A program made the translations under genes and the position numbers. From positions 1 through 28,339 of the forward strand of contig JBGPQP010000012.1 of NCBI GenBank assembly GCA_041489155.1: a stretch of 28,339 bases of DNA. Reading direction: 5' to 3'. Under the pieces are notes generated by a model. It made no database searches and was not told the origin of the DNA. It worked only from the letters and a program-made list of their open reading frames with translations. Each line of letters opens with the position of its first letter. The stretch's first letter is position 1. This DNA comes from Candidatus Aenigmatarchaeota archaeon (GTDB lineage Archaea > Aenigmatarchaeota > Aenigmatarchaeia > QMZP01 > QMZT01). Shown in pieces: positions 1 through 28,339 of the stretch.

Positions 1-33
1 GTATTGATATTCCTTATATATAATTATAATGGT

Positions 34-756
34 TTAAATACGTGTCTTTATCGTCTTCCACTTTTTCTTAGCCAGCTCGTATCTTTCAGGCGTACCGATG
101 TCGAAGAACTTGCCGCTGAAAGCGAAGCCGAACAGCTTCCCCTGGCGTGCGAGCTGCGGGAAAATGTCCCTCTCGAGCATGCAGAACTTGTTTTCCGGGA
201 TCATATTTATGACTTCCGGCTCGACTATCGATAAGCCGGCGTTTATCATGTTCGACGGTGCCTCGCCCTTCTTGGGCTTTTCCACGAATTCGACAATCCT
301 TTCTTCTTTCAGCCTCGCGACGCCGTAATCGCCCGGGTCATCCACTTTCGCGAGCGCGATAGTCACTAGCGCGCGGTTTCTCTTGTGCGCCTCGTACATC
401 TTTCCGATGTCTATGTCCTTCAGCTCGTCGCCGTTGGAAGCGATGAAAGTTTTCGTGAGCATCGCCTCCGCGAGCCTCAGCGGGCCGGCGGTGCCGAGGG
501 GTTTTTCTTCTTCCACGAACGAGAAGTGCATGCCGTATTTCGACCAGTTCTTCTGCTCGGCAATTATTTTTTCCTTCAGGTAGCCGACCGAAACTATAAC
601 ATGCCTCACGCCATACCGCTTCAGCAGGTCGAAGATGTGCTCAACGACGGGTTTGCCGTTGACAGGGACCAGGGATTTGGGCATGGAATAAGTTATAGGC
701 CTGAGCCTCGTGCCTTCGCCTCCGCAGAGAACAATCGCCCTGTCAGGCCCTTTCAT
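34..756 (-). CDS. Sugar-phosphate nucleotidyltransferase (NTP_transferase, mannose-1-P guanylyltransferase-like)
   Basis: AIVLCGGEGTRLRPIT..PKSLVPV signature, EEKPLGTAGPL, NGD, FVEKP, DIGTPERY. Confidence 0.9.
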   Translation of the reverse strand: MKGPDRAIVLCGGEGTRLRPITYSMPKSLVPVNGKPVVEHIFDLLKRYGVRHVIVSVGYLKEKIIAEQKNWSKYGMHFSFVEEEKPLGTAGPLRLAEAMLTKTFIASNGDELKDIDIGKMYEAHKRNRALVTIALAKVDDPGDYGVARLKEERIVEFVEKPKKGEAPSNMINAGLSIVEPEVINMIPENKFCMLERDIFPQLARQGKLFGFAFSGKFFDIGTPERYELAKKKWKTIKTRI

Positions 757-807
757 AGCAAGTAGTATGGGCCGGCGAGATATAAATTTTCCGGGAGTCC
801 TGGATGC

Positions 808-1263
808 TTATTTCCTCGCCTGGAAAATCGTCTCGAGCTCGGCCAGCTTCTTCAGCCGGTTTATGTGGCGCTCCTCGTTGCTGAACTTCGTTTCCAAGAA
901 CGCCTTCACAATCTTCTTCGCCTCAATGTCCGTCGTGAATCTCGCGCCGAGCGTCAGGACGTTCGCGTTGTTGTGCTCTCGGCTCGCCTTCGCCAGGTCG
1001 TGGTTCATGCAGAACGCCGCGCGGATGCCGGGGAACTTGTTTGCGGCAATCGACATGCCTATGCCTGAGCCGCAGATGAGAATCCCGAACTCGAACCCGC
1101 CTAGGACGGCTTCCGCGACCTTCTTGGCATATTCGGGGTAATCGCTTGCTTCCTCAGAATTAGTGCCGAAGTCCTCGAAGTGGTAGCCGTTCGCTGTAAG
1201 AAATTCCTTTATCTTCTCTTTCAATTCAAAACCCGCATGGTCTGAGCCTATCGCAATCTTCAT
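808..1263 (-). CDS. rpiB: Ribose 5-phosphate isomerase B
   Basis: MKIAIGSDHAG, DYP, ICGSGIGMSIAANK, REHNNANVL, RHxxR motifs. Confidence 0.95.
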   Translation of the reverse strand: MKIAIGSDHAGFELKEKIKEFLTANGYHFEDFGTNSEEASDYPEYAKKVAEAVLGGFEFGILICGSGIGMSIAANKFPGIRAAFCMNHDLAKASREHNNANVLTLGARFTTDIEAKKIVKAFLETKFSNEERHINRLKKLAELETIFQARK

Positions 1264-1297
1264 GCTATTTCTTTCGTGGGCCGCTATAAAAATATGA

Positions 1298-1651
1298 TCA
1301 CGGGAATCTCACAAAGGGATTGCCGAATTCAGGGTCTGACTGCAGTTCGATGGTTTCTTTAATCAGACCTGTAATCCTGTTCAAACGCCTTGCATCAATG
1401 ACTATGTGTTCACCCTCTTTTGGCACATGCGGAAATAAAAAACTGCCTTTCTCCAGGTGCAATGCGTATCTTTTACCTAAAATGTCTATGGCCCAGCCGC
1501 TGGCATACTCGTCATGACCATAAAAAATCCCATATACCCTTTTTCCGTTAAATTCAACGTAAGGCGGATTGTTGAACCATTTGCCGCTCAATGTGCCTCC
1601 GCCCTGAACAAATACGTCAGAATCCCTTTTCACCGGAATTTTTACAAGCAT
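1298..1651 (-). CDS. Hypothetical protein (ORFan, lower GC)
   Basis: 117-aa ORF filling the gap between rpiB and rpe; no family recognised. Confidence 0.6.
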   Translation of the reverse strand: MLVKIPVKRDSDVFVQGGGTLSGKWFNNPPYVEFNGKRVYGIFYGHDEYASGWAIDILGKRYALHLEKGSFLFPHVPKEGEHIVIDARRLNRITGLIKETIELQSDPEFGNPFVRFP

Positions 1652-1764
1652 TGAAAATCACAGATTATTATTTCTAATAAAGACAGTTTTTTAAACGGCA
1701 ATTACTCCAGATATAAACGAAGCGCATGAACACAATATTTAAAGCGCGAAGCCAAAAACTCAAA

Positions 1765-2445
1765 ATGGTCAAGATAGCGCCTTCCATCCTTTCAGCCGAT
1801 TTCAGCTGCCTGGACAGGGAACTGGCAAAGGTGAAGGAGGCAGAATGGATACACGTGGACGTGATGGACGGCCGCTTCGTCAACAACATAACCATAGGCC
1901 CGCTTATAGTCAGGGCACTGCGCAGGATAACGAAGCAATTCCTCGACGTCCACCTGATGATAGAGGAGCCTGAAAAATACGTTGAAGCCTTCGCAAAAGC
2001 GGGCGCCGACCTGATAACCGTCCATGCAGAGGCGTGCAAAAACTTAGATGCCGTGATCGCACTCATAAGGAAAAACAAGTGCAAGGCCGGCATTTCGATA
2101 AAGCCCGCGACCGACGTGCGGGCGATCGAGAACGTGCTGGCGAACGTCGACCTGGTGCTGGTGATGACGGTCGAGCCGGGCTTCGGCGGGCAGCAGTTCA
2201 TGAACCATGTTCTCACGAAAGTGACCAAACTGAAAGAAATCGCGCGCGACAGAAAGCTTCGCTTCGAGATCGAAGTGGACGGCGGCATAGGGCCTGACAA
2301 CTGCGAAAGCGTCGCCGCCGCTGGCGCCGACATCCTGGTTGCCGGCTCTGCGGTATTCGGCAGCGACGACCCGGCAAAGCGCGTGAGGGAGATAAGGGAG
2401 CGCGCGAACCGTGCAGGCAAAGTTTTAAAGCGAGGGGCAGAATAA
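1765..2445 (+). CDS. rpe: Ribulose-phosphate 3-epimerase
   Basis: IAPSILSADF, HVDVMDG, DVHLMI, MTVEPGFGGQ, EVDGG, VAGSAVF; start moved to ATG 1765 because TTTAAA lies at 1738-1743. Confidence 0.96.
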   Translation: MVKIAPSILSADFSCLDRELAKVKEAEWIHVDVMDGRFVNNITIGPLIVRALRRITKQFLDVHLMIEEPEKYVEAFAKAGADLITVHAEACKNLDAVIALIRKNKCKAGISIKPATDVRAIENVLANVDLVLVMTVEPGFGGQQFMNHVLTKVTKLKEIARDRKLRFEIEVDGGIGPDNCESVAAAGADILVAGSAVFGSDDPAKRVREIRERANRAGKVLKRGAE

Positions 2446-2473
2446 GATATTAAAAAGTGCGAATGGTGATGAT

Positions 2474-3295
2474 ATGGAAATATATGTTGATTCCGCGGAT
2501 ATAGACGAGATAAGGGAAGCGAAGGAGCACGGCCTCTGCGAGGGCGTCACGACGAACCCTTCGCTGATAAAGAGGGCGGTCGAAAAGCTAAAGGCCGGCG
2601 GCAAGGAAGTGAAGATGGAAGAATACATAAAGATGCTCTGCGAAACCACCGGCAAGGGATGCCCTGTAAGCCTCGAGGTCGTGAGCCTGAATGCGGGGGA
2701 CATGGTCAGGGAAGCGGAAACGCTTTACAGGAAGTTCAACAGCGTTGCAGGCAACGTGGTGATCAAGATCCCCGTGAGCACCTCGACCCATGATCAGGAA
2801 AAGCATTACGAGGGGCTCAAGGCGATAGGCATGCTTGCCAGGAAGAACATTCCAGTGAACGCGACGCTCATAATGACGCCGGAGCAGTCGCTTCTCGCTG
2901 CGAGGGCGGGAGCGAAATACGTCAGCCCTTTCGCTGGCAGGGTGGACGACTGGATAAGGAAGAAGCTCGGCGTGCACTTCGGCAAGAACGATTACTTCCC
3001 GGAGCACGGGCTGGTAAGCGACGGAAAGACCATCGATGACAACGGCATAGCCAGCGGCGTCGATCTTGTAAAAAGGACGAAAGTCATATTTGAAAAATAC
3101 GGCATAAAGGCGAAGATCATCGCCGCCTCCCTGAGGAACGCGAGGCAGGTGAGGGAAGTCGCCGAGACAGGGGCAGACATTGCAACCATCCCCTTCGAAG
3201 TCCTCGGGAACATGATAAAGCACCCGAAGACATTGGAAGGGATCGTCAAGTTCTCTGAAGACGTGGTGCCGGAGTATAAGGAATTGTTCGGGTGA
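2474..3295 (+). CDS. tal: Transaldolase (TalC/FSA fold; residues of the transaldolase type)
   Basis: GVTTNPSLI, VIKIP Schiff-base Lys, NATL, AASLR; PVSLE (Glu) and YVSPF (Phe) favour transaldolase over FSA. Confidence 0.9.
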   Translation: MEIYVDSADIDEIREAKEHGLCEGVTTNPSLIKRAVEKLKAGGKEVKMEEYIKMLCETTGKGCPVSLEVVSLNAGDMVREAETLYRKFNSVAGNVVIKIPVSTSTHDQEKHYEGLKAIGMLARKNIPVNATLIMTPEQSLLAARAGAKYVSPFAGRVDDWIRKKLGVHFGKNDYFPEHGLVSDGKTIDDNGIASGVDLVKRTKVIFEKYGIKAKIIAASLRNARQVREVAETGADIATIPFEVLGNMIKHPKTLEGIVKFSEDVVPEYKELFG

Positions 3296-3299
3296 CTGC

Positions 3300-4592
3300 A
3301 TGGACGTTTCTATCATCGGGACAGGCTACGTAGGCCTTACGACAGGAGTTGGCTTCGCCGTCCGGGGCAACAGCGTAATCTGCGTCGACATTGACAAACA
3401 CAAGGTCGGACAGATAAACAGCGGCCTTTCGCCTATCTACGAGCCGTACCTCGACGAATACCTGAAAAAAGTCCTTAAAGAAAAAAAGTTCGTTGCAACC
3501 ACCGATCTCAGGGACGCTATCTCGAAGACGAGCATCAGCTTCATTTCCGTCGGAACGCCTTCGCGCGACGACGGCTCCATCGACCTGAAATACATCGCCT
3601 CCACCTCGAAACAAATAGGCGAGGTGCTGAAAAAGAAGGAAGCCTACCATGTCATTGTCGTCAAATCGACGGTCGTGCCTGGCACGACAGAAGAGGTCGT
3701 GCAGAAAAATCTCGAGCGTTATTCTGGCAAGAAGGCCGGAAAGGATTTTGGCCTGTGCACGAACCCGGAGTTCCTGCGCGAGGGGAAGGCGATGCAGGAC
3801 TTCCTAAGCCCTGACCGTGTCGTGATAGGAGCGATAGACAAGAAGTCGGGCGATGTCGTTGAAAAGCTTTACGCCGGCTTCAAGGCCCAAGTTATCAGGA
3901 CGAACATAAAAACCGCGGAGATGATAAAGTACGCGAGCAACGCATTCCTCGCCATGAAGGTTTCCTACACCAACGAAATCGGCAACATCTGCAAGAGACT
4001 CGGCATAGATGTCAACGAAGTGATGAAAGGCGTCGGGACGGACATAAGGATTTCGCCGCATTTCCTCAATGCAGGCTGCGGCTACGGCGGATCATGCTTC
4101 CCGAAAGATGTCGAAGCCCTGATACACAGAGCGAAGGAGCTGGGCTATGAGCCTAAGCTGCTCGAAGAGGTGCACGAGCTTAACAAGAGACAGAAAGTCA
4201 GGCTCGTCGAGCAGCTCGAGAAAAAGGTCGGCGGCCTGAGGAACAAGAAAATCTGCGTTCTCGGACTCGCCTTCAAGCCGGATTCTGACGACATCCGCGA
4301 GGCTTCATCCATCGCGATAATCTCAAGGCTGCTGGAAAGGGGAGCGAGGGTCAAAGCGTATGACCCGAAGGCCAGCGAGCACATGAAGAAGCTCTTCCCG
4401 AAAGTCGAGTATGCCAAGAGCGCGAAGGACGCGATAGCGGACAGCGACGCGTGCCTCGTCGTGACGGAATGGGACGAGTTCAAACGCCTTACCGACGCGG
4501 ATTTCGCCAAAATGAAAGGCAGGACGATCCTAGAGGGACGACGTATTCTGGACAGGGCGAAGGTCACGAAGTTCGAGGGCATCTGCTGGTAG
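3300..4592 (+). CDS. UDP-glucose/GDP-mannose dehydrogenase family protein
   Basis: IIGTGYVGL Rossmann motif, VGTP, KSTVVPGT, NPEFLREG, GYGGSCFPKD, GLAFKPDSDDIRE. Confidence 0.95.
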   Translation: MDVSIIGTGYVGLTTGVGFAVRGNSVICVDIDKHKVGQINSGLSPIYEPYLDEYLKKVLKEKKFVATTDLRDAISKTSISFISVGTPSRDDGSIDLKYIASTSKQIGEVLKKKEAYHVIVVKSTVVPGTTEEVVQKNLERYSGKKAGKDFGLCTNPEFLREGKAMQDFLSPDRVVIGAIDKKSGDVVEKLYAGFKAQVIRTNIKTAEMIKYASNAFLAMKVSYTNEIGNICKRLGIDVNEVMKGVGTDIRISPHFLNAGCGYGGSCFPKDVEALIHRAKELGYEPKLLEEVHELNKRQKVRLVEQLEKKVGGLRNKKICVLGLAFKPDSDDIREASSIAIISRLLERGARVKAYDPKASEHMKKLFPKVEYAKSAKDAIADSDACLVVTEWDEFKRLTDADFAKMKGRTILEGRRILDRAKVTKFEGICW

Positions 4593-4647
4593 CCTCTGCA
4601 GGCAGGGGACAGTATTGATTTTAATTTTTTGCTGCTTCGTTATTCTA

Positions 4648-5160
4648 ATGAGTCTTGCATACGACCTCACGATGAAAGGCCCCGTAGGCCTTTATAACAG
4701 ATATTTCAGAACAGAGAAATACTGCAAAAAATGGCTAGACTCAGGAAGGGACATTCACAGCCTTGAAAACAGAATCAAAAAGGACAGGGATGTCATAAGG
4801 GGTATCACGCTTCCAGTAGCCGGTGTGCTGATTGCTAACAGTTACCGGGTATCTAACAAAGATAAAATCCAGAAAATTCTGGGTCACTTTTCCAAAGGTT
4901 ACGCAACTTCAGAATTCGGACAGATGGCAGCAGATGGTCTCGTGAAAAACAAATTTCTGAAATACCTTTCAGGCCTCGGCCTTGGCTTCGGCGGCTCATT
5001 GGCAACCGAAACTCTGCAGAGGAAGGATATTCTGCCGGGAGTTTTCGATGAATTTGACATCATGATGGAAATGTTTGGCGCTTATTTCGCAACGACCCTT
5101 GAAAGATTCTTTGACGTTAGGCTGAATAATGTGCTAGATGCGCAACAAAAAGAAAAATGA
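4648..5160 (+). CDS. Hypothetical membrane-associated protein with a weak VanZ-like C-terminal motif
   Basis: GHF...ETLQ...PGVFDEFDI....GA pattern; lower GC; start set to the first ATG after the T-rich box. Confidence 0.6.
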   Translation: MSLAYDLTMKGPVGLYNRYFRTEKYCKKWLDSGRDIHSLENRIKKDRDVIRGITLPVAGVLIANSYRVSNKDKIQKILGHFSKGYATSEFGQMAADGLVKNKFLKYLSGLGLGFGGSLATETLQRKDILPGVFDEFDIMMEMFGAYFATTLERFFDVRLNNVLDAQQKEK

Positions 5161-5183
5161 AGGCCTATAAAAACAATAGGCCT
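5161..5183. terminator. Hairpin between convergent genes (possible bidirectional terminator)
   Basis: AGGCCTAT-N7-ATAGGCCT, a perfect 8-bp stem just after the stop at 5160 and 12 nt from the MC1 stop. Confidence 0.45.
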
Positions 5184-5195
5184 GTGAAATCAAAC

Positions 5196-5483
5196 TTAAA
5201 TCTTGTTGACCTTTTCGATTCCGACTTTCTTTACGAATGCTTTCTTGATTCTCGCCGGAAGCCACTCAGGTCTCTTCTCAGGGGCGTCCACAACCCTCAC
5301 GCTTCCCCTGAAGACGTGTATGGTGTAGGTCCTGTCCTTGTTTCTCCTTCCCCTCTCGCGGAGTCGGATGTCTGCTATCCCCCTCGCGGCTGCCTTGAGG
5401 GCTGCCTGTCTGGGAGACCTTCCTGTAAACACTGAAACTTTGCTGCCCTTCTTGAGAAGATAGTACTTCTTTCTCGAAGCCAT
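5196..5483 (-). CDS. Non-histone chromosomal protein MC1
   Basis: VFTGRSPRQAALKAA, IRLRERG, IHVF, DAPEKRPEWLP..IKKAFVKK match the Methanosarcina MC1 pattern; GGAGGTG RBS. Confidence 0.92.
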   Translation of the reverse strand: MASRKKYYLLKKGSKVSVFTGRSPRQAALKAAARGIADIRLRERGRRNKDRTYTIHVFRGSVRVVDAPEKRPEWLPARIKKAFVKKVGIEKVNKI

Positions 5484-5636
5484 CCCGACACCTCCAATTT
5501 GAAAATCCCTTTGCGTGTATGTGTTTTCTGATTAAATTATGGAGGGGGTATTTAAATGTTTATGCTCAAAACCGCTTGATATGGGTTATATAACAGCGTT
5601 ATAAAGCGTTTTAAATCACCATGCCAACACTAACGC

Positions 5637-6170
5637 ATGCAGGTGCAGCAGCAGAATTGCGGGTCACAGGGGAACAGTAGAGATAAACATGACAAATACA
5701 TGCGACATCATCACAAATATGTGGGGACAGAAGAGATTCCTCCCGTTCCGCCCTTCAAAGGCATTCCATCGGACCTGGCCTTTCAGGCATGCAGGTACCA
5801 AGAACATCCTGCCACATTTGACTGGTTGGCCGATTTTTGCAATAGATACGAAAAGAGGCTCGACAGGATAAGCGTACTTTATCGCAGGGTTCACAGGCTG
5901 TACAGCGGGCGGCTTGAAGAGCTGAGCAATGCGCTCGACAATAAAGTCAAGGCAATGAAAGGCGAAATGACAAAAGATGAGGAAAATGTCATCGTGGGTG
6001 TTGTGAATCATGCAAAAAACGTTGAAGGAGGGCTTGAGATGATGACGAACGTCATCGCACAGCCTCAGATGGCCCTGAATGATTACTGGCGCATATTTGC
6101 TTTCAACTCGATAGGCAACGCTTGGCTGCATATGAAAAAGATGTCTGAAGAGCTGAATGGTCTGGGCTGA
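5637..6170 (+). CDS. Hypothetical protein (ORFan, helical)
   Basis: 177-aa ORF with TTTTAAA at 5609-5615, 21 nt before ATG. Confidence 0.65.
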   Translation: MQVQQQNCGSQGNSRDKHDKYMRHHHKYVGTEEIPPVPPFKGIPSDLAFQACRYQEHPATFDWLADFCNRYEKRLDRISVLYRRVHRLYSGRLEELSNALDNKVKAMKGEMTKDEENVIVGVVNHAKNVEGGLEMMTNVIAQPQMALNDYWRIFAFNSIGNAWLHMKKMSEELNGLG

Positions 6171-6200
6171 TTTTTATTCAGCCTAGGACAACTATTTATT

Positions 6201-6881
6201 ATGGAAATAGACTGGGTAATAGGGATAATGGTATTTCTGGTGTTTATCGGCTGGGCCTTCACCTACTACTTCGCCATATTCCAGCAGAGCGACATGCAGT
6301 TCGAAATCGCGGCAGGCGTCGAGAGGGACAAGGTCATGAATTTCATTTCCGCCGGTGTTTACGAGGCGCCGGTCATATACGAATCCGGCGAAGCTGTTTC
6401 CGGCGCGGTCCTCAAGGCGAAATCCGTGTGGTACTCGGGCGAGAAAAATGCGACGAAAGTTTTTTCGGGCAGCGAGGCGCTTCCCTGCAGGATAGACGAC
6501 GATGACCTCTACTGGCAGGCGGACGTCGCCAGCGGGACGAACGTCTTCGCGATAGTCGTCGCCGACGTGAACACCACCATGAACTGCACCGCGTCCTTCG
6601 CTATAACCTCATCAAACCTCACGATACCGTGGGCCTTCGAGAAGAAAACGATGGCCTCGCTGGCAAGGCTTCAGCAGATGAACGGGACGGGTTATGACGC
6701 GTTCAAAAATGCGCTCAGCATCAACCAGAACTTCAGGATAAAAATCGAAAAGGCGTCCGGGGACATGATCTACGGGAAATCCATTCCTTTAGGTCCGGTA
6801 AACGTTCACTCGAAAGAATTCGGAAGAAGGATTTTCGAAACTTCGGAGCAGGCGAACATAACCATTTACGTCTGGGCATGA
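6201..6881 (+). CDS. Pilin-associated secreted/membrane-anchored protein
   Basis: N-terminal hydrophobic helix (IDWVIGIMVFLVFIGWAF), several N-x-S/T sequons, ends ...ITIYVWA like the next gene; first of a tightly packed cluster. Confidence 0.7.
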   Translation: MEIDWVIGIMVFLVFIGWAFTYYFAIFQQSDMQFEIAAGVERDKVMNFISAGVYEAPVIYESGEAVSGAVLKAKSVWYSGEKNATKVFSGSEALPCRIDDDDLYWQADVASGTNVFAIVVADVNTTMNCTASFAITSSNLTIPWAFEKKTMASLARLQQMNGTGYDAFKNALSINQNFRIKIEKASGDMIYGKSIPLGPVNVHSKEFGRRIFETSEQANITIYVWA

Positions 6882-6888
6882 GGTGTGC

Positions 6889-7257
6889 ATGATGAAAGGC
6901 TTTTGGAGGCTGATGGAAAGCGTGATGGCGGTCATCCTCGTCATGGTCTTCCTTGCCTCGGCCGGGAGCGTATACGTCGCCAAGCCTCCGGAAACAGGGG
7001 TGACGGCAAGAGGGCAAGAAATGCTCAGGGAACTTGACACCAGGGATGAGCTCCGTCCCCTCGCTGCCTCGGGCGATTACTCGGCCATAGAATCCATGAT
7101 AGACCTGCCAGGATACGACCATACAGTACAAATATGCGATTTCACCGGCAACTGCACCGGAACTTATCCGGAAGCCAGGAATGTGATGGTTTCCAGCTAC
7201 ATAATCTCAGGCTATGATGAATACGGACCGCTTGAAATCAAGCTTTACATATGGTGA
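6889..7257 (+). CDS. Type IV pilin-like protein (class III signal peptide)
   Basis: MKG^FWRLMESVMAVILVMVFL; GAGGTG RBS; ends IKLYIW. Confidence 0.75.
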   Translation: MMKGFWRLMESVMAVILVMVFLASAGSVYVAKPPETGVTARGQEMLRELDTRDELRPLAASGDYSAIESMIDLPGYDHTVQICDFTGNCTGTYPEARNVMVSSYIISGYDEYGPLEIKLYIW

Positions 7258-7261
7258 CGGC

Positions 7262-7840
7262 ATGAAAAACCAGAAAATATGGAAAAGGAAGATGAAAGGC
7301 CAGTTCTTCCTGCTGACCGCGTCTTTCTTAATCATAATTTTATACCTTGGCATCTCGGTTTACCTGACGCCTTCCTTCAGCGCCGGTGCCGGGAGCGACC
7401 TCTCCGATTTTTTCAGCAACATCAGGGATGAATACCCGAGGGCCTTCAACTTCGGCCTTGAGGCAGCGAACCCGGCCACGACGCTCGCGGATTTCAGCCG
7501 CATCGCGCTCAACGCGACAAACGAGAGGAAAGCGAATCTCCACGCGCTCTGGATAATGACGCAGAACGATAGCGACGACCTGAACGTCACGGTGGGGAAC
7601 TCTTTCGGCCAGGAGCTCAACGTCACGCTTAACGTCTCGGGCGACGCGAAGGTTCTGAGGGTCGCGGAAGGCGGTGTGAATTCCACGCTTTTCAGTTCGC
7701 CGCCATCCGAATTCCAGCTTCGGGCAAGCTTTAATACGACGGAAAAGAATGTATTATTAGAGAAATACAAAGCGAGCCTTTACGTGATTCTTGAAATTAC
7801 TAAGGGCAGCAACAGGATAGCGGGTGAAACCAAGGCATGA
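7262..7840 (+). CDS. Type IV pilin-like protein (class III signal peptide)
   Basis: KRKMKG^QFFLLTASFLIIILYL; many N-x-S/T sequons; GGTGA RBS. Confidence 0.78.
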   Translation: MKNQKIWKRKMKGQFFLLTASFLIIILYLGISVYLTPSFSAGAGSDLSDFFSNIRDEYPRAFNFGLEAANPATTLADFSRIALNATNERKANLHALWIMTQNDSDDLNVTVGNSFGQELNVTLNVSGDAKVLRVAEGGVNSTLFSSPPSEFQLRASFNTTEKNVLLEKYKASLYVILEITKGSNRIAGETKA

Positions 7841-8547
7841 AGGGACTGAGCCTGATTTCTGGCGTGTTATTCATGGCTTTCCTAATAGCAGCTACAGGGA
7901 TAGTCTACTGGACGGCCGTCCCGACGCTGCAGAAGGTGCAATGCTCGATGGTGATGGACAAGATGAAATCATCGTTCGTTTCGCTGGACGAGGTCATACA
8001 GAAAGTCGCCGCCGAGGGCGAGGGCTCGAAAAGGACCATAAGCCTCAACATAGATGAGGGCGAGATACATTTTGACGGCGACAACGAAACCATCTACTGG
8101 GAATACGAATGCAGCACGCCCATAATTTCCCCGAGGACATTCCAGACCTTCGGCAACGTGATATTCGGTGCGAACCTGGACGCGAAGGCTTACGAAGGCG
8201 TGTGCCTGGGCCAAGCGGCTTTCATACTCGAGAACGAGCACCTGATAGCCTGCCTGAAAAAAATCGGCTCGGAGGGCAACAACACCAGGTACAACATCTC
8301 CGAAGTCCTGCTGTCGCTTTACCAGAAGGACACCGGCCAGACGCTTCCGCTGGAATACCTAGAAATCACGCTTGACAACAACCAGACCTCTTCGACGGGC
8401 GTGGGGTACACGCATCTTTCGAAGACGGGCTATCATCTTCCCTACGGCGAAGTCACCGCATACATGGAATCGGATTACGGCATAACTTACAGCGTAAAGT
8501 TAATACTTGAATCCGGCGAGGATTTCCTTACGATAAAGGGTGAATAG
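7837..8547 (+). CDS. Type IV pilin-like protein (class III signal peptide)
   Basis: MKG^LSLISGVLFMAFLIAATGIVY, followed by a V..EGEGSKRTISL segment; ATGA overlap with the previous gene. Confidence 0.78.
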   Translation: MKGLSLISGVLFMAFLIAATGIVYWTAVPTLQKVQCSMVMDKMKSSFVSLDEVIQKVAAEGEGSKRTISLNIDEGEIHFDGDNETIYWEYECSTPIISPRTFQTFGNVIFGANLDAKAYEGVCLGQAAFILENEHLIACLKKIGSEGNNTRYNISEVLLSLYQKDTGQTLPLEYLEITLDNNQTSSTGVGYTHLSKTGYHLPYGEVTAYMESDYGITYSVKLILESGEDFLTIKGE

Positions 8548-8549
8548 AG

Positions 8550-9065
8550 ATGCATGGAAAGAAACCTGTGAAAGGCGCTTCGCAGATAATCTCGACCATA
8601 CTGCTGATAGGCATAGTCGTGCTCATGGCAGCGGTGATCGGGCCGTGGGTATTGAACCTCGCGACCACCGCTTCGCAGGGAGCGGGCAACGACGTGAACC
8701 AGGATCTCATCTGCCGGGGAACTGCATACGCGTTCGACAGCGACTACGGCAATTCGGGCGTCTCCTGGAGCTTCAACGACACGAACGGGACCATGAGCGT
8801 GAAAGTCATGAACACGGGCACGCAGAACCTGTACAACTTTTCCCTAGAGCTGACGCTGCAGACGGCGACGGGCACGAAGCTCATAATCTATCCGGACGTC
8901 AACATAACGTCAGAGACCCAGAAGACGAAAACCAACCCCCTGAAGCCCGGCTACGACTGGATAATCGACGCGGACGTCGGCAACATAAACAGCACGTGGT
9001 CCCTCATAAAGGTGAAGGTAATAAATGATGTCTGCCCGCGCGTCTCGCCGTCTGTCGAGCTCTAG
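8550..9065 (+). CDS. Archaeal type IV pilin (class III signal peptide)
   Basis: KKPVKG^ASQIISTILLIGIVVLMAAVI, Cys pair, VKVMNTG..NL and LKPG motifs typical of archaeal pilins. Confidence 0.85.
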   Translation: MHGKKPVKGASQIISTILLIGIVVLMAAVIGPWVLNLATTASQGAGNDVNQDLICRGTAYAFDSDYGNSGVSWSFNDTNGTMSVKVMNTGTQNLYNFSLELTLQTATGTKLIIYPDVNITSETQKTKTNPLKPGYDWIIDADVGNINSTWSLIKVKVINDVCPRVSPSVEL

Positions 9066-9128
9066 CGCATGCGGCTTTCAAAATTTATATGCCGAGCGCC
9101 AATATCTTAATATCCAGACGTGATTGGA

Positions 9129-10586
9129 ATGGCTGAAGAAAAGGATTATGCTTCGGGTATGAAGGACGTAATTGACAAGCTGTCGACCGTGGAAGACCTC
9201 CAGAACATGGTACAGCTCGACGTCATAAACCTGAGGAACGAGATCGAAAAGATCAGGCTCACTTTTTCAGGCTCCATAGCTTCCGAGGCCGACGACCACC
9301 TGGTCGAACTGCAGAACCTGGCGAAGGACGTCGACCTGTTCAAGCGGTGGAAGCAGACGGTCGATGAAGTCAGGTTCCTGCGCGACAAGGTCATGCTGCC
9401 TTCGCAGCCATCCGAGACAGCGGCCCCCGAGGAATTCGATGAGCTGCGCAGGGACATAGAGCAGATGAGGATGGAAATGCAGGCAAGAAGGACACCTTCG
9501 ACGACGATAGACCTGGCCGACCTAAAGGAAGCCATAGAGGACAACAAGAAGGCAGTCGAGAATCTCAAGTTCATGATTTCCGATAAGTCGAGGGGCGCGA
9601 TGCCCGACCTGGAGACCATAAAGAGAATGGTCACGGAGAATAGGAGGCTCATCGACGACCTGAGGGTAAAGGTGGACATGTCACGACCATCGATACCCTC
9701 GGCGACGCAGCGCGAGCTCGAGAATCTCCATGCCGAGGTCTCGAACCTCGAGACGGAAGTCCACAGCATGAAGGACGTGAAGCCCGGCAGGACCGCCGGC
9801 AAAGGCGAGATCGAAAATCTCAAGACCGAGCTGTACGCGAAGCTCGACGATCTTAACACCAAGTTCGGCCCGAAGAGCTCCGATGAAATCAAGAGGGCAA
9901 TGGAGGCGAACCGCGCGAGCCTTGACAAAATCAAGTCGCTGGTTTCCGGAGAGGAGACGACCATAGAAAGCCTCAAGCGGGAAATGGACGAGAGCAGGAA
10001 GTTCGTCGCGGAAGTCAAGAACATCGTGCTTTCCAAGAACCCGCAGCTTTCGAAGAAAATGATGATCCCACCTGACCCTGAGGTCAGGAAGAAGATGCTC
10101 AATCTCGAGCAGAAAATCGAATTTCTCGGCAGGAAGATAGAGAAGATGAGCGAACTGAAGCCCATAAAGCTGCCCGAGTTCGCGGCGCTGGCGAAGGGGA
10201 CGAAAGGCAGACCTGCGCCAACGGGCGATACCGAAAGCCTGCGGAGGGAGATCGACACCATCGTCTCGCGCATGGACGGCTTCCTGACTAAGGACGACGT
10301 CGAGAAGGGCTTCCTCGAGAAGCGGATGAAAGCGGACGAGAAGCTGCTCACCGGCGAGATCTACAAGGATCTGAATGACATAAAGAAGGCGATCATGCGC
10401 GGCGAGGACCACATAAACAGCGTAGCGACCGACGTCGAGGGTCTCAAGAAGGAAGTCGTGACGGTCGAGAAGCGCGAATGGGGCAAGGTCAGCGAGATTC
10501 CGGCGATAGACGACCTCAAGAAGCGCATAGACGAACTGGAGAGGAAGATCGACGAGATGCACGAGGGGCCCGTATTCATCGAGTGA
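9129..10586 (+). CDS. Long coiled-coil protein, function unknown
   Basis: About 485 aa of E/K/L-rich heptads separated by Pro-rich linkers; no Walker motifs; host-like codon usage. Confidence 0.85.
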   Translation: MAEEKDYASGMKDVIDKLSTVEDLQNMVQLDVINLRNEIEKIRLTFSGSIASEADDHLVELQNLAKDVDLFKRWKQTVDEVRFLRDKVMLPSQPSETAAPEEFDELRRDIEQMRMEMQARRTPSTTIDLADLKEAIEDNKKAVENLKFMISDKSRGAMPDLETIKRMVTENRRLIDDLRVKVDMSRPSIPSATQRELENLHAEVSNLETEVHSMKDVKPGRTAGKGEIENLKTELYAKLDDLNTKFGPKSSDEIKRAMEANRASLDKIKSLVSGEETTIESLKREMDESRKFVAEVKNIVLSKNPQLSKKMMIPPDPEVRKKMLNLEQKIEFLGRKIEKMSELKPIKLPEFAALAKGTKGRPAPTGDTESLRREIDTIVSRMDGFLTKDDVEKGFLEKRMKADEKLLTGEIYKDLNDIKKAIMRGEDHINSVATDVEGLKKEVVTVEKREWGKVSEIPAIDDLKKRIDELERKIDEMHEGPVFIE

Positions 10587-10649
10587 ACAATAATTTTTAA
10601 AGCAAACCTCCAATTATCATAATCCAATATAATTTTCAGGTGATGTTTT

Positions 10650-11240
10650 ATGGCGAATGTGAAAATCGGTTCTGAATTCAAACCGTCGTTGCAGCTGAAG
10701 AAGCTTTATTTTGCCTATCTCATCTCGAGCTTTGTCCTTTTCTTCATCATTTTCTGCGCTCCTCTGCTGCTTTTCGCTCCCGTGGAGGTGGCCATAATCT
10801 TGGGCTTTTTCCTGATACTTCCTATCATGATCATCTTTCTGTTCGCTGCCTGGTGGATTCCCAAATTCTATAACACCATGCTGTACAAGCTGACGGACAG
10901 CGAGATCGTATGGAGAAGGGGCGTGTGGTTCAAGGAGACGGGCATAGTCCCCTACAACAGGATAACCAACATCGACATCAAGCAGGGGCCTGTTTCGAGG
11001 AAGCTGAGGATCGCCTCTCTCAAAATCCAGACAGCAGGCTATTCAGGCCAGGCAGCAAGGCCGTCCGAGATAAGGATAGACGGCATGGAGAATTTCGAGG
11101 ACGTGCGCGAAGTGATAATGTCTTTCGTGCGGGGGAGGAAGCCGGTCGCCGTCGAGACCTATGACGAAACGAAGGGCGAGGCCAGTATGCTCGGCGAACT
11201 GGTGAAGATAAGAAAGCTGCTCGAGAAACGGAAGAAATGA
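10650..11240 (+). CDS. Membrane protein with bacterial PH domain (YdbS/bPH_2-like)
   Basis: Two TM helices, then YKLTD.EI..RRGVWF....VPYNRITNIDIKQGP..R.L....L.IQTAG; AGGTGA RBS. Confidence 0.88.
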   Translation: MANVKIGSEFKPSLQLKKLYFAYLISSFVLFFIIFCAPLLLFAPVEVAIILGFFLILPIMIIFLFAAWWIPKFYNTMLYKLTDSEIVWRRGVWFKETGIVPYNRITNIDIKQGPVSRKLRIASLKIQTAGYSGQAARPSEIRIDGMENFEDVREVIMSFVRGRKPVAVETYDETKGEASMLGELVKIRKLLEKRKK

Positions 11241-11263
11241 AATTTTGCGCGTCTTTCCTGTTT

Positions 11264-11617
11264 TCAGTATGTCGTCTTCATTTTTTTCACGGCATTGTAC
11301 ACCGGCCTGAAGACTTTTGAATACAGATCACCTCTTGCAAAATTAAGCAGGTCTTTTACCGGGCGGATGACGCTTTCCTCGAAGCCGTCGATTTCTGGCA
11401 CGCCATCGCTTCTCCTGACTGTAATTTTTGCCTTTTCATTTACAGAACAATAGGTTATGTCGCACAAGTCTGTGGCGTCGGTGAATGTGCTGTCGATTCT
11501 CCTAAAATGAAACGTGCTCCTGCCCAGTGCTGTTTCGGGCACTACTCTTATCCTGTTCCTTTCCAGATATCTTGCAATCCTTCTGGAGGCATTAGTATTT
11601 GTTCTCTCCTCGTTCAT
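11264..11617 (-). CDS. Hypothetical protein (ORFan)
   Basis: 117-aa ORF with GGTGA RBS and an upstream TTTAAA box. Confidence 0.65.
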   Translation of the reverse strand: MNEERTNTNASRRIARYLERNRIRVVPETALGRSTFHFRRIDSTFTDATDLCDITYCSVNEKAKITVRRSDGVPEIDGFEESVIRPVKDLLNFARGDLYSKVFRPVYNAVKKMKTTY

Positions 11618-11682
11618 CTAATCACCAATGGCATCTGATTTGATTGAATTTGAAAATAAATTTTAAATAAACATCCGAAATA

Positions 11683-12279
11683 TCACGCCGCCTTTCTTCT
11701 GAACTTCAGGAGCAGCGAACGCTTTCTTGCGCTGAAATCCGGCGGCAGGTGTATCTCGTGCATGTCCTGGATGTTCTCGACTGCGTAGAATACGTTGGCA
11801 TCGACTTCCTTGATGATGCTTATGACGTTCCTCAGCTTGTCTCTCTTGATTATCGCGAATATCATCTTCCTGTCCTTTGTCCCGCCCTGCGTGTCAACGA
11901 CCGTGATCTTGTACCCAGCCAGGTCCAGCTTGCCGACCATCTCGGCCGGATCCTTGCTGGTGGTTATTATGACGCTGAGGTAACCCATCGCAAGGATTTC
12001 CTCTATGGCCATGCCGACGAACGTCCCCACGGCGAAGCCGCCCGCGTAGGCTATGTAATTAAGGATGTTTGCCATCTCCAGTATGATGCGGCTTATGGCG
12101 AACAGCCAGATGAGCATCTCGAAGAAGCCGATCACAGGAGCTATGTACTTCATGCCCCTTGAGATGAAGATTATCCTTATCGTTCCCATTGACACGTCGA
12201 GGATTCTGGCCAGGAAAATGAAAAGCGGTATTATTATGAGGCCGATAAAATCAGAATTCAGAAGAGTCACAAAATCCAT
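11683..12279 (-). CDS. UPF0316 / DUF2179-DUF5698 membrane protein
   Basis: IFLARILDVSMGTIRI, IGFFE..IW, YAGGFAVGTFVG. Confidence 0.88.
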   Translation of the reverse strand: MDFVTLLNSDFIGLIIIPLFIFLARILDVSMGTIRIIFISRGMKYIAPVIGFFEMLIWLFAISRIILEMANILNYIAYAGGFAVGTFVGMAIEEILAMGYLSVIITTSKDPAEMVGKLDLAGYKITVVDTQGGTKDRKMIFAIIKRDKLRNVISIIKEVDANVFYAVENIQDMHEIHLPPDFSARKRSLLLKFRRKAA

Positions 12280-12377
12280 GCAGACACCCTGATTTAATAT
12301 AGACCGGCCGCGTATAAATTAATTCGCCGCAGCAAAGCATTTATCTCTTATCCGCAAATAGAGATTAAGGCGTCTTT

Positions 12378-13082
12378 ATGGTTCAGGCAGAAGAAAAAAA
12401 ACATGATCGCGGCATTATCGTCTGCGGCGTCGACGAGGCGGGACGCGGCGCGGTGATAGGCCCGCTTGTCATAGCAGGCGTTTCTGTTTTTGAGAAAGAC
12501 ATTGCGAAACTGAAGAAAATCGGCGTAAAGGATTCGAAAGAACTTTCGCCATCGCAGCGCGAGAAGCTCGCCAAGAAAATCGAGAAGATCGTCAAGGACA
12601 TCGTAGTCGTCAAGGTAGGGCCCTGCAAGATCGATGACTACAACAAGCAGGGCGTCAATCTCAACCGCGTCGAGGCGATGAAGATGTGCATGGTAATCGA
12701 CTGCCTCAGCGCGGCGAAGGCGTACGTCGACGGCCCGGAGGTCAACACCGAAAAATTCGGCAGGGTCATGCACAAGATGCTGAAAAACGACACCTCGCTG
12801 GTTGTGGAAAATTACGCTGACAAGAAATATCCTGTCGTTTCTGCGGCGTCCATACTCGCGAAGGTCGAGCGCGACAAGGAAATGGAAGAACTGGGGAAGA
12901 AGTACGGCATCGAGGGGACCGGCTACCCGTCGGATGAGCGAACGATCGCTTCGATGAAAGCCTACCTGGAGAAGAACAAGAAGTTCCCGGAGAAGGGGCT
13001 CGTCCGCTTCTCGTGGGACACGACGAAGGAAATGCTCGGCGAGAACAAACAGAAGAAGCTGTTCTGGTTCTGGGGAAAATAA
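12378..13082 (+). CDS. rnhB: Ribonuclease HII (archaeal type)
   Basis: GVDEAGRGAVIGPLV, GVKDSK.L, YVD, ADKKYPVVSAASILAKVERD, GTGYPSD; C-terminal QKKLFWF resembles a PIP box. Confidence 0.95.
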   Translation: MVQAEEKKHDRGIIVCGVDEAGRGAVIGPLVIAGVSVFEKDIAKLKKIGVKDSKELSPSQREKLAKKIEKIVKDIVVVKVGPCKIDDYNKQGVNLNRVEAMKMCMVIDCLSAAKAYVDGPEVNTEKFGRVMHKMLKNDTSLVVENYADKKYPVVSAASILAKVERDKEMEELGKKYGIEGTGYPSDERTIASMKAYLEKNKKFPEKGLVRFSWDTTKEMLGENKQKKLFWFWGK

Positions 13083-13107
13083 AATTTTCTTTTAAGTTCC
13101 GTTTAAA

Positions 13108-13638
13108 TCATTTAAGAACATTTATCATTCTGTCAAGATATTCTGGAAGTAAAGTATCTTGGAACCACTCAGTTTTGGCAAAAGAAACTTCGTCATTGCC
13201 GCCTATCACCGCCTTAAGTGTTGAAGAGTCTTTTTTGCCTCCGAATTTTAATTCAAATGTAACCCTTTTCCCAGAATATTCTTTACCCTCGTTCATCATT
13301 ACTGTATTTTCGACAACAGTTATAATTACTTGATCCTTTATGTCATCATCATTTAGTCCTATGCCATTGATTTCGTAACCGGTTCGCGGGTTAACTAACG
13401 GCTTACATTTTTTCCATAATTCCGTGATTTTGTCTAGAACTTTAGCTTTTTCCTTGTCGTCCCTTGTATAAGTATCGTCGGGCTTTGCTGATGGTTCGCC
13501 ATACGTCGACATATCGCCGTGGTGCGCCGTATATATGCTTTTTGCATTAAGCCCTGCTGGCGCCGCCAATAAGGTTGAGGCGCAAAGAATAGCGGCGCCT
13601 TTTTTCAGGCTCCTTATGCCTTTGGATACATAGCCCAT
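13108..13638 (-). CDS. Hypothetical secreted protein (AT-rich ORFan)
   Basis: Basic N-terminus plus hydrophobic stretch (KKGAAILCASTLLAAPAGLNA) resembling a signal peptide. Confidence 0.7.
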   Translation of the reverse strand: MGYVSKGIRSLKKGAAILCASTLLAAPAGLNAKSIYTAHHGDMSTYGEPSAKPDDTYTRDDKEKAKVLDKITELWKKCKPLVNPRTGYEINGIGLNDDDIKDQVIITVVENTVMMNEGKEYSGKRVTFELKFGGKKDSSTLKAVIGGNDEVSFAKTEWFQDTLLPEYLDRMINVLK

Positions 13639-13692
13639 ATTTATCGATTAATTTTGGAGAAGAAATTTTAAAAGCCTTTATTGTGCTTGGGT

Positions 13693-14970
13693 TCACGGCT
13701 TGAACCTTCTCTGCGTGCGCGGGAAAGCAATCGCATCCTTGATGTTTTCCAGATGGCAGAGCCATGCGACCACGCGCTCGACGCCGAGACCGTATCCCGA
13801 GTGGGGAACGCTACCATAACGCCTGAGATCCATGTACCAAGAATAGTTCTCCGGCTTCTCGCCCATTTTCTTCAGCGACTCGGTCAGCGCCTTGATGTCC
13901 GTGTCTCGCTGCGAGCCGCCGATTATCTCGCCGTAGCTTTCGGGCGCGAGCATGTCGAAGCACAGCGCCGTCTTCGCGTCCTTCGGGTCGCGCGGCTTGT
14001 AAAACGCCATTATCTCCTTCGGGTAATGCGTGACCACGACGGGCGTGTCGAAGTGCTTCATGAGCTTGTCTTCTTCGACTGTGCGCAGGTCCTTACCCCA
14101 AGCGATTTTCAGGCCTTCCTTCTCGCGCAGGATTTCCAGCGCCTTAGTATATGTAATCGTGGGGAAAGGCTTCTTCGCAATCGCTTCGAGCTTCTTGATG
14201 TCCTGCCCCAAGATTTCCAGTTCCTTTTTGTTGTGCTTGAGGACTTCCTCTATCATGAACCTGACTTCGTCCTTCGCTACTGTCGTCACCTCGTCCAGCT
14301 CCATCCATGCGGCTTCCATCTCCGCCATCCAGAACTCGGCGAGATGCCTCGACGTCTTCGAACGTTCGGCGCGGAACGTCGGCGAAACGTCATAGACTTT
14401 CTCGAGCGCGAATATCGCGGCCTCGGCGTAAAGCTGCCATGACTGCGTGAGATAAGTGATGTCGTCGAAATATTTCACCTGAAATAATGTCGCGCCGCCT
14501 TCGCACTGGCTCGGCTGGAAGATGGGCGGGTCGAACTCATAATAGCCGCGGTCGCGAAAAAACTTGTGTATCGCTCCCATGACAGTGTGGCGTATTTTCA
14601 TTGCCGCCGTGAGCTGGCGCGAGCGCAGCCAGAGATGCCGGACGTCCATCAGGAACTCCGGCGACTGGTCCTTGGTTATCGGGTAGCGCTCTGCGATGTG
14701 GACGGGATGAAGCTCGCTTATCTTTACCTCGTAGCCCGTCGGTGCGCGCTTGTCCTCTACCACATGGCCTTTTACAATCACCGATGATTCCATCGTAAGC
14801 GACTTTGCCTTTTCGAAGTCCTTGCTGTCCACTTTTATCGTGCACTGCACGATGTCGTGCGAATCGCGTATGATGAGAAAGATGATGTCCTTACTCTCAC
14901 GCTTTCGGTAGACCCATCCCTTTATTTCGATGGCCTTTCCGACGCTCGAGGGGACTTTGTCTATGTTCAT
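13693..14970 (-). CDS. asnS: Asparaginyl-tRNA synthetase (archaeal type)
   Basis: OB fold GWVYRKR, RHLWLRS, YLTQSWQLY, FRAERSKTSRHLAEFWM, GEIIGGSQR, RRYGSVPHSGYGLGVER; in-frame upstream ATG at 14988 also possible. Confidence 0.95.
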   Translation of the reverse strand: MNIDKVPSSVGKAIEIKGWVYRKRESKDIIFLIIRDSHDIVQCTIKVDSKDFEKAKSLTMESSVIVKGHVVEDKRAPTGYEVKISELHPVHIAERYPITKDQSPEFLMDVRHLWLRSRQLTAAMKIRHTVMGAIHKFFRDRGYYEFDPPIFQPSQCEGGATLFQVKYFDDITYLTQSWQLYAEAAIFALEKVYDVSPTFRAERSKTSRHLAEFWMAEMEAAWMELDEVTTVAKDEVRFMIEEVLKHNKKELEILGQDIKKLEAIAKKPFPTITYTKALEILREKEGLKIAWGKDLRTVEEDKLMKHFDTPVVVTHYPKEIMAFYKPRDPKDAKTALCFDMLAPESYGEIIGGSQRDTDIKALTESLKKMGEKPENYSWYMDLRRYGSVPHSGYGLGVERVVAWLCHLENIKDAIAFPRTQRRFKP

Positions 14971-15032
14971 GCAATCGCCTATTATCATATTTTTTGTCGC
15001 GTACTTAAAATGTTTCTCCTACAGCTCGCGTT

Positions 15033-16043
15033 TCAGAGCAGTTTTATCCCGTACTTCTCGCATTCTTTCTCTATGCGCTCCGGCCAGATGCTCGCCTGAA
15101 CTTCGCCTATGTGCTGCTTGCGCAGGAAGAGCATGCACAGGCGCGACTGCCCGATGCCTCCGCCTATCGTGAGCGGCAATTCGCCTCTGAGCAGACGCGT
15201 ATGCCATTCCATCTGCTGCCTTTCTTCTGCTTTTCTTTCCGCCAGCTGCCGCAAAAGCGAAGCGCTATCGACGCGAATACCCATCGACGAAAGTTCCATC
15301 GCCTTTCCCAGCGGCGGATACCAGACGAGTATGTCGCCGTTCAGCCCGCGCTTGCCTTCGCCCGTTTCTGTAATCCAGTCGTCGTAGTCGGGCGCGCGAC
15401 CATCGTGAGGCTTGCCGTCGGCCAGCGCAGCTCCGATGCCTATGATGAAGACAGCGCCCTTCTCCTTCGTTATCGCGTCTTCCCTCTGCCTCGGAGAAAG
15501 GTCCGGGTATTTCTGCGCGAGGTCTTCAGCGTGGACGAACGCGATTTCGCCAGGGAGGAAAGGTTCTATCTGCGAATATCGTCCGTGTATCATCTGCTCT
15601 GTCTCCCTTATCACGCTGTAGATTTTCCTCACCATGAATTTCAGGAAGGCGAGGCTTCTCTCTTCCGGCAGAATGATTCTTTCCCAGTCCCACTGGTCGA
15701 CGTAGAGCGAGTGGAGCTCGTCCATCGCTTCGTCCGGCCTGATCGCATTCATGTCAGTGTAAAGCCCCTCGCCCGTTGCGAAGCCGTAGTCAGCGAGCGC
15801 CATGCGCTTCCACTTTGCCAGCGAAAAGACTATCTCGGCCTTCGCGTGCGCATCATCCGGGATTGTGAAAGTGACCTTGTGCTCGACGCCGTTCAGGTCG
15901 TCGTTCACGCCGGTCCCGCTCCTGACGATTATCGGCGCTGAAACCCGCTGCAGCGACAGCGCTTCGGCCAGGCGATGCTCGAAGAAGTCCTTTATCAGCT
16001 TTATCGCCTTCTCCGTCTCCCTAACATCAAGCGTTCCCTTCAT
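15033..16043 (-). CDS. asnA: Aspartate--ammonia ligase (bacterial-type asparagine synthetase A)
   Basis: NDDLNGVE, SLAKWKR, GLYTDMNAIRPDE, HSLYVDQWDWE, HDGRAPDYDDW, ELSSMGIRV, TIGGGIGQSR, HIGEVQ. Confidence 0.96.
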   Translation of the reverse strand: MKGTLDVRETEKAIKLIKDFFEHRLAEALSLQRVSAPIIVRSGTGVNDDLNGVEHKVTFTIPDDAHAKAEIVFSLAKWKRMALADYGFATGEGLYTDMNAIRPDEAMDELHSLYVDQWDWERIILPEERSLAFLKFMVRKIYSVIRETEQMIHGRYSQIEPFLPGEIAFVHAEDLAQKYPDLSPRQREDAITKEKGAVFIIGIGAALADGKPHDGRAPDYDDWITETGEGKRGLNGDILVWYPPLGKAMELSSMGIRVDSASLLRQLAERKAEERQQMEWHTRLLRGELPLTIGGGIGQSRLCMLFLRKQHIGEVQASIWPERIEKECEKYGIKLL

Positions 16044-16153
16044 CAAAACCACCCATTTAAGGATAAAATCTGATAAGGCGGGCTGGATATATATGTTTTT
16101 ACTGATTTATTCGGAAAAATATACAAAAAATACCAACTTTTATATACTAAATG

Positions 16154-16165
16154 GAACAATTGTTC
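16154..16165. promoter_or_regulatory. Palindromic operator candidate at the Lrp/AsnC promoter
   Basis: Perfect GAACAATTGTTC between the TTTTATATA box (about 16137-16146) and ATG 16169. Confidence 0.55.
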
Positions 16166-16168
16166 AAT

Positions 16169-16669
16169 ATGGATTACGCTACGGCAGCCAGTCCCGACAG
16201 GAAAAGGAAGGCAGAGACCGGTAGCCAGATCGACACCAAGGACCTCCGCATCCTGGAGATCCTGAAAGAAAGCGGCGATCTGACGGTGCGCCAGGTCGCC
16301 GCTCGAACGCTCCTGCCCATAACGACCGTCCACAACCGCATAAACCGCCTGAAGAAGATGGGCGTCATAAAGCGCTTCACCATCGAGCTCGATTACCGCA
16401 AGATGGGGAAAACGCTATCCGCGTACGTGCTGGTCAGGGTGGATTCGCATTATCTCAAATCCCTGAGGATCAGCCAGCACGAGCTCGCCAGGGAACTGAA
16501 GATGCTTCCGTTCGTCGAGAAGGCCGACATCGTGACGGGAACGATAGACATCATCATGCTAATACGGGTGAAGGACATCGAGGAACTGGACAAGATAGTG
16601 ATAGATACGCTGCGGGATTTCAAGGGCATCCTCTCGACGGAGACGCTGGTGATACTGCGCGAAAACTGA
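16169..16669 (+). CDS. Lrp/AsnC family transcriptional regulator
   Basis: IDTKDLRILEIL, TTVHNRINRLKKMGVIKRF HTH, C-terminal RAM domain IVTGTIDI, TETLVIL; ATG 16151 is an alternative start. Confidence 0.93.
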   Translation: MDYATAASPDRKRKAETGSQIDTKDLRILEILKESGDLTVRQVAARTLLPITTVHNRINRLKKMGVIKRFTIELDYRKMGKTLSAYVLVRVDSHYLKSLRISQHELARELKMLPFVEKADIVTGTIDIIMLIRVKDIEELDKIVIDTLRDFKGILSTETLVILREN

Positions 16670-16715
16670 AAAATTTCAAAAGTTTAATAAAACCCGGAAA
16701 ATATAATTGATGATT

Positions 16716-17981
16716 ATGGAGCAGACGTACTCGAAAGAGCTGAAAGCCGACGCAAGGGCGAAGGTTAAGGGCTGGGTGGACAACATACGCAGGATGGGCA
16801 ACATCGCGTTCCTCACCGTCCGCGACCGAGAAGGCCTCGTGCAGGTCATCGCGAAGAAAGGCGACGTCTCTGATGCGGTCATAGATGTCATCTCAAACCT
16901 CGGCAAGGAGGACTGCGTCGAGGTTGAAGGGACGGTCGTGAAATCGAAGATCGCCAAGCTCGGCTACGAGCTCGTGCCTTCAAACGTCAAACTTCTCGCA
17001 GCCGCAGAAAAGCCGCTGCCCATGGACAAGCACATCGAGTCGTGGAAGGACACGCGCTTCGACTACCGCTTCATGGACCTGCGCAGGCCGGAGGTCAAGA
17101 AGATTTTCATCATCCGCCACAAGGTCATGGGCTTCGCCCACGAGTTTTTCCACAAGAACGGCTTCATCGAGGTGCATACGCCGGTCATTCAGGCCGCAGG
17201 CGCGGAGGGAGGAGCGAACCTTTTCAAGTTCAACTATTACGGCAAGCAAGCGTATCTCCGCCAGTCGCCTCAGCTCTACAAGCAGATGATGATGGCTTCC
17301 GGGCTGGACCGCGTCTACGAGATAGGCCAGGCGTTCCGCGCGGAGAAGTTCCATACGAGGCGGCATATCTCCGAGTTCATGTCCCTCGACTTCGAGCTGG
17401 CGTGGATAGACAGCGAGGAGGACGTGCTCAACGTTCTGGAACGCATGGTCGTCCACATCATGAAAGGCCTGAAAGGCGATGGCCTGCCCGACATTGAAGT
17501 GCCGGAGATACCCTTCAGACGCGTGACTTACGAGGAAGTCATCAATACGCTCAACAAGGCAGGCATGAACAAGAAGTTCGGCGACGACCTCGAGGACGCG
17601 GAGGAGGCGAAGTTCGCGGAGATAATGAAGAAGAAAGGCGTTGATATTTACTTCATAACTAAGTTCCCGTCCGTGCTGAAGCCGTTCTACATAATGTTCG
17701 ACGGCGAGCTTTCCAGAGGGATAGATCTCGATTACAAGGGCCTCGAACTTGCATCCGGCGGCCAGCGTGAGCACAGGTACGGGGTCCTGAAAAGGGTCAT
17801 GACGGAGAAAGGCCTGGATCCGAATGACTTCAAATTCTATCTCGACGCGTTCAGATATGGTTGTCCTCCGATGGGAGGAATTGGTTTCGGAGTGGACAGA
17901 TTTGTTAAACAGATTATGAACTTGGCCGATGTTCAAGAAGCAATATTGTTTCCGAGAACTCCGGATAGACTAGTCCCCTGA
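16716..17981 (+). CDS. aspS: Aspartyl-tRNA synthetase (archaeal type, probably discriminating)
   Basis: GWV..IR.MG.IAF..VRDREG, RFMDLR, AEGGANLF, YLRQSPQLYKQ, FRAE, ELASGGQREH, LFPR. Confidence 0.95.
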   Translation: MEQTYSKELKADARAKVKGWVDNIRRMGNIAFLTVRDREGLVQVIAKKGDVSDAVIDVISNLGKEDCVEVEGTVVKSKIAKLGYELVPSNVKLLAAAEKPLPMDKHIESWKDTRFDYRFMDLRRPEVKKIFIIRHKVMGFAHEFFHKNGFIEVHTPVIQAAGAEGGANLFKFNYYGKQAYLRQSPQLYKQMMMASGLDRVYEIGQAFRAEKFHTRRHISEFMSLDFELAWIDSEEDVLNVLERMVVHIMKGLKGDGLPDIEVPEIPFRRVTYEEVINTLNKAGMNKKFGDDLEDAEEAKFAEIMKKKGVDIYFITKFPSVLKPFYIMFDGELSRGIDLDYKGLELASGGQREHRYGVLKRVMTEKGLDPNDFKFYLDAFRYGCPPMGGIGFGVDRFVKQIMNLADVQEAILFPRTPDRLVP

Positions 17982-17993
17982 TTTATGTTTTTA

Positions 17994-18338
17994 CTAATCT
18001 TTTATTTTTGCTGTTTCCATGCCGCTTTTCTCCGCTTTTTCCTTAATATCCCTGAGCACGACCTTTCCTTTCACCATGTCAAACTGAACCTGCTCCAGAC
18101 AATTTGCGAGCCAAGGATTAATTTTTTTGTATTTGGCTATAATGTCAGAAAAATAATCGAGAACTTCTCCCGTGTCTATTTTACCGCTCCAGTATTCAGA
18201 CTTCAGTTTTGTTGTGCCTGCCAGGCACTGGTAGAAATCCTTATCAACGTACGGGTTTTCTAGTTTTACTGTTGTTGCTCCCAGCATGCACAAGCCTAGC
18301 CCGAAGTTAAATAATTTTCTGCCGAAGCCGTATTTCAT
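17994..18338 (-). CDS. Hypothetical secreted/membrane-anchored protein (AT-rich ORFan)
   Basis: 114 aa with an N-terminal basic and hydrophobic segment (RKLFNFGLGLCMLGA). Confidence 0.65.
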   Translation of the reverse strand: MKYGFGRKLFNFGLGLCMLGATTVKLENPYVDKDFYQCLAGTTKLKSEYWSGKIDTGEVLDYFSDIIAKYKKINPWLANCLEQVQFDMVKGKVVLRDIKEKAEKSGMETAKIKD

Positions 18339-18361
18339 GTTATTTGTAATGGCGGCAAGAA

Positions 18362-18368
18362 TTTTAAA
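18362..18368. promoter_or_regulatory. Central TATA box probably shared by two divergent genes
   Basis: TTTTAAA (TTTAAA palindrome 18363-18368) in a 51-bp gap, 24 nt from the minus-strand ATG and 21 nt from the plus-strand ATG. Confidence 0.55.
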
Positions 18369-18389
18369 CTTATCCCCGAATAACTAAAA

Positions 18390-19067
18390 ATGTCCGAAAC
18401 GCAGAGAAAGTATATTCTGAGGGACACCTCACCCCGTCTGACCATAACTTATAAAGGCGGGATTTACAACCTTGTGTCGCGCGATGGTATATCTCCTCCC
18501 GTCTGGTACGACAAATTTTCCCTTAAGGTGGAGGACCCTGCTCTGCTTTCCGAGCTTGACAAAACGCAGGATGGTCAGAAACCAAGGCCGAATCCGGTGC
18601 TGGAGCAGGCTTATAAAAAAATTCGCATCAGGCATAAAAGTCCGCCCGGGCCGTCCGGGGCCGTGAATGCGCATGACGTGGCTGCAAGAAAAAGGAGCTC
18701 TCATAAAGACAAAAGAGAAAGGCTGCTCTATCTGAAGCTTATCGTCAAACACGATATCAGGGGCGCTTACCACGGCAATCTGCCATTTGATCCATATACA
18801 TCTGAACGGGGTGAAATAAGCAGAACCTTGAAGGGGCTTGAAAGCCGGTATCCGCGCATCATGGAAAGGGAATACAAGGATCTAAACCCTCAGGCAAAAC
18901 GTAATGATTTGCTGAAGGTTTTGGAAGAACTAAAGCAGGAACTCGAAATTGAAAAGAGCGTGCCCGTCACCCGAAGTGATCGTATCCCTTCCCCAGTTTC
19001 TTCTTCTGCCGGCCCTCCAGAAGGTAAAGCCCCTTCTTACGGGGGAGAGTCTTACCCACAACAGTGA
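18390..19067 (+). CDS. Hypothetical basic protein (ORFan), 3' end overlapping thiL antisense
   Basis: 225-aa ORF with upstream TATA box; last 101 nt overlap thiL. Confidence 0.6.
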   Translation: MSETQRKYILRDTSPRLTITYKGGIYNLVSRDGISPPVWYDKFSLKVEDPALLSELDKTQDGQKPRPNPVLEQAYKKIRIRHKSPPGPSGAVNAHDVAARKRSSHKDKRERLLYLKLIVKHDIRGAYHGNLPFDPYTSERGEISRTLKGLESRYPRIMEREYKDLNPQAKRNDLLKVLEELKQELEIEKSVPVTRSDRIPSPVSSSAGPPEGKAPSYGGESYPQQ

Positions 19068-19923
19068 ACTTGACCTTCTTTTTTAATTCCTTAAGCCGCT
19101 TTCCAGGCAGCGTGAACACGAGCTCAAAATCCTCGCCCCCGTACAGAGCGAACTCCATCGCTTTCGCTTTCAGGAGTTCAGTTGCCTTCCTTGTTTCCGG
19201 GGAGATCGGAATCTTCTCGGCATAAATGACCGCGCCGACCTTCGACATCTCGCAGATGTGCCCCACTTCCGGGGCGAGGCCGTCCGAGACGTCGATCATT
19301 GCGTTCGCGAATTTCGAAATGATTTGCGATTCCTTCAGTCTCGCTTTCGGTTCAAGATGCGCCTTCACTGCGCCGAAGCGCTTCGCTCCTGTGCCGAAGC
19401 GCCTGAACAGCTCGAGGCCAGCTTTCGACTTGCCCAGGTCGCCGGTGACGCAAATCAGATCGCCGACTTTCGCGCCAGAACGCAGGACCGGCTTCTGCGT
19501 CTCGCCGACCATGCACACGTCAATAACAATCTGCCTGCCGTGAGTCATGTTGCCGCCTATGACCTCGAAGCCGTATTTCTGCGCGGCTGCATAAATGCCT
19601 TTGTAAAGCCCGTCAACAAACTCGACTTCCGTCGCTTTCGTCATGCACAGCGAAATAAGAACATATCTTGGTTTGCCGCCGCTCGCAGCGATGTCCGACA
19701 CATTGATTTCCATCGCCTTCATGCCTATCTGGTATGGCGTGGACCATTTCAGCGAGAAGTGGTCGTCCTCGACCAGCGTGTCGGTCGTGAAAAGCAGCTT
19801 CCTGCCGTTTACGCTCACGACGGCTGTGTCGTCGCCTATCTGGTTCAGAACGCTCCTGTCTTTTATCTTCCTGGAAATCCGTTTTATCAGCGCGAACTCG
19901 CCGCCTATATCCCTGATTTTCAT
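18967..19923 (-). CDS. thiL: Thiamine-monophosphate kinase
   Basis: GEFALI, IGDDTAV, TTDTLVEDDHF, NVSDIAASGG, IGGN, IDVSDGL, ALYGGEDFELVFT, GYDHF. Confidence 0.95.
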   Translation of the reverse strand: MKIRDIGGEFALIKRISRKIKDRSVLNQIGDDTAVVSVNGRKLLFTTDTLVEDDHFSLKWSTPYQIGMKAMEINVSDIAASGGKPRYVLISLCMTKATEVEFVDGLYKGIYAAAQKYGFEVIGGNMTHGRQIVIDVCMVGETQKPVLRSGAKVGDLICVTGDLGKSKAGLELFRRFGTGAKRFGAVKAHLEPKARLKESQIISKFANAMIDVSDGLAPEVGHICEMSKVGAVIYAEKIPISPETRKATELLKAKAMEFALYGGEDFELVFTLPGKRLKELKKKVKFTVVGKTLPRKKGLYLLEGRQKKKLGKGYDHFG

Positions 19924-21185
19924 TTTTTCTCACGCAAAGATTTTGTTATTTTGACCGAGCAGAACCTGTCGCACATGGAGCACGTATTAGGATCTTTCGG
20001 GGCGCATTCCTCGCGCATCTTCTTCGCCTTCGCAGGATTGATGGCGAGCTCCATCATGCGCTTCCAGTCCAGATTTGCCCTCGCTTCCGCCATCCTGTCA
20101 TCCCAGTCGCGGCCGATGCCGCGCGACAGGTCGGCGGCGTGTGCAGCGATTTTCGAGGCGATCACGCCCTCGCGGACGTCGTCGACATTCGGAAGGCCGA
20201 GATGCTCGCGCGGCGTGACGTAGCAAAGGAAATCAGCGCCATGATAAGCAGCGAGCGCGCCGCCTATCGCCGAAGTGATGTGATCATAACCCGGCGCGAT
20301 ATCGGTGACGATTGGCCCGAGCACGTAGAAAGGCCGGCCGTCGCAGATCTTTTTCTGCAGGTCTATGTTCCTCTTTATCTGGTGGAGCGGGACGTGTCCC
20401 GGTCCTTCTATCATGACCTGCACGTTCTCGTCGTAAGCTGCCCGGGCCTGGTCGCCAAGCACGCGCAGTTCGTGCAGTTGTGCGCTGTCCGTCGCGTCCT
20501 TTATGCAGCCGGGGCGCAGCCCGTCACCCAGGCTTAAGGTAACATCATGCTTGTAAGCGAGTTTCAGAATCTTGTCGAAATTCGTGTACAGCGGATTCTC
20601 GCGCCTGTTGTGATCCATCCATTTTATCAGGAACGCACCGCCGCGGGAAACGACTCCCATCATCCGCTTTTTGACCAGCGGTATCGCCGCCCTGCGCACG
20701 CCCGAATGGACGGTGATGAAATCGACGCCGTCTTCGATGTGCTTCCTTATGCCGCGCAGGAAATCGCTTTCCGTCAGGTCAACTATGTCCCCGTTCTCGA
20801 CAACGGCCTGGTAAATCGGGACCGTTCCTATCGGAACCGTAGAATGCTTCAATATCTCCCTGCGCACGCGGTCGATGTCGCCGCCGGTGCTCAGGTCCAT
20901 CACCGTGTCCGCACCGGCTTCTATCGAAACGCGCAGCTTTTCCAGCTCATACGCTACGTCAGCCTTCGCGACTGAAGTCCCTATGTTAGAATTTATCTTG
21001 ACGCGCAATCCCCTGCCTATCCCTATCGGCTTCACGTTCCTGCGCAGCGTGCTCAGCGGAATCACGACGTAGCCCTTCGCTATGTTTTTCATCAGCTCTT
21101 TCACTGCGACGTTCTCGGCTCTGGCGACGGCTTCCATCTCCTTCGTGATTGCGTTATTTCTTGCCTTTTCGAGCTGCGTGCTCAT
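19920..21185 (-). CDS. thiC: Phosphomethylpyrimidine synthase
   Basis: KINSNIGTS, ADTVMDLSTGG, GTVPIYQ, VSRGG, SLGDGLRPG, MIEGPGH, APGYDHI, CSMC...C Fe-S motif. Confidence 0.96.
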   Translation of the reverse strand: MSTQLEKARNNAITKEMEAVARAENVAVKELMKNIAKGYVVIPLSTLRRNVKPIGIGRGLRVKINSNIGTSVAKADVAYELEKLRVSIEAGADTVMDLSTGGDIDRVRREILKHSTVPIGTVPIYQAVVENGDIVDLTESDFLRGIRKHIEDGVDFITVHSGVRRAAIPLVKKRMMGVVSRGGAFLIKWMDHNRRENPLYTNFDKILKLAYKHDVTLSLGDGLRPGCIKDATDSAQLHELRVLGDQARAAYDENVQVMIEGPGHVPLHQIKRNIDLQKKICDGRPFYVLGPIVTDIAPGYDHITSAIGGALAAYHGADFLCYVTPREHLGLPNVDDVREGVIASKIAAHAADLSRGIGRDWDDRMAEARANLDWKRMMELAINPAKAKKMREECAPKDPNTCSMCDRFCSVKITKSLREKK

Positions 21186-21798
21186 GGATGATCCTCTCCG
21201 CTTTCTTTATCTCTTCTCCGACGTCCTCCGCCTTCAGAATCGCCGACATCATGCAGACGCTTTCAGCGCCGGCTTCGACGACGTCGCCGAGGTTCCCGAA
21301 GTTTATGCCGCCTATGACCGTGAAGGGCACCCGCAGCGTTTTGCTCGCCTGCCTCACCACATCGAGGCCTATCGGCTCGCCGGCGTCCTTCTTCGTCGAG
21401 GTCGCGAAGACGGGCGAAAGGCTCACGTAATCCGCCCCGAAATCCTCGAAGCGTTTCGCATCCTCCAGCGAGCTGACCGTCACGCCGATGATTTTTTTGC
21501 TGCCGAAAATTTTCCTCACGTCAATGAAATCCGTGTCATAAGGCCCTATATGGATACCATCGGCGTTGCTTGCGAGCGCGACCTTGATGCGGTCGTTGAC
21601 TATGAAAAGCGCCTTCCCTCTGCAGATGCCAGCGATCTGCTTCGCCTCGGCTATCATTGCGTCGTCATCGAGGTTCTTTTCCCTGTACTGCACGATGCGC
21701 ACGCCTGCGTTTACCGCCGCCTTCACGTCTTCGATTACGCTCTTCTTCGAAAGCGAGCGGTCGGTTATGAAATACAAACCCTTCAGAGTGAAATTCAT
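21154..21798 (-). CDS. thiE: Thiamine-phosphate synthase
   Basis: [40 protein letters not shown]. Confidence 0.94.
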
Positions 21799-22592
21799 TC
21801 TTCAACCCTCAGCTTCTGCATGCTGCCTATGGTATTTTCGTCCAGATTGTAAAGCTCGTCGTAAAACCTTTCCTTGAAGCTGCCAGGCCCGCGGATTTTT
21901 TCTGCAGCGATTTCGCCCGCAATGCCGAAGCAGACGAGAGCGTATGCCGCGGCTTTCGCATAGTCGTTCTCGACCGCCGCGAACGCGCCTATCACGCTGG
22001 TCGCCATGCAGCCGGTTCCCACAATCGAACCCATCATGGCATGGCCGTTCGCAACAACATAAGTCCTTCTGCCGTCAGAGACGATGTCTTCCTTGCCCGT
22101 CATAACGACAGTCGCCTTATACTTCTTGGCGAGCGTTCTGGCTATGTCCTTGCGCTCGCCTTCGATGCCCATCGATTCCACGCCCTTCACCTCGGCTTTC
22201 GCGCCTGCGAGCGTCGCAATCTCGCCGGCATTGCCCTTGATTATGTCCACGCGCACCTTCTCCAGAATCTCTTTCGCCTTTGCCGTGCGCAGCTTTGTCG
22301 CTCCGGCGCCAACTGCGTCGAGCACGACCGGGATTTTCTTTTCGTTCGCCCTCTTCGCGGCCAGGAGCATCGAGCGGACGAGCGAAGGCGTGAGGGTCCC
22401 GATATTCAGGACAAGCGCGTTCGCTATGCCTGTCATATCCTCGACCTCTTCGGAAGCGTGCGCCATAACCGGCAATGCGCCTATGCATCTCGTCACATTC
22501 GCGCAGTCGTATATGGTGACCCAGTTGGTTATGTGGTGAACCAAAGGCTTCAAAGCCTTTATCCTCGAAAGCGTACCATATATCTCGTCCAT
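21795..22592 (-). CDS. thiM: Hydroxyethylthiazole kinase
   Basis: [53 protein letters not shown]. Confidence 0.95.
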
Positions 22593-22613
22593 GACATCAC
22601 CCTCGTAAACGTA

Positions 22614-23915
22614 TCATAAAGCTATTCTCAGCCTGATATTTATCTTGCTCGCAAGGAATTCCTCGAGGTGGCCCTTGTCTTTTTTAATGCTGTGGGCTAT
22701 CTCCGCGCCGCTCTTCGCGGTTTTTTCAAGCTCGCTTTCCATCACGGTGATCTCGTGCCTGAGGTTCTCGATCTCCCTCTCCGCCTCGCTCCTCTTTTCC
22801 GGCACGTCGGACCTCTCGAACTTCGCCTTCTTCTCGGAGATCTCGCTTTCCAGGAACCTGTACTTGTCCGCGAGCTCCGGCAGGTAGTTGAGCTCGATCT
22901 TCTTCACCAGCTCCTCTATGCGCTCGCGCTCCTCGCTCTTGAGGTTGAGCGAACGGAGCCTCAGCAGCGCGTCCATTATCTTCGAGCCGCCCTGCTCCTG
23001 CAATAGAACCTTGAGCGGCGAGTGCGAGATGTCAGAATAGAGCGAAAGCTTCTCCTTTTCCATCGCTTCGCCTCCGCTAGCAGCGGCATGTTCGAGCTTC
23101 TTCATCGGCCTCTTTATGCCGGAGAGCTCGTCATTAAGCTTGTTGCCTATGTCACTCCTTTCTTTTTCCATCGACCTTATGCTGCCGTCGAGTTCGGCGT
23201 AGTGCCTGTATTTTTCCCCGGCGAGGAAGGCCTCCAGCTCCTTCGCCTTTGCGTCGATTTTCTCCTTCCTGTTCTTTATCTTTTCCGTAAGCAGCGAGGC
23301 CTGCGCCTCCAGATCCTTCGCCCTCCTGTCCAGCTCCAGGAGCCTTGACGCCTTTGACTTCGTTTCGCCGTCGAGCCACAGCGCGCTTCCATCAAGCATG
23401 GAAAGCAGCTGCTTCCTCGTTTCTTCCGTCTCCTTCAGCAGCTTCGTTATCCTCGAGGTATCGTGCCTGAAGTATTTGGAAAGAAGGATTGCCTGCTTGG
23501 GCGGGATGTGCATGAGCTCGTGCAGTATCTTCCCGGTCCCTGCGCAGAAGCCGGAAACCTCTGAGTAATTGAAAGCGTTAATCGCGGGCGGGTTGCCGAG
23601 CAGGGAAAGCGCCTTCCTGGCGTAGTTGTCCTTCACCATGTTAACGGGAGCGTAAATCTTCTCATGCGCCTCGAACTTCTTTTGCGTCAGCTCGGCGCTG
23701 ATTTTCCTTATCTCACCGAAGCCGTCGCTTATGTCGCGGTAAAGATTGTCGGCCTGCTTCCGCTCTTCGGTGATCTTCCTGGCCAGCTCCCTGTTCACCG
23801 CGTCGGCGACCTGGGATAGAGCGATTTCTTCTGCGGCTTCAGCTGGCGCAGTCTCATGCGCTATCGCTTCTTTCGTCTCTTTCTTGCCCTTCCTCAGGAA
23901 CCCAAAAAAACCCAT
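22614..23915 (-). CDS. Coiled-coil protein of unknown function
   Basis: 433 aa, MGFFGFLRK amphipathic N-terminus, long E/K heptads; TATA box at 23937-23943. Confidence 0.85.
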   Translation of the reverse strand: MGFFGFLRKGKKETKEAIAHETAPAEAAEEIALSQVADAVNRELARKITEERKQADNLYRDISDGFGEIRKISAELTQKKFEAHEKIYAPVNMVKDNYARKALSLLGNPPAINAFNYSEVSGFCAGTGKILHELMHIPPKQAILLSKYFRHDTSRITKLLKETEETRKQLLSMLDGSALWLDGETKSKASRLLELDRRAKDLEAQASLLTEKIKNRKEKIDAKAKELEAFLAGEKYRHYAELDGSIRSMEKERSDIGNKLNDELSGIKRPMKKLEHAAASGGEAMEKEKLSLYSDISHSPLKVLLQEQGGSKIMDALLRLRSLNLKSEERERIEELVKKIELNYLPELADKYRFLESEISEKKAKFERSDVPEKRSEAEREIENLRHEITVMESELEKTAKSGAEIAHSIKKDKGHLEEFLASKINIRLRIAL

Positions 23916-24009
23916 AAAGGTTTATTTGCAGGCGGATTTTAAAGGTTTGAGCTGGGTGACCACAAAAGATAAAAACGTGGTCACCTCCAGAACCATGCTG
24001 CAAAACCTT
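23888..24009 (+). repeat. Direct repeat copy A (left flank of AbiE module)
   Basis: 23888-23948 matches 25294-25354 at 51/61 nt ungapped; 23991-24009 matches 25406-25424 at 17/19. Confidence 0.88.
23955..23985. repeat. Perfect 9-bp inverted repeat
   Basis: GGTGACCAC-N13-GTGGTCACC. Confidence 0.7.
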
Positions 24010-24015
24010 TTTATG

Positions 24016-24060
24016 TGTGCTACACTAAAATTAATAATATGTTAATTTCGGTGTAGCGCA
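24016..24060. promoter_or_regulatory. Inverted-repeat operator upstream of AbiEi
   Basis: TGTGCTACACTAAAATTAA-N7-TTAATTTCGGTGTAGCGCA, 16/19 Watson-Crick pairs; AbiEi antitoxins are known to bind promoter inverted repeats. Confidence 0.7.
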
Positions 24061-24569
24061 TGAAAAGAGGCAAGACCCAAAAACGGATGAACGGTCTTTC
24101 AGGTAAAGAGATGGAGATGGTCTCATACCTTGAACTGGACAACAAAAGATTCTTCAGTCGTAACGATGTTGAAAGGTTTTTCGGAAGCAGAAACGAGATG
24201 AATGTCTACATGCATAAGCTGATGGAAAAGGGAAGGATTGTGAAAATTAACAGGGAAAAATACTACCTTGTTCCCATACAAGCCTACCATGGAAACTGGT
24301 CCGAGCATCCTTTCATATTAACCGATGAAATGTGCAATGGCAAGGGATATTGCATAGGCGGCAAGAGCGCAGCGCATTACTGGGGGCTCATAGAACAGAT
24401 ACCAGCGGAAACAGAGGTTTTCAGCATGACCAGGCAGGGAAATGTCGTATTTTTCGGCTTCACGATAAGGTTCAGGAGGGTCAGGAAGCTTCCGAAACAC
24501 ACGAAGATAATAATCCAAAGGCACAGCGCCCTTATAGCGACTAAGGAGGAGAGCCGTAAATGGAAATGA
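24060..24569 (+). CDS. AbiEi-family antitoxin / transcriptional regulator (type IV TA)
   Basis: N-terminal wHTH (L..KGRIVKINREKYYLVP), YCIGGKSAAHYWGLIEQIP; overlaps the toxin start. Confidence 0.85.
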   Translation: MKRGKTQKRMNGLSGKEMEMVSYLELDNKRFFSRNDVERFFGSRNEMNVYMHKLMEKGRIVKINREKYYLVPIQAYHGNWSEHPFILTDEMCNGKGYCIGGKSAAHYWGLIEQIPAETEVFSMTRQGNVVFFGFTIRFRRVRKLPKHTKIIIQRHSALIATKEESRKWK

Positions 24570-25288
24570 TTTCGGAGAATAAGCTGAGATATATAGCCGG
24601 CATGAAGGGGCTAAACCTTATTTACATAGAGAAGGACTACTTTCTGACGGTATTCCTTTATCTGACAAAGGGTATCAGAGGCATTTATCTCAAAGGCGGG
24701 ACAGCCCTGAACAAAATATTTTTAGACCATGCCAGGCTTTCCGAGGACCTCGACTTCGCCGCGGACAGGCCGGTCCGTGAAATAAGGAATGAACTCGAAA
24801 GGGTGGTCAAAAACAGCGGTTTCTTCACAAGGATCAGGGCCGACAAAACGACCAAAGATTTTGTCAGATATCTGATATATTACAGGAGCTATTTTCAGGC
24901 AGAATCCTTCATAATCGCCGACGTGAACCGCAAAGCTTCAATACATCTGAAGCCGGAAAAACGCAAAATGCCTAATTTTTACGGCTTGGATTTCAGCATA
25001 AGCACGCTGAATATCAGGGAGATAATCGCAGAAAAGGTAAGGGCGCTGATAACCAGAAACCAGCCCAGGGATTATTTTGACGCCTATTTCATACTAAGAA
25101 AGCATCACGTCGACATGAAACTTGTAAAAATGAAACTAAAGGAAGCGAAGGAAACGTTTGACACGAAAAGGATATTCAGAAATGCAAACAAAATCTATTC
25201 ACGCTGGGATTCCGACATCAGCCCACTCACGAACAAAAAGCTCGGCTATATGGAATGCATTAAAGCACTGAAAAATAAATTCGGTTGA
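24560..25288 (+). CDS. AbiEii/DUF1814-family nucleotidyltransferase toxin
   Basis: IEKDY, LKGGTALNK, RLSEDLDF, EKVRAL..R.QPRDYFD. Confidence 0.92.
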   Translation: MEMISENKLRYIAGMKGLNLIYIEKDYFLTVFLYLTKGIRGIYLKGGTALNKIFLDHARLSEDLDFAADRPVREIRNELERVVKNSGFFTRIRADKTTKDFVRYLIYYRSYFQAESFIIADVNRKASIHLKPEKRKMPNFYGLDFSISTLNIREIIAEKVRALITRNQPRDYFDAYFILRKHHVDMKLVKMKLKEAKETFDTKRIFRNANKIYSRWDSDISPLTNKKLGYMECIKALKNKFG

Positions 25289-25293
25289 CATCG

Positions 25294-25424
25294 CCTTCCT
25301 TAGGAACCCAAGAAAACCCATAGAGTTTTATTCGCATGGAGGTTTTAAAGTTTTAGGCCGATGGGGAAAACAACATCGTTTTTTATTTCTTTTGCGCGTA
25401 ATGTAAACCATGCTAAAAAACCTT
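25294..25424 (+). repeat. Direct repeat copy B (right flank of AbiE module), containing a remnant start of the 433-aa gene
   Basis: Minus strand reads ATG GGT TTT CTT GGG TTC CTA AGG AAG (MGFLGFLRK) from 25321 versus MGFFGFLRK from 23915, with the TATA box retained. Confidence 0.88.
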
Positions 25425-25754
25425 GGCAGATACTTTGACCTAGGCAGCGACGAAAAGCTGACAATAACGGGCGTAAGAACAGAGAAAATCGCAGAATACA
25501 GCACAAATCCTTTTTTGTTTGTTGCGGGCATTTTAAGAGGGCGACCTGCCATAGAACAACCCAAAGATGTTATGCATGTCAGCATCAAGGCAAAGAACGA
25601 TGCAGGAGAGCAATTCAGCAGGACTTACAGGTTCACGACGGACCGCTGGAAAAATTTTGTAGAAACGATGACGCACTGCGCGGAAGAAAATGCCAGTCTC
25701 TATCTTTATGTCGGAAAGAACAAGCTGCCCCGTTTACTGCCTTACATCGTTTGA
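25410..25754 (+). CDS. Hypothetical protein (ORFan)
   Basis: 114-aa ORF, T-rich TATA-like box about 25379-25386. Confidence 0.65.
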   Translation: MLKNLGRYFDLGSDEKLTITGVRTEKIAEYSTNPFLFVAGILRGRPAIEQPKDVMHVSIKAKNDAGEQFSRTYRFTTDRWKNFVETMTHCAEENASLYLYVGKNKLPRLLPYIV

Positions 25755-25784
25755 TTTTTAAAGCGCCGCTCCAATTTAAAAAAA

Positions 25785-26087
25785 TCACTGCCCCGCCAGA
25801 AAGCCGAAACCCTTGTAAAGCTGCCTGAGCTCTGACAGAATTCGCTTCTCCTCAGCCGCTGACGCGTCGCTGACTTCTATTTCATGGACGTTTTTCTCCC
25901 GCGATGCCCTGAGGTCGTATTTTATCTTAATCGAGCGGCTGCCAGGGCCGACCCCTTCCAGCACCCCGCCGCCCACGCGGGCGAGCCTCTCCGTGTTCCC
26001 AAAAACATAATCGCTAAGGGCCACCCCCAGCTGCGGGAAATCGCCCAAGCCAAGTTCAGGCGCATAAGCGAGCGAGAGCTTTTTCAT
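25785..26087 (-). CDS. Hypothetical protein
   Basis: 100-aa ORF with TTTTTAAAA about 21 nt upstream. Confidence 0.65.
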   Translation of the reverse strand: MKKLSLAYAPELGLGDFPQLGVALSDYVFGNTERLARVGGGVLEGVGPGSRSIKIKYDLRASREKNVHEIEVSDASAAEEKRILSELRQLYKGFGFLAGQ

Positions 26088-26136
26088 GATAAGTGCTTTT
26101 GGGTTTAGTTTTAAAAACGGAAGGTGCGGTTAGGCA

Positions 26137-26171
26137 TTCAAATTCTCCTGCCACACGCCGAACGCCTTCTT
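26137..26171 (-). repeat. Direct repeat copy C: remnant 3' end of a protein-coding gene
   Basis: 32/35 identical to 27367-27401; minus strand reads KKAFGVWQENLNA*. Confidence 0.88.
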
Positions 26172-26186
26172 GGGCGAAGCGAATCT

Positions 26187-26663
26187 TCAGCCTGAAAGGT
26201 ATGCGTCGCAATGCCTGAAAAACAGCCTGGCGTGGTTTATCGACTCCTCGGCCGGGGCTTTATTCGCCTGGGGAATCGTGTTGTACGTGAAATCGCCGCG
26301 CTTCTTCCTTTCCCTTTTGTATACTTCGAGGAGCATCTCCGCCCTCACAATCAGTTCCCTGTATATGATGAGCAGCTTGGCGTCCAGAACGCCGGTGTCG
26401 ATGAACGCTTCTTTGAATTTTTCAAACGTTTTCTTGTGTATCTCGGGGGGCTTTGTCTCAATGTTCTTCGTCAGGAGCATGGCTTTTGCGCAGTAGAATA
26501 TCGCATAATATGCGTGCGATATGACCCCGCTGTAAAACGTGTCACTCTTTCCCAGCTTTAGCATGTCTTTCACTTTCTGCTGGCATGACGCCTCGAACAA
26601 TATTGACGCCGACTCTATTTCGCTTCTCGCCCTTCTGACGTACATGTCAGCCTTTGAATCCAT
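26187..26663 (-). CDS. HEPN domain protein (toxin of HEPN-MNT TA)
   Basis: AYYAIFYCAKAMLL..., H...F...F, RGDFTY (R-x4-Y variant); overlaps the MNT gene. Confidence 0.88.
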   Translation of the reverse strand: MDSKADMYVRRARSEIESASILFEASCQQKVKDMLKLGKSDTFYSGVISHAYYAIFYCAKAMLLTKNIETKPPEIHKKTFEKFKEAFIDTGVLDAKLLIIYRELIVRAEMLLEVYKRERKKRGDFTYNTIPQANKAPAEESINHARLFFRHCDAYLSG

Positions 26664-27321
26664 GCCTCATCGCCTCGAACAATATCCTGTAATATGGCTC
26701 CGCGCCGTATATAATGACGTGCTTTCTCGCAAGCTCCTTCCCGTAATTGAACCCGCCGTTCGTCAGCATCAGGTAAAACTCTTCGCGCGTGAATACGAAG
26801 CCATGGGTCTCCGGTATCATAAGTTCGCCTTCCTTCAGCGCGATTTCATACTCGGTCTTGGGTTCGCCGTCCGGTATAATTATTGCAACATCCACGTCAG
26901 AAGCCGGCTTTTGCTTCCCTTCAGCGTAGCTTCCGCCGACGATGAGGCTGAAGAACGGACTCTTTATCTTTTCCATTATCCTGGCTATGTTTTTCACCGG
27001 AAGGTCGCTCCTTTCCTTCGCCGCCAGCGATTCGAGAAAGGCAAGATAAATGATGTTGGAACCGTTTTCATAGTTGATAAAATACGTGTTGGTATTGCCT
27101 TTCCTTTTTTCCTCAAGTATTCCAAGCGAGGCGAATTTTTTCAGCGCATCGAAAACATAGTGATGCGACCTGTTTTCAGTAATCCGTTTTATTTCGGTTA
27201 TGGTGAATTCCCTCCACGGCTCCTTCACGAACGGCCTCAGCAGAAGAAGCTCGTTTTTCACCAGCCCCCTCGCCAGCCCCGCCAGTCTCGCCAGTCCACT
27301 TTTATGGATAGTTCTGTCCAT
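26647..27321 (-). CDS. wHTH-fused minimal nucleotidyltransferase (MNT antitoxin)
   Basis: N-terminal wHTH (FTITEIKR...VFDALKKF...GILEEKRKG), GGSYAEG....SDVDV; GTG at 27261 is an alternative start. Confidence 0.88.
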   Translation of the reverse strand: MDRTIHKSGLARLAGLARGLVKNELLLLRPFVKEPWREFTITEIKRITENRSHHYVFDALKKFASLGILEEKRKGNTNTYFINYENGSNIIYLAFLESLAAKERSDLPVKNIARIMEKIKSPFFSLIVGGSYAEGKQKPASDVDVAIIIPDGEPKTEYEIALKEGELMIPETHGFVFTREEFYLMLTNGGFNYGKELARKHVIIYGAEPYYRILFEAMRHGFKG

Positions 27322-27335
27322 ATTAATGGATAGTT
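27294..27335. promoter_or_regulatory. Tandem palindromic operator over the MNT start
   Basis: GTCCACTTTTATGGATAGTT and GTCCATATTAATGGATAGTT (17/20, 22-bp period), each containing TCCA-N6-TGGA. Confidence 0.65.
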
Positions 27336-27366
27336 AACAGTCTTTAAATACTTTAGCAGCATTCAC

Positions 27367-27401
27367 TTCACATTCTCCTGCCACACGCCGAAGGCCTTTT
27401 T
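27367..27401 (-). repeat. Direct repeat copy D: remnant 3' end of the same gene
   Basis: 21-nt identical core ATTCTCCTGCCACACGCCGAA; minus strand reads ...SKKTKKAFGVWQENVK*. Confidence 0.88.
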
Positions 27402-27476
27402 CGTCTTCTTACTCAGAATTGGGAAGGCGATGTTTAAACGCTGGTTTTTTAAAGTAATAAAATTATCATTAAGCGT

Positions 27477-28339
27477 ATGAATTTGTCAGAATTTAATGCT
27501 AGAATGAGAGCAGAAGTTGAAACATACAAACAAAGTTACAGAAAAGATAATTCTGCTTTCCTGATTTGGTTTTTAAGAAATATTTTCTGTCTTGATGAAC
27601 AAACTGCAGTAGATAGCGTTTGTGATGGTTCAAATGATAAAGGTATCGATGGAATTTGGGTTGATGATGAATCAGAGGAAATATATGTTTTTCAATCGAA
27701 ATTTTCTCCACAAAATAATCGTGATGAAGGGGATTCTGATATCAAAAAATTTGTTGGCGTTAAATCTTGGTTTTTAAAGGATCAGATTAGTAAATTGTTT
27801 GTTAGTTTAGCTAATGAAGAGCTAAAACAACTTTTAATTACCCTTAAAATTGAAGAAAAAATTGCTAGTCAATACTCTGTAATTTTAATTTATGTAACGA
27901 ATAAGATATTCGATAAAAATGCAAATGAATATATAGAAACTTGCTCAAATTTGGAGTTCTATGATAATAAATCATTGTTTGAAAAATATACGTATATAGT
28001 TGAGAAAGAAGTTAAAAATACACCAAAAATATTGAATGTTCCAAATACCACTGCAATTGAATATCAACAAGTCCCTGGAAATGAATCCATTGTCTTGCCC
28101 ATTCAGGCGAATCAACTGTTAAAATTAGATGGAATTCAAGATCATACATTATTTTCAAGAAACGTTCGATACTGGGCTGGACGAACAAGAGTAAATAAGG
28201 GGATTGCTGCTACAATCAAAGATTCTCATGAACATCAGAAGTTTTTCTTATATCATAATGGAGTTACAATCGTATGCAGCAATTATAAATTTGATAGGGA
28301 TAGAAAACAGATTAATTTAGAAGGATATCAAGTTATTAA
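27477..28339 (+). CDS. AIPR family protein (abortive infection/RM-associated), 3' partial; absent from the supplied ORF track
   Basis: My translation: MNLSEFNARM...DGSNDKGIDGIWVD...VFQSKF (nuclease-like N-domain)...LFSRNVRYWAG..RVNKGI..TI...FFLYHNGVTIVC...YQVI; very AT-rich. Confidence 0.85.
   Translation, partial: MNLSEFNARMRAEVETYKQSYRKDNSAFLIWFLRNIFCLDEQTAVDSVCDGSNDKGIDGIWVDDESEEIYVFQSKFSPQNNRDEGDSDIKKFVGVKSWFLKDQISKLFVSLANEELKQLLITLKIEEKIASQYSVILIYVTNKIFDKNANEYIETCSNLEFYDNKSLFEKYTYIVEKEVKNTPKILNVPNTTAIEYQQVPGNESIVLPIQANQLLKLDGIQDHTLFSRNVRYWAGRTRVNKGIAATIKDSHEHQKFFLYHNGVTIVCSNYKFDRDRKQINLEGYQVI

Follow-up and report, generated by a model that had tools for sequence, protein, structure and literature searches.

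Toxin–antitoxin cassettes bracketed by duplicated host-gene ends in an aenigmatarchaeal genome and in other DPANN archaea

Introduction

How does a small toxin–antitoxin (TA) module with no recombinase gene beside it come to lie between two copies of a host-gene end? The question is raised by a contig of a Candidatus Aenigmatarchaeota archaeon (genome G000; assembly 1.13 Mb), of which a stretch of 28,339 nt, hereafter the window, was analyzed. Two unrelated TA modules lie near its right end, each bracketed by direct repeats as the original prediction had described: an AbiE pair between the copies of repeat 1 (R1; copies T1 and T2) and a HEPN-MNT pair between the copies of repeat 2 (D3; copies A and B). 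No integrase or transposase family was found among the 27 other ORFs of the window and no tRNA was found in it, which bears out that part of the prediction up to the contig end, 0.9 kb past the HEPN-MNT module and inside another foreign defence gene. All four repeat/module junctions are covered by contigs of an independent sample (run X2), with 0 differing letters. The genes p433, p114 and p100 are named by product length in aa.

Results

The AbiE cassette and repeat R1

The features of the first module and its surroundings are as follows.
22614..23915, minus strand: p433, ORF for a 433-aa coiled-coil-like host protein with no Pfam family
23888..24009: R1 copy 1 (T1), from sequence comparison
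23954..23986: hairpin in T1, 10-bp stem and 13-nt loop (-17.9 kcal/mol, z -3.4)
24002..24059, plus strand: left end of the cassette core, AT-rich promoter with a 7-nt inverted repeat
24060..24569, plus strand: abiEi, short 169-aa winged-helix antitoxin (PADLOC AbiEi, E 5e-17)
24560..25288, plus strand: abiEii, 242-aa nucleotidyltransferase toxin (PF08843, E 4e-24; PADLOC, E 2e-35)
25294..25424: R1 copy 2 (T2), from sequence comparison
25410..25754, plus strand: p114, 114 aa, no family

p433 is kept beside thiM in relatives, where its orthologues are 32-51% identical (six relatives' loci), and p114 is its divergent partner where the site is uninterrupted. R1 spans the promoter region between these divergent genes and the opening codons of both, including the first 9 of p433, and thus consists of host-gene starts plus promoter, as had been proposed. 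Read on the minus strand, T1 contains the true p433 start (ATG at 23915) and a TATA-like upstream region of donor type; also in it are the hairpin and, as a 5-codon stub, the beginning of p114. T2 has the native upstream region and, at 25410, the true p114 start, together with a 9-codon stub of the p433 start that moves along with the AbiE cassette. Alignment of the copies showed two collinear blocks, 23888-23948 versus 25294-25354 (51/61 identical, 84%; E 2e-15 in a pairwise search) and 23991-24009 versus 25406-25424 (17/19 identical), separated by unrelated middle parts of 42 and 51 nt. End to end (23888-24009 versus 25294-25424), 82 of 131 columns are identical, and the longest exact runs are 10 nt. 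The stem of the T1 hairpin also adjoins the p433 promoter in genomes G003 and G004, with the loop inverted there (inverted match to G003, 31/35).

Within the cassette, abiEi and abiEii overlap by 10 nt; the AbiEi protein is 93.5% identical to its G004 counterpart, and abiEii is the sole copy in the assembly. The 7-nt inverted repeat ahead of abiEi (24019-24025/24051-24057) is likely the AbiEi operator. Homology with the cassettes at two other AbiE loci, L117 and L118, begins at 24000-24002. The first 8 nt of the cassette core, AAAACCTT (left end defined from L117), are also found in the p114 start and therefore constitute junction microhomology.

The HEPN-MNT module and repeat D3

The second module lies to the right of p114.
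25785..26087, minus strand: p100, 100 aa, no family
26137..26171: D3 copy A, 15 nt past the HEPN stop, 94% identical to the single copy in genome G001
26187..26663, minus strand: HEPN toxin gene, 158 aa (PF05168, E 3e-7)
26647..27321, minus strand: MNT antitoxin gene, 224 aa, winged-helix N-terminus and nucleotidyltransferase (PF01909, E 4e-8)
27367..27401: D3 copy B, 45 nt upstream of the MNT start, 86% identical to G001
27394..27452: host intergenic sequence, 81% identical to G004
27477..28337, plus strand: AIPR/AbiU-like abortive-infection gene (PF10592, Mrr_cat; PADLOC AbiU), cut by the contig end

The MNT and HEPN genes overlap by 17 nt, and the two D3 copies (26137-26171 versus 27367-27401) are identical at 32 of 35 positions (91%), with an E-value of 1e-7 in a 12-kb chunk and 3e-5 genome-wide. 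At both modules a repeat begins within 5-15 nt of the final stop codon, as originally noticed: the abiEii stop ends at 25288 and T2 begins at 25294, while the HEPN stop occupies 26187-26189 and D3 copy A ends at 26171, or at 26177 judged by the relative G001. Read on the minus strand, copy A ends in ...SPKKAFGVWQENLNA-stop. Neither copy in G000 is attached to an intact gene, and in G001 a 40-aa lipoprotein-like ORF ends in D3 sequence. Of the claim that a gene 3' end brackets this module, the 35-nt bracket therefore stands, and its identity as a 3' end comes only by way of the G001 ORF.

p100 with 49 nt upstream is 95% identical to G001, far higher than its flanks. To the right of the module, the segment 27394..27452, judged by its likeness to G004, marks the resumption of native DNA. 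The AIPR/AbiU-like gene beyond it (30% G+C), the remaining part of which is absent from the assembly, is a third foreign defence gene.

Empty sites and passage between species

Relatives lacking the modules carry one repeat copy and not two, in agreement with the original prediction. R1 is single-copy in G001 and G003, both without AbiE. Of the 91 genomes of the order, 2 contain the D3 pattern (22 nt, at most 2 mismatches): G000 has it in two copies and G001 in one, and the remaining 89 lack it. An independent empty site is provided by AbiE locus L054, whose truD-start repeat is single-copy in G400, G401 and G402.

The AbiE site is shared by G000 and G004, and the junction between abiEii and the stub is identical in the two genomes. 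In bins of 100 nt, the cassette is 91-100% identical between the two genomes except for one bin at 80%, and the 39 bins of the left flank are 51-91% identical (median about 72%). Protein identity is 93% for AbiE and 85, 67, 72 and 45% for ThiC, ThiE, ThiM and p433, respectively; at 3 of these 4 flanking genes G000 is nearest to G001, not G004. The G+C content of the cassette is 0.41-0.45 versus 0.54-0.57 in the genes to its left. Judged by these identities, the comparison shows that the AbiE cassette recently passed between non-sister species, with breakpoints inside both repeats.

Mosaic sites of R1 were scored by eye from the alignment. At the 8 promoter sites that differ between T1 and T2, T2 agrees with G001 at 8/8 and T1 with G004 at 7/8; the sole informative coding site in R1 points the opposite way. 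In G004, stub and native start differ at 5/28 sites, and the 38-nt promoter parts are identical. As aligned, the two R1 copies combine native and donor sequence in reciprocal mosaics. This is the pattern that the proposed single-crossover integration calls for; the same mosaic would equally be expected from site-specific recombination at an invariant core close to the p433 ATG, or from a double crossover, with one breakpoint per repeat, that replaced an older resident cassette. Both inferred crossovers fall within the same roughly 12-nt zone, the G004 breakpoint being bounded on one side only, and this common zone hints at a preferred position. In assembled contigs of public runs, neither circle or excision joints nor an empty-site variant in G000's own population was found.

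Recurrence at other AbiE loci and other sites

From other DPANN archaea, 32 AbiE loci were fetched, 4 of which were dropped for short flanks, leaving 28; the bracket threshold, 24.7 bits, was the highest score among 120 mismatched-flank controls. A direct repeat above this threshold brackets abiEi-abiEii in 19/28 loci and reaches at least 38 bits in 13/28, and an inverted-orientation repeat exceeds 24.7 bits in 1/28. Same-size pseudo-modules in those loci gave 5/45 and 1/45 (Fisher p = 5e-6, loci not all independent), and these counts overstate independence because the loci share ancestry. Repeat length in the 13 strong loci is 32-146 nt; the repeats start 8-235 nt past the abiEii match and end 51-205 nt before the abiEi match. 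The repeats at AbiE loci are locus-specific host-gene ends (UPF0047 3' end, truD 5' end, other 3' ends); no k-mer was common to more than 3/14 of them, equal to controls. The minimal 1.3-1.6-kb unit alone is common to unrelated loci, at 80-94% identity. A second shared motif, AACAGGCAT, is found at the cassette right end (defined from L063) and at the repeat start in L050.

Three loci have peculiarities of their own. The repeat at L063 consists of the left end of the cassette itself and cannot be shown to be a host target; at L117 a 39-nt duplication inside a small ORF restores nothing; and L042 lies about 85 nt downstream of an intron-containing tRNA.

Further cassettes with gene-end flanks, which the prediction had led us to expect, are thus present in other genomes, and one was found in G000 itself. 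Three unknown ORFs on contig C2 are bracketed through duplication of 42 nt from the 3' end of an HTH_3 gene; the site is empty in G004, and in G001 a different 130-aa ORF lies between the same repeats. Among HEPN-MNT relatives, 3/21 loci reach at least 38 bits and 2/21 exceed that test's null maximum (46.4 bits), so the bracket layout is far from universal among TA modules.

The cassette arrays that had been proposed were also found. Four AbiE loci are arrays of cassettes, mostly TA pairs, separated by copies of one duplicated host segment (the anchor), with four copies in L045, L052 and L064 and three in L054; L062 has only an 18-nt third anchor match. Their cargo runs in the following order.
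L045: DUF5678 pair, then AbiE
L052: AbiE, then UPF0175 with DUF3368-like, then MNT with a Fic fragment
L054: AbiE, then AAA_14 ATPase
L064: AbiE, then wHTH with DUF6036, then AbiEii with AbiEi_4

Tyrosine recombinases elsewhere in the genomes

PF00589 has a sole match in the assembly (1.13 Mb), a 192-aa tyrosine recombinase on contig C15, in a 2-kb element with 35-nt direct repeats at its flanks. It is a candidate for the suggested recombinase in trans; the AT-rich repeat of its element has no relation to either R1 or D3. PF00589 was matched 1-6 times in each of five other genomes; since every genome checked has at least one tyrosine recombinase, action in trans is conceivable throughout. The length of the single match in G372 and in G373 is one that we take to be typical of chromosomal Xer.

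Discussion

We favor, with a probability of about 0.55, the explanation that the cassettes are minimal selfish units whose duplicated target acts as a portable anchor for host recombination, and that repeated use of the anchor builds arrays. The AbiE pair, and probably the HEPN-MNT pair as well, would be such a unit, made up of promoter, antitoxin and toxin without a recombinase gene. First entry at a site would be illegitimate: microhomology would assist the insertion, and the target would be duplicated in the process, as in the insertion with long target duplication of bacterial restriction-modification systems. Because the target is duplicated over 35-130 nt, the interrupted genes keep whole ends and promoters on the outer sides, and the ends that adjoin the cassette are dead stubs. 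In a second step, which is partly shown, the duplicated host segment would serve as a portable homology arm: general recombination of the host, presumably of RadA type, would cross the cassette-borne copy with the resident copy in a related genome after passage of DNA between cells. The intermediate would be either a circle popped out between the repeats or a linear fragment ending inside them. The crossover would insert or exchange the cassette at the same site, restore the host genes and leave a stub, and repeated rounds at one anchor would produce arrays. Recombination between anchors would delete or release cassettes, a loss that the TA pair, if addictive, would penalize. Homology offers no explanation for de novo entry at a new site; microhomology is known at two junctions.

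It is unlikely that the repeats are scars only, one-off long target duplications from illegitimate insertion (microhomology-mediated end joining or template switching) that never act as anchors. The survivors would then be insertions that happened to duplicate the interrupted gene end, a filter that is plausible because intergenic space is very small in these 1-Mb genomes; cassettes would spread by ordinary double crossover, and arrays would be fragile hot spots. The microhomology, the L117 duplication that restores nothing, the same unexplained pattern around bacterial restriction-modification genes and a G000/G004 mosaic obtainable by double crossover into an occupied site are all compatible with scars. 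However, three to four anchor copies with similar boundaries would require repeated independent duplications of the same 35-146 nt, and two cargos lie between the same repeats at the C2 site in G000 and G001. In addition, the breakpoints fall inside the repeats and not in the far longer flanking genes, and the abiEii-to-stub junction is unchanged across species.

We give still less credence to the anchors being attachment sites of an integrase or Xer-type recombinase encoded elsewhere, with cassettes mobilizable in cis like the CIMEs that accrete beside integrative elements. Gene-end direct repeats and tandem accretion are classic integrase outcomes, the same anchor occurs with differing cargos, the two crossovers inferred for the p433 site are close to the ATG, PF00589 genes are present in G000 (C15) and in all five other genomes, and AbiE is close to a tRNA at L042. 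Yet the repeats, 32-146 nt long, differ at each locus and have no k-mer core beyond controls, so that a single enzyme would need to recognize dozens of unrelated sites, and the copies are diverged over their whole length without an identical core. The C15 repeat resembles neither R1 nor D3, and the one PF00589 match each of G372 and G373 is presumably Xer-like in length.

Decay of larger integrase-bearing elements or proviruses, with TA genes persisting because they are addictive and the repeats surviving as attL/attR, is improbable. TA pairs commonly stabilize integrated elements, AbiE is present on an ICE in the part of PMC11062541 drawn on here, and the contig ends within a foreign defence gene just past the second module. 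Nevertheless, the repeats fit closely around a minimal operon, with 5 nt between stop and repeat and a core that starts at the promoter; this tight layout is found in 19/28 loci; only the minimal unit is common to unrelated loci; and the recent move of a 1.4-kb unit alone into the same site of another species would be unaccounted for. Finally, chance similarity, paralogy or assembly artefact, which would suit other repeat pairs that are within-gene repeats or paralogues (C3, C8, C9, C14, C16) and small XRE-type HTH genes that recur as 'anchors' and may be paralogues (C23, L082), was rejected for R1 and D3, being contradicted by the E-values, the single copies in relatives, the controls and the junctions identical in the X2 contigs.

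The original claim that no named system fits did not survive, as insertion with long target duplication and Campbell-type insertion-duplication match the anatomy. The former is reportedly described for restriction-modification genes in Nobusato et al. 2000. The latter is a single crossover that joins the chromosome and a DNA circle bearing a stretch homologous to it; it shares the order target copy-insert-target copy, reciprocal hybrid repeats and reversibility through the repeats. It is known from plasmids and the laboratory and not as the natural route of a cassette family, whereas the homology here is only 35-130 nt at 76-99% identity and no circle was seen in the assembled contigs. In rhs/CDI C-terminal displacement arrays, too, gene-end stubs pile up by an intact gene as modules arrive via recombination in its conserved portion. 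The ends displaced in those arrays are working toxin tips belonging to one and the same gene, whereas the duplicated ends here act as passive anchors, and the anchor gene has no relation to the cargo.

In the part of Furuta, Abe and Kobayashi 2010 (PMC2853133) drawn on here, restriction-modification complexes are flanked by target duplications of more than 30 bp, the proposed life cycle comprises invasion, amplification through the repeats and release, the suggested common cause is double-strand breakage by the restriction enzyme, and no archaeal case is left after the screen. To that extent, the likeness covers a small addictive complex without a mobility gene, flanking direct repeats whose length varies between sites, and a target that is single-copy without the insert and often overlaps a gene 3' end. 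The differences are that the cargo here is type IV TA (with HEPN-MNT and others) and does not cut DNA, so restriction-enzyme breakage cannot be the cause here, that the hosts are DPANN archaea, and that the layout is family-wide (19/28 loci), with single-anchor arrays and donor/recipient mosaics. IMEs are the subject of a review (PMC5704250). Integrons, CIMEs and att accretion also build arrays of small, promoter-proximal cassettes, many of them TA, serially at one site; here there is no integron integrase, attC-like site or common anchor core, and the anchors are host-gene pieces that differ per locus. The AbiE pair shares with the type IV system of Dy et al. 2014 (PMC3985639), as far as the part consulted goes, a bicistronic, overlapping abiEi-abiEii arrangement, a promoter palindrome and a toxin of the DUF1814/AbiEii nucleotidyltransferase family. 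It differs in its archaeal host, in being predicted from sequence and in its 169-aa AbiEi, which matches positions 2-144 of a 252-position profile.

Taken together, the arrangement is of a kind already known, with its mechanism unexplained, and what is new is the archaeal toxin–antitoxin cargo. The gene-end-anchored layout looks like a route by which such genes spread without a recombinase gene of their own.

Two toxin-antitoxin modules between duplicated ends of host genes

The source genome G000 is a 1.13-Mb assembly in 39 contigs, and the window is the entire 28.3-kb contig C12. Positions 1-23900 carry housekeeping genes, among them those for an MC1 chromatin protein and Asp/Asn-tRNA synthetases, together with thiL, thiC, thiE and thiM. 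The features on which the analysis rests are listed below; p433, p114 and p100 are genes named by their length in amino acids.

Features of the AbiE and HEPN-MNT region
22614-23915, minus strand: p433
23888-24009: T1, left copy of repeat R1
24060-24569: abiEi, 169 aa; PADLOC AbiEi, E 5e-17, with a match to no more than the first 144 of the 252 positions in the profile
24560-25288: abiEii; PF08843, 86 bits against a cut-off of 22.5; PADLOC AbiEii, E 2e-35
25294-25424: T2, right copy of repeat R1
25410-25754, plus strand: p114
25785-26087, minus strand: p100
26137-26171: repeat D3, copy A
26187-26663, minus strand: HEPN gene (PF05168)
26647-27321, minus strand: MNT gene (PF01909)
27367-27401: repeat D3, copy B
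27477-28337: AIPR/AbiU-like gene of 30% G+C whose N-terminus is an Mrr-type nuclease; cut off by the end of the contig

As read from the genes, the first module has both parts of an AbiE type IV toxin-antitoxin system: a winged-helix abiEi lies upstream of abiEii and overlaps it by 10 nt, and the abiEii product is by profile match the type IV toxin, of the AbiEii (DUF1814) nucleotidyltransferase family. The short AbiEi suggests a truncated antitoxin architecture; AbiEi proteins across the whole DPANN clade are 160-175 aa long. The second module has the MNT gene followed by the HEPN gene, overlapping by 17 nt, as in HEPN-MNT toxin-antitoxin systems. The inserts measure 1.28 kb (AbiE) and 1.2 kb (HEPN-MNT) and each holds only its two toxin-antitoxin genes. 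G+C content falls from 0.54-0.57 in host genes to 0.41-0.45 across the AbiE cassette. Since the AIPR/AbiU-like gene is a third foreign defence gene, the region amounts to a small defence island; a search of the G000 assembly for the rest of this gene, or for an element past the contig end, found neither. No Pfam or PADLOC family was matched by p114, p100, p433 or the three ORFs of a further cassette on contig C2. No tRNA was found in the window, nor any integrase or transposase family, as had been stated at the outset.

The original prediction held that both modules are bracketed by duplicated ends of host genes, and for AbiE this was borne out. The two copies of R1 are identical at 51 of 61 positions (E 2e-15), after which a collinear match continues at 17 of 19. 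They span 122 and 131 nt and share a 61-nt core of 84% identity; aligned end to end, T1 and T2 agree at 82 of 131 columns, their middle parts of 42 and 51 nt being unrelated. Reading both strands showed that the repeat comprises the complete divergent p433/p114 control region, nine codons of p433 and about five of p114. T1 retains an intact p433 and a dead p114 stub, and T2 an intact p114 and a p433 stub. We refer to such duplicated pieces of host gene ends as anchors, to their dead copies as stubs, and to the genes between them as cargo. The HEPN-MNT module likewise lies within a direct repeat, the 35-nt D3 (32 of 35 positions, 91%), which on the minus strand closes a reading frame with SPKKAFGVWQEN followed by a stop. 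That D3 is a gene 3' end stands only in part: the same sequence ends a 40-aa lipoprotein-like ORF in the related genome G001, and neither G000 copy is attached to an intact gene. All four repeat junctions were matched letter for letter by contigs from another sample. The contigs of four public runs, which as assemblies are unable to speak on circles or excision, reproduced the window sequence, and in none of them did a joint skip forward or return at a repeat.

Empty sites and transfer of the AbiE unit between lineages

We searched 41 genomes (40 relatives and G000) with the 7.3-kb region, and four of the same genus were informative. It had been predicted that relatives without AbiE hold one repeat copy, and G001 and G003 do so: thiC, thiE, thiM and p433 follow in the same order, with a single R1. 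In G004, AbiE sits at the identical position between two repeat copies, and the junction of abiEii with the stub is the same. The p433 locus was not found in G002 by this search.

Comparison of G000 with G004 in 100-nt bins gave 51-91% identity in host genes, with a median of about 72% (39 bins), and 91-100% over 23900-25300 except for one bin at 80%; identity drops sharply again beyond T2. Proteins agree, with 93% identity for AbiE against 85% for ThiC, 67% for ThiE, 72% for ThiM and 45% for p433, and at three of these four flanking genes the nearest relative of G000 is G001. Because identity of the cassette lies so far above that of its flanks, the 1.4-kb unit must have crossed lineages long after the species separated; it either landed in the same site or was exchanged there.

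The repeats themselves are mosaic, as read by eye from a nine-sequence alignment. In the promoter half of R1 the two G000 copies differ at eight sites, where T2 equals G001 at 8/8 and T1 equals G004 at 7/8; in the coding half the single informative site is reversed, T1 resembling G001 and T2 resembling G004. These patterns make T1 a native left part joined to a donor right part, and T2 the reverse. The stub of G004 departs from its native p433 start at 5 of 28 sites and looks like that of G000, and the 38-nt promoter halves of both G004 copies are identical. The reciprocal mosaic is the pattern expected of one crossover between a cassette-borne T and the resident T. It would arise equally from a double crossover with one breakpoint in each repeat, swapping out an older resident cassette, or from a site-specific crossover near the ATG. 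The site patterns firmly place the recombination breakpoints within the short repeats, outside the long genes that flank them.

Within the genus, the promoter of p433 is a hot spot, another MNT-HEPN pair being present there in G003 and G004. Beside this promoter stands a hairpin with a 10-bp stem and a 13-nt loop (window 23954-23986; 8934-8967 in locus L015; about 9010-9045 in locus L014). It is also found in G003 and in copy 2 of G004, after the 3' end of another HEPN gene, with its loop inverted relative to the copy that travels with AbiE. The hairpin may act as a terminator, as a flip-flop palindrome or as a recombination site.

The HEPN-MNT module and a second exchanged segment

A 22-nt D3 pattern, allowing up to two mismatches, was searched for in 91 genomes of the order and found in two, with two copies in G000 and one in G001, a distribution that fits a target duplication around HEPN-MNT. 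In other respects the surroundings have been rearranged: in G001, a 2-kb segment with an arsR-like regulator and a permease (named by eye) lies between p100 and D3. Window positions 25785-26177, covering p100, 49 nt upstream of it and D3 copy A, are 94-95% identical to G001, compared with about 75% in the flanks and neighbouring host genes, and are a second recently exchanged segment. The closest relative of the HEPN-MNT pair has 54% protein identity; with no close relative found, the history of this module is not traceable as that of AbiE was.

Direct repeats recur around AbiE modules

With an alignment of eight AbiEii proteins as query, we obtained 32 loci from contigs representing one genome per species, mostly labelled DPANN (Aenigmat-, Iain-, Undin-, Micr- or Nanoarchaeota, or Diapherotrites). 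Four had a flank shorter than 150 nt and were dropped. In the remaining 28, the 450 nt before abiEi were compared with the 450 nt after abiEii, with a threshold of 24.7 bits, the best score among 120 mismatched-flank controls.

Loci with repeats in the two flanks
AbiE loci, direct repeats: 19/28 above 24.7 bits; 13/28 at 38 bits or more
AbiE loci, inverted orientation: 1/28 above 24.7 bits
Pseudo-modules of the same size, 0.55-1 kb away in the same loci: 5/45 above 24.7 bits; 1/45 at 38 bits or more
Relatives of the window MNT-HEPN pair: 3/21 at 38 bits or more; own null maximum 46.4 bits

Real modules differ from pseudo-modules at 38 bits or more with a Fisher p of 5e-6, for loci that are partly non-independent (L041 is the G004 locus, and L042 and L043 represent a single syntenic site). 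Of 29 MNT-HEPN loci fetched, 21 were usable and two exceeded their own null maximum; the repeat-bracketed layout thus also occurs around MNT-HEPN, but is much rarer there than around AbiE.

In the 13 strong AbiE loci the repeats are 32-146 nt long, ending 51-205 nt before the abiEi match and starting 8-235 nt after the abiEii match. They differ from locus to locus and have no more k-mers in common than controls; no common att core emerged when the k-mers of 14 repeats were counted against those of control segments upstream. Where ORFs could be read, the repeats are ends of host genes: the last 41 nt of a UPF0047 gene (L051, in G076), the final 92 nt of a gene of 190 aa, with the repeat starting precisely at its stop codon (L069), and the first 23 codons of truD (L054). 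At the last of these, three relatives that lack the cassette have a single copy of the truD start.

tRNA genes were rejected as targets of AbiE cassettes: ARAGORN reported a tRNA in one of 22 related loci, far from the cassette. An intron-containing tRNA that ARAGORN missed (Rfam, 43 bits) lies at 2760-2917 of L042, ending about 85 nt before abiEi; the flanking repeat of this locus is only 22 nt long and marginal at 27 bits. L042 and L043 differ by 650 nt adjoining AbiE, a HAD-like gene (by eye) that has no flanking repeat.

Several cargos stacked on one anchor

Searching each strong repeat against its own locus revealed three or four anchor copies in L045, L052, L054 and L064; in L062 the third match is only 18 nt long.

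Arrays on one anchor, in order
L054: AbiE between two stubs, followed by an AAA_14 ATPase and the intact truD
L052: four 35-nt anchors about 1.5 kb apart; AbiE; UPF0175 and DUF3368-like genes; MNT gene, HEPN-sized ORF and Fic fragment
L064: AbiE; wHTH and DUF6036 nucleotidyltransferase (weak); AbiEii and AbiEi_4 (weak); intact gene
L045 (genome G029): DUF5678 gene and a family-less partner ORF (by eye a retropepsin-like protease), then AbiE

The L052 array terminates at a PD-(D/E)XK-like gene (weak match), and in L064 each of the four anchors comprises the region upstream of a secreted-protein gene together with its signal-peptide start. AAA_14 ATPase genes occur in the examined flanks of 7 of 34 AbiE loci (L045, L049, L054, L055, L057, L063 and L117). 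Four were identified by Pfam together with DUF4143, that of L054 by AAA_14 only and two by tblastn only; the L054 gene is an anchored cassette of its own. The G000 assembly yielded no AAA_14 ATPase. The AAA_14/DUF4143 ATPases beside AbiE loci might supply the breaks that start cassette events.

Ends of the cassette core

AbiE cassettes on two metagenome contigs, L117 and L118, are 78% and 72% identical in DNA to that of the window. Homology with them begins at window 24000-24002 and stops at the abiEii stop codon, which limits the cassette core to a promoter, a 7-nt inverted repeat (24019-24025 and 24051-24057), abiEi and abiEii. The first 8 nt of the core (AAAACCTT) recur at the native p114 start, so the original left junction lies inside this microhomology. 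L050 and L063 hold the same cassette (94% identical) at two unrelated loci, where 9 nt (AACAGGCAT) are common to the right end of the cassette in L063 and the start of the L050 repeat. These two junctions, few as they are, point to an illegitimate, microhomology-assisted first insertion. Retro-insertion of an operon mRNA was rejected because the cassette carries its own promoter.

Two loci depart from the common layout. The AbiE cassette at positions 2300-3782 of L117 has interrupted a small ORF whose end is the D3 motif, and it directly adjoins an MNT-HEPN pair; unlike in the other cases, its target duplication of 39 nt, within that ORF, restores no gene. In L063, synteny with the best flank match among relatives of its genome ends right after the left flanking gene, and the 98-nt repeat of this locus may be either host target or cassette-borne. 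L050, from genome G374, is labelled a Chloroflexi bacterium MAG, yet turns up among relatives of an Iainarchaeum genome and itself holds the same archaeal AbiE cassette (94%); the record is probably mislabelled or a misbinned contig.

Further gene-end duplications and recombinases in G000

The original prediction also expected further gene-end duplications in this genome. A sensitive direct-repeat search of G000 at spacings of 300-6000 nt, from which single-large-gene and paralogue-array repeats were removed by inspection, left seven repeat pairs, two of them in the window.

Repeat pairs outside the window
C2 613-654 and 1804-1845 (L019/L103): 42-nt 3' end of a 130-aa HTH_3 gene around three family-less ORFs (216, 68 and 64 aa)
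C23 6700-7802 (L028): direct repeat of 99 nt with 87% identity, coding for the C-terminal half of a small HTH protein of XRE type, around an NYN-domain gene
C4 73535-74600 (L022): 47-nt aminotransferase 3'-end stub on the far side of a radical-SAM gene
C15 3869-5971 (L026): 2-kb element with 35-nt AT-rich direct repeats (89% identical), an integrase and two family-less ORFs
C31: tandem duplication

At the C2 site, G004 is empty with one copy, and in G001 these repeats enclose another cargo, an ORF of 130 aa. Relatives of the C2 cargo were seen at other loci in G010, G023 and G029. A 137-nt XRE-HTH repeat flanks an MNT-HEPN pair in L082; this repeat and that of C23 are either anchors or paralogous antitoxin genes. 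Two tandem aminotransferase paralogues stand beside the C4 stub, which may be a paralogue remnant.

The sole tyrosine recombinase of the assembly (PF00589, 192 aa, catalytic domain only) belongs to the 2-kb element on C15, which may be a small integrative element; no other candidate for a trans-acting recombinase is visible. The repeats of this element show no relation to R1 or D3. At least one tyrosine recombinase is present in each of the genomes tested.

Relation to known systems

The layout had been thought to fit no named system. This was wrong: Furuta et al. (2010; PMC2853133) define an 'insertion with long target duplication' for restriction-modification genes, and apart from cargo the layout here corresponds to it. 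Direct repeats longer than 30 bp (R1, D3) flank the insert; relatives lacking the insert have a single copy (R1 in G001 and G003, D3 in G001, the C2 site and L054); and the insert is shorter than 20 kb, with no other mobile-element gene. In place of restriction and modification homologues, the cargo is AbiEi/AbiEii or HEPN/MNT. The window locus works like this class and lies outside it as the paper defines it. None of the cases that came through the screen of that paper was archaeal. Its authors suggest that the cases share one cause, the breaking of DNA by the restriction enzyme, and outline a life cycle of invasion, amplification and release, with release lacking evidence.

Other known arrangements share single features. 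Campbell-type insertion-duplication predicts the reciprocal donor/recipient hybrid repeats found here, a pattern that double-crossover replacement also gives. In contrast to integrons, no integrase adjoins the array, the only PF00589 match being on another contig, and there are no attC-type sites, the anchors being host gene ends whose shared k-mers stay at control level. The flanking repeats of a CIME or other integrase-mobilised cassette would share the att core of an integrase-bearing element. R1 and D3 are unrelated to the C15 repeats, and the k-mer census gave no common core; with the genome about 90% complete, such an element may lie past the contig ends or in unassembled DNA.

A full-text literature search found no description of this layout for toxin-antitoxin modules, archaea or DPANN. 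The earlier interpretation is partly supported. The kind of gene mobility is already known and its mechanism is open; what is new is the extension of long target duplication to non-nucleolytic toxin-antitoxin cargo in archaea, together with family-wide recurrence, arrays and mosaic repeats.

A proposed two-stage account

The most likely account of these sequence patterns has two stages. A first, illegitimate insertion would create a long target duplication; the duplicated host segment would then serve as a portable homology arm for general recombination, allowing insertion, exchange, stacking or loss at the anchor. The circles invoked originally, integrating by single crossover, are not strictly needed, since a linear fragment that starts and ends inside two repeats equals a circle cut within the homology.

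A role for host recombination is favoured by anchors that are locus-specific and lack a core, by breakpoints inside anchors, by arrays and different cargos on one anchor, and by the lack of a recombinase in any cassette. It is made less certain by the position of both p433-site crossovers near the ATG, by the presence of at least one tyrosine recombinase in every genome tested, and by L063 and L117, which do not fit a gene-restoring target duplication.

In its widest form, the host-recombination reading proposes that DPANN, and perhaps ultra-small prokaryotes generally, have an integron-like cassette system without integrase or attC. Its units would be a short host-gene end plus self-regulated cargo; toxin-antitoxin and defence cassettes would be inserted, stacked, exchanged between species and released purely by general recombination on 35-150-nt anchors, with toxin-antitoxin cargo enforcing retention. 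We hold this tentatively, at a probability of about 0.35.

How toxin-antitoxin and defence genes move without a mobility gene is an old open question. To our knowledge, long target duplication around restriction-modification genes is the only named precedent, and we know of no mechanism offered for it in 25 years. Finding the same footprint around cargo other than DNA-cutting enzymes, in minimal archaeal genomes, family-wide, in arrays and with breakpoints in the repeats, shifts the explanation from the cargo to host recombination. Units of anchor plus cassette make a concrete, testable model, and provide a simple sequence signature for spotting unknown mobile defence genes in CPR and DPANN genomes. 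They also suggest a route by which organisms poor in classical mobile elements still build defence islands.
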